DNA from: a virus
Lineage: Duplodnaviria > Heunggongvirae > Uroviricota > Caudoviricetes
Length of the DNA: 11,227 nt
IMG/VR virus record: IMGVR_UViG_2913157538_000006
Reading direction: 5' to 3' (one strand)
Part shown: positions 1 through 11,227 of the stretch, in pieces
Numbering within the stretch: position 1 is the first letter of the stretch
How the letters are laid out: every line of letters starts with the position of its first letter
Made by a program: the position numbers and the translations under genes
The notes under the pieces: generated by a model
Seen by the model: the letters and a program-made list of their open reading frames with translations, nothing else
Databases searched by the model: none
Told to the model about the DNA's origin: nothing

Positions 1-1158
1 ATGCTCACCGTTAAGCAGATTGAAGCAGCAAAGCCGAAAGAAAAACCATACCGCCTTCTCGATGGTAATGGCCTGTACCTTTATGTCCCTGTGTCAGGGA
101 AAAAGGTATGGCAGCTTCGCTACAAGATTGACGGTAAGGAGAAAATCCTGACCGTCGGAAAATATCCGCTTATGACTTTGCAGGAGGCAAGGGATAAAGC
201 ATGGACTGCGAGGAAAGACATCTCGGTTGGCATCGATCCTGTAAAGGCGAAAAAGGCTTCGTCTAACAACAATTCCTTTAGTGCGATTTACAAGGAATGG
301 TACGAGCACAAGAAGCAAGTATGGTCAGTAGGGTATGCAACTGAACTTGCCAAAATGTTTGACGACGACATTTTACCTATCATTGGCGGCCTTGAAATTC
401 AGGATATTGAGCCGATGCAACTGCTGGAAGTAATCCGCAGGTTTGAAGATCGCGGTGCAATGGAACGAGCCAACAAAGCACGCAGAAGATGCGGCGAGGT
501 TTTCCGTTACGCTATTGTCACCGGAAGGGCTAAATATAACCCGGCACCTGACCTTGCTGACGCCATGAAGGGATACCGCAAGAAGAACTTCCCGTTTCTT
601 CCTGCAGACCAGATCCCGGCATTCAACAAAGCACTGGCAACATTTTCAGGAAGTATCGTATCGCTCATTGCGACCAAAGTTTTACGCTACACAGCCCTAA
701 GAACGAAAGAGCTTCGTTCCATGCTATGGAAGAACGTCGATTTTGAAAATAGGATTATCACCATCGACGCCAGTGTGATGAAAGGACGCAAAATTCATGT
801 GGTTCCTATGTCAGACCAGGTAGTTGAACTTCTCACTACGCTAAGCTCCATCACCAAACCAGTCTCAGAGTTTGTTTTTGCCGGGCGCAACGATAAGAAG
901 AAGCCAATCTGCGAGAACGCGGTACTGCTTGTGATCAAACAAATCGGCTATGAGGGTCTGGAAAGCGGTCACGGATTCAGGCATGAATTCAGCACGATTA
1001 TGAACGAGCACGAATGGCCTGCTGACGCTATTGAAGTGCAACTGGCACATGCAAACGGCGGATCTGTGCGTGGGATTTACAACCATGCTCAGTATCTCGA
1101 TAAACGCAGAGAAATGATGCAATGGTGGGCGGACTGGCTTGATGAGAAGGTGGAGTGA
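1..1158 (+). CDS. intS: Prophage tyrosine integrase (P4-like site-specific recombinase)
   Basis: 385-aa ORF starting at the window edge. C-terminal catalytic region has the tyrosine-recombinase pattern (HGFRHEF ... LAHANGGSVRGIYNHAQY). N-terminal MLTVKQIEAAKPKEKPYRLLDGNGLYLYV is typical of P4-family integrases. Symbol is from recollection of the E. coli K-12 CPS-53 integrase, not a database search. Confidence 0.92.
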   Translation: MLTVKQIEAAKPKEKPYRLLDGNGLYLYVPVSGKKVWQLRYKIDGKEKILTVGKYPLMTLQEARDKAWTARKDISVGIDPVKAKKASSNNNSFSAIYKEWYEHKKQVWSVGYATELAKMFDDDILPIIGGLEIQDIEPMQLLEVIRRFEDRGAMERANKARRRCGEVFRYAIVTGRAKYNPAPDLADAMKGYRKKNFPFLPADQIPAFNKALATFSGSIVSLIATKVLRYTALRTKELRSMLWKNVDFENRIITIDASVMKGRKIHVVPMSDQVVELLTTLSSITKPVSEFVFAGRNDKKKPICENAVLLVIKQIGYEGLESGHGFRHEFSTIMNEHEWPADAIEVQLAHANGGSVRGIYNHAQYLDKRREMMQWWADWLDEKVE

Positions 1159-1310
1159 GCGACCTTAACAACTATCGAATAGCACAAAGTCTTGCAATCC
1201 AGTGCAAAGCTTTGTGTGTATAAGTTTTGTCTCATCAACCACAGCAAGTATCGATCGATTAAGACTTGGATGATAGACTTCATTCCTTTGATTATTAGCT
1301 GATAGAAGAA

Positions 1311-1673
1311 ATGTTAAAGCTATTTGCAAAGTACACCTCTATTGGTGTGCTGAACACCCTTATACACTGGGTGGTTTTTGGTGTTTGTATCTATGTCGCG
1401 CATACAAACCAAGCTCTTGCAAACTTCGCAGGTTTCGTTGTGGCTGTGAGCTTTAGCTTCTTCGCGAATGCAAAATTCACATTCAAGGCATCGACTACAA
1501 CGATGCGCTACATGCTATATGTTGGGTTCATGGGGACACTGAGTGCTACTGTTGGATGGGCTGCTGATAGATGCGCACTTCCCCCGATGATAACTCTTGT
1601 CACCTTCTCCGCCATCAGCCTGGTGTGCGGTTTCGTCTATTCAAAGTTCATTGTCTTTAGGGATGCGAAATGA
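1311..1673 (+). CDS. gtrA: Bactoprenol-linked glucose translocase (GtrA flippase)
   Basis: 120-aa small hydrophobic protein with about four predicted membrane spans, immediately upstream of a GT2 glucosyltransferase. Its stop overlaps the next start (ATGA at 1670-1673). Matches the canonical gtrA position in serotype-converting prophages (K-12 name yfdG, recalled). Confidence 0.88.
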
Positions 1674-1756
1674 AGATATCTCTTGTAGTTCCTGTCTTCA
1701 ATGAAGAAGAAGCGATACCAATTTTTTATAAAACGGTACGTGAATTCGAAGAATTG

Positions 1757-1795
1757 TGATCTTACCCAGCAATAGTGGACACGCGGCTAAGTGAG
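1757..1795. repeat. IS3 left terminal inverted repeat
   Basis: TGATCTTACCCAGCAATAGTGGACACGCGGCTAAGTGAG matches the reverse complement of the right end at about 30 of 39 positions (aligned by eye). Confidence 0.8.
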
Positions 1796-1821
1796 TAAAC
1801 TCTCAGTCAGAGGTGACTCAC

Positions 1822-2121
1822 ATGACAAAAACAGTATCAACCAGTAAAAAACCCCGTAAACAGCATTCGCCTGAATTTCGCAGTGAAGCCCTGAAGCTTG
1901 CTGAACGCATCGGTGTTACTGCCGCAGCCCGTGAACTCAGCCTGTATGAATCACAACTCTACAACTGGCGCAGTAAACAGCAAAATCAGCAGACGTCTTC
2001 TGAACGTGAACTGGAGATGTCTACCGAGATTGCACGTCTCAAACGCCAGCTGGCAGAACGGGATGAAGAGCTGGCTATCCTCCAAAAGGCCGCGACATAC
2101 TTCGCGAAGCGCCTGAAATGA
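1822..2121 (+). CDS. insE: IS3 OrfA (transposase N-terminal, HTH DNA-binding part)
   Basis: ATG at 1822 is preceded by GAGGTG (1810-1815). Product is 99 aa ([32 protein letters not shown] ...) with a leucine-zipper-like C-terminus. The ORF track begins at an upstream GTG (1813); the ATG is the more likely start. Confidence 0.88.
2084..2088 (+). other. Candidate programmed -1 ribosomal frameshift site (A-AAG) for the OrfAB transposase
   Basis: In the orfA frame the codons read CAA AAG (2083-2088). The -1 frame is open from here into orfB. IS3-family frameshifting at A-AAG or A-AAA-AAG motifs is established knowledge; this exact site is inferred, not demonstrated. Confidence 0.5.
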
Positions 2122-2984
2122 AGTATGTCTTTATTGAAAAACATCAGGCTGAGTTCAGCATCAAAGCAATGTGCCGCGTGCTCCGGGTGGCCCGCAGCGG
2201 CTGGTATACGTGGTGTCAGCGGCGGACAAGGATAAGCACGCGTCAGCAGTTCCGCCAACACTGCGACAGCGTTGTCCTCGCGGCTTTTACCCGGTCAAAA
2301 CAGCGTTACGGTGCCCCACGCCTGACGGATGAACTGCGTGCTCAGGGTTACCCCTTTAACGTAAAAACCGTGGCGGCAAGCCTGCGCCGTCAGGGACTGA
2401 GGGCAAAGGCCTCCCGGAAGTTCAGCCCGGTCAGCTACCGCGCACACGGCCTGCCTGTGTCAGAAAATCTGTTGGAGCAGGATTTTTACGCCAGTGGCCC
2501 GAACCAGAAGTGGGCAGGAGACATCACGTACTTACGTACAGATGAAGGCTGGCTGTATCTGGCAGTGGTCATTGACCTGTGGTCACGTGCCGTTATTGGC
2601 TGGTCAATGTCGCCACGCATGACGGCGCAACTGGCCTGCGATGCCCTGCAGATGGCGCTGTGGCGGCGTAAGAGGCCCCGGAACGTTATCGTTCACACGG
2701 ACCGTGGAGGCCAGTACTGTTCAGCAGATTATCAGGCGCAACTGAAGCGGCATAATCTGCGTGGAAGTATGAGCGCAAAAGGTTGCTGCTACGATAATGC
2801 CTGCGTGGAAAGCTTCTTTCATTCGCTGAAAGTGGAATGTATCCATGGAGAACACTTTATCAGCCGGGAAATAATGCGGGCAACGGTGTTTAATTATATC
2901 GAATGTGATTACAATCGGTGGCGGCGGCACAGTTGGTGTGGCGGCCTCAGTCCGGAACAATTTGAAAACAAGAACCTCGCTTAG
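2118..2984 (+). CDS. insF: IS3 OrfB (transposase catalytic DDE domain; normally expressed as an OrfAB fusion)
   Basis: 288-aa ORF in the -1 frame relative to orfA, with ATGA overlap at 2118-2121. Contains an integrase-like catalytic core (WAGDITYL ... [10 protein letters not shown] ... [13 protein letters not shown]). Confidence 0.88.
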
Positions 2985-3014
2985 GCCTGTGTCCATATTA
3001 CGTGGGTAGGATCA
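2976..3014. repeat. IS3 right terminal inverted repeat
   Basis: Reverse complement TGATCCTACCCACGTAATATGGACACAGGCCTAAGCGAG pairs with the left end. Confidence 0.8.
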
Positions 3015-3847
3015 TTGAAGTCATATGAAGTGGAAATCGTTTTCATAAATGACGGCAGCAAAGACGCTACGGAGTCAATCATTAATGCTCTGGCTGTTTC
3101 AGATCCTCTAGTTGTTCCGCTGTCATTTACACGCAACTTTGGTAAAGAACCAGCATTGTTTGCAGGGTTAGACCATGCAACCGGGGATGCGATAATCCCA
3201 ATTGATGTTGACCTGCAAGACCCGATTGAGGTTATTCCTCATCTTATTGAAAAATGGCAAGCAGGTGCTGATATGGTTCTTGCTAAAAGATCTGACCGCT
3301 CAACTGATGGACGCCTGAAGCGAAAAACGGCTGAGTGGTTCTATAAGCTCCACAATAAAATAAGCAATCCTAAAATTGAAGAGAATGTTGGTGATTTCAG
3401 GCTGATGAGCCGTGATGTTGTCGAAAATATTAAACTTATGCCAGAACGAAACCTTTTCATGAAAGGTATTCTGAGCTGGGTAGGAGGAAAGACAGATATT
3501 GTTGAATACGTGCGAGCGGAAAGAATTGCTGGAGATACAAAATTTAATGGATGGAAACTTTGGAATTTAGCACTTGAGGGTATTACAAGCTTTTCCACAT
3601 TCCCTCTTCGCATCTGGACATACATAGGGTTAGTGGTAGCCAGTGTAGCATTTATTTATGGGGCGTGGATGATTTTAGATACTATCATATTTGGAAATGC
3701 TGTTAGGGGATATCCTTCACTACTTGTTTCAATACTGTTTTTAGGTGGAATTCAGATGATTGGAATAGGAGTATTAGGTGAATATATTGGACGCACATAC
3801 ATTGAAACCAAAAAACGCCCGAAATACATCATCAAGAGAGTCAAAAA

Positions 3848-5179
3848 ATGAATAAAGCAATAAAAGTATCATTGTATATATCTTTTGTTTTGATTATTTG
3901 CGCCTTATCTAAAAACATAATGATGTTAAATACATCTGATTTCGGAAGAGCCATTAAGCCATTAATTGAAGACATACCAGCATTTACATATGACTTACCT
4001 TTATTGTATAAATTGAAAGGTCATATTGATTCAATTGATAGCTATGAGTATATAAGTTCATATAGTTATATTTTGTATACATACGTCCTGTTTATTAGCA
4101 TTTTTACTGAATATCTTGATGCTAGGGTGTTATCGTTATTTCTAAAAGTAATATATATTTATTCATTATATGCGATATTTACTTCATATATAAAAACAGA
4201 AAGGTATGTAACTTTATTTACATTCTTTATTTTAGCTTTTCTTATGTGTTCTTCATCAACACTGTCAATGTTTGCATCATTCTATCAAGAGCAAATAGTT
4301 ATAATTTTCCTTCCATTTTTGGTGTATTCATTAACATGCAAAAACAATAAATCTATGCTTTTGCTATTTTTTTCGTTGCTAATAATATCTACTGCTAAAA
4401 ATCAATTTATATTAACCCCACTAATAGTGTATTCATATTATATTTTTTTTGATAGACACAAACTAATTATTAAATCTGTAATATGCGTGGTGTGCTTGCT
4501 TGCGTCAATATTTGCAATATCTTATTCAAAAGGTGTTGTTGAATTAAATAAGTACCATGCAACATACTTCGGTAGTTATCTTTATATGAAAAACAACGGG
4601 TATAAAATGCCATCGTATGTTGATGATAAGTGTGTTGGGTTAGATGCCTGGGGTAATAAATTCGACATATCATTTGGCGCAACCCCAACAGAAGTTGGAA
4701 CGGAATGTTTCGAATCTCATAAAGATGAAACGTTTTCGAATGCACTCTTTTTATTGGTTAGCAAACCAAGCACCATCTTCAAACTTCCATTTGATGATGG
4801 TGTGATGTCTCAGTATAAAGAAAATTATTTCCATGTATATAAAAAACTACACGTAATATATGGAGAATCAAACATACTAACGACTATTACTAACATAAAA
4901 GACAATATATTTAAAAACATTAGATTTATATCATTGTTATTATTTTTTATTGCTTCTATTTTTATTAGAAATAATAAAATAAAGGCATCTTTATTTGTAG
5001 TATCTCTTTTTGGAATATCTCAATTTTATGTGTCATTTTTCGGGGAAGGATATAGAGATTTAAGCAAGCATTTATTTGGAATGTATTTTTCGTTCGACCT
5101 TTGCTTATACATAACAGTCGTTTTTTTAATTTATAAAATAATTCAAAGAAATCAAGACAATAGCGATGTAAAGCACTAA
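3848..5179 (+). CDS. yfdI: Serotype-specific O-antigen glucosyltransferase (GtrS-type polytopic membrane protein)
   Basis: 443-aa strongly hydrophobic, AT-rich ORF with multiple membrane spans and a larger soluble segment. Third gene of a gtr cassette, with ATGA overlap to gtrB at 3848-3851. The symbol is the recalled K-12 locus name. Confidence 0.82.
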
Positions 5180-5187
5180 GTTTAAAT

Positions 5188-5209
5188 TGCGCGCCAATCA
5201 TGGCGCGCA
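5188..5209. terminator. GC-rich hairpin immediately after gtrS (possible bidirectional terminator)
   Basis: TGCGCGCC (5188-5195), 6-nt loop, GGCGCGCA (5202-5209): a perfect 8-bp stem 9 nt past the gtrS stop. There is no clear T-run on the plus strand; a short A/T-rich run follows on the minus strand. Confidence 0.35.
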
Positions 5210-5477
5210 CAAGCTATAATACCAACCTAATTTCTCCTCCTCTTAGAGTGACTATATCTCCTGATAGAATTGCGGTATTGACTATCAAATGCCCTGATTC
5301 GTTGTTTATTGTAATATCTCCTCTATCTGCAGACGATAACTTAAATGCATCATTGCCCACAACAAACCCCCTCCAGAACCAAGTGCTGATATTATCATCA
5401 ACAGTGATAGATACATATACTAACTGATTATCGTTATAAGTGATTCCTGTCTTATACTTAACATAAGGACTTCCACT

Positions 5478-5822
5478 TTGATTCTCGATAGACACATAAC
5501 ATCCAGGGGTTATGTTTGTATGCGTCCCGCGACTATCGCCCCATTAACGCCATACGATAAATGGGATGGTGAGAAATGGGTGACGGATACCGAGGCACAG
5601 CATAGCGTCGCAGTAGATGCAGCAGAAGCACAGCGCCAGTCGCTGATTGATACTGCAATGGCTTCCATTAGTCTGATTCAACTGAAATTACAGGCTGGGC
5701 GGAAGCTGATGCAGGCAGAGACCTCCCGACTTAACACTGTGCTGGATTACATTGACGCGGTGACGGCAACAGATACCAGCACCGCGCCGGATGTCATCTG
5801 GCCTGAACTGCCGGAGGAGTAG
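5478..5822 (+). pseudogene. tfaS: Tail fibre assembly protein fragment (C-terminal part only)
   Basis: The C-terminal roughly 90 aa (... PLTPYDKWDGEKW ... LDYIDAVTATDTSTAPDVIWPELPEE) resemble the C-terminal half of phage Tfa/gpU-type proteins and parallel the C-terminus of the convergent yfdK product (DTSSAPDIEWPTPP). The expected N-terminal motif (MxYxYSATTN) is absent. Confidence 0.72.
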
Positions 5823-6234
5823 GCCATTCAATATCTGGCGCACTGGAAGTATCGACCAGCTCCAGTGCGTCCAGATAATCCAGCCACAAATTATATTGCG
5901 CCAGTTCCTCACCTTTCAGACGACCAATAGCCGCTTTACCAGCCCATTGTTTACTGTTCATATAATCGTTGGCCTGATTAATCAATTGCTGCTTTTTCAG
6001 TTCGGCTGCAGCAATCTGTTCCTCATGTGTTGGTGGTGGAATTTCAGACCATGCAGGAAAACCATTTTCTCCAGCGATACGGATTTTTCCTTTCGGCGGT
6101 AATCCGGAAAACTCAATATACACTTGCTCATCAACTTCAACAGCATCATCTGGCCATGAGCCAGCTTGCGTGTAATCCTCTTTCATCTCCAAGGGATAGA
6201 AAGAGTTTGTAGTCGCGGAATATATGTAATTCAT
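5794..6234 (-). CDS. yfdK: Tail fibre assembly protein (Tfa/gpU family)
   Basis: 146 aa, beginning MNYIYSATTNSFYPLEMKEDYTQAGSWPDDAVEV, with GGAG about 7 nt upstream of the ATG at 6234. Lies directly downstream of the tail-fibre fragment on the same strand. Confidence 0.88.
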   Translation of the reverse strand: MNYIYSATTNSFYPLEMKEDYTQAGSWPDDAVEVDEQVYIEFSGLPPKGKIRIAGENGFPAWSEIPPPTHEEQIAAAELKKQQLINQANDYMNSKQWAGKAAIGRLKGEELAQYNLWLDYLDALELVDTSSAPDIEWPTPPAVQAR

Positions 6235-6260
6235 TTTTCACTCCATAAAGTTAAAAGAAA

Positions 6261-6779
6261 TTAACACCCTAATGCGAAAAATGAAGCACCGATACCGGGT
6301 ACGCCTGCTCTGGAAATAAATTTCACCGGGTCCTGGTTATAACCGGCACAAGCTATATAGCCAACATTTGCACTGCCGGGAGTGTAATCCTGAGTCGCAA
6401 ATACCCGCAGACATCTATTCGGAAATGCAATCGGAAAATAGGTTACTGTGTCCTGAGACGTCAGCGGAACATCAATTGGCCCCCATTGAATAATTAAACC
6501 GGATGGCAATTTTTGATATCCAGGAACTGAAGCAGAAAGCATAAAACTACCCATATCAGGTATCTGATTCGCCCCTGTCCCTACATTTCTTTTAGCCGCT
6601 TCTCCCAAACCAAGGTTTTCGAGAGCCTTTTGCACCGTGCCGTCCAATTTGATATCGCCAAACGGATTCTTGCGGCTTAACAGCAGCGCACGAAGCGCGG
6701 TAAGCAGCTGGTCATGCCGCCCCTTCTCCAGGCTGGCACCGGAGGCCTCCACAACGCTGCAAAGCTCCTCCTGCAACAT
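6261..6779 (-). pseudogene. yfdL: Tail fibre protein C-terminal (receptor-binding) fragment
   Basis: 172 aa from an internal Met. The same frame is open further upstream to 6983 with no plausible RBS at 6779, so this is the 3' end of a once larger gene. It is followed by a tfa gene, as in Mu S-U, P2 H-G and e14 stf-tfa pairs. Confidence 0.68.
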
Positions 6780-6828
6780 GTCAAAGTAGTCATCATCCAG
6801 ATCGGTGGCAGGCGTGCCGGTCTGGGGG

Positions 6829-7104
6829 TTACCACGGGTACGGGGGATTACCAAAGGCAGCACCTTTAAGCTCCGCAAGACGTTCTGACCAGTCATGCGC
6901 CAGCGCGTTGTCTTCCGCAGTGTAATACGCGGCACATTTGGCGTTATCACCATCAGTAAACAGATCCAGAACAAACGGGCCAAACAGGGTGTTAATTCCC
7001 CAGAAAATGTTGTCCGGCGTGCGCCACTGATCGCCCACTTCCTTCAGTTCATGGGCTGGTTTGTTCCGCAGCTCCACCAGCGCCTGGCAATATTTATTAC
7101 TCAT
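6829..7104 (-). pseudogene. yfdM: Phage Dam-type N6-adenine DNA methyltransferase, N-terminal fragment truncated just after the NPPY motif
   Basis: Product ends ... [12 protein letters not shown] then stop. NPPY is the catalytic motif IV of N6-adenine methyltransferases, which normally sits mid-protein. Start taken at the Met whose ATG overlaps the yfdN stop (TAATG at 7102-7106); the ORF track extends to an upstream start at 7137. Confidence 0.72.
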
Positions 7105-7598
7105 TAAGCCCCCACGTAATTCCCTGAGAGATACCACTCTTCACCTGATGCAGCCCGCTTACTGCTTTTCCGTAAACACCGTTCACGACGCGCCAGAAAA
7201 TTGTTTCGTTCTGGCTGGGAGTGGCTTTCACGGAATGCCGCCATCCACACCGTTGCAGCACGACGGTATAAGCCCCTGGACTCCAGTTCTTCCGCCTGGC
7301 GGGTCAGGCACAAAATCACCCGCGGGTCGTTAGTGCCGACATAGAAATTGCGCACAGGTCTGGTTTCACGAACTGGTTGTGGTTCCGGATCCTGCGCTCT
7401 CTCAGTCAGGCGCGGGAAATGTCTGTGTGTATCTCCTTCACAACGGTGAGCCACACGCCCACTCTGACGTAACTTGCTTGCTGACTGCAGAACGCGCTGC
7501 CGTGAGTAACCTGCAAAAGCATCCGCAATGTCTCCGGAAGTACAGCCCGGATGGGCTTCAATGAATTTCTGAACGTCATTCAAAAGACTCATGCTCAC
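7104..7598 (-). CDS. yfdN: Hypothetical prophage protein with a PerC-like C-terminal region
   Basis: 164-aa ORF. The segment AEELESRGLYRRAATVWMAAFRESHSQPERNNFLARRERCL resembles the GLWRRAA..W core of PerC/Pch-type regulators as I recall it; this is unverified. Start is ambiguous: GTG at 7598 (AGGA 8 nt upstream) or ATG at 7592. Confidence 0.75.
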   Translation of the reverse strand: MSMSLLNDVQKFIEAHPGCTSGDIADAFAGYSRQRVLQSASKLRQSGRVAHRCEGDTHRHFPRLTERAQDPEPQPVRETRPVRNFYVGTNDPRVILCLTRQAEELESRGLYRRAATVWMAAFRESHSQPERNNFLARRERCLRKSSKRAASGEEWYLSGNYVGA

Positions 7599-7963
7599 CC
7601 CCTGAATCCTGCCGGGATCTGGCTGTAGTCCACATTGTCGTAACTGGCTTTGAAGTACGGGTCTTCGCGTTTTTCTGTGTACGTGCTGACGGACGGCGAT
7701 AAGCGCAGGGAAAGCTCATCCCATTTTTCCCGCAGCTTCGACGGGCTGAGCACGTTACGGCACCAGAACGGATCGCGGCTGACGCGGCTGTACATCTCGC
7801 AGATTTGTTTGTGAGTACGACCATCCTGCACACACATCAGGCGAATTTCGTTTGCCCAGGCTGTCCAGTTCGGTTCTTTGGGACGAACCACCTCGCCGTC
7901 ACATTCGGCGGCCTGCTCGTACAGGGCGATGATTTTTTTCCAGAGCCACTGTGCGCAGGTCAA
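7595..7963 (-). pseudogene. yfdO: Replication initiator (lambda O-like) C-terminal fragment; frame open upstream through the iteron array
   Basis: 122 codons from a TTG at 7963. The same frame has no stop between 8455 and 7598 and no ATG/GTG/TTG upstream of 7963. The O-like assignment is recalled annotation supported by the embedded iterons, not by a search. Confidence 0.65.
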
Positions 7964-8087
7964 ATCATCCTGCGTTCCCCACTGGCGCTTTTTAGGGCTG
8001 AATACAACCGCATCAGGATGGCGAGTTAAAAAATCCTGTTCATCCGTCTGCGTGTCCGGTTGCGAAGCGTCCGGACGAGAAGGTTTT

Positions 8088-8240
8088 TTATCTGACGGAT
8101 CATGTTTTGATTTTACTGACGGATCCCCGCCAGATTCTGACGGGTGAAAACCCGATTTTTTGCCAGATTTCGACGCATCAAATTTTGACGGGTCAGATTT
8201 TGATGCGTCAGATTTTGACGGGTCAGAGTCTGACAGTTGA
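8088..8240. repeat. Iteron-like direct repeat array (about 8 copies, 15-bp period)
   Basis: Five tandem 15-mers at 8166-8240 (GATTTCGACGCATCA, AATTTTGACGGGTCA, GATTTTGATGCGTCA, GATTTTGACGGGTCA, GAGTCTGACAGTTGA), preceded by three more copies with TGACGG cores at 8093, 8117 and 8138. Confidence 0.75.
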
Positions 8241-8320
8241 GAAAATGCCGCTGCCTGAAGCTTCGCAACGTTAAGCTGATAAACATTCGACGCATTGCGG
8301 TTATGATGAGGAGCAGCAAA

Positions 8321-8683
8321 ATGGCTAGCGAACGCAGTACTGATGTGCAGGCATTTATCGGGGAGCTGGACGGCGGCGTATTTGAAACCAAAATCGGCGC
8401 AGTTCTCAGTGAAGTCGCTTCCGGTGTGATGAACACGAAAACCAAAGGTAAGGTCTCACTCAACCTGGAAATCGAACCATTTGATGAGAACCGTCTGAAA
8501 ATCAAACACAAACTCTCATATGTTCGCCCGACTAACCGTGGGAAAATTTCCGAAGAAGACACCACCGAAACGCCGATGTATGTCAATCGCGGTGGTCGCC
8601 TGACTATTCTGCAGGAAGACCAGGGACAATTACTGACTCTTGCCGGTGAGCCTGACGGAAAACTCCGCGCAGCAGGTCATTAA
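8321..8683 (+). CDS. yfdP: Hypothetical prophage protein
   Basis: 120 aa from the ATG at 8321, with GAGGAG 8 nt upstream. The ORF track starts at an upstream alternative start (8237) that lacks an RBS. No recognisable motif. Confidence 0.75.
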   Translation: MASERSTDVQAFIGELDGGVFETKIGAVLSEVASGVMNTKTKGKVSLNLEIEPFDENRLKIKHKLSYVRPTNRGKISEEDTTETPMYVNRGGRLTILQEDQGQLLTLAGEPDGKLRAAGH

Positions 8684-8748
8684 TATCATTCTTAATTAAC
8701 TAATTATTTATCTCATCACTGAATATCTTAATATAGTGAGGACTTATT

Positions 8749-9573
8749 ATGTCTCAGAACTTAGACGCAACCGCAATTAATCAAATCCATGCCCTTATTT
8801 CTGCTCAGGGTGTTAATGAAATTATCAGTAAGATTGGTGCCGATGCTGTGGCATTGCCTGAGAATTTCCGCATTCATGATCTGGAAAAATTTAATTTAAA
8901 TCGCTTCCGTTTCCGTGGTGCGCTTTCCACTGCCAGCATCGATGACTTTACCCGTTATTCTAAAGATCTTGCAGATGAAGGCACCCGCTGCTTTATCGAT
9001 GCTGATAATATGCGTGCCGTCAGTGTGCTTAACCTGGGTACTATTGATGAACCAGGTCACGCAGATAACACCGCCACTCTCAAACTGAAAAAGACAGCAC
9101 CGTTCTCTGCCCTGTTGTCTGTTAACGGCGAGCGTAACTCCCAGAAATCACTGGCAGAATGGATTGAAGACTGGGCCGACTACCTTGTGGGCTTTGATGC
9201 TAATGGTGACGCCATTCAGGCAACAAAAGCGGCTGCGGCAATCCGTAAAATCACGATTGAAGCAAACCAGACCGCTGATTTTGAAGATAATGACTTCAGC
9301 GGCAAACGCTCCCTGATGGAATCTGTCGAAGCGAAGACCAAAGACATTATGCCAGTGGCATTTGAATTTAAATGCGTTCCGTTTGAAGGTCTGAAAGAAC
9401 GTCCGTTTAAATTACGCCTCAGCATTATCACTGGCGATCGTCCTGTACTGGTTCTGCGCATTATTCAGCTGGAAGCGGTGCAGGAAGATATGGCTAACGA
9501 ATTTCGTGATCTGCTTGTTGAGAAATTCAAAGACAGCAAAGTAGAAACCTTTATTGGTACTTTCACCGCCTGA
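8749..9573 (+). CDS. yfdQ: Hypothetical prophage protein (YfdQ-like; family name recalled as DUF2303, unverified)
   Basis: 274-aa ORF with good coding character and GTGAGGA about 7 nt upstream of the ATG. No catalytic motif recognised. Confidence 0.85.
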
Positions 9574-9585
9574 TTTCATTACTGC

Positions 9586-9607
9586 AAATGCCCCTGCGGG
9601 GGCATTT
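9586..9607. terminator. Stem-loop downstream of yfdQ (weak terminator or RNA stability element)
   Basis: AAATGCCCC (9586-9594), short loop, GGGGCATTT (9599-9607): a 9-bp perfect stem 13 nt after the yfdQ stop. No convincing U-tract follows. Confidence 0.3.
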
Positions 9608-9700
9608 ATGGAAACGTAATTAACTCAATAATCACCGGATGGTGAGGGCTTCCTTTTACCCAAACTCAGCGCGGTGCAGCGCATATACGTGGAGAACAAA

Positions 9701-10237
9701 ATGTCATTTATTAAAACTTTTTCCGGGAAGCATTTTTATTATGACAAGATAAATAAAGACGACATCGTGATTAACGATATCGCGGTTTCCCTTTCAAATA
9801 TCTGCCGCTTTGCCGGTCATCTTTCTCACTTCTACAGTGTCGCCCAACATGCGGTGCTTTGCAGCCAGCTGGTGCCGCAGGAATTTGCTTTTGAAGCATT
9901 AATGCATGATGCAACAGAAGCGTATTGCCAGGACATCCCCGCACCACTGAAACGCCTTCTTCCTGACTATAAACGGATGGAAGAAAAAATAGATGCAGTA
10001 ATCCGTGAGAAATACGGGTTACCTCCTGTTATGAGCACGCCAGTGAAATATGCCGATCTCATTATGCTGGCAACCGAACGCCGTGATCTCGGGCTTGATG
10101 ATGGCTCTTTCTGGCCTGTACTGGAAGGCATCCCGGCAACAGAGATGTTCAACGTGATTCCACTGGCACCGGGTCATGCCTACGGGATGTTTATGGAACG
10201 TTTTAACGATTTATCGGAGTTACGCAAATGCGCATGA
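9701..10237 (+). CDS. yfdR: HD-domain phosphohydrolase (YfbR-like 5'-deoxynucleotidase family)
   Basis: 178 aa from the ATG at 9701 (GGAGA at 9691-9695). HD-domain signature residues are present: H in SVAQHAVL, HD in ALMHDATEAY, and a later D in YADLIMLATERRD. The ORF track starts 9 codons upstream at 9674. Confidence 0.85.
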   Translation: MSFIKTFSGKHFYYDKINKDDIVINDIAVSLSNICRFAGHLSHFYSVAQHAVLCSQLVPQEFAFEALMHDATEAYCQDIPAPLKRLLPDYKRMEEKIDAVIREKYGLPPVMSTPVKYADLIMLATERRDLGLDDGSFWPVLEGIPATEMFNVIPLAPGHAYGMFMERFNDLSELRKCA

Positions 10238-10590
10238 ATGTTTTCGAAATGGAAGGGTTTCTTCGCGGGAAATGTGTACCGCGAGATCTGAAAGTGAACG
10301 AAACAAATGCTGAGTACCTGGTACGTAAATTCGACGCGCTTGAAGCTAAATGTGCGGCACTGGAAAACAAAATAATACCAGTGTCAGCTGAACTGCCACC
10401 AGCAAATGAAAGTGTTCTGTTATTTGATGCTAACGGAGAAGGCTGGCTGATTGGCTGGCGTTCTCTCTGGTACACCTGGGGACAAAAAGAAACCGGAGAA
10501 TGGCAGTGGACATTTCAGGTTGGGGACCTTGAAAACGTCAATATCACTCACTGGGCAGTAATGCCAAAAGCACCGGAGGCTGGAGCATAA
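10228..10590 (+). CDS. yfdS: Hypothetical prophage protein (C-terminal motif reminiscent of DUF551-type phage proteins)
   Basis: 120 aa with GGAG 8 nt upstream. Overlaps the yfdR 3' end by 10 nt. Ends ... NITHWAVMPKAPEAGA; the domain assignment is recalled, not searched. Confidence 0.82.
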   Translation: MRMNVFEMEGFLRGKCVPRDLKVNETNAEYLVRKFDALEAKCAALENKIIPVSAELPPANESVLLFDANGEGWLIGWRSLWYTWGQKETGEWQWTFQVGDLENVNITHWAVMPKAPEAGA

Positions 10591-10895
10591 TGACCACATT
10601 TACCAATAAAGAACTGATTAAAGAAATCAAAGAACGAATCAGCAGCCTAGAGGTTCGAGACGATATTGAGCGCCGTGCTTATGAAATCGCACTCGTATCT
10701 CTGGAAGTAGAGCCAGATGAACGCGAAGCCTATGAATTATTCATGGAAAAGCGTTTCGGTGACTTAGTAGATCGTCGGAGAGCAAAAAACGGCGATAACG
10801 AATACATGGCATGGGATATGACTCTCGGTTGGATCATCTGGCAGCAACGAGCTGGTATCCATTTTTCAACAATGTCACAACAAGAGGTGAAATAA
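10590..10895 (+). CDS. yfdT: Hypothetical prophage protein
   Basis: 101 aa. Start overlaps the yfdS stop (TAATG at 10588-10592) with GGAGG/GGAG just upstream, indicating translational coupling. Confidence 0.82.
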   Translation: MTTFTNKELIKEIKERISSLEVRDDIERRAYEIALVSLEVEPDEREAYELFMEKRFGDLVDRRRAKNGDNEYMAWDMTLGWIIWQQRAGIHFSTMSQQEVK

Positions 10896-10991
10896 TAGAG
10901 CCATACAGCCTCACACTCGATGAGGCCTGTCAGTTTCTTAAAATATCCTGATCTACCATCGCCGTCATAGAGCGTATTTTTATTACCTGAT

Positions 10992-11007
10992 TTGCAGGTT
11001 CGATTCC
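10992..11007 (+). other. tRNA T-arm-like 16-mer (TTGCAGGTTCGATTCC), not a complete tRNA
   Basis: Contains the canonical T-loop GGTTCGATTCC preceded by TTGCA. The following bases (CTATTCGG) cannot form the complementary T-stem. It matches my recollection of the tRNA-Arg (argW) T-arm up to the base before the 3' terminal segment. Confidence 0.45.
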
Positions 11008-11026
11008 CTATTCGGAGATAGCACTC

Positions 11027-11227
11027 ATGCAACACGAACTACAGCCTGATTCACTGGTTGATTTGAAATTCATCATGGCTGATACTGGCTTTGGTAAAAC
11101 CTTCATCTATGACCGGATTAAGTCAGGCGACCTGCCAAAAGCCAAAGTTATCCACGGGCGAGCAAGATGGTTATATCGTGACCATTGTGAATTCAAAAAT
11201 AAGCTCTTAAGCCGCGCCAATGGGTAA
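11027..11227 (+). CDS. torI: Excisionase / recombination directionality factor (Tor inhibition protein)
   Basis: 66 aa (MQHELQPDSLVDLKFIMADTGFGKTFIYDRIKSGDLPKAKVIHGRARWLYRDHCEFKNKLLSRANG), a small basic winged-helix protein typical of Xis-type factors, with GGAGA about 9 nt upstream. Sits at the end of the element opposite the integrase. Confidence 0.88.
   Translation: MQHELQPDSLVDLKFIMADTGFGKTFIYDRIKSGDLPKAKVIHGRARWLYRDHCEFKNKLLSRANG

Follow-up and report, generated by a model that had tools for sequence, protein, structure and literature searches.

An IS3 insertion in gtrB (yfdH) of the CPS-53/KpLE1 prophage remnant shared by C600-group strains of Escherichia coli K-12

Introduction

Serotype-converting phages, such as SfV and SfX of Shigella and P22 of Salmonella, carry a three-gene gtr cassette beside the phage integrase at a tRNA gene. 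The GtrA-family membrane protein is thought to flip undecaprenyl-phosphate glucose (UndP-glucose), and the gtr promoters of Salmonella are phase-variable through Dam/OxyR. In E. coli K-12, the gtrA-gtrB-gtrS cassette corresponds to yfdG-yfdH-yfdI, where yfdH is the gene for the bactoprenol (undecaprenyl-phosphate) glucosyltransferase and YfdI is the O16-specific periplasmic glucosyltransferase that adds the O16 glucose side chain (PMC10578602). The stretch of DNA analysed here, referred to as the window, has 11,227 nucleotides and spans the CPS-53/KpLE1 prophage remnant of E. coli K-12 in its entirety, from intS to torI. Compared with the cassettes of SfV, SfX and P22, the present one lies in a defective prophage remnant and appears to be inactivated by an insertion.

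The gtr cassette and its surroundings

The genes of the cassette and the adjacent integrase gene are located as follows, in positions of the window:

1-1158, + strand: intS, the CPS-53/KpLE1 integrase gene (Pfam Phage_integrase, Phage_int_M and Arm-DNA-bind_3; RefSeq 'intS')
1311-1673, + strand: gtrA (yfdG), intact, 120 aa (Pfam GtrA_DPMS_TM, E=2.6e-13; annotated yfdG)
1670-1756, + strand: gtrB (yfdH) 5' fragment, 29 codons (RefSeq pseudogene piece 'missing C-terminus')
3018-3851, + strand: gtrB (yfdH) 3' fragment, codons 30-306 and the stop (RefSeq pseudogene piece 'missing N-terminus')
3848-5179, + strand: yfdI (gtrS-type), intact, 443 aa (annotated 'YfdI family membrane protein')

As in a phage-type gtrA-gtrB-gtr(type) cassette, yfdG, yfdH and yfdI are consecutive and co-oriented. 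They lie directly downstream of intS, which in the C600 record adjoins a tRNA-Arg gene just beyond the window edge (RefSeq). The stop codon of gtrA overlaps the start of gtrB in an ATGA (1670-1673), and the stop of gtrB overlaps the start of yfdI in the same manner. With regard to the third gene, the only NCBIfam similarity of note is a weak match to WsfD (67.9 bits, below the cut-off of 80). A phase-variable promoter of the Dam/OxyR type was considered for this cassette and rejected, as only one GATC (position 1253) is found between intS and gtrA; the arrangement of the Salmonella cassettes is thus not evident upstream of gtrA.

An IS3 element within gtrB

The two gtrB fragments are separated by an insertion sequence whose transposase genes are read in the same direction as the gtr genes:

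1754-1756: TTG target duplication, left copy (a single TTG in the MG1655-type empty site)
1757-3014, + strand: IS3, 1258 bp, with 100% full-length identity to annotated IS3 copies
1757-1795: IRL, left terminal inverted repeat, a 39-nt arm that starts with 5'-TG
1822-2121, + strand: IS3 orfA, 99 aa, ATG at 1822 (Pfam HTH_Tnp_1, helix-turn-helix)
2084-2088, + strand: A-AAA-G slippery site, programmed -1 frameshift leading to the OrfAB transposase
2118-2984, + strand: IS3 orfB, 288 aa, with the DDE/integrase-core catalytic domain
2976-3014: IRR, right terminal inverted repeat, a 39-nt arm with CA-3' at its end
3015-3017: TTG target duplication, right copy (a single TTG in the MG1655-type empty site)

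The first-pass annotation of this DNA had described an IS3 element with intact ends and both open reading frames, and the database comparison bears this out, since positions 1757-3014 are 100% identical over 1258 nt to copies annotated as 'IS3-like element IS3 family transposase'. The best IS3 match was at least 99% identical in 4075 E. coli records, and the search counted 18,499 IS3 places. The terminal inverted repeats are imperfect: the end sequences are TGATC...GATCA, the 39-nt arms are 72% complementary in the repeat search and 28 of the 40 terminal positions match. The orfA product covers positions 1-87 of the NCBIfam transpos_IS3 model, while that of orfB scores 339 bits against it (cut-off 160) and has the Pfam domains rve (5.1e-28), rve_2 and HTH_21. 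When base 2088 is read twice, orfA and orfB are fused into an open 387-aa product, so that OrfAB is predicted to be made by a programmed -1 frameshift at A-AAA-G; RefSeq likewise annotates the transposase CDS as 'programmed frameshift' in two joined pieces (window 1822-2984). The element therefore has the features of the IS3 family in its length (the range for the family being about 1.2-1.55 kb), identity, TG...CA ends, frameshifted pair of reading frames, DDE domain and 3-bp duplication.

The gtrB frame starts with the ATG at 1670 and runs for 29 codons to REFEEL, after which the first three bases of IS3 (1757-1759) provide a TGA. GtrB is thus cut after 29 residues, as had been proposed, and the list of open reading frames contains a 278-aa frame that begins at the duplicated TTG at 3015. 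With 1670-1756 placed directly before 3018-3851, the resulting 921 nt encode a 306-aa frame, in agreement with the earlier proposal that the flanks form one gtrB once the element and one TTG are removed. The open frame is not in itself discriminating, since removing IS3 with both TTGs kept also leaves it open (307 aa), and a 3-nt repeat would flank the element by chance alone in 1/64 of cases. Both doubts are removed by comparison with uninterrupted genes: a rebuilt 400-nt empty site with one TTG is identical at 400/400 nt to MG1655, EMG2, AB1157, MC4100 and J53, and the single TTG of these genomes identifies the second copy as a duplication. The rebuilt protein contains a GT2 domain (Pfam Glycos_transf_2, residues 4-167, E=2.8e-31), which the interrupted gene no longer encodes in one piece. 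Furthermore, its residues 2-302 align to residues 27-327 of the Synechocystis GtrB structure 5EKP (E=1.2e-88), including the N-terminal motif and the C-terminal membrane region. By these similarities, the rebuilt gene is assigned as GtrB, a polyisoprenyl-phosphate glucosyltransferase of family GT2.

Distribution among genomes and strain history

Both IS3-yfdH junctions were found together in 54 of the 5426 genomes searched. All 11,227 bases are 100% identical to 53 of these complete genomes, and the 54th, CV601, matches at 99.4%. The carriers with placeable names are C600/EC600, TG1, RV308, GM4792, NEB Turbo or their transconjugants. A 55th match to the left junction proved to be a different event, an independent IS3 insertion in another prophage gtrB, in strain Z142-6. 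The rebuilt empty site was matched at a minimum of 99% identity in 363 records, the half-matches of the carriers included, and about 300 other K-12-type genomes have an identical, intact yfdH. MG1655-type genomes match the window at 100% identity and 89% coverage, since only IS3 and the duplicated triplet are missing from them. The earlier view of a recent transposition is confirmed.

Assemblies often go wrong at IS elements, and an IS3 copy could have been misplaced into yfdH in the source genome. Against such an artefact, 54 complete genomes, sequenced independently in many laboratories and with many platforms, all show these two junctions and the clean 3-bp duplication; its probability is very low.

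The first-pass annotation had also raised the idea of a reversible event. IS3 would then turn O-antigen glucosylation off by inserting and on again by excising precisely. Precise loss of IS3 and one TTG would indeed restore gtrB exactly. However, the insertion is identical in all 54 carriers, and no revertant is evident among the empty-site genomes listed, a part of the roughly 300, which belong to other K-12 branches such as MG1655, EMG2, MC4100 and J53. Elements of the IS3 family very rarely excise precisely, and their transposase does not promote it. Moreover, C600, the carrier examined, lacks an O antigen, which leaves nothing to switch. The idea is therefore unsupported and extremely improbable.

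As judged from the genome comparison, the insertion is a laboratory-lineage marker that arose after the isolation of K-12. Its date relative to AB1157 depends on the pedigrees of the strains, which were built by crosses able to replace this region. RV308 descended from a cross with C600, and one IS3 more than in MG1655 has been reported for it, the position not being given (PMC4239343). RefSeq already annotates yfdH in the carriers as two pseudogene pieces around IS3, and an explicit account of yfdH::IS3 was not found in the literature searched. On this public annotation, rather than on any paper, yfdH::IS3 is an already known and ordinary state of the C600/TG1/RV308 group of K-12 and not a new event.

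A single origin would account for this distribution. One IS3 copy would have transposed into codon 29/30 of yfdH, duplicating the target TTG, in laboratory culture and in an ancestor of the C600 group. The interrupted allele would then have reached EC600, TG1, NEB Turbo, RV308, GM4792 and others by vertical inheritance or crosses.

Predicted effects on GtrB, gtrS and the O antigen

The first 29 residues of GtrB would make up the initial strand and helix of the GT-A fold that binds the nucleotide sugar. Since this N-terminus is split off, neither the 29-aa peptide nor the product of the frame starting at TTG 3015 should make UndP-glucose, and transfer of glucose from UDP-Glc to undecaprenyl phosphate is not to be expected of the interrupted allele. 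The cassette would accordingly be non-functional whatever gtrS does. With regard to gtrS, its expression is probably reduced, since it is no longer coupled to gtrB translation through the ATGA and instead follows 837 nt of RNA that is largely untranslated. Polarity is thus plausible, and may be incomplete: IS3 is co-directional and no terminator-like site was predicted inside it on the + strand in a scan of positions 1100-5300, so that read-through into gtrS seems possible. Across that scan, predicted sites were at chance level, with 12 promoter-like sites (11.7 expected) and 4 terminator-like sites (2.7 expected).

In the one carrier genome examined for it, C600 has wbbL::IS5 (rfb-50) and a frameshifted rfbD. 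Because of wbbL::IS5, C600 makes no O16 antigen, and the host O antigen that a gtr cassette takes as substrate is missing. In terms of sequence, the cassette is a member of the gtr family but one without a substrate in C600. The loss of gtrB would be phenotypically silent for LPS in this strain, since O16 synthesis is already blocked. The earlier conclusion that glucosylation by this cassette is probably off stands in principle, but has no phenotypic meaning in C600.

It could be argued that the insertion was not neutral and gave the C600 ancestor an advantage. In a rough strain, which offers no O antigen as acceptor, GtrB would continue to load glucose onto undecaprenyl phosphate, and a knock-out would free the lipid carrier; alternatively, an envelope, phage or conjugation property could have changed. 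Several observations would fit such selection: the insertion is kept in all 54 carriers, Z142-6 has a separate IS3 insertion in a different prophage gtrB, and the Keio yfdH mutant is among six with a low yield in RP4 plate conjugation, a hint of an envelope phenotype in rough K-12. Moreover, loss of yfdI affects fitness once O16 is restored (PMC10578602). On the other hand, the roughly 300 intact K-12-type genomes have retained yfdH despite decades of rough growth, clonal descent suffices to explain retention in the carriers without selection, and two gtrB insertions among the 18,499 IS3 places amount to no enrichment. An adaptive loss of gtrB in rough K-12, whether by ending futile charging or by changing recipient ability, with IS hits in prophage gtrB genes as a recurrent route, appears very unlikely, and the same low probability applies to selection of this particular insertion. 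If it were true, the C600/EC600 recipients used world-wide would differ meaningfully from MG1655 in an envelope-relevant gene.

A single IS3 transposition in a C600 ancestor, which left the cassette inactive and is silent in C600, is very probably the correct account, and the insertion is most simply read as a neutral lineage marker; neutrality is the default reading here and is not demonstrated.

The biological weight of the insertion is small, and its practical value lies in a warning to those who use these strains: yfdH (gtrB) is null in C600, EC600, TG1, NEB Turbo, RV308 and GM4792, in contrast to MG1655, W3110-type strains, MC4100 and J53. Repair of wbbL in a strain of the C600 lineage, done to make its O16 LPS smooth, should give unglucosylated O16 unless yfdH is repaired too. 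The IS3-yfdH junction is also handy for recognising the C600 branch of K-12 by PCR or in sequence data, and could flag mislabelled strains as well as transconjugant genomes deposited under the host metadata of the donor.

Comparison with known systems

Over its 1258 bp, the inserted element has exactly the sequence of the K-12 element IS3 (IS3 family, IS3 group), along with its inverted repeats, orfA/orfB, A-AAA-G motif and 3-bp duplication, and differs from the IS3 copies of MG1655 solely in its insertion site, at codon 29/30 of yfdH. The cassette is likewise that of MG1655, with the same order of genes beside intS and tRNA-Arg and flanking DNA that is 100% identical across the window; yfdH is interrupted here, whereas it is intact in MG1655, EMG2, AB1157, MC4100 and J53. 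Over its whole length, the rebuilt YfdH can be aligned with GtrB of Synechocystis (PDB 5EKP/5EKE). Finally, yfdH::IS3 resembles rfb-50 (wbbL::IS5) in being an IS knock-out, fixed in laboratory K-12, of a gene in the O-antigen pathway, and both are present in C600. They differ in that rfb-50 prevents the O16 repeat unit from being made, with a visibly rough phenotype, while yfdH::IS3 affects side-chain modification only, is masked by rfb-50 and occurs only on a single branch of the K-12 pedigree.

IS3 within yfdH and the rebuilt gtrB frame

On sequence, the insert interrupting gtrB (yfdH) presents all the testable defining features of IS3, organised as follows:

1757-3014: IS3 insert, in the same orientation as the gtr operon, 1258 nt
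1822-2121: orfA of IS3, with an HTH_Tnp_1 domain
2084-2088: A-AAA-G frameshift site of IS3, where a one-base back-slip fuses orfA and orfB
2118-2984: orfB of IS3, with rve/rve_2 integrase-core domains and an NCBIfam transpos_IS3 score of 339 bits (cut-off, 160 bits)

The termini are 5'-TG...CA-3', and the ends form the longest inverted repeat found in the region by a repeat search (39-nt arms, 72% complementary, 1180 nt between them). A TTG flanks the insert on each side (1754-1756 and 3015-3017), the left junction reading ...GAATTCGAAGAA TTG then TGATCTTACCCAGC... and the right one ...GGGTAGGATCA then TTG AAGTCATATGAAG... Translation through the slip at A-AAA-G yields an uninterrupted OrfAB of 387 aa, for which RefSeq has a 'programmed frameshift' CDS at the same coordinates. 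Furthermore, the insert is 100% identical over all 1258 nt to copies annotated as 'IS3-like element IS3 family transposase', and the best match to it reaches at least 99% identity in 4075 E. coli records. The first-pass annotation, which described an IS3 with intact ends and both ORFs, is thus borne out.

From the ATG at 1670, the gtrB frame runs for 29 residues and stops at a TGA formed by the insert's opening triplet, so the truncation point proposed earlier is exact. Joining 1670-1756 to 3018-3851 gives 921 nt with a 306-aa ORF, continuous as claimed once the element and one TTG are removed. The frame is also open when both TTGs are kept, and its restoration alone is therefore weak evidence; what settles the matter is a database search with a rebuilt 400-nt empty site carrying one TTG. 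This site matches uninterrupted gtrB at 400/400 nt in MG1655, EMG2, AB1157, MC4100, J53 and many other strains, where the single TTG confirms the 3-bp duplication.

The rebuilt GtrB contains a Pfam GT2 domain (residues 4-167) and resembles the solved Synechocystis GtrB (5EKP) across residues 2-302 (E=1e-88), its N-terminal 11-residue stretch opening the alignment opposite LSIVIPMYNEE. The 29 residues upstream of IS3 therefore make up the opening strand and helix of the GT-A catalytic domain and, judging from general GT2 enzyme architecture, we infer that neither fragment would be active. As a side observation (3007-3017), the IS3 right end carries AGGA at 3008-3011, followed after 3 nt by the duplicated TTG (3015), which opens an in-frame ORF of 278 aa for a putative GtrB without residues 1-29; PGAP calls this 3' piece a pseudogene.

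Distribution and strain history

Of 5426 genomes, 54 have both junctions, and these 54 independent assemblies exclude an assembly artefact. The full 11,227 nt is found at 100% identity in 53 complete E. coli genomes and at 99.4% in the 54th, CV601. Carriers include C600 (several assemblies), EC600, TG1, NEB Turbo, RV308, GM4792, DTU-1, CV601 and derivatives, as well as O16:H48 'mouse gut' isolates and many transconjugants with EC600 or C600 as recipient. MG1655-type genomes match at 100% identity and 89% coverage, differing solely by 1261 nt (the IS plus the duplication). Several carriers are recorded with dog, chicken or Homo sapiens as host, yet match the window at 100% across its full 11,227 nt; members of the same strain series are entered as transconjugants, and such metadata probably describe the plasmid donor, not the sequenced chromosome. 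NZ_CP165600.1 (4.75 Mb), labelled K-12 substr. W3110, has the C600-type yfdH::IS3 with a 100% window match, unlike MG1655-type genomes, and may be mislabelled or derive from engineering or a cross.

The window in the C600 record spans intS (adjoining tRNA-Arg) to torI, the entire CPS-53/KpLE1 prophage remnant, and the annotation there splits yfdH into two pseudogenes, labelled 'missing C-terminus' and 'missing N-terminus', flanking the IS3 transposase. The remainder of the window is decayed CPS-53:

5214-7137 (- strand) and 5478-5822: pseudogenes or remnants in the C600 annotation

It contains truncated versions of a phage N6-adenine methyltransferase gene (yfdM) and of an HTH gene, together with fragments of tail-fibre-assembly genes and a piece of a gp53-like tail fibre.

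EMG2, a near-wild-type K-12 stock, has an empty yfdH site; the insertion is therefore a laboratory event, which agrees with the recent transposition proposed initially. The site is also empty in AB1157, whose early ancestry is reportedly common with that of C600 in the Bachmann pedigrees, suggesting that the insertion post-dates the AB1157/C600 split. This dating is approximate, since the region may equally have been exchanged in crosses during strain construction. A cross with C600 lies in the ancestry of RV308, whose genome note (PMC4239343) counts one extra IS3 relative to MG1655, consistent with inheritance from C600.

A selected knock-out of gtrB, for instance by relief of futile UndP charging, is possible but unlikely, with nothing speaking positively for it: yfdH is intact in about 300 further K-12-type genomes, and clonal descent explains retention in the carriers. 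yfdH::IS3 is an unremarkable IS polymorphism distinguishing K-12 sublines. IS3, the cassette and the insertion itself are already in public annotated records, while a literature search found no paper naming yfdH::IS3; in practice, it serves as a caution to strain users and as a lineage marker.

Predicted consequences for the glucosylation cassette

YfdI, the GtrS-type protein, is reported to be a periplasmic glucosyltransferase that attaches a side-branch glucose to the O16 repeat unit (PMC10578602; bioRxiv 10.64898/2026.07.26.740846). Stop-start overlaps are present at both gene junctions:

1670-1673: gtrA/gtrB ATGA overlap
3848-3851: gtrB/gtrS ATGA overlap

These overlaps point to gtrABS being a single, translationally coupled operon. 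A polar effect on yfdI is plausible because this coupling would be lost and the gene now follows 837 nt of largely untranslated RNA. A terminator scan, at chance level overall, found no terminator-like site inside IS3 on the operon strand, and read-through into yfdI is possible, since IS3 has been reported to switch on neighbouring genes in some settings. Truncated GtrB should supply no UndP-glucose donor, leaving the cassette off irrespective of yfdI.

With regard to phenotype, wbbL and rfbD were examined in one carrier, C600, whose rfb cluster (NZ_CP031214.1, locus L002:19905-21898 and 11319-12217) has wbbL split by IS5 (rfb-50) and rfbD annotated as frameshifted. Either lesion alone would be enough to abolish O16 synthesis. 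The frameshifted rfbD may be the classical 'rfbD1' marker of C600 genotypes. No O16 antigen is made in C600, so that the predicted loss of glucosylation is masked and has no LPS phenotype there. The suggestion of a reversible switch is not supported, as no carrier differs at the insertion site and C600 has no O antigen to switch.

The G+C content of yfdI (3848-5179) is 27.6%, compared to 40% in the gtrB 3' part, 46% in gtrA and 54% in IS3, which suggests a foreign origin for this serotype-specific module. The yfdH deletion of the Keio collection was among six mutants giving RP4 transconjugants only after concentration of the mating mix (bioRxiv 10.64898/2026.07.26.740846). This is surprising, given that C600 and EC600, naturally mutated by yfdH::IS3, are standard recipients; it may be coincidental or stem from a second-site mutation.

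An independent IS3 insertion in another gtrB

Strain Z142-6 (NZ_CP159689.1, locus L003:4014-6204) has a separate IS3 insertion in a different prophage gtrB, which lies beside bioA-ybhB and encodes a protein identical to YfdH at 276/306 aa. This copy, with 2 mismatches to the window IS3, is in the same orientation as its gtrB and interrupts it 489 nt from the start; removing it in silico recovers an open frame of 309 aa. Its target duplication is GTT, whereas that of the window yfdH is TTG.

What the first reader, a model, noticed from the sequence alone, without database searches (positions are those of the whole stretch)
3848..5500. Sharply AT-rich block covering gtrS and an unassigned 300-bp tail with competing ORFs
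By eye the composition drops to roughly 30 percent GC from the gtrS start to about 5500, then rises abruptly to about 50 percent where tail-fibre-assembly homology begins. The 298 bp between gtrS and tfaS contains a 93-codon minus-strand ORF (5214-5495) and an overlapping 75-codon plus-strand ORF (5200-5427). Stop codons are frequent by chance in AT-rich DNA, so a 93-codon open frame is less likely to be accidental. The minus-strand ORF ends at the GC-rich hairpin 5188-5209. It may be a small accessory gene or the 3' remnant of the gene that originally neighboured the gtr cassette.
Basis: seen in the sequence. Interest (0 to 1): 0.4.

Follow-up and report, generated by a model that had tools for sequence, protein, structure and literature searches.

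The report
Tailspike gene stump encoding toxic YodE
The "unassigned tail" after gtrS in this E. coli K-12 CPS-53 prophage is the last 107 codons of a P22-type phage tailspike gene, and the published RyeG RNA and its toxic 48-residue protein YodE come from this stump; the locus is already known, and only its tailspike origin may be new.

Summary
gtrS (3848-5179) is 27.6% GC. The tail 5180-5500 is 38%, not 30%. GC jumps to 53.6% in tfaS from 5532.

The window is the E. coli K-12 cryptic prophage CPS-53, from a lineage with IS3 inserted in gtrB. The minus-strand ORF is real coding sequence, but not a 93-residue gene. Its frame, open to 5534, is homologous to the extreme C-terminus of long phage tailspike and tail-fibre proteins. 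E. coli HKUOPY1 carries the same prophage end (99.1% identity) with an uninterrupted 655-codon P22-type tailspike ORF converging on gtrS. K-12 keeps only its last 107 codons. They are joined to the tfaS fragment at a 4-bp crossover (ACTA, 5532-5535) inside a 22-bp patch of similarity.

The last 48 codons (5360-5214) are yodE, carried on the published 199-nt RyeG RNA (about 5382-5184). Published work shows YodE is translated and inhibits growth. The hairpin is its terminator.

The plus-strand 75-codon ORF is best read as an antisense shadow frame with no homologues.

The locus is already known. The tailspike origin and the junction are absent from the one characterising paper I read.

The parts
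3848..5179 (+). gtrS (yfdI), the serotype-specific O-antigen glucosyltransferase of CPS-53; the strongly AT-rich part of the block (27.6% GC)
   Evidence: 443-aa ORF. 100% identical to the K-12 records, where it follows yfdG and yfdH. GC. [quoted passage not shown] Weak NCBIfam match to WsfD-type hexose transferases, below the cutoff.
5188..5209 (.). GC-rich hairpin between the convergent gtrS and tailspike/yodE reading frames; terminator of RyeG and probably also of the gtr operon
   Evidence: 9-bp stem, -18.4 and -18.6 kcal/mol on the two strands, z -3.7 and -4.3. It forms the 3' end of the folded RyeG. A rho-independent terminator is reported for RyeG in PMC7498339. The consensus terminator scan did not call it, because the U-tract is only AAUUU.
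5214..5535 (-). 3' remnant (107 codons plus stop) of a P22-type tailspike gene: its C-terminal beta-sandwich domain
   Evidence: tblastn and phmmer align it to the last ~105 residues of 519-1010-aa tailspike and tail-fibre proteins. 99% identical to the 3' end of an uninterrupted 655-codon ORF in E. coli HKUOPY1 that carries Head_binding, Beta_helix and YodE Pfam domains. AlphaFold2 model with pLDDT 88 shows 8 strands.
5214..5495 (-).
   Evidence: Homology continues upstream of its GTG to 5534. The RyeG transcription start derived from the published numbers lies downstream of its start.
5184..5382 (-). ryeG (IS118) transcript, 199 nt. The coordinates were derived here from published numbers and are approximate to a few nt; another study reports two starts 26 bp apart.
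   Evidence: PMC7498339 gives a 199-nt RNA, a toeprint A at +37 lying 14 nt from the ORF2 start, an extended -10 box and a rho-independent terminator. Mapped onto the sequence read: A5346 = +37, which puts the start at 5382 and the 3' end at 5184 after AAUUU. The fold has z -2.67. PMC7967276 reports 194-nt and 220-nt forms.
5389..5397 (-). Extended -10 promoter element TGATAATAT of ryeG, lying inside former tailspike coding sequence
   Evidence: Read from the sequence, 7 nt upstream of the derived start. An extended -10 box is reported in PMC7498339. It is identical in the intact HKUOPY1 tailspike gene.
5370..5374 (-). Shine-Dalgarno GGAGG of yodE, formed by the tailspike codons TGG-AGG-GGG of the conserved W-x-G motif
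   Evidence: Sequence and alignment. The Shine-Dalgarno mutant largely abolishes toxicity in PMC7498339.
5214..5360 (-). yodE coding sequence, 48 aa, GTG start at 5360: the toxic small protein, equal to the last four beta-strands of the tailspike C-terminal domain
   Evidence: RefSeq 'protein YodE' WP_211180502.1 sits at the corresponding K-12 position. Pfam PF23504 matches at E 5e-36, 122.5 bits against a cutoff of 27, on residues 46-93 of the ORF. Translation and toxicity are published. The strand assignment comes from the model.
5532..5552 (.). Recombination junction between the tailspike remnant (minus strand) and the tfaS fragment (plus strand); crossover in ACTA at 5532-5535 within a 22-bp patch that is 18/22 identical between the two parents
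   Evidence: Three-way alignment of HKUOPY1, K-12 and an intact tfa gene of E. coli 09-02E. Tfa-type DNA matches in other genomes start at 5532.
5532..5822 (+). tfaS, a 5'-truncated tail-fibre-assembly pseudogene; 53.6% GC
   Evidence: RefSeq pseudogene annotation. Pfam Caudo_TAP profile positions 34-131 of 131 are matched. GC.
5200..5427 (+). The 75-codon plus-strand ORF: an antisense shadow frame of the tailspike/yodE reading frame; most likely not a gene
   Evidence: The only database relative is its own near-identical cluster. No Pfam, NCBIfam or PHROG hit. It lies in the wobble-matched antisense frame, which has far fewer stops than antisense frame 1 in all eight homologous genes, but it is not conserved as one ORF. 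Its ATG at 5200-5202 lies in the hairpin loop and 3' stem.

Best explanation
The window is the argW-proximal end of the cryptic prophage CPS-53 (KpLE1) of E. coli K-12. The ancestral phage was P22-like at this end. Its order was int, then gtrA-gtrB-gtrS (O-antigen glucosylation), then a tailspike gene on the opposite strand. The tailspike gene converged on gtrS and the two shared one GC-rich hairpin as terminator.

In the K-12 lineage, an illegitimate recombination at a 4-bp identity (ACTA) inside a 22-bp patch of similarity joined the tailspike gene, 107 codons before its stop, to the inside of a tail-fibre-assembly gene from an invertible tail-fibre segment. The result is the minus-strand open frame 5214-5535 abutting the tfaS fragment.

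The AT-rich stump already carried, by accident of its coding sequence, three expression signals. These are an extended -10 element (TGATAATAT), a GGAGG Shine-Dalgarno sequence made by the W-R-G codons, and an in-frame GTG. Together with the old terminator they make the 199-nt RyeG RNA, which is translated into YodE: 48 residues, the last four strands of an eight-strand beta-sandwich.

Shown by others: RyeG binds 30S subunits, YodE is translated, and YodE, not the RNA, delays growth when overexpressed.

Shown here: the tailspike homology, the uninterrupted ancestor-like gene in HKUOPY1, the junction, and the pre-existence of the promoter, Shine-Dalgarno sequence and start codon inside that gene.

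Inferred: YodE is harmful because half a beta-sandwich cannot fold alone and exposes beta-strand edges that aggregate or bind other proteins. The surrounding AT-rich DNA is kept mostly silent by nucleoid proteins, which holds RyeG at a few copies per cell.

The low GC of gtrS is the usual signature of the serotype-specific gene of gtr cassettes. The plus-strand ORF is a shadow of the coding frame.
For: - Identity of the locus: 100% match to K-12 records annotated intS, yfdG, yfdH, gtrS, 'protein YodE' and a tail fiber assembly pseudogene. Pfam YodE matches at E 5e-36 on residues 46-93.
- Published function: PMC7498339 reports a 199-nt RyeG RNA antisense between yfdI and tfaS, an extended -10 box, a toeprint at +37, toxicity lost with an ORF2 stop codon or a Shine-Dalgarno mutation, and 1-5 copies per cell. 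PMC11429745 reports yodE translation induced under low Mg2+ and that the gene could not be cloned. PMC11230228 places ryeG inside a region of dense protein occupancy in 7 of 8 conditions.
- Tailspike origin: an exhaustive phmmer search finds proteins of 265-862 aa whose extreme C-termini align with residues 2-92 of the ORF, E 1e-17 to 5e-4. They carry Head_binding, Tail_spike_N, Phage_tail_fib or Beta_helix domains. Phage genome hits are the last ~80-93 codons of long tail-fibre genes. One homologue sits in the gene-9 position of a P22-like prophage, after gp16 and Mnt/Arc.
- Homology extends to 5534, beyond the ORF start. Conserved motifs are TGIxYxDTQLVYV, WxWxG and GGEIRLI.
- Ancestor-like state: in HKUOPY1, window 3015-5552 aligns at 99.1%. 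An uninterrupted 655-codon ORF there is 54% identical to P0006 over residues 7-640, has Head_binding, Beta_helix and YodE domains, and is followed by P22-type gene remnants.
- Junction.
- The promoter, Shine-Dalgarno sequence and GTG are identical in HKUOPY1. Two of the three K-12 substitutions in the stump hit conserved residues.
- Fold: pLDDT 88, eight strands, with YodE being residues 59-106.
Against: - The transcript ends were mapped here by arithmetic from published numbers, not read from data. Another study reports two starts 26 bp apart and RNAs of 194 and 220 nt.
- The hairpin lacks a canonical U-tract and the terminator scan did not call it.
- The mechanism of toxicity is pure inference. 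No experiment or computation here bears on aggregation or on a target.
- The HKUOPY1 ORF seems to lack the native first few codons, and RefSeq splits it into a partial pseudogene and a 48-aa protein. It may not be functional there either, and it is a sister of the K-12 ancestor, not the ancestor itself.
- No gtr-linked tailspike with this C-terminal domain was found outside E. coli.
Confidence: 0.9

Rival explanations
1. The 93-codon ORF (5495-5214) is itself a gene. It would make a 93-residue accessory protein, a free-standing copy of the tailspike C-terminal domain.
For: An open frame this long is rare by chance: under 1% of shuffles. The full domain folds confidently as a compact beta-sandwich. 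A few automated gene calls in public assemblies predict the 93-aa product (P0001).
Against: The transcription start derived from the published data (about 5382), and the alternative start 26 bp upstream, both lie downstream of the GTG at 5495. Homology to tailspikes continues 13 codons upstream of that GTG, so the start is arbitrary and would remove part of the first strand region. No Shine-Dalgarno motif comparable to the GGAGG of yodE is visible before 5495 in the sequence. The open frame is fully explained by recent descent from a 655-codon gene (99% identity to HKUOPY1). Toeprinting found initiation at the overlapping ORF2/ORF3 start codons around 5360.
Confidence: 0.04
2. The plus-strand 75-codon ORF (5200-5427) is a real small gene overlapping yodE in antisense. 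It could, for example, be an antitoxin or a gtrS-coupled product.
For: It is open for 75 codons in AT-rich DNA; ORFs of at least 75 codons occur in only 4-6% of shuffles. It would be reached by transcription reading through from gtrS.
Against: Its only database relative is its own 99%-identical cluster. It has no Pfam, NCBIfam or PHROG family. It occupies the antisense frame whose third positions coincide with those of the tailspike frame. In eight homologous tailspike genes that frame has 2-6 stops against 7-11 in frame 1, with long open runs (up to 101 codons) that are not conserved in position. Its ATG lies inside a -18.6 kcal/mol hairpin, and no Shine-Dalgarno motif is visible upstream. 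It is not annotated in RefSeq K-12.
Confidence: 0.03
3. ryeG/yodE is the toxin half of a type I toxin-antitoxin module. An antisense RNA from the plus strand would act as antitoxin: gtrS read-through, or a promoter in the 3' end of gtrS.
For: It is a small toxic protein on a structured, poorly translated RNA that stays on 30S subunits. The convergent gtrS transcript must end in, or read through, the shared hairpin. A promoter-like site on the plus strand at 5111-5139 faces yodE.
Against: YodE is not a hydrophobic membrane peptide. By sequence it is a beta-strand fragment of a soluble domain. No antitoxin RNA has been reported. The number of promoter-like sites in the region does not exceed the shuffle expectation. 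The coding sequence, start signals and terminator are all explained as leftovers of a tailspike gene and are present unchanged inside the uninterrupted HKUOPY1 gene. That argues for accidental rather than selected architecture.
Confidence: 0.05

Closest known systems
ryeG (IS118) / yodE of E. coli K-12 CPS-53 (Hör et al. 2020, PMC7498339; Pfam PF23504)
   Same: It is this very locus. The sequence is 100% identical to K-12 records and lies in the same position, antisense between yfdI (gtrS) and tfaS. It has the same 48-aa ORF with a GGAGG Shine-Dalgarno sequence, an extended -10 element and a terminator hairpin.
   Different: Nothing differs in sequence. The paper's text contains no mention of a tailspike or tail fibre. 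The analysis here adds the tailspike origin, the uninterrupted relative in HKUOPY1, and the recombination junction.
P22-type tailspike (gene 9 class; Pfam Head_binding PF09008 plus right-handed beta-helix), placed next to an O-antigen-modifying cassette
   Same: The remnant aligns with the C-terminal domain of proteins that have this architecture (P0006; the HKUOPY1 ORF). It converges on the gtr operon at the prophage end.
   Different: K-12 retains only 107 of about 620-655 codons. The head-binding domain and the beta-helix are gone. This C-terminal beta-sandwich module has no match among solved structures by sequence and only generic Ig-like matches by fold. Whether it resembles the C-terminal region of P22 gp9 itself was not tested.
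gtr serotype-conversion cassettes of Shigella and Salmonella temperate phages (gtrA, gtrB, gtr(type))
   Same: The order is the same: GtrA (PF04138), GtrB (GT2) and a unique polytopic gtr(type) gene next to the integrase. From general knowledge of the family, the type-specific gene is the divergent, low-GC member, and here it is 27.6% GC. The function on O16 O-antigen is published.
   Different: In this window gtrB is split by IS3 (1757-3014), so the cassette should be inactive in this K-12 sub-lineage.
Type I toxins (Hok, Ldr, Ibs, TisB and similar)
   Same: A small toxic protein made from a short, structured, low-abundance RNA that was first catalogued as a non-coding sRNA.
   Different: There is no hydrophobic helix, no known antisense antitoxin, and the origin is a fragment of a structural phage protein. 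The original authors also treat it separately from type I systems.

Membership tests
YodE (Pfam PF23504) / ryeG locus | Sequence match to the family profile above the curated cutoff | tested here: met
   122.5 bits against a cutoff of 27, E 5e-36, profile positions 1-48 of 48 on ORF residues 46-93.
YodE (Pfam PF23504) / ryeG locus | [quoted passage not shown] | tested here: met
   RefSeq K-12 annotation maps to window 5214-5360 on the minus strand, as described in PMC7498339.
YodE (Pfam PF23504) / ryeG locus | A ~199-nt transcript with an extended -10 promoter, a Shine-Dalgarno sequence, a start codon about 22 nt from the 5' end, and a terminator hairpin | tested here: met
   TGATAATAT at 5397-5389, GGAGG at 5374-5370, GTG at 5360 and the hairpin at 5209-5188 are all present at the spacing implied by the published +37 toeprint and the 199-nt length. 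The sequence is consistent, but the transcript itself was not observed here.
YodE (Pfam PF23504) / ryeG locus | Translation of the 48-aa ORF, and growth inhibition that depends on it | not testable with these tools
   Published only: toeprinting, stop-codon and Shine-Dalgarno mutants, and ribosome profiling.
P22-type tailspike protein | N-terminal head-binding domain (PF09008) | tested here: not met
   Absent from the K-12 window; the frame ends at the junction at 5535. Present in the HKUOPY1 ORF (E 2e-55) and in P0006. K-12 therefore holds a remnant, not a member.
P22-type tailspike protein | Central right-handed parallel beta-helix | tested here: not met
   Absent in K-12. The match is weak and just below the Pfam cutoff in the HKUOPY1 ORF (25.3 bits against 25.9). 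PHROG 'tail spike protein' matches at E 1e-101.
P22-type tailspike protein | C-terminal domain collinear with, and ending at, the C-terminus of full-length tailspikes | tested here: met
   Twelve full-length proteins (265-1010 aa) align over the last ~105 residues and end at their stop codons. 99% DNA identity to the 3' end of the HKUOPY1 ORF.
Type I toxin-antitoxin system | The toxin is a small hydrophobic, membrane-inserting peptide | tested here: not met
   The YodE sequence has no hydrophobic stretch of helix length. It is modelled as four beta-strands of a sandwich.
Type I toxin-antitoxin system | A cis- or trans-encoded antisense RNA antitoxin | not testable with these tools
   None is reported. 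Only one non-significant promoter-like site faces the gene.
gtr O-antigen glucosylation cassette | GtrA flippase-like protein and GtrB GT2 bactoprenol glucosyltransferase upstream of a unique polytopic gtr(type) gene | tested here: met
   PF04138 on 1311-1673. PF00535 on the 3' part of gtrB, 3015-3851. gtrS follows. gtrB is interrupted by IS3 in this window.
Intrinsic (rho-independent) terminator | A GC-rich stem-loop followed by a U-tract | tested here: inconclusive
   The stem is strong. The tail is AAUUUAAAC on the minus strand and ACAAGCUAUAAU on the plus strand. The consensus scan found 0 sites. Termination of RyeG here is stated in PMC7498339.

The most novel reading that the evidence does not exclude
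YodE may not be a mere accident. It could be a retained fragment that works as a dominant-negative decoy: half of a tailspike C-terminal domain that co-assembles with, and poisons, the folding or trimerisation of tailspikes carrying the same C-terminal module in superinfecting phages. That would complement the gtrABS receptor modification encoded next to it. More generally, stumps of phage receptor-binding genes, with their accidental internal promoters in AT-rich DNA, could be a recurrent birthplace of toxic or regulatory small proteins. Nothing here tests this. The single comparison with HKUOPY1 shows two substitutions at conserved residues, which fits decay better than selection.
Probability: 0.07. 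Interest if true: 0.65.

Novelty: already known. Interest (0 to 1): 0.3.

Why it matters
The practical result is annotation. A stretch that looks unassigned with competing ORFs is fully explained by a published sRNA/small-protein gene (ryeG/yodE) sitting in a tailspike gene stump.

The one addition of wider interest is the origin. One of the few E. coli small proteins with a clear phenotype is the last four strands of a phage tailspike domain. It is expressed from promoter, ribosome-binding and start signals that already lay hidden inside the intact gene, and it is terminated by the old shared terminator. This is a clean, datable example of a small-protein gene born from a gene fragment: the parental state survives at 99% identity in another strain.

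It also gives a concrete structural hypothesis for YodE toxicity, namely an unfoldable half beta-sandwich, and that can be tested. Finally, it shows that CPS-53 began as a P22-like, O-antigen-specific phage that was later fused to an invertible tail-fibre segment.

Tried and rejected
- Rfam scan of 4900-5900 at E up to 1: no family, so ryeG is not in Rfam.
- Word-indexed protein search with the 93-aa ORF: only four near-identical clusters. The relatives appeared only with the exhaustive phmmer search and with tblastn against phages.
- Scan of GTDB species-representative genomes. The single-protein query found no relative.
- The viral-contig scan returned three loci, L007-L009, which I did not analyse further.
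- A search for a gtr cassette next to other tailspikes with this C-terminus: the four homologues examined sit in a P22-like prophage, a T7-like genome, a siphovirus-like prophage and another prophage, none next to gtr genes.
- Large repetitive proteins among the phmmer hits (P0007, P0013, P0015, P0017, P0018, P0022). They match only short internal stretches many times. The five scanned (P0017 was not) carry Ig-like, cadherin or other repeats, and I set all six aside as repeat or composition matches rather than homologues of the whole domain.
- The consensus promoter and terminator scan did not find the ryeG promoter (poor -35 region) or the hairpin (short U-tract).
It was rerun with ten rows.
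Full report
**What the window is.** The region 5100-5600 is 100% identical to E. coli K-12 chromosomes. It is found, at 99% identity or more, in only 364 of 5,426 complete E. coli genomes. In RefSeq K-12 records the surrounding genes are tRNA-Arg, intS, yfdG (gtrA), yfdH (gtrB), the 443-aa gtrS, a 48-aa "protein YodE" on the opposite strand, a 5'-truncated tail fibre assembly pseudogene (tfaS), yfdK and further genes. This is the cryptic prophage CPS-53/KpLE1. The window differs from MG1655 by a 1258-bp IS3 inside gtrB (1757-3014, with TTG duplicated on both sides). Fifty-five genomes share this insertion, among them C600, RV308 and NEB Turbo.

**Checking the observation.**
- The ORF coordinates are exact.
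- GC is 27.6% in gtrS, 38.0% in 5180-5500, 36.5% in the 93-codon ORF and 53.6% in tfaS. The average of about 30% over 3848-5500 is right (29.6%), but the tail is clearly less AT-rich than gtrS.
- The hairpin 5188-5209 is a 9-bp GC stem (-18.4 and -18.6 kcal/mol, z -3.7 and -4.3). It lies 5 nt after the minus-strand stop codon and 9 nt after the gtrS stop codon.
- An ORF of at least 93 codons arises in under 1% of 5000 dinucleotide-preserving shuffles of the region, and one of at least 75 codons in 4-6%.

**What is already published.**
- Pfam family PF23504 (YodE) matches residues 46-93 of the ORF at E 5e-36.
- Hör et al. [quoted passage not shown] It has an extended -10 box and a rho-independent terminator, and is present at 1-5 copies per cell.
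- In that study RyeG co-sediments with 30S subunits and gives a toeprint at +37. Its overexpression delays growth in E. coli and Salmonella.
- The toxicity is lost with a stop codon in ORF2 (48 aa, named yodE after a ribosome-profiling survey) or with a Shine-Dalgarno mutation.
- Other papers report that yodE translation is induced at low Mg2+ and that the gene resists cloning.
- ryeG lies in a region of dense protein occupancy in 7 of 8 conditions yet keeps moderate expression.
- Two transcription starts 26 bp apart, plus a divergent start towards tfaS, have been reported.

**Mapping the published features onto the window.**
- The 48-aa ORF starts with GTG at 5360 and stops at 5216-5214.
- GGAGG lies at 5374-5370.
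- The A at 5346 is 14 nt from the start codon. Taking it as +37 puts the transcription start at 5382.
- TGATAATAT (TG-n-TAATAT) lies at 5397-5389, 7 nt upstream of that start.
- 199 nt from 5382 ends at 5184, just after the hairpin and AAUUU.
- This RNA folds better than its shuffles (z -2.67), with the hairpin at its 3' end.
- These coordinates are my derivation from the published numbers, not data.

**What the ORF really is.** The word-indexed search found only near-identical copies. tblastn against phage genomes and an exhaustive phmmer search then found proteins of 265-1010 residues whose extreme C-termini align with nearly the whole ORF.
- The hits include an Escherichia podovirus tail fibre protein (E 4e-12) and Vibrio phage proteins. 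In each case the match ends at the last codon.
- The long proteins carry the P22 head-binding domain, Tail_spike_N, the tail-collar fibre N-terminus or beta-helix repeats.
- One (P0006) sits in the gene-9 position of a P22-like prophage, after gp16 and Mnt/Arc.
- Others lie in a T7-like genome and in siphovirus-type prophages. The domain is therefore a mobile C-terminal module of tailspikes.
- Homology continues 13 codons upstream of the ORF's GTG, to 5534. Conserved motifs are TGIxYxDTQLVYV, WxWxG and a terminal GGEIRLI.
- YodE corresponds to residues 59-106 of the model, which are the last four strands.

**The parental state.**
- One non-K-12 genome, E. coli HKUOPY1 from a giant panda, has the same argW prophage end. 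Window 3015-5552 aligns at 99.1%.
- There the minus-strand frame is open for 655 codons. It is 54% identical to P0006 over residues 7-640 and carries Head_binding, Beta_helix (just below the cutoff) and YodE Pfam domains. It also matches PHROG tail spike families at E 1e-101.
- It is followed by P22-type remnants: DNA transfer protein, DUF2824, tail needle knob and packaged-DNA stabilisation protein.
- It is the only one of the 5,426 genomes with this complete gene.
- RefSeq there annotates only a partial N-terminal pseudogene and a 48-aa hypothetical protein. The native first few codons seem to be missing, so I call the ORF uninterrupted rather than proven functional.

**The junction.** A three-way alignment shows that K-12 is identical to the HKUOPY1 tailspike strand up to 5535, and identical to an intact tfa gene (E. 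coli 09-02E) from 5532 onward. The crossover lies in ACTA, within a 22-bp patch where the two parents agree at 18 positions. The tfa donor context is an invertible tail-fibre segment: tail protein, tfa, an inverted tfa, an inverted gp53-like fibre tip and a recombinase. The genes tfaS', yfdK and yfdL in K-12 are the remains of such a segment.

**How the small gene arose.** The extended -10 element, the GGAGG and the GTG are all present, unchanged, inside the uninterrupted HKUOPY1 gene. The only nearby difference is one base at 5387, between the -10 element and the start. GGAGG is made by the TGG-AGG-GGG codons of the conserved WxWxG motif. The expression signals are therefore accidents of an AT-rich coding sequence. 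Whether they already fire inside the intact gene is untested; the truncation left them with a 48-codon reading frame and the old terminator. Of the three substitutions between K-12 and HKUOPY1 in the stump, two change conserved residues: G to S, and P to L within YodE. That fits relaxed constraint, although three sites prove nothing.

**The plus-strand ORF.**
- It has no relatives other than its own cluster and no family hit.
- It lies in the antisense frame whose third codon positions coincide with those of the tailspike frame.
- In eight homologous genes that frame has 2-6 stops per 113 codons against 7-11 in frame 1. Long open runs occur at varying positions.
- Its ATG sits inside the hairpin.
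- I read it as a shadow ORF. Expression data were not available to me.

**Mechanism and confidence.**
- That 5214-5535 is a tailspike stump carrying ryeG/yodE is about 0.9 likely.
- That the hairpin served both convergent genes follows from its position and stability. The U-tract is weak and the scan did not call it.
- That YodE is toxic because it is an unfoldable half-domain is my inference only.

**Novelty.** The locus and its phenotype are known. The tailspike descent, the surviving parental allele and the junction do not appear in the text of the characterising paper. The Pfam hits on tailspikes do make the link discoverable to anyone who looks.

Noticed in passing
window 1757-3014: A 1258-bp IS3 element (transposase ORFs 1813-2121 and 2118-2984) is inserted in gtrB (yfdH), with a 3-bp TTG target duplication at 1754-1756 and 3015-3017. 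It is absent from MG1655-type records but shared by 55 complete genomes, including C600, RV308, GM4792 and NEB Turbo. The GtrABS O-antigen glucosylation system should therefore be inactive in this K-12 sub-lineage.
   Followed up: partly
L014 9034-11001 (E. coli HKUOPY1, NZ_CP019961.1 about 3209477-3211444): RefSeq splits an uninterrupted 655-codon P22-type tailspike ORF into a 225-bp 'incomplete tailspike' pseudogene and a 48-aa hypothetical protein (the YodE homologue), leaving about 1.5 kb unannotated between them. The presence of a YodE protein model may be steering the pipeline away from the long ORF.
   Followed up: partly
window 5532-6983, compared with L015 1-3069: tfaS' (plus strand), yfdK (tfa, minus strand) and the gp53-like fibre tip gene yfdL (minus strand) have the layout of an invertible tail-fibre segment. 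In E. coli 09-02E the same layout is complete, with a tail protein gene on one side and a recombinase-family (invertase-type) gene on the other. CPS-53 is therefore a fusion of a P22-like end with a piece of a different tail-fibre system.
   Followed up: partly
H99, E. coli EC6 NZ_CP182398.1 1456375-1457780: A pig isolate has a tailspike 90% identical in DNA to the N-terminal and beta-helix part of the HKUOPY1 gene, but not to its last ~540 nt. The YodE-type C-terminal domain therefore appears to be exchanged as a separate module.
   Followed up: no
window 5392-5421 and 5489-5516, plus strand: Two sigma-70-like sites face tfaS from inside the tailspike stump, and a published study reports a tfaS transcript start 57 and 83 bp from the two ryeG starts (PMC7967276). 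The number of such sites does not exceed the shuffle expectation, and I did not map the published start onto the sequence.
   Followed up: no
L005 9948-10154 and flanks: The P22-like prophage that carries the tailspike homologue P0006 ends next to a holE-like gene (DNA polymerase III theta family) and thrS-infC-rpmI-rplT-pheST, with no gtr cassette after the tailspike. The organism of GCA_016405845.1 was not identified.
   Followed up: no

Follow-up and report, generated by a model that had tools for sequence, protein, structure and literature searches.

The stretch of DNA analysed here (the window; 11,227 nucleotides, IMG/VR record IMGVR_UViG_2913157538_000006) is the CPS-53/KpLE1 cryptic prophage of E. 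coli K-12, which it matches at 100% identity from intS to torI; the sole difference between the window and strain ER1709 is a 1,261-bp insertion at 1757-3013. All genes of the window are known CPS-53 genes, and the RefSeq annotation of the same DNA gives them in the order intS, yfdG, yfdH and yfdI (gtrABC-type), yodE, a tfa pseudogene "missing N-terminus", yfdK, a gp53-like gene (yfdL), yfdM (dam fragment), and yfdN onward. An Rfam scan of 4900-7300 matched no family, and a promoter and terminator consensus scan of 5100-7200 gave counts not above those of shuffled sequences. The features between the gtr genes and yfdN are the following.

5214-5543, minus strand: 3' fragment of a tailspike/tail-fibre gene of P22 type, C-terminal ~105 codons, convergent with gtrC/yfdI
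5214-5360, minus strand: yodE, last 48 codons of the tailspike frame, encoding the toxic peptide of the RyeG mRNA (RefSeq annotation; Pfam YodE, E 5e-36)
5478-5822, plus strand: open reading frame of 114 aa
5532-5822, plus strand: tfaS, last 96 codons and stop of a 200-codon tfaE-type tail-fibre-assembly gene, U' of the old segment; native start absent
5794-6234, minus strand: yfdK, complete tail-fibre-assembly gene (U), cognate to the variable part of yfdL; open reading frame of 146 aa
5794-5822, no strand assigned: 29-bp overlap of the convergent tfa 3' ends, from the reading-frame coordinates
6261-6896 (PGAP start) or 6261-6983 (mechanical open reading frame, 240 aa), minus strand: yfdL, short fibre gene with a foreign N-terminus
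6261-6599, minus strand: variable part of yfdL (Sv), receptor-binding C-terminal domain of gp53-like type
6600-6625, plus strand: orphan 26-bp Pin-type (pix) crossover site TTCTCCCAAACCAAGGTTTTCGAGAG, inside yfdL at the Sc/Sv boundary, encoding (A)LENLGLGE
6626-6840, minus strand: constant part of yfdL (Sc), intact fibre codons 22 to ~93
6838-7104, minus strand: yfdM, N-terminal fragment of a phage Dam methyltransferase gene, with the deletion junction to the fibre gene at 6838-6840

Invertible fibre segments have been recognised as a class since the 1980s. The geometry in Mu G (Gin), P1 C (Cin) and Salmonella Hin is Sc-site-Sv-U / U'-S'v-site, and their 26-bp site consists of two 12-bp inverted half-sites and a 2-bp core. 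An earlier interpretation of the window (the sequence-only reading) had proposed that the two convergent tail-fibre-assembly genes and the adjacent fibre gene are the relic of such a host-range segment.

The plus-strand product proved to be related to Tfa proteins, as that reading had held, and is an N-terminally truncated member of the Caudo_TAP family (PF02413), matching profile positions 34-131 of 131 (E 7e-25, 88 bits, Pfam); PGAP likewise records tfaS, at the same coordinates, as a pseudogene missing its N-terminus. The start proposed for this gene, 5478, had to be corrected, being the first TTG of a mechanical reading frame and lying in unrelated DNA. The left breakpoint of tfaS is 5531/5532, and DNA homology to e14, SfIV, phage vB_EcoM-720R4 (720R4) and the prophage of E. 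coli strain 4973 (NZ_CP103468, L002) begins at 5532 in every case. The retained part is 94% identical to residues 105-199 of TfaE from both e14 and strain 4973. On the minus strand, YfdK matches positions 2-130 of the same profile above the gathering score (E 2e-39, 135 bits, Pfam), a full-length match which agrees with its reading as a complete Tfa protein; it also falls in PHROG 188, tail fiber assembly (E 1e-67), and is 97% identical to the Tfa protein of strain 4973. Transcription of yfdL and yfdK takes place as part of the yfdONMLK operon, which SrsR activates, and deletion of yfdK results in a higher sensitivity to H2O2 (PMC9181523, PMC3105296).

The open reading frames bear out the proposed 29-bp overlap of the two 3' ends. 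An identical overlap is found from the annotated coordinates in e14, strain 4973, SfIV, 720R4 and O157 AR-0428, which makes it an ancestral trait of this segment family rather than an accident of K-12. The C-termini of the two Tfa proteins are indeed related (38% identity over 72 aa, E 7e-13), so that the diverged inverted repeat described previously stands at the protein level, whereas at the DNA level it is weak: the last 223 nt of the two arms are 51% identical (~3 sd more than in codon shuffles), with 18 nt at 83% as the best arm.

YfdL had been taken for a C-terminal fragment of a tail fibre. Judged by its alignment, it is instead an almost complete short fibre preceded by 19 foreign N-terminal residues: its residues 20-211 correspond, at 97% identity, to residues 22-213 of the 213-residue fibre of 720R4, with 192 of the 213 residues retained. 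The C-terminal domain Gp53-like_C occupies residues 158-240 of the 240-aa reading frame (E 5e-18, Pfam). Fibre homology stops at 6840, and 6841-6983 is dam-gene DNA read in another frame, of which 6841-6896 (PGAP start) or 6841-6983 (mechanical reading frame) supplies the foreign, out-of-frame N-terminus. The adjacent yfdM matches positions 3-69 of 169 of the Pfam Dam profile and is recorded by PGAP as a pseudogene missing its C-terminus. The origin of this junction is evident from comparison with 720R4 (ON470603), where the window positions 5532-6840 and 6838-8303 match record positions 313-1621 and 26455-27920, both at 98% identity. The comparison yields a 24,833-bp deletion with a 3-bp overlap, which fuses fibre codon 22 to the dam fragment and which took out all the DNA from the middle of dam to fibre codon 21, with the genes for lysis, head, tail and baseplate. 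The 720R4 record itself starts exactly at the tfaE start codon.

The boundary between the two parts of yfdL is marked by the sequence TTCTCCCAAACCAAGGTTTTCGAGAG, an exact match that occurs once in the window with 0 expected by chance, and that is identical in e14 stfP, strain 4973, SfIV, SfV and 720R4. This 26-bp site in yfdL is overlapped by the 16-nt core CCTTCTCCCAAACCAA, which has been reported to be the inversion repeat of e14 (PMC12529663). The crossover site, which lies in frame in yfdL, divides the fibre gene into a constant and a variable part: in an alignment of seven elements the constant side is near-identical and the variable side diverges at once. The constant part of yfdL is 94% identical at the DNA level to e14 stfP over 6591-6840 and 95% identical to SfIV over 6552-6840, whereas no DNA similarity to e14 is found over 5972-6590, though the flanks match, and it picks up again at 6591.

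Perfect conservation of the 26-bp site in phages lacking pin could reflect coding constraint on the LENLGLGE motif alone, and it says nothing on current recombination activity.

In strain 4973 and in e14 the segment is flanked by two inverted 26-bp sites, namely TTCTCCCAAACCAAGGTTTTCGAGAG in the fibre gene and TTCTCCCAAACCAACGTTTATGAAAA on the pin-proximal side. The crossover-site search suggested by the sequence-only reading returned the site at 6600-6625 and no second site in the window, either by IUPAC pattern or by a half-site pair scan allowing up to 7 mismatches over the 20 specified half-site positions. Its remark that an invertase and a second variable fibre exon are lacking also held: tblastn of the whole window with PinE from e14 and strain 4973 gave nothing below E = 6.8, and tblastn for the invertase, the silent fibre exon (S'v) and the TfaE N-terminus gave nothing below E = 1. 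Of the two convergent cassettes expected, one is complete (yfdL Sv and yfdK), and the other consists of 96 codons of tfa' with S'v absent. With one site and no local invertase the switch is unable to invert locally. In known systems the Fis-dependent recombinational enhancer lies in the 5' part of the invertase gene, and since that gene is absent we presume that the enhancer was lost along with it. Only half of a phage host-range DNA-inversion switch is left in the region, namely a single fibre cassette and an orphan crossover site, without an invertase. Because the invertase, the second site and the second cassette are missing, the CPS-53 element is a remnant rather than a member of the invertible fibre segments, related by likeness and descent to the e14 P / Mu G / P1 C class.

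The DNA to the left of the segment, previously described as AT-rich at about 5500, is the minus-strand 3' fragment of a tailspike gene and encodes YodE. Its frame is open from 5543 to 5214, and the product can be aligned over its whole length with the C-terminal 106 residues of a 520-aa tail fibre from the podovirus vB_EcoP_P64441 (36% identity, E 1e-19, BLASTP). An exhaustive HMMER search found this domain solely at the extreme C-terminus of proteins of 519-862 aa, whose N-terminal domains are P22 Head_binding in the best match (P0004, E 8e-66), Tail_spike_N in two others (P0008, P0011) and Phage_tail_fib, the N-terminus of tail-collar fibres, in another (P0017). The 5214-5543 product thus belongs to the P22-type tailspikes by C-terminal homology to proteins with a tailspike N-terminal or head-binding domain. 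The best match is the last gene of a P22-like prophage, after gp16 and Mnt/Arc. P22-like phages have a tailspike gene convergent with their gtr/int module, and the topology of the window is likewise, with intS-gtrABC running toward the tailspike fragment. A word-indexed protein search with the fragment returned short YodE-like fragments only, the full-length tailspikes being reached by HMMER, and a locus search with it found no genomes beyond the K-12 type. The 352 bp from the yfdI stop to 5532 are confined to 364 K-12-type genomes.

The tailspike fragment is DNA that took over the left half of the segment and is no part of the invertible segment itself. The minus-strand reading frame 5214-5495 was considered as the missing S'v and rejected, because it lies on the wrong strand, is unrelated to stfE-type exons and belongs to the tailspikes. 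The toxic small protein YodE can be traced to a tailspike of P22 type, of which it forms the in-frame C-terminal tail; this points to its evolutionary origin and may be more useful than the switch finding; in the Grad-seq paper characterising RyeG/YodE, a term search for "tail fib" gave no occurrence.

Megablast of 5100-7200 gave partial matches in 3,537 of 5,426 complete E. coli genomes, and the K-12 arrangement, counted where at least 80% of this interval is present, in 361. Relatives with the missing half were also found. The prophage of strain 4973 has the order pinE (minus strand), S'v as a silent promoterless exon (172 aa, plus), tfaE (200 aa, plus), tfa (146 aa, minus), fibre (213 aa, minus), ymfQ and baseplate genes. 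The window is colinear with it over 5532-6840 at 90% identity, and there this stretch lies inside a complete Mu-like tail module. The same layout is seen in e14, where ymfQ, stfP and tfaP are followed by the convergent tfaE, stfE and pinE, and a contiguous pinE-S'v-tfaE block occurs in ~598 E. coli genomes. The expected geometry (Sv-U / U'-S'v), as well as the presence of pin and a second variable exon in intact relatives, is borne out by these two elements, which carry both. In O157 AR-0428 the gp53-like Sv and the YfdK-like Tfa are on the pinE side, and the constant part is fused instead to the exon that goes with the TfaE-like chaperone. Compared with strain 4973 this is the flipped isomer, and the cassette type therefore occurs in both orientations relative to pin.

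A pin-less state is found in two serotype-converting Shigella phages. In SfIV, gtrIV is followed by an IS, a truncated tfa' (174 codons kept, ~26 lost at the IS) and then the convergent tfa and fibre genes, with no pin; in SfV, tfa leads through a terminator directly to gtrV, and tfa' is wholly lost. Viable phages thus tolerate the pin-less relic state. Since the SfIV genome is described as that of a complete phage, a phage can lose the invertase side and stay viable, and the loss need not be a product of decay in K-12. This loss probably predates the decay of the prophage, having arisen when the gtr module replaced the pin side.

The CPS-53 stretch is very probably the frozen remnant of an invertible tail-fibre host-range switch of e14 type (Pin/P-segment), an interpretation which supports that of the sequence-only reading, whose underlying observation is also confirmed. 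The ancestor would have been a temperate myovirus of the SfV / vB_EcoM-720R4 type, combining a lambdoid early region with a Mu-like tail. A 26-bp site in the short fibre gene would have separated the constant 5' part Sc from the variable 3' part Sv, with the chaperone gene U after Sv; on the convergent side would have stood the second chaperone gene U', the promoterless exon S'v, the second inverted site and the serine invertase gene pin. Inversion would have exchanged the pair of Sv and chaperone fused to Sc. In the CPS-53 lineage, an int-gtrABC O-antigen-modification module would then have taken the place of the pin side, leaving the junction at 5531/5532. With this replacement the first 104 codons of U' would have been lost together with S'v, the second site, and pin with its enhancer, and the 3'-terminal ~105 codons of a tailspike gene of P22 type would have come in with the module. 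In the simplest reading the replacement went via illegitimate recombination inside tfa', and its result would be a fibre locked in the yfdL-yfdK orientation. The 24.8-kb deletion from dam to fibre codon 21 would have followed later, taking out lysis, head and tail genes. This scheme starts from observed features, namely the anatomy with its breakpoints, the orphan site, and the relatives that are intact or flipped. We infer the order of events and the illegitimate-recombination mechanism, and the replacement step is deduced from its end states because the analysis turned up no direct ancestor that combines a gtr module with an intact pin segment. Independent truncations of like kind are present in the gtr phages SfIV and SfV.

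A different view would be that two convergent chaperone genes are the usual, never-invertible arrangement in this group and that tfaS decayed in place. This is consistent with functional SfIV, which has a fibre gene, tfa and a convergent tfa' without invertase, and with the 29-bp overlap, which is kept wherever the tfa pair occurs. However, full-length tfaE with an inspectable upstream region (strain 4973, e14, O157 AR-0428) is always preceded by a fibre exon that starts at the site, in a segment bounded by pin. Moreover, the tfa' of SfIV is itself cut by ~26 codons at the IS, SfV has no tfa', and the exact crossover site is kept in the fibre genes of SfIV, SfV and CPS-53. We consider this view very unlikely, and the pin-less state of SfIV, raised as a normal arrangement, refines the relic interpretation without refuting it. 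An origin of the tfa pair by local inverted duplication within CPS-53 could account for the related C-termini and the weak DNA inverted repeat, but the two proteins are just 38% identical to each other, the arms 51% identical at the DNA level, and each protein has a distinct orthologue of its own in other prophages, at 94-97% identity. The distinct orthologues refute such a duplication, whose probability is close to nil.

The arrangement of the region in present-day genomes also bears on whether the orphan site could still be active. The CPS-53 arrangement is invariant: it is present in the 361 genomes defined above, and the CPS-53-specific Sc/dam junction in 359 genomes. These ~360 genomes are all in one orientation, with no inversion isomer among the 5,426 genomes, all of them assembled consensus sequences in which rare subpopulation events could go unseen. 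We nevertheless considered that the yfdL site might be live and that PinE, PinQ and PinR in trans might recombine it with the e14 stfP site, CPS-53 being a distant third cassette of the e14 switch. The 26-bp sites in yfdL and stfP are identical and, by coordinate arithmetic, are inverted relative to each other on the MG1655 chromosome (~1,207,778 and 2,471,883), ~1.26 Mb apart; all three of these K-12 invertases are known to invert the e14 segment in trans (PMC12529663). Yet the predicted recombinant junction, built by joining e14 Sv to the CPS-53 Sc/dam sequence, occurs in 0 of the 5,426 complete genomes, and the Sc/dam junction is always contiguous with the yfdL Sv. A published BLAST survey queried with CPS-53 also found inversions in e14 only and none in CPS-53 (PMC12529663). 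An inversion between these sites would, furthermore, span the terminus asymmetrically. Invertases of the Hin/Gin family need a Fis-bound enhancer and a defined supercoiled synapse, requirements that strongly disfavour sites a megabase apart. An active yfdL site is accordingly extremely unlikely. If it were live, it would imply rare megabase inversions or an exchange of fibre cassettes between two cryptic prophages, and CPS-53 would be a hidden third cassette of the e14 switch, a switch recently linked to T2 defence.

The interpretation of the region as a frozen half-segment explains the lone convergent tfa pseudogene in K-12, and shows how, in SfV-like phages, gtr modules displace the side of a host-range switch that carries the invertase. 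With the yfdL site, the K-12 chromosome also has a third copy of the Pin crossover site that had gone unremarked. In K-12 the genes are already annotated, pseudogene status included, and the scar is an ordinary one. Literature searches (yfdK/tfaS/yfdL; e14 with SfV and invertible; CPS-53 with invertase) yielded no paper describing CPS-53 as half of a P segment or its orphan site. The half-segment nature of CPS-53 and its orphan site are an incremental annotation point, of little significance beyond tidy annotation.

Among the known systems, the e14 P segment shares with CPS-53 the constant part of the fibre gene (94% at the DNA level), the identical 26-bp site at the Sc/Sv boundary, a tfaE-type chaperone (94% at the amino acid level), the 29-bp tfa overlap and, in intact relatives, the position of a short fibre gene (~210 aa) after ymfQ-type baseplate genes. 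CPS-53 differs from e14 by the absence of pinE, stfE, the second site and 104 tfaE codons, and its Sv and the N-terminal half of its chaperone represent a different cassette without DNA similarity over 5972-6590. The prophage of strain 4973 has the identical set of Sv, U and U' cassettes at 90% identity within an intact pin-bearing segment, and 720R4 is 98% identical across 5532-6840, yfdM-yfdN and yfdP-yfdS. Unlike CPS-53, both possess a full set of morphogenesis genes and show no gtr module or tailspike fragment, and the strain 4973 prophage has pinE and S'v. The Shigella serotype-converting phages SfIV and SfV resemble CPS-53 in the int-gtrABC genes convergent on fibre/tfa, the constant part (92-95% DNA identity), the identical 26-bp site and the lack of an invertase, and SfIV also retains a truncated convergent tfa'. 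These phages differ in being viable, in having another Sv and chaperone, and in lacking the tailspike fragment and yodE; their truncation points are also different from that of CPS-53, being at tfa' codon ~27 beside the IS in SfIV, with no tfa' in SfV. The Mu G, P1 C and Hin systems have the same segment geometry and 26-bp site type as the proposed ancestor of the CPS-53 segment, whereas they involve other fibre families and all of them retain an invertase with its internal enhancer.

The complete tail-fibre-assembly (chaperone) gene yfdK consists of two parts that differ in their relationship to e14, the K-12 prophage with an intact pin invertible segment. The C-terminal ~59 codons (window 5794-5971) have 88% DNA identity to e14 tfaP, whereas the N-terminal ~88 codons (5972-6234), together with the variable part (Sv) of the fibre, share no DNA identity with e14. 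This split suggests that the N-terminal half of the chaperone co-varies with the fibre tip in this family.

Two further features of the window involve the gtrABC-type module and a second tail gene:

1757-3013, insertion annotated as an IS3 element, splitting yfdH (gtrB)
5214-5543, minus strand, 3' fragment of a tailspike or tail-fibre gene, with yodE inside at 5214-5360

The inserted length in yfdH is 1,261 bp, which would fit IS3 (1,258 bp) plus a 3-bp target duplication. Complete genomes with the same insertion allele number 55, among them C600, RV308, GM4792 and NEB Turbo, suggesting that the window comes from a K-12 derivative of the C600/RV308 type.

YodE, a toxic protein of 48 aa, is the product of the RyeG RNA. 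It is the C-terminal end, read in frame, of a P22-type tailspike or tail-fibre gene that has been truncated, and this gene probably arrived together with the gtr module. A search of the Grad-seq paper characterising RyeG/YodE for the term 'tail fib' gave no match.

Comparison with phage vB_EcoM-720R4, 98% identical to CPS-53, revealed two clean deletions in the prophage. The first, at window 6838-6840, has removed 24,833 bp reaching from dam up to fibre codon 21, its two ends overlapping by 3 bp, and the second, at 8302-8303, has removed ~3.2 kb between replication gene O (yfdO-like) and yfdP, cI included. Another decayed prophage, that of E. coli O157 AR-0428 (NZ_CP044145 11782-20417), retains the whole pin segment, here as the opposite isomer. 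Its fibre gene of 264 aa adjoins fragments of replication genes, a deletion scar that parallels the yfdL/dam junction of CPS-53.

Follow-up and report, generated by a model that had tools for sequence, protein, structure and literature searches.

A dam/tail-fibre junction as the probable scar of a large internal deletion in the cryptic prophage CPS-53 of Escherichia coli K-12

The prophage CPS-53 (KplE1) sits at argW, spans 10.2 kb and contains 16 ORFs; it is defective, can still be excised (PMC2951348) and has no repressor (Panis et al. 2010, PMC2951348). In Escherichia coli K-12, its GtrABS module is functional (PMC11990801). In a preprint, the T1-like phage SW1 was reported to require yfdM for its propagation, with phenotypes upon deletion and upon overexpression; the authors proposed that YfdM is a Dam methylase and described '91 aa' shared with an Stx2-phage Dam (10.1101/413146). 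For comparison, the SfV-type group, comprising SfV (also SfII), vB_EcoM-689R6 (hereafter 689R6) and the J31 prophage, supplies models of an intact ancestor. That CPS-53 carries a scar at yfdM is already known, as RefSeq marks a truncation of this gene that ends at position 6838. Our analysis indicates that a temperate phage of the SfV type, resident at argW in the K-12 lineage, very probably underwent a large internal deletion of which this site is the scar, and that this deletion of approximately 24–25 kb is the largest of several losses behind the present CPS-53.

The window, which denotes the whole stretch of 11,227 bases that we analysed, corresponds to CPS-53 of E. coli K-12; it begins where intS starts and closes where torI ends, two genes that lie at opposite ends of the element. 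It is 100% identical to CPS-53 of MG1655 over positions 1–1756 and 3014–11227; between 1756 and 3014 lies a copy of IS3, which together with its 3-bp target duplication measures 1,261 bp and is inserted approximately 29 codons into yfdH/gtrB. This IS3-in-gtrB state is common to 55 complete genomes, including C600, RV308, GM4792 and NEB Turbo. The joint between dam and the fibre gene is present in 359 of 5,426 complete E. coli genomes; all sampled rows were 100% identical, and the majority were named laboratory strains of K-12. The type-specific gene yfdI has a similarly narrow spread (362 genomes), and a scan of species-representative genomes found identical YfdI in only two other E. coli chromosomes, one of which (L008) equals the window except for IS3. 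The joint is confined to those 359 complete genomes, which look K-12-like.

To the right of the joint, the Dam frame occupies a minus-strand ORF at 6829–7137 that ends GNPPY-Pro-Trp-stop. Alignment, Pfam and RefSeq agree that 6838–7104 (minus strand) is yfdM, comprising codons 1–89 of the 217 codons of a phage Dam (N6-adenine methyltransferase) gene. The nine bases at 6829–6837 (minus strand) are, by sequence reading and alignment, fibre-derived DNA read in the dam frame, and they end the 91-amino-acid (aa) YfdM with Pro, Trp and a stop codon (6829–6831). The preliminary description of this DNA had the frame stopping one codon after NPPY; truncation at NPPY stands, but two sense codons precede the stop. 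NPPY itself, at 6838–6849, makes up residues 86–89, and the joint falls within the Tyr codon of this catalytic (D/N)PPY motif, leaving the motif present. Directly upstream of dam on the right arm lies the PerC-family gene yfdN (7104–7598, minus strand), as in SfV (orf40).

The ORF matches the Pfam Dam family (PF05869) with 83 bits (cut-off 28.1), and YfdM covers profile positions 3–69 of 169, compared with 3–167 for the full-length SfV Dam (217 aa). Residues 1–89 are 100% identical to the same residues of the Dam proteins of SfV, J31 and 689R6, each of 217 aa, which run 128 residues past NPPY; the C-terminal half is missing from YfdM, as the preliminary description had held. The stub retains dam nucleotides 1–267, that is 41% of the codons, and the alignment shows dozens of invariant positions among those lost after residue 89. 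A search with full-length SfV Dam returned 1,435 homologues, of which the close ones have 217 aa or more, with clusters that reach 3,007 members; the matches to the 91-aa stub were all short or partial proteins. At the K-12 locus, RefSeq lists yfdM (6838–7104) as a 'phage N-6-adenine-methyltransferase' pseudogene 'missing C-terminus'. Because 128 of 217 residues are gone, dozens of invariant positions among them, it is very unlikely, judged from sequence, that YfdM would act as a methyltransferase. An AlphaFold2 model of the full-length Dam, built on 22 close homologues, had a pLDDT of 38.9, too low for use, and neither sequence nor profile searches of the PDB gave a significant homologue of full-length Dam.

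To the left of the joint lies yfdL (6261–6840, minus strand), a tail-fibre gene that lacks its first 62–65 nt, as determined from protein alignments, Pfam and DNA homology extending to 6840. Twenty-one codons (MHRIDTKTAQKDKFGAGKNGF) and the native start have been lost; 192 codons and the stop remain, approximately 90% of a gene of 213–226 codons. The preliminary description had correctly seen tail-fibre sequence here, but had taken it for a 3′ end only. The product aligns from fibre residue 22 onwards with the fibres of NCTC9041 (220 aa), SfV (orf21, 216 aa) and the IMG/VR contig L011 (226 aa). The frame at 6261–6983 contains the complete Gp53-like_C domain (PF21882; 66 bits, profile positions 1–84 of 84), and instead of being a complete gene unrelated to fibres it proves to be a tail-fibre gene deprived of its native start.

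A start has been annotated for this frame within the neighbouring gene. RefSeq lists a CDS at 6261–6896 as a 'gp53-like domain-containing protein' of 211 aa (WP_042405267.1), and the identical protein is found in public databases. Its ATG at 6894–6896 lies inside dam DNA in another frame: annotation and alignment identify 6841–6896 (minus strand) as out-of-frame dam sequence supplying the ATG and the 19 N-terminal residues, which have no counterpart in any fibre aligned. Upstream of this ATG, reading of the sequence found no Shine–Dalgarno-like element and a scan found no promoter-like site. The annotated protein is thus a chimeric ORF, and since its first 19 residues come from dam DNA in the wrong frame, we advise that WP_042405267.1 be treated as a pseudogene.

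A search with region 6400–7300 of 5,426 complete E. coli genomes and of 50,697 phage records served to fix the position of the joint. Dam-side homology begins at 6838 in every match listed, and the fibre-side matches that reach the joint, which are to SfV-type fibre genes, stop at 6840; the same switch in homology recurs in over 3,000 records of E. coli and in 55 of phages. Aligned base by base and without gaps to three dam and three fibre references, the window follows the fibre sequence through ...CCACGGGTA and the dam sequence from GTACGGGGGATTACC... onwards. The deletion junction therefore comprises a 3-bp microhomology, GTA, at 6838–6840 (no strand assigned) that is present in both parent genes and is their sole overlap; on the coding strand it reads TAC, the Tyr codon of NPPY. 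The comparison with these six references revealed no filler DNA. The preliminary description, which called for alignment with full-length Dam and fibre genes and for a microhomology search, had placed the junction at 6779–6835. Both analyses bear out a real junction, although its true site is three bases to the right of that interval. The fibre coding sequence, said to begin within 50 bp, does lack its own start, but no gap separates the two genes.

One base next to the joint, C at 6841, departs from the three dam references used. The exact 30-mer from 6838 is present in 643 E. coli records, intact dam genes among them, and GTAC is read in 20 of the 80 IMG/VR dam contigs examined. On this evidence, the C is a natural dam allele, and no untemplated base is needed to explain the joint. 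A random-sequence calculation gives a chance of approximately 0.05 for a microhomology of at least 3 bp at an arbitrary joint, and the GTA accordingly lends only slight support to a microhomology-dependent mechanism.

The profile of G+C composition has no step across the joint, so homology alone reveals it. No insertion-sequence end, att core (CTGCAGGGGACACCAT) or invertase site was found at the joint, an Rfam scan of the window returned no match, and, around the joint, a promoter scan was empty and a terminator scan gave nothing above chance. A near-direct repeat of pattern GGGGG(A)TTACCA does straddle it (6824–6853, plus strand), with GGGGGTTACCA on the fibre side at 6824–6834 and GGGGGATTACCA on the dam side at 6842–6853, and its score was reached by only 0.55% of 20,000 synthetic random joints. 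We rejected this repeat as the crossover substrate, as both copies are retained and are offset by 18–19 nt from the joint; the simple deletion model does not account for its presence.

Could the two frames be natural genes, a short methyltransferase-like gene overlapping a complete, independently started one? Database entries would favour this, with RefSeq presenting the 211-aa ORF as an ordinary protein and UniProt naming its neighbour 'Putative methyltransferase YfdM'. The alignments of Dam and of the fibres refute it, as do the partial coverage of PF05869 and the minimum of 217 aa among Dam homologues, and the N terminus of the 211-aa ORF is dam DNA matching no fibre. Moreover, all 80 viral (IMG/VR) contigs with this dam sequence read through the site as intact dam and none of the 80 has the K-12 joint. 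We regard the chance that the site is not a scar as practically nil.

The deletion reading receives its main support from intact relatives, in which the two breakpoints are far apart. They are separated by 23,926 bp in SfV, counted through cos, and by 25,006 bp in 689R6, with both arms in the same order and orientation. The interval between them in these two phages begins with the rest of dam and early genes (LexA-like, RusA, KilA-N, DUF968 and Q), continues through lysis genes (holin, lysin and Rz/Rz1) and packaging and head genes (an HNH gene, terminase, portal, protease, capsid and head–tail genes), and ends with tail genes (sheath, tube, tape measure and Mu-like baseplate genes). All lysis and morphogenesis genes of SfV and 689R6 fall within it, in agreement with the earlier proposal that a large deletion removed the lysis, packaging, head and tail genes. 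The length and content of the deleted DNA are estimated from these relatives, which are 88–98% identical. Among species-representative genomes and IMG/VR, no intact argW prophage with both K-12-type gtrS and this dam allele was recovered.

The gene content between the breakpoints in SfV and 689R6 marks the ancestor as SfV-like: its early region was lambdoid, its head was of the HK97 type and its contractile tail resembled that of Mu. In the late genes it was neither lambda-like nor P2-like; the preliminary description had assumed a lambdoid or P2-like gene order, and what survives of that argument is the wide separation of the breakpoints. The left arm of the K-12 element has been seen attached to tail genes in nature. 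Contig L011 has a K-12-type gtrABS arm with 99% identical YfdI and matches window positions 3014–5856 at 98.9%; it continues through a full-length fibre gene of 226 aa into genes for baseplate wedge, hub and tape measure, the last marking the extent of our examination.

These arrangements also bear on whether the joint could have arisen by illegitimate recombination between two elements, a donor of the fibre and tfa cassette and a lambdoid prophage contributing the dam side. The donor might, for instance, have been a superinfecting phage or a second prophage in the same host. P2-like and SfV-like prophages share fibre/tfa cassettes, which are mosaic, and identity to the references differs between the sides of the joint (92–95% on the fibre side and 96–98% on the dam side), as a hybrid might display. 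However, a single genome, that of SfV, has the two arms correctly ordered and oriented, the K-12-type gtr–YodE–tfaS arm of L011 runs on without a break into a fibre gene and Mu-like tail genes, and no duplicated or foreign material flanks the joint. We consider a hybrid origin highly improbable.

The best explanation therefore remains deletion within one prophage: the two flanks are distant in intact relatives, homology switches abruptly between them and they share a short microhomology. As far as sequence comparison reaches, the alignments establish the breakpoint, its microhomology and the loss relative to intact relatives. Illegitimate, homology-independent joining would have used the GTA to fuse dam nucleotide 267, in the Tyr codon of NPPY, to approximately nucleotide 63 of the tail-fibre gene, with deletion of approximately 24–25 kb from the 3′ 59% of dam through the Mu-like baseplate genes. 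The joint is out of frame: the dam frame encodes 89 Dam residues followed by Pro-Trp, and the fibre frame, left without its native start, borrows an ATG and 19 codons from dam in the 211-aa ORF. A microhomology-level illegitimate deletion within one SfV-like prophage is the most likely course; that it was a single event, and that it proceeded by a mechanism such as replication slippage or end joining, we infer.

CPS-53 has other scars. At 8302–8303 (no strand assigned), base-by-base comparison with four references places another junction left by an internal deletion, here with 2 bp of overlap. It accounts for the loss of 3.4–3.6 kb, comprising the 5′ end of a replication gene, the cro-like and cI-like (immunity) genes and their neighbours, and in RefSeq the gene next to it has pseudogene status, 'missing N-terminus'. 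This joint shows the same style of decay as that at 6838–6840. The 24–25 kb deletion is enough to make the element defective, as the preliminary description had supposed when it ascribed the cryptic state to it, but it is not the only scar.

Several smaller deletions, of which the present joint records only the last, could also have produced this arrangement. The element has at least two further independent scars (8302/8303 and the truncated gene tfaS at 5532), the SfV-like prophage of NCTC9041 carries a different, smaller deletion, and earlier scars within the interval would have been wiped out by the last one. Since the tfaS truncation is also present in L011, whose tail genes are intact, it predates the big deletion. 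Against such erosion, no late-gene remnant lies at the joint between 6840 and 6838, and parsimony favours a single event. Stepwise loss seems to us unlikely, and it would be a variant of the favoured explanation, with the nature of the joint the same.

The two products of the joint, the 91-aa stub and the fibre frame, are best read as pseudogene remnants, and they are presumably without function. The yfdM phenotypes in the preprint (10.1101/413146) argue against the stub being completely inert; even so, Dam activity as an explanation for SW1 is hard to square with a protein ending at NPPY, and a YfdM phenotype, if real, calls for a non-catalytic explanation. It is doubtful that the scar products have roles, with YfdM acting non-catalytically and the fibre cassette serving as a recombination reservoir. 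If they did, YfdM may bind DNA or a partner protein and so enable propagation of SW1 (10.1101/413146), and the fibre gene, its chaperone and the crossover site would form a reservoir for host-range change by incoming phages.

The site is otherwise a routine scar of prophage decay. Our analysis adds the base-level joint, its microhomology, an SfV-type reconstruction of the lost DNA and two cautions on annotation; a limited literature search found no statement of the base-level breakpoint, the microhomology or an SfV-based reconstruction. For a much-used laboratory genome, the history is thereby fixed: CPS-53 is the remnant of an SfV-like serotype-converting myovirus with at least three clean internal losses, which took approximately 24 kb of late genes, an immunity-region segment of approximately 3.5 kb and the invertase side of a fibre switch.

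The fibre switch invites comparison with the Din-family invertible tail-fibre segments, which include the Mu G segment with Gin, the P1 C segment with Cin and the e14 P segment with Pin. As in those segments, CPS-53 has a crossover site for a Din-family (Pin/Gin/Cin-type) invertase, TTCTCCCAAACCAAGGTTTTCGAGAG, at 6600–6625 (plus strand), on the boundary between constant and variable parts of the fibre gene, followed by convergent tfa genes. Homology to other fibres changes near 6599, and the identical site occurs inside the fibre genes of SfV and of the comparison sequences L005 and L002; in L005, an inverted partner site (TTCTCCCAAACCAACGTTTATGAAAA) adjoins pinE. Intact relatives with an invertase share the same crossover site and convergent tfa arrangement. 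The first tfa gene, yfdK (5794–6234, minus strand), lies directly downstream of yfdL and is, by annotation and a full-length Pfam Caudo_TAP match of 135 bits, an intact tail-fibre assembly chaperone. The second, tfaS (5532–5822, plus strand), retains the C-terminal ~96 codons of a tail-fibre assembly gene in the opposite orientation (Caudo_TAP positions 34–131 only). It belonged to the former invertible segment and is a RefSeq pseudogene 'missing N-terminus'; its homology in other genomes starts at 5532, and an intact counterpart of 200 aa adjoins an invertase in L007. Unlike Din-family segments, CPS-53 lacks an invertase, a partner site, an alternative fibre end and half of the second tfa gene: the crossover site is present in a single copy, and neither a partner site nor an invertase gene was found within the window. 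With the invertase, partner site and alternative end gone, the fibre segment is frozen.

Among SfV-like prophages, that of NCTC9041 offers a parallel, as it is likewise decayed and has lost its packaging, head and tail genes. Its lysis and early regions survive, as do the fibre gene and both tfa genes, and at its scar a truncated gene for an HNH endonuclease abuts what is left of the gene immediately upstream of the fibre gene. In contrast to CPS-53, its fibre gene is intact (220 aa), dam is absent, and pinE and both crossover sites are kept.

With SfV, 689R6 and the J31 prophage, CPS-53 has in common its gene order and close DNA homology in both arms, covering gtrA/gtrB, tfa, the short fibre gene (orf21 in SfV), dam and the PerC-like gene (orf40); SfV orf32–orf28 correspond to CPS-53 yfdP–yfdT. 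Mu-like baseplate genes, absent from the window, are present in SfV, 689R6 and L011. The SfV-like relatives keep the 24–25 kb stretch from dam to the fibre gene and the immunity region, both of which CPS-53 lacks, and their type-specific gtr genes differ from that of CPS-53. Integration sites also differ: J31 lies beside icd, the 689R6 integrase is near icd and the NCTC9041 prophage is at tRNA-Thr, whereas CPS-53 is at argW. Finally, int and xis are adjacent in SfV, whereas their CPS-53 counterparts, intS and torI, stand at the two ends of the element.

CPS-53 carries a second clean deletion junction in its immunity region, at window 8302–8303, which was recognized by comparison with related elements and has a 2-bp overlap. 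Relative to vB_EcoM-689R6 (hereafter 689R6) and the J31 and NCTC9041 prophages, 3.4–3.6 kb is missing at this point: the replication gene has lost its 5′ portion, leaving yfdO as its remnant, and DUF4222, ymfL, and the cro-like and cI-like genes are gone. KplE1, the same element, has been described as having no repressor (PMC2951348), an absence that this deletion explains.

At the main joint between yfdM and yfdL, a near-direct repeat, GGGGGTTACCA / GGGGGATTACCA (window 6824–6853), places one copy on each side, and only 0.55% of random synthetic joints have repeat similarity this high. This repeat was not where the crossover took place. The chimeric open reading frame on the minus strand (window 6264–6896) is listed in RefSeq as an ordinary protein, WP_042405267.1 (‘MULTISPECIES: gp53-like domain-containing protein’), and is found on 659 contigs, with its first 19 residues being an out-of-frame reading of dam DNA. 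A further database match, P0075, is a 91-residue YfdM-like protein ending in ...NFLYLW that differs from YfdM by many Ala-to-Val, Pro-to-Leu and Thr-to-Ile substitutions. Rather than a natural variant, it seems to be K-12 YfdM derived from reads that were C-to-T-converted or heavily mutated.

The tfaS region (window 5180–5822) records an older event. tfaS is the C-terminal half of a tail-fibre assembly gene in the opposite orientation, and similarity to other genomes starts at 5532; the sequence to its left (5180–5531), which holds the small annotated gene yodE (5214–5360), is seen only alongside K-12-type yfdI. Because the tail-intact IMG/VR contig L011 shares the truncation, the truncation predates the 24 kb deletion. 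Within the glucosylation arm, an IS3 element (window 1757–3013; target duplication 1754–1756 / 3014–3016) interrupts yfdH/gtrB approximately 29 codons into the gene. It is expected to abolish the function of the GtrABS O-antigen glucosylation module, which is functional in BW25113 (PMC11990801). MG1655 lacks the insertion; 55 complete genomes carry it, C600, RV308, GM4792 and NEB Turbo among them.

The SfV-like prophage of E. coli NCTC9041, which adjoins a tRNA-Thr gene, has a separate deletion scar (19690–20630 of its record), at which a truncated HNH endonuclease gene meets the remnant of a gene 5′ of an intact 220-residue fibre gene; packaging, head and tail genes are lost, and the fibre/tfa/pinE switch is retained. 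A Din-family invertase crossover site, TTCTCCCAAACCAAGGTTTTCGAGAG (window 6600–6625), lies within yfdL where its constant and variable parts meet, and SfV, 689R6 and NCTC9041 have the identical site in their fibre genes. Whereas the NCTC9041 prophage keeps the invertase gene, pinE, with the partner site next to it, CPS-53 has this one site, with neither partner site nor invertase.

Follow-up and report, generated by a model that had tools for sequence, protein, structure and literature searches.

A two-domain PerC-family protein encoded in the cryptic prophage CPS-53 of Escherichia coli K-12

Could a defective prophage of a laboratory strain supply a regulator of the PerC/Pch type, which is otherwise associated with virulence regulons in pathogenic E. 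coli? The gene yfdN raises this question. A preliminary description of the sequence had noted a PerC-like motif in the C-terminal half of its product, had proposed that the gene is translationally linked to fragments on either side, and had suggested that the protein could act on host promoters. The window analyzed here, 11,227 nucleotides at its full length, is the cryptic prophage CPS-53 (KpLE1) of E. coli K-12, from intS to torI. We asked what kind of protein yfdN encodes, where the gene belongs in intact phages, and what can be expected of it in K-12.

yfdN and its place in the phage early operon

The MG1655 annotation puts yfdN exactly on window positions 7104-7598, minus strand, and the gene is 100% identical to the MG1655 copy, whose RefSeq name is "PerC family transcriptional regulator". 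The region from 6800 to 8000 likewise shows 100% identity to MG1655 as well as to further K-12 strains, and these 1.2 kb are matched by 2753 of 5426 complete E. coli genomes, so the sequence is a common one. The gene, its junction with the upstream gene and its two neighbors are as follows.

7104-7598, minus strand: yfdN coding sequence, intact; 164 aa from the annotated GTG, with a TAA stop at 7104-7106 (from the list of open reading frames)
7590-7603, minus strand: junction with the upstream gene, comprising an AGGGGG Shine-Dalgarno-like run, a GTGA stop/start overlap and an alternative ATG at 7590-7592 (read from the sequence)
7595-8302, minus strand: yfdO, remnant of a replication (O-like/primosomal) gene, an open frame throughout that lacks the first 78 codons; PHROG 391; a RefSeq pseudogene, "missing N-terminus"
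6838-7104, minus strand: yfdM, remnant of a phage dam gene that keeps codons 1-89 of 217 and is fused to a C-terminal fragment of a tail-fiber gene; a RefSeq pseudogene, "missing C-terminus"

Intact phages carry this gene at a fixed position. The order replication gene, YfdN homologue, dam and downstream nin-region genes is found in four of four (SfV, ST64B, Kati and F1055), and in each the block lies downstream of cro. The corresponding loci are orf39-orf40-dam in SfV and sb42-sb43-sb44 in ST64B, and the F1055 homologue is only 45% identical. Among the genes after dam are RusA in SfV, ST64B and F1055 and the Q antiterminator in SfV, ST64B and Kati. YfdN itself is 99.4% identical to the Kati orthologue, 95.7% to SfV orf40 and 69% to ST64B sb43, and PHROG 1324, named "transcriptional activator", matches it along its full length (residues 2-163, E=1e-78). 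Both this full-length similarity and the position between a replication gene and dam make YfdN an SfV Orf40-like (PHROG 1324) protein, and it is kept as a protein in thousands of sequences, functional phages included. Its orthologues SfV Orf40 and ST64B Sb43 have the same two-domain length, occupy the same place and show the same start/stop overlaps. K-12, however, retains only truncated forms of the flanking genes and has lost the rest of the early operon.

The extent of this loss can be measured against the phage genes, and it agrees with the earlier view that both neighbors of yfdN are fragments: the upstream gene keeps residues 79-313 of 313 and the downstream gene residues 1-89 of 217. 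The yfdO remnant is 99% identical to the corresponding part of the Kati replication protein, and its missing 78 codons hold an HTH_36 DNA-binding domain (residues 17-67 in SfV orf39). The yfdM remnant is 99% identical to residues 1-89 of Kati Dam; it matches TIGR01712, and it covers only positions 3-69 of the 169 in the Pfam Dam model. At the deletion junction (6829-6983), the end of yfdM, near 6838, overlaps a 240-aa open reading frame (6261-6983) with a gp53-like tail-fiber domain at its C-terminus. The cI/cro/promoter region is absent in K-12, and yfdP, on the opposite strand, lies beyond the breakpoint. A single deletion appears to have taken everything from mid-dam through the nin region, Q, the lysis and head genes and most of the tail genes. 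What is left of the early operon is a 1.5-kb remnant in which yfdN is the sole intact gene. A consensus scan of the minus strand from 7600 to 8320 turned up no sigma-70-like site, either directly upstream of yfdN or within the replication-gene remnant, and an Rfam scan of the whole window returned no RNA family at threshold.

The proposed translational linkage of yfdN to yfdO and to the methylase fragment is visible in the overlapping codons. The TGA stop of the upstream remnant (7595-7597) overlaps the annotated yfdN GTG as GTGA and is separated by 2 nt from the alternative ATG at 7592 that comes after it, and the yfdN TAA (7104-7106) shares one base with the ATG of the methylase remnant (TAATG). 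The spacing in SfV is identical: orf39 ends at 3998, orf40 is at 4001-4489 and dam starts at 4489. The annotated GTG (7598) has no spacer from the AGGGGG run. A 5-nt spacer separates this run from the ATG at 7592, and SfV and Kati both annotate an ATG start for the orthologue, which yields 162 aa. For these two reasons the ATG is the likelier start, and the K-12 gene has probably been annotated with two codons too many, the true product then being 162 aa.

The replication-gene remnant also contains five iteron-like direct repeats (8116-8238) with 15-bp spacing and a consensus of about CAGATTTTGACGGGT. They overlap inverted repeats and encode a repetitive SD(P/A)SKSD peptide stretch. Their arrangement resembles that of the lambda origin inside gene O, and they probably represent the origin of the phage, which no longer has a complete initiator.

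The PerC core and the domain architecture of YfdN

The predicted domains of YfdN and the elements of its PerC core are located as follows.

7413-7598, minus strand: predicted N-terminal winged-helix domain (residues 1-62), three helices and a beta hairpin
7341-7406, minus strand: predicted disordered linker (residues 65-86), pLDDT below 50; poorly conserved, in a variable, gap-containing stretch of the family alignment
7146-7301, minus strand: PerC core (residues 100-151), aligned with positions 5-56 of the 90 in PF06069; lies in helices 92-107, 111-124 and 128-150, pLDDT about 90
7233-7274, minus strand: motif GLYRRAATVWMAAF (residues 109-122), spanning the turn from helix 1 to helix 2 and the first part of helix 2
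7173-7190, minus strand: motif RRERCL (residues 137-142), in helix 3

Both stretches that had been quoted as PerC-like, GLYRRAATVWMAAF and RRERCL, are present in the C-terminal half of YfdN, and they belong to a conserved core. In a Pfam profile search, PF06069 (PerC) matched residues 100-151 with 36.1 bits (E=8.1e-9), which is 13.5 bits above the gathering score of 22.6 bits; the SfV orthologue scores 38.9 bits. BLASTP aligned YfdN with PerC of the EPEC E2348/69 plasmid pMAR2 at 37% identity over 46 aa (E=1e-6). When the C-terminus of YfdN was aligned with PerC of pMAR2, with PchA and PchE of O157:H7 Sakai and with five short homologues, eight residues were invariant: A102, L105, G109, R113, A114, A115, R138 and C141. 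Six of the eight fall inside the two motifs, with G109, R113, A114 and A115 in the first and R138 and C141 in the second. Moreover, the motifs lie in confidently predicted helices (pLDDT near 90) and not in disordered, unconserved sequence. Both the profile score above the gathering cut-off and the conserved core residues thus place YfdN in the PerC family, and the resemblance is, as a matter of sequence, well above chance. The idea of a fortuitous likeness in an unrelated or non-coding reading frame can draw on the shortness of the match (about 50 residues) and on the modest identity to PerC, but the comparisons have already refuted it and leave it practically no probability: the score clears a curated threshold by a wide number of bits (E=8e-9), the frame is conserved as a protein across thousands of sequences and functional phages, and the C-terminal match recurs in relatives of 25-47% identity, six of seven of them above threshold.

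One further source of the motif was considered and set aside. The pattern G-x-Y-x-x-A-x-x-x-W may allow a TPR-like reading. An origin in a repeat family was suggested by P0200, a 462-aa protein with six matching stretches; it is an unrelated tandem-repeat protein of secreted type, and its matches were taken as chance.

The AlphaFold2 model of YfdN (mean pLDDT 76.6) contains two confident domains, although it was built on a shallow alignment of 18 sequences. Its C-terminal domain consists of the three helices listed above, of which the first two and the start of the third form the conserved PerC-family core. The N-terminal domain gave matches to winged-helix folds, and DNA binding by this domain is predicted from the model. 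Sequence profiles are less telling for this part of the protein: a profile scan of YfdN itself gave no Pfam match to the N-terminal domain, a PHROG MarR match is weak (E=5.5e-5), and MarR_2, with a cut-off of 27, reaches 19.6 bits in the SfV orthologue. A sequence comparison with the PDB gave no chain that matches YfdN at E values up to 10.

An exhaustive search of 1.84 billion representatives yielded 99 relatives, including full-length two-domain proteins at 25-47% identity, and the two-domain form persists at identities as low as about 25%. The C-terminal PerC match was present in all seven two-domain relatives that were scanned, and it exceeded the Pfam threshold in six. Several of the scanned relatives also have MarR/HTH_24-type matches at the N-terminus, one of which exceeds threshold. 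The existence of two-domain relatives this distant argues that the combination of a predicted winged helix with a PerC core defines a stable subfamily and is no accident of K-12.

A Ren-like origin of the N-terminal domain was also considered, prompted by a weak PHROG 142 (Ren-like) match and by the place of the gene after the replication gene, where lambda has ren. The match has E=0.0047 with no single stretch passing, so that YfdN does not count as Ren-like, and hhalign against the Ren-like protein ECs_1613 gave a probability of 0.4%.

YfdN beside the PerC, Pch and ANR proteins

PerC of EPEC (pMAR2/pEAF), the founder of PF06069, shares with YfdN the core A..LE..G(L/F)YRRAA..W...(R/K)R..C(L/I).KS, and both proteins are encoded on mobile elements. 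The same core and invariant residues are found in PchA/B/C and PchE of EHEC O157:H7 Sakai, which are encoded by prophages or islands. However, PerC is an 89-aa single-domain protein with its core starting from residue 6 and a PF06069 score of 143 bits, as compared to 36 bits for YfdN, and PchA (104 aa) and PchE (90 aa) are likewise single-domain proteins that match the full model with 149-153 bits. PerC, PchA and PchE thus cover model positions 1-89 or 1-90 (143-153 bits), whereas YfdN covers only positions 5-56, has about 90 extra N-terminal residues (predicted winged helix and linker) and lacks the C-terminal segment of PerC and Pch. If the PerC/Pch type is defined narrowly, as a single domain of about 90-104 aa that matches the whole 90-position model, then YfdN falls outside it. 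YfdN is a divergent two-domain member of the PerC family, not a PerC/Pch-type protein.

The genomic settings differ as well. The sites of pchA and pchE are unlike each other, and neither is in an early operon, unlike that of yfdN. In Sakai, pchA is a reverse-oriented gene next to IS629 in the lysis/late region of the lambdoid prophage Sp4. The pchE gene lies in Sp7, a small primase-carrying element of 15 kb with an integrase, a primase and head/packaging genes and without tail genes, an organization like that of the phage-inducible chromosomal islands described in a 2025 chromosomal-island paper.

A second family bears on the core. The ANR proteins (e.g., Aar; NF033650) contain a short helical hairpin whose sequence is detectably similar to the PerC core of YfdN and also to that of PerC itself, and they act as anti-activators through protein-protein contact. 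NCBIfam ANR_neg_reg (NF033650) matches YfdN residues 98-144 (window 7167-7307) with E=3.7e-5 and 23.5-24.3 bits, and it matches canonical PerC of pMAR2 with E=0.0017 and 18.2 bits. Both scores are under the cut-off of 32 bits, and membership in the ANR family was therefore rejected for both proteins and the match kept as a remote resemblance. It points to a remote relationship between the PerC and ANR hairpins; the 2025 chromosomal-island paper had already remarked on the resemblance.

What does this imply for the activity of YfdN? The family assignment made in the preliminary description stands, supported by PF06069, by the invariant residues and by the predicted helices. Its extension to host or virulence promoters, however, finds no support: of the PerC model, YfdN has only the first half, set in a different architecture, and membership in the PerC family does not predict activation of LEE1. 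PerC activates LEE1, but PchD is without effect on ler and the effect of PchE is less than 2-fold (Uhlich et al. 2018, PMC5931665). PerC-like genes of EDL933 and CFT073 islands have no LEE1 effect, and EcCIMP1_025 represses LEE1 (chromosomal-island paper, 2025). A literature search found no evidence of YfdN action on host promoters, no functional tests on SfV Orf40, ST64B Sb43 or PHROG 1324 members, and, apart from one overexpression phenotype, no experiments on the function of YfdN or SfV Orf40. That phenotype, the only one found for YfdN, is the glycogen deficiency of the yfdN overexpression clone of the ASKA library. YfdN can thus perturb the cell when forced, but the effect is not specific.

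We consider it probable that yfdN is the lone intact gene of an SfV-like early-right (replication/nin) remnant, encoding a two-domain PerC-family phage transcription factor that persists in K-12 as a stranded passenger. In an intact phage the gene would be transcribed from the early rightward promoter, it would be translationally coupled to the replication gene and dam, and its product would act as a phage-encoded transcription factor. The winged helix would supply DNA binding, and the PerC-type hairpin may supply an effector contact, for which H-NS-type nucleoid complexes or another regulator are the most plausible partners. Such contacts have been proposed for Pch, from ChIP and H-NS displacement, and for ANR proteins, although Fukui et al. 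(2016) report that they could not co-precipitate H-NS with PchA. In K-12, expression of yfdN is probably low because the prophage has lost the repressor/cro/promoter region and the start of the replication gene, although this expectation depends on a consensus promoter scan and read-through or weak internal promoters are possible. The K-12 gene would hence be a stranded passenger, not a working host regulator.

It is conceivable, although we regard it as rather unlikely, that the YfdN/Orf40 type constitutes a distinct class of phage early regulators in which a sequence-specific winged helix is fused to a minimal PerC/ANR-type hairpin. If this were true, then the hairpin of about 50 residues would be a portable protein-interaction module directed at H-NS-type silencing complexes or partner regulators, rather than an element that binds DNA. 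The mode of action of PerC and Pch proteins would then be easier to explain, given that they are described as without homology to known DNA-binding proteins (Fukui et al. 2016). K-12 YfdN could then modulate H-NS-silenced genes when expressed.

Alternatively, YfdN might work like PerC and PchABC, activating H-NS-silenced host or horizontally acquired promoters in trans, and to this we give a low probability. In its favor are the shared core and invariant residues and the finding that Pch de-represses H-NS-silenced promoters and also binds regions of the K-12 backbone (Fukui et al. 2016). [quoted passage not shown] Nevertheless, YfdN lacks the C-terminal third that is common to PerC, PchA and PchE, and even members that match the full model range from activators to inactive proteins and one repressor, as seen above. 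Moreover, the EHEC LEE1 promoter was active in K-12 only with pch supplied (Fukui et al. 2016); as K-12 carries yfdN, the native gene is therefore no substitute for pch. There is also no evident promoter for yfdN in K-12.

Still less probable, in our estimation, is that the C-terminal hairpin is an ANR-type anti-activator that contacts and inhibits an AraC-family regulator or H-NS, which would make YfdN a negative regulator. The ANR_neg_reg matches to YfdN and PerC are consistent with such a role, AraC-type activators and H-NS are both targets of ANR proteins through protein contact, and the repressor of LEE1 encoded by the island EcCIMP1 is a PerC-family protein whose authors noted ANR matches and proposed this mode of action (chromosomal-island paper, 2025). 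However, the scores of 23.5 bits (YfdN) and 18.2 bits (PerC) fall short of the cut-off, and ANR proteins are small, single-domain and usually encoded beside an AraC-family gene, whereas no such gene adjoins the yfdN homologues in SfV, ST64B, Kati or F1055.

Returning to YfdN as a phage early factor, its assignment to the PerC family is correct but already known, being the standard annotation and in use in the EHEC literature. RefSeq applies the name "PerC family transcriptional regulator" to K-12 yfdN and to thousands of homologues, phage records call the orthologue either this or "transcriptional activator", and the ST64B annotation cites b2357 (yfdN) as a relative of sb43. As a discovery, then, yfdN matters little. 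What the present analysis adds is modest: YfdN matches only part of the PerC model, has a predicted winged-helix domain and is encoded at a fixed place in the phages. The family name overstates the likeness of YfdN to PerC, and extrapolation from the virulence regulators is unsafe because only the first half of the PerC model is shared, behind a predicted winged-helix domain. On the other hand, the conserved two-domain form at a fixed site in SfV-like phages offers a tractable system for the role of the PerC core hairpin.

Composition and an insertion element elsewhere in the window

The G+C content is very low (25-34%) between 3600 and 5200, across yfdI, a putative serotype-specific gtr gene, as compared to 54-56% in yfdM, yfdN and yfdO. 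Composition is thus mosaic within the element, and the stretch from 3600 to 5200 is a likely H-NS target. An IS3 element of 1258 bp (1757-3014; orfA/orfB at 1813-2984) interrupts yfdH/gtrB and is flanked by a 3-bp target duplication, TTG, at 1754-1756 and 3015-3017. In MG1655 yfdH is intact. The window therefore derives from the K-12 sub-lineage marked by this insertion, which is common to 55 complete genomes, including those of C600, RV308, GM4792 and NEB Turbo.

Follow-up and report, generated by a model that had tools for sequence, protein, structure and literature searches.

Plasmid origins of the iteron type combine winged-helix Rep proteins with direct repeats placed beside an AT-rich DNA-unwinding element, and these repeats are usually intergenic. 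Phage lambda has four iterons of ~19 bp. The lambda origin, made up of its iterons and an AT-rich region, lies in the central part of gene O (PMC7466680). We analysed a stretch of 11,227 nucleotides (hereafter called the window), which corresponds to the CPS-53/KpLE1 cryptic prophage of Escherichia coli K-12 (100% match). In our reading, to which we give a probability of roughly 85%, positions 8080-8238 represent a relic replication origin of an SfII-like lambdoid phage, located in the inter-domain linker of an O-like initiator gene. The analyses below establish the truncation of an O-like initiator, the location of the repeats inside the intact gene, the co-variation of their motif with the N-terminus of the initiator and the conservation of an AT-rich tract. 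No RNA families were found throughout the window using Rfam.

A truncated O-like initiator gene

The features of the gene and its surroundings are as follows.

7595-8302, minus strand: what remains of an O-like replication initiator gene (codons 79-313 and the stop), corresponding to the yfdO pseudogene (PGAP, PHROG 391)
7595-7963, minus strand: classical yfdO ORF with a TTG start, 122 aa, corresponding to the lambda-O-like C-terminal domain (ORF list, alignments)
8302-8303, unstranded: deletion junction with a microhomology of 2 nt (TA), where O codon 79 meets a point 18 nt upstream of the yfdP ATG (nucleotide alignments)
8303-8455, minus strand: open-frame extension not derived from the initiator, lying antisense to the first 45 codons of yfdP and to its ribosome-binding site
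8321-8683, plus strand: yfdP, which opens the divergent early-left unit yfdPQ (annotation; PHROG 204, function unknown)

Stop codons at 8458-8456 and 7597-7595 delimit a minus-strand frame of 286 open codons (8455-7598), the first 164 of which include no canonical start, the first ATG/GTG/TTG being the TTG at 7963. An earlier note on this DNA had correctly described both the unbroken frame and its first start. Its proposal that the entire frame represents one initiator gene holds for 7598-8302 (235 codons) but not for 8303-8455 (51 codons). In the frame translation, the residues upstream of NRNASNVYQL have no counterpart in the intact O protein. The similar lengths of the frame and of lambda O (299 aa), also pointed out in that note, are coincidental, since 51 codons do not come from O and the actual parent has 313 residues. 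The 8303-8455 segment is open by chance, which is unremarkable ((61/64)^51 ~0.09 by our own estimate).

The PGAP label of the yfdO remnant, 'incomplete; missing N-terminus', marks it as a pseudogene. Against PHROG 391, 'replication initiation O-like', it gives E=1.3e-95 over profile positions 79-298 of 298, and an intact 313-aa homologue matches the same profile with E=4e-135. Residues 182-277 of the latter align with residues 187-270 of lambda O (BLASTP, E=6e-26), and this domain is kept in the K-12 remnant; the classical yfdO ORF shows 39% identity with lambda-type O genes (tblastn, E ~1e-17). With Pfam, the 286-aa translation yielded only a spurious, sub-threshold match to Ndc80, and an NCBIfam search with the remnant returned no match; the identity of the protein came from PHROGs and from the intact homologues. 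The idea of an initiator gene that lost its start and N-terminal domain while keeping the origin repeats and C-terminal domain, for which profile searches had been suggested, is thus borne out by the similarities to PHROG 391 and lambda O. The loss of the N-terminal portion is real, but it amounts to only 78 codons, and ~2.6 kb of immunity region are gone as well.

Shigella phage SfII carries the initiator in its intact 313-aa form, as do about 1,575 of 5,426 complete E. coli genomes (~29%). The SfII protein, gp41 (99.7% identity), is annotated as 'O protein family protein' and encoded at the O position, after cI-cro-cII. The K-12 remnant differs from the intact alleles at 6-10 of 709 nt, and its repeat array at 1 nt. 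The N-terminal domain of the intact homologues is an HTH_36 (aa 23-70) or MarR-like winged helix, with matches to MarR/GntR-like models. A lambda-type N-terminal domain, as implied in the earlier note, does not apply to this family: lambda O matches PF04492 (Phage_rep_O, E=6e-36), whereas the intact SfII-type protein has no match to PF04492. In K-12 the gene is devoid of its N-terminal DNA-binding domain; because codons 1-78 are deleted, the K-12 element is a relic rather than a working member of the family.

In other genomes the match to the window either stops at 8303 or starts at 8302. Relative to an intact prophage (L088), K-12 lacks 2,861 bp, and this deletion of ~2.9 kb took cI-cro-cII, the pR region and the winged-helix N-terminal domain encoded by initiator codons 1-78.

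The missing codons 1-78 are present in prophage e14, whose YmfN joins these 78 O residues to terminase. Three independent truncations have breakpoints within 4 nt of one another, just upstream of the iterons. The exact complementarity of e14 and CPS-53 suggested a single-event transfer of the segment from ymfH to O codon 78 from CPS-53 into e14, for which we could devise no parsimonious mechanism. As a third independent junction is found 3 nt away in strain 38, a recurrent breakage site is the better reading. The clustering of the junctions hints at site-specific fragility shaping the decay of these prophages, with gene nt 233-238 and the sequence GGGTAACC as the suspected hot spot.

Intragenic repeats and the adjacent AT-rich tract

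Three features make up the putative origin.

8164-8238, unstranded: iteron array of five 15-bp units in register, coincident with a published SrsR footprint (repeat searches, autocorrelation, shuffles)
8130-8147, unstranded: spaced extra iteron copy, CACCCGTCAGAATCTGG on the gene strand, whose counterpart in relatives is at codons ~133-143 (repeat and motif searches)
8080-8126, unstranded: AT-rich tract with two GATC-containing half-repeats (8089-8102 and 8113-8126), a candidate DNA-unwinding element (GC content, homologues)

On the gene strand the core of the array reads TCARAATCTGA, a near-palindrome. Tandem Repeats Finder detected a period of 15 bp at 8164-8227, with 4.3 copies and 81% matches, together with a super-period of 30 bp (88%). 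A direct-repeat search identified the five in-register copies at 8164-8238 and one at 8116-8145, with further copies down to 8089. Autocorrelation over 8050-8260 gave 0.47, 0.40 and 0.43 for lags of 15, 30 and 45, respectively, where the background is ~0.22. Allowing up to 2 mismatches, all matches to the motif TGAYSCRTCARAAT are located within 8089-8229 save one at 9907; with up to 3 mismatches there are 26 matches, compared with 11.7 +/- 3.6 in shuffled sequences (0 of 200 shuffles with 26 or more). In the minus-strand frame the array translates to SDSDPSKSDASKSDPSKFDASKS. These data agree with the first description of the locus in its roughly eight direct repeats, recovered here as five (8164-8238) plus about three copies, in the 15-bp period, for which autocorrelation had been proposed as a check, and in the hydrophilic peptide of the DPSKS/DASKS type.

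We compared the repeats in a set of 31 homologues. All 24 homologues with a K-12-type N-terminal domain (at least 72 of 95 residues identical), from ~15 genera, harbour 4-9 core copies at codons ~100-142, irrespective of whether the C-terminal domain is lambda-O-like or unrelated. The six homologues that share the C-terminal domain and have a diverged N-terminus harbour 0-1 core copies, and those examined have different repeats of their own. At the level of sequence, this comparison demonstrates that the repeat motif co-varies with the type of N-terminal domain, independently of the C-terminal type. Direct repeats are found within the coding sequence, between the two domains (codons ~100-145), in K-12, O157, SfII, a Klebsiella phage and 20 further homologues. 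The comparison with intact relatives suggested at the outset thus places the repeats inside the gene in all intact homologues, across ~15 genera, and finds them conserved; the likeness drawn to lambdoid O genes, in which origin repeats encode the linker between domains, fits this arrangement.

Without exception (132 of 132), the repeat units have lengths that are multiples of 3 and share one phase, and the DNA core is constant among homologues while the linker peptide varies. In codons 98-128, a region set by coordinates only, 88% of the Ser codons are TCA or TCT, compared with 41% in the rest of the genes (Fisher p=1e-35, a value that overstates independence because the repeat units counted are related by duplication).

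The AT-rich tract is directly downstream of the iterons and is conserved. The GC content of 8080-8119 is 0.30, the minimum of the gene, although ~70% AT is modest. The homologous tract is the 40-bp window of lowest GC content in about 20 of the 31 homologues, including some with other types of iterons. Enrichment in GATC was considered as an origin hallmark and is absent, with only two sites in the tract (8098 and 8122) and a window that is GATC-poor as a whole.

Competing readings and the host regulator SrsR

By analogy with lambda, N-terminal-domain dimers of the intact phage initiator would bind the palindromic TCAGA-N-TCTGA cores, the AT-rich tract beside them would then unwind, and the lambda-O-like C-terminal domain would bring in the helicase. 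This last step is left unexplained and speaks against the relic-origin reading, since no P-like loader follows the gene. In the O-to-Q interval of SfII there is no recognisable P, DnaB or DnaC gene. YfdN, encoded downstream of the initiator, is PerC-like; it was considered as a P-like loader and has no similarity to lambda P. In K-12 CPS-53, the ~2.9-kb deletion (8302/8303) stripped the initiator of its winged-helix DNA-binding domain, and the origin is unable to fire because there is no cognate initiator in cis. The dead origin may now serve, or at least be used, as an upstream activating site. In the searchable literature we found no experiment that shows origin activity or initiator binding for the SfII-type O family.

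It is improbable that the array is retained as an origin decoy, which would protect the host by titrating the initiator made by SfII-like phages that superinfect or are co-resident. Lambda origin copies supplied ectopically do block lambda growth (PMC4488673; a related phenotype is described in PMC3349717), and the K-12 array is just 1 nt away from functional alleles. However, those lambda experiments used multicopy plasmids, and a single chromosomal copy would be a weak titrator; the remnant, with ~99% identity to live alleles, gives no ground for claiming a retention proven by time.

The array might instead be primarily a host element, namely an operator evolved for divergent yfdO/yfdP transcription and unrelated to replication. 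In a 2022 study, it was the strongest in vitro genomic target of SrsR (YgfI), a LysR-type regulator of the host; the evidence comprised the top peak in gSELEX, EMSA, a DNase I footprint of 66 bp spanning four boxes, and RT-qPCR, with SrsR activating yfdONMLK and yfdPQ (PMC9181523). The published 11-bp boxes (TCAGATTTTGC) map to 8178-8188, 8193-8203, 8208-8218 and 8223-8233, and thus coincide with units of the array. That study handled the region as the yfdO/yfdP intergenic spacer, with no mention of iterons, an origin or a pseudogene frame. The evidence for SrsR at the array comes from one laboratory; another group was unable to confirm that SrsR controls fucAO, a different target on the list (PMC11011485), and the array site goes unmentioned in a ChIP-exo study of YgfI. 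Our promoter scan contributed one feature.

8280-8307, plus strand: sigma-70-like match, TAAACA-16-TATGAT, whose -10 element spans the deletion junction (consensus scan only; weak, not evidence of function)

The start predicted from this match would fall downstream of the yfdP ribosome-binding site, and the consensus scan yielded no minus-strand promoter for yfdO. The possibility, raised in the earlier note, that the repeats act as an operator for the divergent units thus finds experimental support in PMC9181523, and it is compatible with a relic origin. Nevertheless, the use of the array by SrsR is secondary, by exaptation or fortuitous affinity, because the array in the intact O genes of ~1,575 E. 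coli genomes and SfII, 1 nt different, is coding sequence downstream of pR and not a divergent promoter region, because its core is conserved in ~15 genera and tracks the type of initiator N-terminal domain, and because it is the K-12 deletion alone that created the divergent yfdO/yfdP layout. An origin of the repeats as an SrsR operator is therefore very unlikely.

That the repeats only encode a flexible hydrophilic linker (DPSKS/DASKS), with selection on the protein and no role for the DNA, is hardly credible: the invariant phase of the units and the low complexity of the linker would fit, but the Ser codons are strongly biased, the peptide varies around a constant DNA core, a switch of motif accompanies a switch of the N-terminal DNA-binding domain but not of the C-terminal one, the copy number ranges from 4 to 9 with an AT-rich tract downstream, and the units are footprinted by a DNA-binding protein.

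The yfdO pseudogene and the SrsR boxes are already known, and the element is mostly charted; the equation of the SrsR boxes with origin iterons appears to be new. On the relic-origin reading, the top in vitro target of SrsR in K-12 is a dead phage origin in a pseudogene rather than an ordinary intergenic operator, which reinterprets the SrsR box and offers a clean example of a replication element re-used for transcription after prophage decay. As the same array is found in intact O genes (~29% of complete E. coli genomes) and in SfII, SrsR would occupy live prophage origins; the prediction is that it binds the functional origins in a very common family of prophages. It is a tentative, rather doubtful proposal that SrsR recognises the iteron core of phage origins as such, could couple replication or early-right transcription of live prophages to stationary-phase or stress signals, and in K-12 uses an exapted activating site for stress-protective prophage genes. 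If so, SrsR might compete or cooperate with the N-terminal domain of the initiator.

Comparison with known replication systems

The locus supplies a candidate origin for SfII/SfV-like phages devoid of a P-type loader, consisting of a 15-bp iteron with the core TCAGA-N-TCTGA and an AT-rich tract. Iteron plasmids, a comparison that serves as a lead only, similarly have a winged-helix initiator, tandem repeats and an adjacent AT-rich tract; unlike theirs, the iterons here are coding sequence of the initiator itself. The resemblance extends further with lambda ori and gene O, including the Stx-phage variants with six iterons. In these systems the origin is in the middle of the initiator gene and encodes the linker between the N-terminal iteron-binding and C-terminal domains, the AT-rich tract is downstream of the iterons (PMC7466680), and the C-terminal domains are homologous (E=6e-26). 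The SfII/K-12 family differs by an HTH_36/MarR-like N-terminus in place of Phage_rep_O, by 15-bp units arranged head-to-tail (five plus about three) and by a missing P gene, and the K-12 copy is truncated and dead. Over codons 79-313, SfII gp41 and WP_000104949.1 of O157:H7 prophages share 99-99.7% identity with the K-12 remnant, with the same iteron array and the same neighbours, yfdN/PerC and dam. Unlike the K-12 gene, both are intact (313 aa) and preceded by cI-cro-cII, and they are therefore presumably functional.

The yfdO remnant and its parent gene

The approximately 1.4 kb around the repeat array and the yfdO remnant are 100% identical to E. coli K-12, and the annotated gene order (intS-yfdGHI ... 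yfdK-yfdL-yfdM-yfdN-[pseudogene]-yfdP-yfdQ-yfdR-yfdS-yfdT-torI) is that of the CPS-53/KpLE1 cryptic prophage. The remnant is already on record:

7595-8302, minus strand: pseudogene (yfdO remnant), PGAP annotation

The minus-strand frame is bounded by TGA codons at 8458-8456 and 7597-7595, and its earliest ATG, GTG or TTG is the TTG at 7963, confirming the open stretch without a canonical start upstream of that TTG described in an earlier note. Megablast searches of 5,426 complete E. coli genomes revealed a sharp breakpoint at 8302/8303, with hundreds of genomes aligning only up to 8303 and others only from 8302. In an O157:H7 prophage, the left-hand match runs on into an intact 313-residue gene (WP_000104949.1), which the K-12 nucleotides track starting at codon 79 (NRNASNVYQL...). 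Before that codon, K-12 switches to the yfdP ribosome-binding-site region via a 2-nt TA microhomology. As judged from these alignments, the initiator-derived part is 7598-8302 (235 codons), and the other 51 codons (8303-8455), antisense to yfdP, are open by chance. The earlier note had taken the whole 286-codon frame for an initiator, which holds for 7598-8302 and fails for 8303-8455; the similarity in length to lambda O (299 residues) is a coincidence, 51 codons not being initiator-derived.

The match of the intact protein to PHROG 391 ("replication initiation O-like") spans the full length (E=4e-135), and that of the K-12 remnant covers positions 79-298 of the 298 in this profile (E=1e-95). 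Identity with gp41 ("O protein family protein") of Shigella phage SfII reaches 99.7%. BLASTP of the intact protein against lambda O (E=6e-26) showed a common block in the C-terminal domain, WGT..DLT.A.W...PN...WAN.IRLM...DGR.H...C.....D.FW..NVLSP.KLR.KW. The N-terminal domain corresponds to Pfam HTH_36, with weaker matches to GntR, MarR, PaaX and DnaD_N; a marginal alignment with MarR structures (E=0.008) assigns the K-12 break (G78/N79) to the wing loop of this winged-helix domain. By sequence homology, the parent gene of the remnant is thus an O-like replication initiator. The similarity to phage initiators that the earlier note proposed to look for with profiles was found, and so was its picture of an initiator gene that lost its start and N-terminal domain (codons 1-78) and kept the origin repeats and C-terminal domain (codons 79-313).

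With the intact prophage of strain 1912D004 (L088) as a ruler, in which the order is int ... yfdS-yfdR-yfdQ-yfdP / cI-cro-cII(ymfL)-DUF4222-O-yfdN-dam ... Q, K-12 lacks 2,861 bp, namely the entire immunity region and O codons 1-78. Live alleles and the remnant differ by just 6-10 of 709 nt, and the intact frame of the remnant is therefore uninformative on selection. CPS-53 has a second deletion junction at 6837/6838, where homology to intact prophages ends within the dam methyltransferase gene; yfdM retains just the first ~89 codons of dam, joined to the tail-fibre gene yfdL. Because of this junction, CPS-53 is devoid of Q, lysis, head and tail genes.

The e14 half of the gene and a possible breakage site

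O codons 1-78 are present in e14, the other cryptic prophage of K-12 (L087:6917-7150, junction 7150/7151), and match intact alleles at 231-232 of 234 nt; an in-frame fusion with a terminase fragment places them in the 455-residue YmfN/oweE-aaaE ORF. One initiator gene is divided over two K-12 cryptic prophages, codons 1-78 in e14 and 79-313 in CPS-53. The breakpoints coincide to ≤1 nt, e14 retaining ...CGCCAGGGT/ and CPS-53 /(T)AACCGCAATG..., and in L088 coordinates the segment common to e14 (6280-9150) and that absent from CPS-53 (6289-9149) are exactly complementary. The e14-type junction was found in 282 genomes and the CPS-53 type in 360, mostly K-12 derivatives, as well as in the natural chicken isolates BS-01 (e14 type) and BS-04 (CPS-53 type). 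No parsimonious mechanism could be built for a single-event origin of the split.

A third, independent O truncation, in E. coli strain 38 (NZ_CP048376.1, L092:3001-3157), occurs at ...CAGGGTAAC/, 3 nt from the K-12 breakpoints, and yields an in-frame O/tail-fibre fusion of 1,047 residues. Because three junctions with three different partners lie within 4 nt, these sequences suggest that GGGTAACC, which precedes the first iteron by ~65 bp, is a hot spot for recurrent breakage or illegitimate recombination. Of note, e14 and CPS-53 share tail-fibre and tail-fibre-assembly sequences that are 88-94% identical, inverted on the chromosome and potential substrates for recombination between both prophages:

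5532-5971: shared tail-fibre stretch, e14 counterpart L087:11114-11554
6591-6840: shared tail-fibre stretch, e14 counterpart L087:10310-10559

The repeat array and its probable cognate domain

The repeat array is real, and its interpretation as a relic origin in the earlier note is essentially right. At 8164-8227, Tandem Repeats Finder detected 4.3 copies of a 15-bp period, together with a super-period of 30 bp; five copies are in register at 8164-8238 and others are dispersed. The autocorrelation check suggested earlier gave 0.47, 0.40 and 0.43 at lags 15, 30 and 45, against ~0.22 otherwise. In a degenerate-motif scan of the 11-kb window, all good matches but one fall in 8089-8229, and no shuffle reached the observed count. 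Direct repeats in 15-bp register inside the yfdO frame are thereby confirmed; they translate to ...SDSDPSKSDASKSDPSKFDASKS....

A position matrix showed that the conserved positions of the unit form a palindrome, TCAGA-N-TCTGA, with four variable bases between cores. At codons 98-128, a set defined by coordinates only, 88% of Ser codons are TCA/TCT versus 41% elsewhere in the same genes (p=1e-35, a value inflated by the relatedness of the units through duplication). Both features support a role of the repeats as DNA. Directly downstream of them, GC content falls to its lowest in the gene (8080-8119, GC 0.30), and in ~20 of 31 homologues, other iteron types included, the corresponding tract (TCAGTAAAaTCAAaACatGATCCrTCAGATAAAAA) likewise marks the GC minimum, as expected for a candidate shared unwinding element. 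A terminator-like hairpin (CGGGTGAAAACCCG, then a T-run) is found inside the relic origin at 8141-8154 (plus strand, tail to 8164), between the array and a spaced copy and directed towards yfdP; it is probably not conserved, the underlying peptide varying among homologues.

A one-genome-per-species scan, supplemented by records from phages and E. coli, gave 31 full-length homologues. In 24 of these genes, the N-terminal domain agrees with that of E. coli at ≥72 of 95 positions, and every one of the 24 harbours 4-9 copies of the core GTCAAAATCTGAC at codons ~100-142, in 15-bp register, which establishes the conservation of the repeats inside homologous genes. They come from Escherichia, Shigella, a Klebsiella phage, Pantoea, Citrobacter, Providencia, Enterobacter, Kosakonia, Buttiauxella, Yersinia, Rosenbergiella, Tatumella, Erwinia, Mangrovibacter, Scandinavium and Pseudescherichia, and their C-terminal domains are lambda-O-like in 9 cases and unrelated in 15. 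Six genes with a lambda-O-like C-terminal domain (~70-75% identical) and a diverged N-terminus (35-62/95) have 0-1 core copies; four of them have a clear repeat family that differs from the core, e.g. TTGACCCCCCAA and TCAGCCTGCAC. An EC13 variant with yet another N-terminus carries GGTGCAGGAGA-type repeats. From these comparisons, the repeat motif tracks the DNA-binding domain, whatever the remainder of the protein, and such covariation is the classical signature of a cognate initiator-iteron pair.

The EC13 variant, a 272-residue protein encoded at the same genomic position (L005:2895-3713), differs from the K-12 type in its N-terminus, linker repeats (spacing ~21-24 bp) and C-terminal domain, sharing just the last ~24 residues (REDPYFKASYDNVDYSQIPAGFRG). 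This extreme C-terminal tail, which overlaps the yfdN start, acts like a separate mosaic module.

SrsR binding, other readings and comparison with lambda

The highest genomic-SELEX peak of SrsR (YgfI), a host LysR-type regulator, is the "yfdO/yfdP spacer", where several EMSA complexes and a 66-bp footprint with four 11-bp boxes (TCAaATTTTGa, TCAGATTTTGa twice and TCAGAgTcTGa) were reported; SrsR was also reported to activate yfdONMLK and yfdPQ, with an H2O2-tolerance phenotype (PMC9181523). That study mentions neither iterons, an origin nor the pseudogene frame. We placed the boxes at 8178-8188, 8193-8203, 8208-8218 and 8223-8233; because these coordinates coincide with the array, the boxes are the iteron units, and the SrsR box reads as the conserved iteron core in reverse complement. 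The alternative offered in the earlier note, an operator for the divergent yfdO and yfdP units, thus has experimental support. It is compatible with a relic origin, because the divergent arrangement arose only through the deletion. A single laboratory provided the SrsR evidence at the array; for another target on its list, control by SrsR was not reproduced (PMC11011485), and a ChIP-exo study of YgfI leaves the array site unmentioned. A promoter consensus scan yielded one weak site, at 8280-8307 on the plus strand, and none on the minus strand. The -10 hexamer (TATGAT) of this sole sigma-70-like match near yfdP was created across the deletion junction, and its relevance is doubtful because the predicted start falls downstream of the yfdP Shine-Dalgarno.

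A putative role as an origin decoy is conceivable in principle, given that lambda is blocked by ectopic copies of its origin (PMC4488673), but a single chromosomal copy is a weak decoy. That the array is a purpose-built host operator is unlikely, as it is coding sequence in a free phage and in ~1,575 genomes that carry the gene intact. A linker repeat that matters at the protein level only is likewise unlikely, given the covariation with the N-terminal domain, the fixed codon choice and the AT-rich tract.

Two elements were known before: yfdO as an O-family pseudogene, and the SrsR boxes. What is apparently new is that these boxes are the putative origin iterons of an SfII-type initiator family, widespread and unlike lambda in its N-terminal domain, together with the predicted anatomy of the SfII-type origin; the literature searched yielded no binding or origin assay for this family. 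Like lambda and Stx phages, in which the middle of O holds iterons with an AT-rich region after them (PMC7466680), the K-12 remnant has iterons and then an AT-rich tract. The SfII gp41 gene comes after cI-cro-cII, exactly the place of O in lambda, whose N-terminal domain is PF04492, unlike the HTH_36 of the SfII-type initiator. No P-like loader follows the initiator, and no DnaB, DnaC or P homologue is encoded from O to Q in SfII. The next gene, yfdN (7104-7598; SfII gp42, L003:5445-5930), codes for a PerC/ANR-like regulator whose N-terminal half (PHROG 23071) is uncharacterised and which is dissimilar to lambda P. In the SfII-type phage family, a yfdN-like regulator follows the initiator instead of a P-type helicase loader.

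What the first reader, a model, noticed from the sequence alone, without database searches (positions are those of the whole stretch)
8321..10895. yfdP-yfdQ-yfdR-yfdS-yfdT: compact plus-strand block of five small prophage genes built around an HD-domain hydrolase
Five genes run in one direction, the last three with overlapping or abutting start/stop codons (10-nt overlap between yfdR and yfdS, TAATG between yfdS and yfdT), and each has its own Shine-Dalgarno sequence. Only YfdR has a recognisable catalytic signature (HD phosphohydrolase); the other four have no assignable function from sequence. The block sits divergent from the replication-initiator remnant, where lambdoid phages place early host-takeover or recombination functions. 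My recollection is that overexpression of the yfdQ-yfdT cluster has been reported to interfere with chromosomal replication initiation and that YfdR interacts with DnaA; I cannot cite or verify this here. Mechanism and the roles of YfdP, YfdQ, YfdS and YfdT remain open.
Basis: partly seen in the sequence, partly recalled or inferred. Interest (0 to 1): 0.55.

Follow-up and report, generated by a model that had tools for sequence, protein, structure and literature searches.

The report
Known K-12 prophage early-operon remnant yfdPQRST
This is the already described yfdP-yfdT gene block of the defective E. coli K-12 prophage CPS-53, a beheaded phage early operon. One product, YfdR, is published to bind the host replication initiator DnaA, and the two leading genes form a widespread phage gene pair whose function is still unknown.

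Summary
The window is E. coli K-12 prophage CPS-53/KpLE1, and yfdP, yfdQ, yfdR, yfdS and yfdT lie exactly where stated, with the stated overlaps and ribosome-binding sites. Noguchi & Katayama 2016 showed that YfdR binds DnaA domain I, and that multicopy yfdQ + yfdR + (yfdS or yfdT) inhibits initiation at oriC.

The block is therefore already known. What I add:
- The 2.65-kb block is 97-98% identical to the early-left operon (cI to xis-int) of live phages such as SfV, SfIV and Kati. In K-12 a deletion ending about 19 nt before yfdP removed its native promoter and repressor.
- The conserved core is the yfdP-yfdQ pair, not the HD hydrolase. The pair is adjacent in 63 of 63 complete loci, often beside RecT/Erf, exonuclease and SSB genes. 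yfdR follows in about half of the loci. yfdS and yfdT are local mosaic add-ons.
- The hairpin after yfdQ is conserved, with covarying stems. It separates yfdPQ from yfdRST.
- A Xanthomonas-phage YfdQ homologue has a solved structure (PDB 9o7m, 36 chains) for which I found no paper.

YfdP, YfdQ and YfdT have no assignable fold or function; YfdS carries only DUF551, a domain of unknown function.

The parts
7595..8302 (-). yfdO' pseudogene: the C-terminal two-thirds of an O-family phage replication gene. It ends at the deletion junction that beheads the yfdP operon.
   Evidence: RefSeq annotates it as a pseudogene missing its N-terminus. The frame is open throughout. It is 99% identical to the O-family or primosomal gene of phages Kati, SfII and SfIV.
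8164..8238 (.). Array of 15-bp-period repeats (CAGATTTTGACGGGT). These are the published SrsR (YgfI) boxes upstream of yfdP, and probably the former ori iterons inside the O-like gene.
   Evidence: the repeat finder family D1. Translated, the repeats give DPSKSDASKS... within the yfdO' frame. SrsR footprint and the strongest gSELEX peak, with activation of yfdONMLK and yfdPQ (PMC9181523).
8302..8320 (+). The only native upstream sequence retained by yfdP (the GAGGAG Shine-Dalgarno). Homology to SfV and Kati begins here, at the deletion junction.
   Evidence: Three-way DNA alignment. The megablast match to phages starts at query base 66, which is window 8302.
8321..8683 (+). yfdP (120 aa), Pfam PF27127 'YfdP'. 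It is the obligate upstream partner of yfdQ.
   Evidence: PHROG 204, E = 7e-49. PF27127 tags. hhalign gives 99% probability to the ORF upstream of DUF2303 in Xanthomonas phage CP2 and Vibrio phage 44E38.1. Adjacent to yfdQ in 63/63 complete loci.
8749..9573 (+). yfdQ (274 aa), DUF2303/YfdQ family. Published as required for multicopy inhibition of initiation.
   Evidence: Pfam DUF2303, E = 4e-93. PDB 9o7m 'YfdQ Protein', E = 2e-44, 36 chains. The family has 3347 clusters, all single-domain among the best 150 listed. Genetic requirement from PMC4776307.
9586..9607 (+). Conserved terminator-like hairpin (AAATGCCCC-TGCG-GGGGCATTT) between yfdQ and yfdR.
   Evidence: -17.5 kcal/mol, z = -3.2. In 16 diverse loci 91% of cells are paired, 6 of 8 pairs show compensatory change, and the covariation score is 0.54 against 0.27 shuffled and 0.07-0.16 slid.
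9701..10237 (+). yfdR (178 aa), an HD-domain 5'-deoxynucleotidase-like protein. Published to bind DnaA domain I.
   Evidence: PHROG 318, E = 1.5e-109. PDB 2gz4, E = 1e-13. H50, H69, D70, E73, D78 and D119 are invariant. DnaA binding from PMC4776307.
10228..10590 (+). yfdS (120 aa): an N-terminal coiled-coil-like segment plus a C-terminal DUF551 domain ('EaE'-type). Overlaps yfdR by 10 nt.
   Evidence: Pfam DUF551 at 22.2 bits against a cut-off of 22.0, residues 50-117. PHROG 583. The only PDB matches are weak ones to coiled-coil peptides. Annotated as EaE in PhiR40_1.
10590..10895 (+). yfdT (101 aa), a mosaic protein. Its first 42 residues are shared with a 269-aa 'Ea22' protein; the rest is unique.
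   Evidence: BLASTP gives 81% identity over residues 1-42 only. PHROG 660. In Stx2c, cdtI and PhiR40 phages the DNA match stops about 125 nt into yfdT.
10811..10951 (+). ypdJ ORF (46 aa), the N-terminal remnant of an SfV-type xis. Homology to SfV-type phages ends at about 10948, which marks the right-hand boundary of the block.
   Evidence: The ORF is. The phage match extends to query base 2712, which is window 10948. In SfV, xis overlaps the end of orf28.

Best explanation
**What it is.** The block is the surviving part of the early-left (pL-type) operon of an SfV/SfIV/Kati-like temperate phage, fixed in the defective K-12 prophage CPS-53. It has three layers.

1. **yfdP-yfdQ.** This is an obligate two-gene cassette found in many gamma-proteobacterial phages, usually beside the recombination and replication genes. 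It ends at a conserved terminator-like hairpin. Its biochemical role is unknown. YfdQ is a standalone acidic protein, and a homologue crystallised or imaged as 36 copies.
2. **yfdR.** This is an intact HD-domain phosphohydrolase of the 5'-deoxynucleotidase kind. According to published biochemistry it also docks on DnaA domain I at Phe46, competes with DiaA and DnaB, and so lowers initiation at oriC when supplied together with YfdQ and YfdS or YfdT.
3. **yfdS and yfdT.** These are translationally coupled, mosaic, acidic Ea22/EaE-class proteins that vary between phages.

**Inferred native role.** Early in lytic growth the phage reshapes host DNA replication and nucleotide metabolism.

**State in K-12.** A deletion of about 3.4 kb (estimated from SfIV coordinates) removed the phage's own promoter and repressor. 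The residual expression of yfdPQ depends on the host regulator SrsR, which binds the old origin repeats just upstream.

**Shown versus inferred.**
- Shown here: gene identities, synteny, the deletion junction, the P-Q linkage, the hairpin covariation and the HD residues.
- Shown in the literature: DnaA binding, the multicopy phenotype and the SrsR control.
- Inferred: that host-replication inhibition is the native phage function, and that the hairpin terminates transcription.
For: - The window is 100% identical to K-12, with matching annotation.
- The block is 96.8-98% identical to SfV, SfIV, Kati and PhiR29. In SfV the order is cI, orf33, orf32-28, xis, int.
- SfV has an 11/12 sigma-70 promoter just after the cI terminator. 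That region is absent from K-12, where phage homology starts at 8302.
- yfdO' is 99% identical to the O-family gene of SfII, SfIV and Kati.
- YfdP lies directly upstream of YfdQ in 63/63 complete loci. YfdR lies within 300 nt downstream in 31 of 65 loci. YfdS and YfdT occur in 4 of 65.
- Neighbours of the P-Q pair in distant phages are RecT or ERF, YqaJ or PDDEXK exonucleases, AAA_23, RNase_T and SSB.
- The hairpin shows covariation.
- The HD residues are invariant.
- Literature: YfdR binds DnaA domains I-II in a Phe46-dependent way and competes with DiaA and DnaB; the minimal gene set is yfdQ + yfdR + (yfdS or yfdT); extracts inhibit oriC replication in vitro (PMC4776307).
- Literature: SrsR footprints on the repeats and activates yfdPQ (PMC9181523).
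- Literature: YfdQ overproduction triggers plaque formation by a co-resident phage (bioRxiv 10.1101/413146).
Against: - Deleting yfdQRST does not change initiation or hydroxyurea resistance, and the authors themselves allow that the multicopy effect could be an overexpression artefact.
- About half of the P-Q cassettes have no YfdR nearby, so P-Q must have a role independent of DnaA and YfdR.
- The hairpin's 3' tail has only four U in eight bases and fails the simple terminator scan.
- No fold or profile match gives YfdP or YfdQ a biochemical activity.
Confidence: 0.6

Rival explanations
1. Domesticated host stress module. K-12 retains the genes because they help the cell survive oxidative or other stress in stationary phase under SrsR control, for example by slowing initiation when DNA is damaged. 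The phage origin would then be only history.
For: - Deleting CPS-53 or yfdS reduces survival of 30 mM H2O2 (PMC3105296).
- The strongest SrsR site in the genome lies upstream of yfdP, and SrsR raises yfdPQ mRNA (PMC9181523).
- A yfdQ deletion is reported as weakly MMS- and H2O2-sensitive (cited in PMC4776307).
- The block covers at least 80% of the query in 1198 of 5426 complete E. coli genomes.
Against: - The block is 97-98% identical to that of live phages, so its wide occurrence reflects phage carriage and not host fixation.
- The SrsR boxes lie inside the coding frame of the intact O-family gene of those phages, which suggests fortuitous or recently acquired binding.
- The H2O2 phenotype is also given by yfdK and yfdO, which lie on the other operon.
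- The yfdQRST deletion has no initiation phenotype.
Confidence: 0.2
2. YfdP-YfdQ is an accessory of phage homologous recombination or DNA-end metabolism. For example, it could be an oligomeric DNA- or protein-binding factor that works with RecT or Erf, the exonuclease and SSB. On this view the DnaA effect is a side activity of the neighbouring YfdR.
For: - The pair sits directly beside RecT or ERF plus exonuclease and/or SSB genes in about 6 of the 14 distinct phage or metagenome contexts whose neighbours I inspected.
- In SfV-type and ST64B/LLS-type phages the pair occupies the early-left operon in the absence of any Rec module (PMC12315714).
- The yfdQ mutant is MMS-sensitive (cited).
- PDB 9o7m holds 36 YfdQ chains, and chain IDs A and B belong to something that is neither YfdQ, YfdP nor CP2 ORF36.
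Against: - The YfdQ profile shows no similarity to ERF or RecT.
- There is no whole-fold match in the PDB.
- YfdQ is acidic (pI 5.0, net charge -10).
- The cassette co-occurs with complete Rec modules, so it is not a substitute recombinase. The same argument is made in PMC12315714.
- YfdQRST did not bind oriC DNA in pull-downs.
Confidence: 0.25
3. The genes are decaying prophage cargo with no present function in K-12. On this view the published phenotypes are overexpression or polar artefacts.
For: - The native promoter has been deleted.
- The flanking genes are pseudogenes: yfdO', yfdM', ypdJ and tfaS'.
- The deletion has no replication phenotype, and the authors add their own caveat.
Against: - All five ORFs are intact and essentially identical to those of plaque-forming phages.
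- yfdPQ mRNA is detected in exponential phase.
- YfdR-DnaA binding is specific to domain I and Phe46.
- Frameshift controls show the proteins are needed for the multicopy effect.
Confidence: 0.15

Closest known systems
orf32-orf28 of Shigella phage SfV (also SfIV, Escherichia phages Kati and PhiR29)
   Same: The same five genes in the same order and with the same overlaps, 96.8-98% DNA identity, and followed by xis.
   Different: In the phages the block lies downstream of cI, a pL-like promoter and orf33, and is followed by intact xis-int. K-12 has lost everything upstream of -19 and keeps only an xis stub (ypdJ) before torI.
Initiation inhibitors that target DnaA: lambda P, B. subtilis SirA, and DiaA or Dps as domain-I ligands (as discussed in PMC4776307)
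   Same: YfdR binds DnaA and lowers initiation. Like SirA and DiaA it uses the domain-I Phe46 surface, and like lambda P it is phage-encoded.
   Different: YfdR is an HD-fold enzyme unrelated to any of these. Lambda P binds domain III. YfdR needs YfdQ plus YfdS or YfdT in vivo, and on its own it is only a moderate competitor.
E. coli YfbR (HD-domain 5'-deoxynucleotidase) and Agrobacterium Atu1052 (PDB 2gz4)
   Same: The H...HD...D metal-binding motif plus the E73 and D78 equivalents are conserved. Weak YfbR-like Pfam and NCBIfam hits. 2gz4 matches at E = 1e-13 over the whole length.
   Different: YfdR scores far below the YfbR equivalog cut-off (19.9 against 122 bits) and below the Pfam gathering scores. 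[quoted passage not shown] It belongs to the phage family PHROG 318.
Lambda Ea22 / EaE class of mosaic early-left proteins
   Same: YfdT shares its first 42 residues with a 269-aa Ea22-annotated protein. YfdS carries DUF551, a portable C-terminal domain also found in the Ea22_V2 variant (PMC10834534). The proteins are acidic and lie just upstream of xis.
   Different: Neither protein hits the Pfam Ead/Ea22 model. YfdT lacks the long central coiled coil. No pro-lysogenic phenotype has been tested.
The yfdP / yfdQ / yfbR-like trio of lambdoid early-left operons (ST64B gp37-35, LLS gp39-37; PMC12315714)
   Same: The same three families in the same order. That paper already notes they are common and of unknown function (ST64B locus).
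   Different: Here the linkage is quantified. P-Q is invariant and extends to virulent-type Xanthomonas and Vibrio phages without the HD gene, and a conserved hairpin separates Q from R.

Membership tests
HD-domain phosphohydrolase superfamily (YfdR) | H...HD...D metal-ligand motif | tested here: met
   H50, H69-D70 and D119 (plus E73 and D78) are invariant among YfdR, ST64B Sb35, the Pseudomonas phage KT1 homologue and Atu1052/2gz4.
HD-domain phosphohydrolase superfamily (YfdR) | Score above the curated Pfam gathering threshold for an HD family | tested here: not met
   YfbR-like scores 24.3 bits against 25.9, and HD_3 scores 17.0 against 22.5. Full-length homology to the solved HD protein 2gz4 (E = 1e-13) and to PHROG 318 (E = 1.5e-109) supports the fold all the same.
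YfbR 5'-deoxynucleotidase equivalog (NCBIfam NF003009) | Score above the equivalog cut-off | tested here: not met
   19.9 bits against a cut-off of 122. YfdR is a distinct phage subfamily, not a YfbR orthologue.
YfbR 5'-deoxynucleotidase equivalog (NCBIfam NF003009) | dNMP phosphatase activity | not testable with these tools
DUF2303 / YfdQ family (PF10065) | Full-length match above the gathering score | tested here: met
   311.9 bits against 26.6, covering residues 7-272 of 274.
YfdP family (PF27127) | Family match, and position immediately upstream of a DUF2303 gene | tested here: met
   The model is absent from the local Pfam copy (0 hits), but precomputed PF27127 tags sit on all YfdP homologues. 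hhalign gives 99% probability to distant members. Adjacent in 63/63 complete loci.
DUF551 (PF04448) for YfdS | Match above the gathering score | tested here: met
   22.2 bits against 22.0, which is borderline. Residues 50-117 cover the whole 68-position model.
Ead/Ea22 family for YfdT | Match to the family model or its central coiled coil | tested here: not met
   No Pfam hit. Only the first 42 residues match an Ea22-annotated protein.
Lambdoid early-left (pL) operon | Lies between the cI/pL region and xis-int, on the same strand as both | tested here: met
   This is the gene order in SfV, ST64B and PhiR40_1. In K-12 only the xis-proximal end survives.
Intrinsic (Rho-independent) terminator (hairpin 9586-9607) | G+C-rich stem followed by a U-tract | tested here: inconclusive
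   The stem is strong and covaries. The tail AUUUAUGG has four U in eight bases and is not called by the scan. Termination itself was not measured.
Single-strand annealing proteins (RecT, ERF) for YfdQ | Detectable profile or fold similarity | tested here: not met
Known anti-phage defence systems | Match to a PADLOC model | tested here: not met
   No hits for any of the five proteins.

The most novel reading that the evidence does not exclude
YfdP-YfdQ is a self-contained, widespread phage module that nobody has characterised. It has at least 3347 sequence clusters, is always a pair, and always carries its own terminator-like end in the enterobacterial branch. YfdQ would build a large homo-oligomer (36 copies in PDB 9o7m) that acts on replication or recombination intermediates, or on a host replication factor. 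This would be a new class of phage DNA-metabolism or host-takeover device. It would also explain why YfdR needs YfdQ to shut down oriC.
Probability: 0.3. Interest if true: 0.55.

Novelty: already known. Interest (0 to 1): 0.27.

Why it matters
The block itself is textbook K-12 annotation with a dedicated 2016 paper, so the finding as stated adds nothing new. Two points give it residual value.

First, the P-Q pair is one of the commoner unexplained cassettes in the early operons of gamma-proteobacterial phages. It is genetically required for a DnaA-directed block of host replication, yet it has no fold relative and no published mechanism. A solved structure of a homologue exists, so the question is ripe for experiment.

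Second, the locus shows how a host regulator (SrsR) can end up driving a beheaded phage operon through repeats that were probably the phage's replication-origin iterons.

Tried and rejected
- **Sequence searches of the PDB.** YfdP, YfdS and YfdT gave only chance or coiled-coil hits.
- **Identifying chains A and B of 9o7m.** Searching the PDB with the CP2 YfdP homologue and with CP2 ORF36 found nothing. No paper mentions 9o7m, DUF2303 function, PF10065 or PF27127.
- **Defence and RNA families.** PADLOC gave no hits and Rfam gave nothing credible.
- **First IMG/VR scan.** It returned only near-identical E. coli loci and gave no diversity.
- **Promoter upstream of yfdP.** The sigma-70-like match at 8280-8307 straddles the junction but scores 9/12, no better than the shuffled expectation. 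I do not claim it.
- **Hairpin after yfdT.** Rejected as a terminator (z = -0.4, and the equivalent sequence lies inside xis in SfV).
- **Hidden recombinase.** The idea that YfdQ is an unrecognised recombinase was rejected (the argument in PMC12315714).
Full report
**Identity of the window.** The 3.2 kb from 8000 to 11227 is 100% identical to E. coli K-12 strains (MG1655, C600, J53 and others). It is annotated there as yfdP, yfdQ, yfdR (5'-deoxynucleotidase), a 'phage protein' (yfdS), yfdT and torI. The whole window runs from intS to torI, so it is the defective prophage CPS-53/KpLE1. It differs from MG1655 only by an IS3 element inside yfdH. That insertion is shared with C600, RV308, NEB Turbo and 55 genomes in all.

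**The observation.** The five ORFs, their coordinates, the 10-nt yfdR/yfdS overlap, the TAATG yfdS/yfdT junction and a Shine-Dalgarno sequence before each start are all present. The ORFs are real genes.
- YfdQ is a full-length DUF2303 protein (E = 4e-93).
- YfdS has a borderline DUF551 domain.
- YfdR gives weak YfbR-like and HD_3 hits.
- All five match PHROG families strongly.
- YfdP belongs to the recent Pfam family PF27127 'YfdP'.

The structure after yfdT is no better than shuffled sequence.

Noguchi and Katayama (Front Microbiol 2016, PMC4776307) isolated yfdQRST as a multicopy suppressor of hda-185. They report the following:
- The minimal gene set is yfdQ + yfdR + (yfdS or yfdT). yfdP is dispensable.
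- The set inhibits initiation in wild-type, dnaAcos, seqA, DARS and diaA backgrounds.
- Of the four proteins, only YfdR binds DnaA. It binds through domains I-II and Phe46, and competes moderately with DiaA and DnaB.
- Extracts inhibit oriC replication in vitro.
- Deleting the genes has no initiation phenotype, and the authors concede that the effect might be an overexpression artefact.

Other published phenotypes are these:
- H2O2 sensitivity of a yfdS deletion (PMC3105296).
- Weak MMS and H2O2 sensitivity of a yfdQ deletion (cited).
- Induction of plaques of a co-resident phage when YfdQ is overproduced (bioRxiv 10.1101/413146).

**Where the block comes from.** Window 8302-10948 is 96.8-98% identical to plaque-forming or inducible phages: PhiR29, Kati, SfV, SfIV, and Stx2c and cdtI phages.
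- In SfV the order is cro <- | -> cI, terminator, orf33, terminator, orf32 (yfdP), orf31 (yfdQ), orf30 (yfdR), orf29 (yfdS), orf28 (yfdT), xis, int. This is the position and polarity of a lambdoid early-left operon.
- SfV has an 11/12 sigma-70 promoter immediately after the cI terminator.
- In K-12 the phage-like sequence begins only 19 nt before the yfdP ATG.
- On the other side of that junction lies yfdO' on the minus strand. It is an open frame 99% identical to the C-terminal two-thirds of the O-family replication gene of Kati, SfII and SfIV.
- From SfIV coordinates the deletion is about 3.4 kb. It removed the immunity region, the pL-like promoter and the 5' end of the O-family gene.
- At the right end, homology stops at about 10948 inside the SfV xis gene. 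This leaves the 46-codon ypdJ stub before torI.

**Present regulation in K-12.** Just beyond the junction, at 8164-8238, are four to five 15-bp-period repeats of CAGATTTTGACGGGT. They are in frame within yfdO', where they encode DPSKSDASKSDPSKFDASKS. This is the arrangement of origin iterons inside lambda's O gene; that comparison rests on my own knowledge. Exactly these repeats are the footprinted SrsR (YgfI) boxes and the strongest gSELEX peak in the K-12 genome. SrsR activates the 'yfdONMLK' and 'yfdPQ' operons (PMC9181523).

**What is conserved and what is not.** I examined 65 loci that encode a YfdQ homologue:
- the window itself;
- seven phages from GenBank: SfV, ST64B, Xanthomonas CP2, Vibrio 44E38.1, D81 and PGB, and Pseudomonas KT1;
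- ten viral or metagenomic contigs;
- 47 loci from a scan of one genome per species (GTDB).

A YfdP homologue lies directly upstream on the same strand in all 63 loci where the region is complete, with a gap of 0-183 nt. A YfdR homologue lies within 300 nt downstream in 31 loci. YfdS and YfdT occur only in the four E. coli, Shigella and SfV-type loci. The P-Q linkage also holds at 31-43% YfdQ identity, with hhalign probability of 99% for the YfdP partner and PF27127 tags.

In these distant phages the pair sits beside recombination and replication genes:
- Erf, exonuclease, endonuclease and SSB in CP2.
- Annealing protein, exonuclease, RNase T and SSB in Vibrio 44E38.1.
- RecT, YqaJ or PDDEXK, AAA_23, RNase_T, ERF and SSB in the metagenomic contigs.

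The block is therefore not built around the HD enzyme. It is a P-Q cassette to which an HD enzyme is often appended, plus two lineage-specific genes. A 2025 paper had already remarked that the yfdP / yfdQ / yfbR-like trio is common in lambdoid early-left operons, with or without a Rec module, and is probably not a hidden recombinase (PMC12315714).

**The hairpin.** Immediately after the yfdQ stop codon, loci from Escherichia, Salmonella phage ST64B, Buttiauxella, Kosakonia, Yersinia, Serratia, Proteus, Providencia, Morganella, Xenorhabdus and others all carry a stem-loop. Its form is A-rich flank, G+C stem, then UUU(A)U, but the stem sequences differ. On a 16-sequence alignment:

| Measure | Observed | Shuffled | 3' partner slid by 1-3 columns |
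|---|---|---|---|
| Cells forming a standard pair | 91% | 77% | 39-57% |
| Covariation score | 0.54 | 0.27 | 0.07-0.16 |

Six of the eight pairs show compensatory changes. This is a real, selected structure. Its form and position fit an intrinsic terminator or attenuator that separates yfdPQ from yfdRST, in line with the 'yfdPQ operon' of the SrsR paper. The U-tract is short and the simple scan does not call it, so termination remains an inference.

**The individual proteins.**
- **YfdR.** It keeps every HD-motif residue (H50, H69, D70, D119, plus E73 and D78) shared with ST64B Sb35, a Pseudomonas phage homologue and the solved HD protein Atu1052 (PDB 2gz4; E = 1e-13). It is far below the YfbR equivalog cut-off. 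It belongs to a phage subfamily, PHROG 318, annotated as a dNMP phosphatase.
- **PDB 9o7m.** The PDB sequence file contains 9o7m, 'YfdQ Protein', 274 aa, 36 chains, E = 2e-44 to YfdQ. The sequence is 98.8% identical to a protein of CP2-like Xanthomonas phages. I found no paper for it. Its first listed YfdQ chain is C. Chains A and B are not a YfdP homologue or CP2 ORF36, and what they are is unknown.
- **YfdP.** The model (pLDDT 68.5) is a long helix followed by a beta-meander and a disordered tail, with no convincing relative.
- **YfdS.** It is a short coiled-coil-like segment plus DUF551, a portable domain also found on an Ea22 variant.
- **YfdT.** It shares only its first 42 residues (81% identity) with a 269-aa Ea22-annotated protein, which occupies the same slot in PhiR40_1.
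- None of the five proteins matches a PADLOC defence model.

**Most likely mechanism.** The best-supported account is a phage early operon for manipulating host DNA replication and nucleotide metabolism. YfdR uses an HD-fold body to sit on the DnaA domain-I surface that DiaA and DnaB need. YfdQ, and YfdS or YfdT, are required in vivo in a way not yet understood. YfdP-YfdQ has an additional, YfdR-independent role linked to the recombination and replication gene neighbourhood. In K-12 the operon is beheaded and runs at a low level under SrsR. I put 0.6 on this composite: near certainty for identity and origin, about even odds that host-replication inhibition is the native function. The rivals are domestication as a stress module, a recombination accessory, and inert cargo with overexpression artefacts. 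They are set out with their tests in the fields above.

**Verdict.** The feature is already known and annotated. The modest additions here are the deletion junction, the P-Q obligate pairing, the covarying hairpin, the iteron-like nature of the SrsR boxes, and the pointer to an unpublished homologue structure. Interest is low to moderate.

Noticed in passing
window ~1690-2990 (ORFs 1813-2121 and 2118-2984): An IS3 element interrupts yfdH (gtrB-like glucosyltransferase), leaving a 278-codon 3' ORF at 3015-3851. The same insertion is present in 55 K-12-lineage genomes (C600, RV308, GM4792, NEB Turbo) but not in MG1655.
   Followed up: partly
window 8164-8238: The 15-bp-period repeats that the literature calls SrsR boxes lie in frame inside the O-family replication gene remnant. 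They are present in the intact gene of phages Kati, SfII and SfIV, so they are probably the phage's origin iterons, now used (or fortuitously bound) by a host LysR-type regulator.
   Followed up: partly
L002 (phage SfV) 5990-6017: A near-consensus sigma-70 promoter (TTGACA-16-CATAAT) lies directly after the cI terminator. It is the likely pL of this phage group and is missing from K-12.
   Followed up: no
window 10811-10951: The ypdJ ORF overlaps the end of yfdT. It corresponds to the start of the SfV-type xis gene, and phage homology stops at about 10948, just before the unrelated torI excisionase module. This is a second mosaic junction.
   Followed up: partly
L002 6702-7382, L003 1638-2318, L087 4203-4841: In SfV, Kati and ST64B the reading frame of yfdP stays open for about 90-106 codons upstream of the conserved start, and Kati's annotation uses the long form. 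All distant homologues are 115-135 aa, so the extension is probably not translated, but this was not tested.
   Followed up: no
window 9608-9700 and the homologous ST64B region L087 5770-5866: Beyond the terminator-like hairpin, two further small hairpins in the yfdQ-yfdR spacer (CACCGGATGGTG and GCGCGGTGCAGCGC) recur in ST64B with sequence differences. They may be part of a structured leader for yfdR.
   Followed up: no
L004 3933-5468 (phage CP2 ORF36) and L120 6030-7220: In two distant phages the gene after yfdQ is a large protein with a weak DUF1351 match, followed by Erf. This may be another recurring neighbour of the P-Q pair.
   Followed up: no
PDB 9o7m: A solved structure named 'YfdQ Protein' (a CP2-like Xanthomonas phage sequence, 36 chains) is in the PDB sequence file but not in the structure library dated April 2026, and no paper was found in the searchable library.
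   Followed up: partly

Follow-up and report, generated by a model that had tools for sequence, protein, structure and literature searches.

A conserved copy of argW sequence upstream of torI in the defective prophage KplE1 is a candidate control element of the integration module

The window analysed here, an 11,227-nucleotide stretch of viral DNA (IMG/VR record IMGVR_UViG_2913157538_000006), covers the inside of KplE1/CPS-53, a defective prophage of Escherichia coli K-12. It begins with the intS start codon at position 1 and ends with the torI stop codon at 11,227, and because it spans only this interval, neither copy of the att core lies within it. An IS3 copy sits inside yfdH of the window, as it does in C600 and RV308. 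Positions 10896-11026 are the exact spacer between yfdT and torI, and the yfdT-torI stretch is 100% identical to that of K-12 derivatives. We concentrate on this spacer and on a short tRNA-like segment inside it (Table 1).

Table 1 Features of the yfdT-torI spacer and its flanking genes (window coordinates).
Feature	Position	Strand	Basis
yfdT, last gene of the SfV-like backbone; SfV orf28 homologue	10590..10895	+	ORF list, RefSeq and SfV annotation
xis', 5' relic of an SfV/P22-type excisionase gene	10895..10956	+	Alignments, 93-95% nucleotide identity
Mosaic joint, SfV-type to Sf6/HK620-type homology	10955..10957	.	Alignments
Decayed homologue of an intrinsic terminator	10958..10981	+	Alignment with HK620, Sf6 and IME10
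Homologue of the predicted pI promoter	10982..11020	+	98% identity to annotated HK620/Sf6 features
Homologue of the HK620 'cII protein' site	10983..10995	+	HK620 annotation (L003 2507-2519)
16-mer TTGCAGGTTCGATTCC	10992..11007	+	Matches argW at 16/16 bases (start in the variable loop, end two bases into the 3' T-stem strand)
Family-conserved block CAGGTTCGATTCC	10995..11007	+	Leader conservation; identical to argW directly left of the att core
Candidate second, weak TorI-like octamer CTATTCGG	11008..11015	+	12 bp after the first; overlaps the RBS
Shine-Dalgarno GGAGA of torI; GGAG conserved in the family	11014..11018	+	Leader alignment
torI, encodes the recombination directionality factor (RDF) TorI	11027..11227	+	ORF list and annotation; PMC2951348, PMC3509656
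Left end of the 135-bp attR sufficient for excision in vitro	11204..11227	+	Primer attR-IHF2 CTCTTAAGCCGCGCCAATGG (PMC3509656) maps to 11204-11223

The left part of the spacer carries the remains of an excisionase gene. Window positions 10850-10951 share 93-95% nucleotide identity with SfII, SfIV and SfV, over a stretch where the yfdT homologue ends and a gene annotated 'xis: excisionase' starts. About 19 N-terminal codons of this SfV/P22-type xis are near-identical in KplE1 xis' and in SfV, SfII and SfIV, and xis' occupies the same place after the yfdT homologue as xis does in the SfV order orf28-xis. Unlike SfV xis, the KplE1 copy has lost its start codon (ATG to ATA at 10895-10897), is interrupted at 10949-10951 by an in-frame TGA (AGA, Arg, in relatives), and gives way to a Sf6/HK620-type cassette after about codon 21. 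Its frame reads I-EPYSLTLDEACQFLKIS-stop (translation IEPYSLTLDEACQFLKIS, then stop), compared with MEPYSLTLDEACDFLKISRPT in SfV Xis, whose start is MEPYSLTLDEACDFLKISRPTAINW. We considered an intact Xis reading frame at 10895-10956 and rejected it on the ATA start, the internal TGA and the disappearance of homology by about 10956.

Gene order places this relic in a larger rearrangement. SfV is arranged orf28(yfdT)-xis-int-attP-gtrA-gtrB, and KplE1 is arranged yfdT-xis'-[terminator-pI-torI-attP-intS]-yfdG(gtrA)-yfdH(gtrB), with a right joint just past the intS stop codon where the DNA becomes SfV-like again. The gene orders and the SfV-like DNA on both sides thus identify KplE1 as an SfV-like backbone with a Sf6/HK620-type integration module. 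The same left joint is found in phage IME10 and in many IMG/VR contigs of ~40 kb, indicating that the module swap is older than the decay of KplE1. These comparisons mark xis' as a true leftover of an earlier integration module: torI-attP-intS has taken the place of the SfV-type xis-int-attP. The initial annotation had raised the prospect of a degenerate excisionase-like frame within 10896-11026 and of a relic of older integration in the spacer. Such a frame is present, and the relic proposal holds for the xis' stub but is not supported for the 16-mer, which lies in the incoming cassette.

That cassette begins at about 10957 and comprises a terminator remnant, an annotated cII site, a predicted pI promoter, torI, attP and intS. 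A terminator before the torI homologue was detected in HK620 (L003 2483-2502); in KplE1 its stem is gone and its T-run is retained, and no intrinsic terminator was detected in 10896-11026. Positions 10977-11030 are 98% identical to Sf6 and HK620 features. The pI promoter itself is a prediction in database records (AF335538 for HK620, AF547987 for Sf6), labelled 'promoter, phage integration' in HK620 and 'pI; possible integrase expression promoter' in Sf6, and it is followed by the torI homologues hkaC (HK620) and gene 18 (Sf6). The prediction was modelled on lambda pI and pRE.

The spacing of the predicted pI resembles that of Sf6 PRE: pI consists of an activator site, 13 nt and TATTCG, and Sf6 PRE of an activator site, 13 nt and AAGTAT. 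This geometry sets the conserved block described below in the promoter spacer, a classical operator position. The two differ in the activator site, since the annotated Sf6 PRE site TTGCGAGTACTTGT has a 6-nt gap and the KplE1/pI half-sites are 5 nt apart. The cII site reads TTGCCTGATTTGC in HK620 and TTACCTGATTTGC in KplE1. Intact TTGC direct repeats, arranged TTGC-N5-TTGC in HK620 and Sf6, are missing from KplE1, where the first half-site is TTAC and the second TTGC, after the 5-nt gap, forms the first four bases of the 16-mer; TTGC/TTAC is a common polymorphism among E. coli-type leaders. No consensus match to a sigma-70 promoter was found in KplE1 10896-11026, and KplE1 has no cII gene. Without cII and with a TTAC half-site, the predicted pI may be silent in the KplE1 prophage. 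A 2013 study by Menouni reportedly found torI to be silenced by Rho-dependent termination. Those who studied KplE1 termed PtorI 'non-characterized' and argued that excision is switched chiefly through control of the RDF gene (PMC2951348).

Within this leader, the 16-mer stands in the context ...ttattacctgaTTTGCAGGTTCGATTCCctattcggagatagcactcATG, with 19 nt between it and the torI start codon. It opens with two T's of the variable loop, continues with GCAGG (5' T-stem) and TTCGATT (T-loop), and closes with CC. In a K-12-like chromosome, argW reads ...gggctaaTTGCAGGTTCGATTCCtgcaggggacacca (...GGGCTAATTGCAGGTTCGATTCCTGCAGGGGACACCA; L001 1937-2011). The two are identical at 16/16 positions on the strand of the downstream attR core, and the identity reaches 5 nt beyond the generic T-loop motif GGTTCGATTCC. 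The first base past the 16-mer is C in the window and T in argW. Closure of the T-stem would need CCTGC after the loop; the window has CCCTA, which supplies two of the five bases. The published 16-nt att core of KplE1 is CTGCAGGGGACACCAT (PMC2951348), which we located at attL and at attR (attR copy, L001 12212-12227), and searching the window with up to two mismatches returned no copy. The match between the 16-mer and argW ends one base inside this core, and the attR copy lies 294 bp downstream.

The 16-mer occurs once in the window, where 0.01 copies are expected even with up to two mismatches. By our own arithmetic, the chance that an exact 16-mer from this 75-nt tRNA would arise at random in 11 kb comes to roughly 3e-4. 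ARAGORN predicted no tRNA gene in the window, and positions 10500-11227 gave no Rfam tRNA match even at E<=10. We rejected a tRNA gene or pseudogene on these results and on the inability of the T-arm to close. The initial annotation had described much of this picture correctly: a tRNA-like segment that cannot close its T-stem, identity to argW up to the att-core boundary, a true core outside the window, and a position inside the element about 20 bp before torI.

The 16-mer proved to be the local form of a shorter, more widely shared sequence. We collected torI homologues from one genome per species and from viral contigs, and counted the octamer GTTCGATT over distinct leader-plus-protein combinations taken irrespective of the motif. 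Where TorI is 95% or more identical to that of KplE1, the octamer is exact in 22 combinations, has one mismatch in 3 and is absent from none. At 70-95% identity the corresponding counts are 29, 1 and 7, and below 70% they are 5, 0 and 10. The octamer, or its GTTCG, starts 28-29 nt before the torI ATG (26-35 nt in a few lineages), between flanks that differ. Across the family the block takes the form CAGGTTCGATT(T)CC. It occurs in genomes of Escherichia, Enterobacter, Citrobacter, Serratia, Pantoea and Edwardsiella, and beyond these in many unassigned viral contigs and two metagenome-assembled ones; the sequenced phages Sf6, HK620 and IME10 share the full 16-mer unchanged.

Sequence to the left of the block is wholly different between lineages, and to the right lie 6 highly variable nucleotides followed by the RBS GGAG. 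As a yardstick, 16 representative lineages, which were picked for carrying the motif and so convey the scale of constraint rather than a formal test, share 54% pairwise identity at torI four-fold sites, with 9/66 third positions invariant and a longest invariant coding run of 7 nt. In 80 E. coli-type leaders, common polymorphisms fall just outside the block (TTGC/TTAC, CCC/CCA, TTCGG/TTTGG) and only rare variants fall inside it. Some lineages carry a 1-nt insertion in the block (GATTTCC). Two or three tandem copies are present in L128, L129, L131, L125 and L010, with periods of 12, 13 and 16 bp, and such repetition of the whole block resembles multi-site protein operators. Phage Sf6, complete at 39 kb, has no further copy beyond the single one.

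A few lineages lack the block cleanly, passing from terminator to GCCTG to GAG...ATG (L014, L182-L184). L014, L016, L017 and a more distant TorI branch have the same P arm without it, which makes the block dispensable for the module; the distant branch retains GTTCGC sites to the right of the core. The Edwardsiella block has ACAGG where its core implies a tRNA with GCAGG, so no tracking of host T-stem variants by the block was seen there, at a position that is itself weakly informative. Scans of the viral collection and of genomes for TorI of at least ~60% identity returned no relative that targets another tRNA; all had argW-type cores. Taken together, the leaders argue that the block is under purifying selection where present and dispensable for the module.

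What might such a block be? The initial annotation had offered an extended att arm, and in that account the segment would be an accessory site needed for assembly of the recombination complex on attR. The block does resemble a left half-site of attB and carries a TorI-type pentamer, yet excision in vitro works with a 135-bp attR (PMC3509656) whose left end lies 197 nt downstream of the 16-mer, attL contains every one of the five mapped TorI sites (PMC2951348), the annotated attP repeats of HK620 leave the segment out, and several relatives with the same P arm do without the block. The GGGTAAAA repeats, putative IntS arm-type sites, are absent from 10896-11026; the first starts at 11222 and continues beyond the window end. 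The mapped att arm excludes the 16-mer segment, and an extended arm is largely refuted for excision and altogether extremely doubtful. The other early proposal, a remnant of an older or tandem integration, would leave the 16-mer as a neutral piece of argW, stranded by secondary-site integration or imprecise excision and now functionless. Consistent with a scar, identity to argW ends at the left edge of the att core, where attR junctions place the crossover; the match runs TG further into the core in L012 and L015; between the conserved CCTG and GAG the block comes and goes like a ~25-nt indel, L014 and L184 being without it; and a true relic, xis', is only 35 nt away. Against it, GTTCGATT is exact in 29/37 distinct diverged leaders whose torI four-fold sites are 54% identical. 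A neutral scar should decay like its flanks, yet the 6 nt past the block are highly variable and the block is retained. The 16-mer is also shared with sequenced phages and lies in the incoming cassette, and its core is conserved across genera. We tried on paper to derive the arrangement from a simple att junction, and rejected this because none of attL, attR, a tandem or a secondary-site junction puts the 5' side of argW by torI. Secondary-site integration followed by imprecise excision could do so, which by our reasoning takes two rare events. The indel behaviour and the TG extension are compatible with an ancient capture, and argW may have been the original source of a block that was later retained for its present use. 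Whatever the origin, conservation this strong means that the block is no neutral scar today, and we regard a functionless leftover as distinctly unlikely. Pure coincidence is next to negligible: GGTTCGATTCC is a generic, easily recognised T-loop motif, and the leftmost TTG of the 16-mer is limited to the E. coli lineage, a 3-nt match unsurprising with ~14 lineages, but the expected count is 0.01 even with two mismatches, and the family-wide 13-mer is the T-arm of the element's own target tRNA, in the orientation of the core and ending at the core boundary.

Two further accounts keep a function for the block. It could be only part of the cII-dependent pI or of another torI promoter, contacted by RNA polymerase or the activator and coincidentally similar to argW. 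In the HK620 and Sf6 records the depositors labelled this very stretch pI, its distance from activator site to -10 is like that of Sf6 PRE, and the element ATTGCCTG beside the terminator is widely conserved too. As a spacer, though, the block is dissimilar between Sf6 pI and Sf6 PRE; the TTGC repeats are lost in many lineages that keep it (L018, L012, L015, L118); there are no sigma-70-like hexamers; and a 13/13 match to the T-arm of the module's own target tRNA is very unlikely by chance. We consider a promoter element alone unlikely. A T-arm mimic in the torI mRNA leader, acting on translation, processing or stability, is very improbable. The block is in the leader, 19 nt before the ATG, and GACAGGTTCGATTCCCTGTC of L018-L020 can form a hairpin. 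The T-stem cannot close in KplE1, however, RNAalifold on 14 lineages yielded 0 pairs, Rfam and ARAGORN gave no signal, and if pI starts as annotated the block is not in the pI transcript at all.

The remaining candidates are the proteins of the module itself. TorI binds five 8-bp sites in attL with cores GTTCG, GATCG or GTCCG, and changing these cores to CAAGC abolishes repression of PintS at I3-I5 and has no effect at I1-I2 (PMC2951348). By the published coordinates the sites, which overlap PintS, lie at L001 2017-2107 and read CAGTTCGC, CAGTCCGC, CAGTTCGT, TGGTTCGC and CAGATCGT (I1 to I5). The block contains a TorI-type octamer, AGGTTCGA, at 10996-11003, with the pentamer GTTCG at 10998-11002. 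Like I4 (TGGTTCGC), it has GTTCG preceded by G, and like the mapped sites it lies beside or inside the promoter of a recombination gene in the same module. The flanks differ. I1-I5 have C/T then A/G before the pentamer and C or T after it, whereas the block has A two bases before and A directly after, neither of which occurs in I1-I5. Its extension ATTCC is absent from the mapped sites, and it lies upstream of torI and not in the P' arm.

The mapped sites are multiple, and KplE1 has a single strong copy of the block, tandem only in some relatives. The candidate second octamer, weak in KplE1, has better counterparts in L126, L130, L010 and L019, and versions in relatives include CAGTCCGG, TAGTTCGG and CTGTTCGG; the 12-bp spacing of the two octamers matches neither the 10-bp nor the 20-bp phasing of attL. 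As a bare pentamer GTTCG is frequent (13 copies in the window, 22 expected). In relatives where other integrase genes come after the core, GTTCGAT turns up again a short distance upstream of these genes. As currently known, TorI specificity covers 5-6 of the 13 conserved bases.

IntS could read the remainder. In several loci, identity to argW at the attR junction stops after 8-12 nt of core, which sets strand exchange close to the core's left end. From this position we infer the block to be the counterpart of attB's left core-type half-site. Over the bases that adjoin the att core on its left, argW matches the block at 13/13 positions family-wide and at 16/16 in E. coli phages, in the orientation of the attP/attR core. 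Unlike a complete site, the block has neither the overlap region nor the right half-site and hence is unable to recombine, and it is 294 bp from the real core. If the core-binding domain of IntS reads the block, all 13 bases would be explained. Readings in terms of TorI and of IntS are compatible with each other.

Our tentative reading, quite possible though short of probable, is that the block is a selected site bound by TorI and/or IntS of its own module, acting as a control element in the torI leader and pI. The spacer itself is a recombination joint, with a dead SfV/P22-type xis stub on one side and the start of a Sf6/HK620-type cassette on the other, and the 16-mer is the E. coli-lineage form of the 13-nt block CAGGTTCGATTCC kept before the RDF gene. 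In many phages of Enterobacterales that integrate into argW, selection holds the block ahead of the RDF start codon, where it fills the 13 bp that separate the annotated activator site from the presumed pI -10. TorI would bind through GTTCG, the IntS core-binding domain through the block, or both, and such binding would feed back on transcription into torI and int. That the recombination machinery binds the 16-mer segment, as the initial annotation had suggested, is plausible for a regulatory site rather than an arm. If so, the block probably helps to control the timing of prophage excision. A more specific version, in which the left-half copy of argW is a non-recombining decoy read by the IntS core-binding domain, closing a loop that sets RDF and Int transcription, we consider unlikely; there, IntS might be bridged from the GGGTAAAA repeats ~215 bp away, possibly with TorI.

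P2 Cox, 186 Apl and P4 Vis are excisionases that also repress transcription close to the genes encoding them. The concept is the same, an RDF acting on promoter repeats and thereby tuning recombination genes, although the protein families and site architectures are unlike those of KplE1. To our knowledge, none of the three uses a copy of a tRNA-target half-site. On our reading, the KplE1 block would be a putative new member of this known class of operators bound by recombination proteins.

Our analysis locates a candidate control element in the torI leader, a region whose promoter lacked characterisation (PMC2951348), and accounts for the tRNA-fragment look of this element by its identity with the argW target. 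The spacer in addition records a module swap from an SfV-type xis-int-attP to a Sf6/HK620-type torI-attP-intS, with a joint common to IME10. If the block binds neither IntS nor TorI, it is a curiosity of sequence history only. If it binds either, a feedback loop would be added to the 'new paradigm' of uncoupled int/RDF regulation. An attB half-site decoy, if true, would offer a general route by which tRNA-targeting elements couple recognition of their target to the decision between integration and excision.

We found that the argW T-arm-like block lying 5′ of the excision-factor gene torI occurs as a tandem pair or triplet in front of torI homologues in some lineages (table). Other leaders (L014 and L182-L184) have no block and run from a terminator through (ATT)GCCTG to GAG...ATG. 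Compared with these, the block is an indel-like unit of about 25 nt set between conserved flanks. GTTCGATT occurs twice in the window, against 0.34 expected occurrences, with the second exact copy in the yfdO/yfdP region. The modules are arranged differently in L025, a Proteus hauseri genome locus, and L158, a similar viral contig. Here, a distant torI homologue is followed about 1.5 kb downstream by a tRNA-Arg(CCT) gene in the opposite orientation, and neither module contains a T-arm-like block. At window position 10985, within the first half-site of the annotated cII sequence, KplE1 reads TTAC where HK620, Sf6 and IME10 read TTGC. Of 80 E. coli-type viral leaders, at least 9 likewise have the TTAC half-site, and the cII gene itself is missing from KplE1.

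Coordinates and spacing of features in the window and in compared loci
Feature	Location	Detail
Tandem block copies	L128, L129, L131	period 16
Tandem block copies	L125	period 13
Tandem block copies	L010	period 12
Second exact copy of GTTCGATT	window 8470-8477	- strand
GTTCGAT upstream of integrase gene	L016, L141	18 nt before ATG
GTTCGAT upstream of integrase gene	L019, L117, L150, L156	farther upstream
argW T-loop GTTCG in attL	L001 1988-1992	31 bp from I1
TorI site I1 GTTCG	L001 2019-2023	
TorI site I2	L001 2039-2043	20 bp from I1
KplE1 counterpart of TGCAaaTTCGATgtaTGCAGGGGACACCA	L001 12190-12227	
tRNA-Arg(CCT)	L025 4495-4567	
tRNA-Arg(CCT)	L158 3001-3073	
IS3 copy, 1258 bp	window 1757-3013	inside yfdH/gtrB

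In most relatives (L010-L016 and others), the stretch of P arm adjoining the att core is TGCAaaTTCGATgtaTGCAGGGGACACCA, an imperfect copy of the entire argW T-arm. It lies about 60-85 nt past the stop codon of the torI homologue, with the inverted repeat CCCCTGC...GCAGGGG ahead of it. KplE1, Sf6 and HK620 carry a diverged form, ttcaagtagatgtCTGCAGG. At the attR junctions of L019, L027, L008, L011, L147, L152, L035, L093 and L170, the match to the 3′ end of argW breaks off early, after 8, 9, 11 or 12 nt of core sequence rather than 15. The junction sequences suggest integration at secondary or variant sites, and that strands are exchanged close to the left edge of the 16-nt core.

Elsewhere in the window, yfdH/gtrB is disrupted by an IS3 element with termini TGATCTTACC...GGTAGGATCA and a short target duplication. 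C600, RV308, GM4792 and DTU-1 carry the same insertion, identical to the window; the MG1655-like record L001 does not have it.

A lone GTTCGAT flanked by repeated arm-like motifs also occurs just 5′ of other P4-like integrase genes, which follow an argW-type core. At these promoters the motif may be a TorI-type site, and the integrases may be cognate partners or members of tandem islands. Within attL, the T-loop-to-I1 and I1-to-I2 spacings approximate helical phase, and the argW T-loop could itself be an additional, unrecognised TorI contact.
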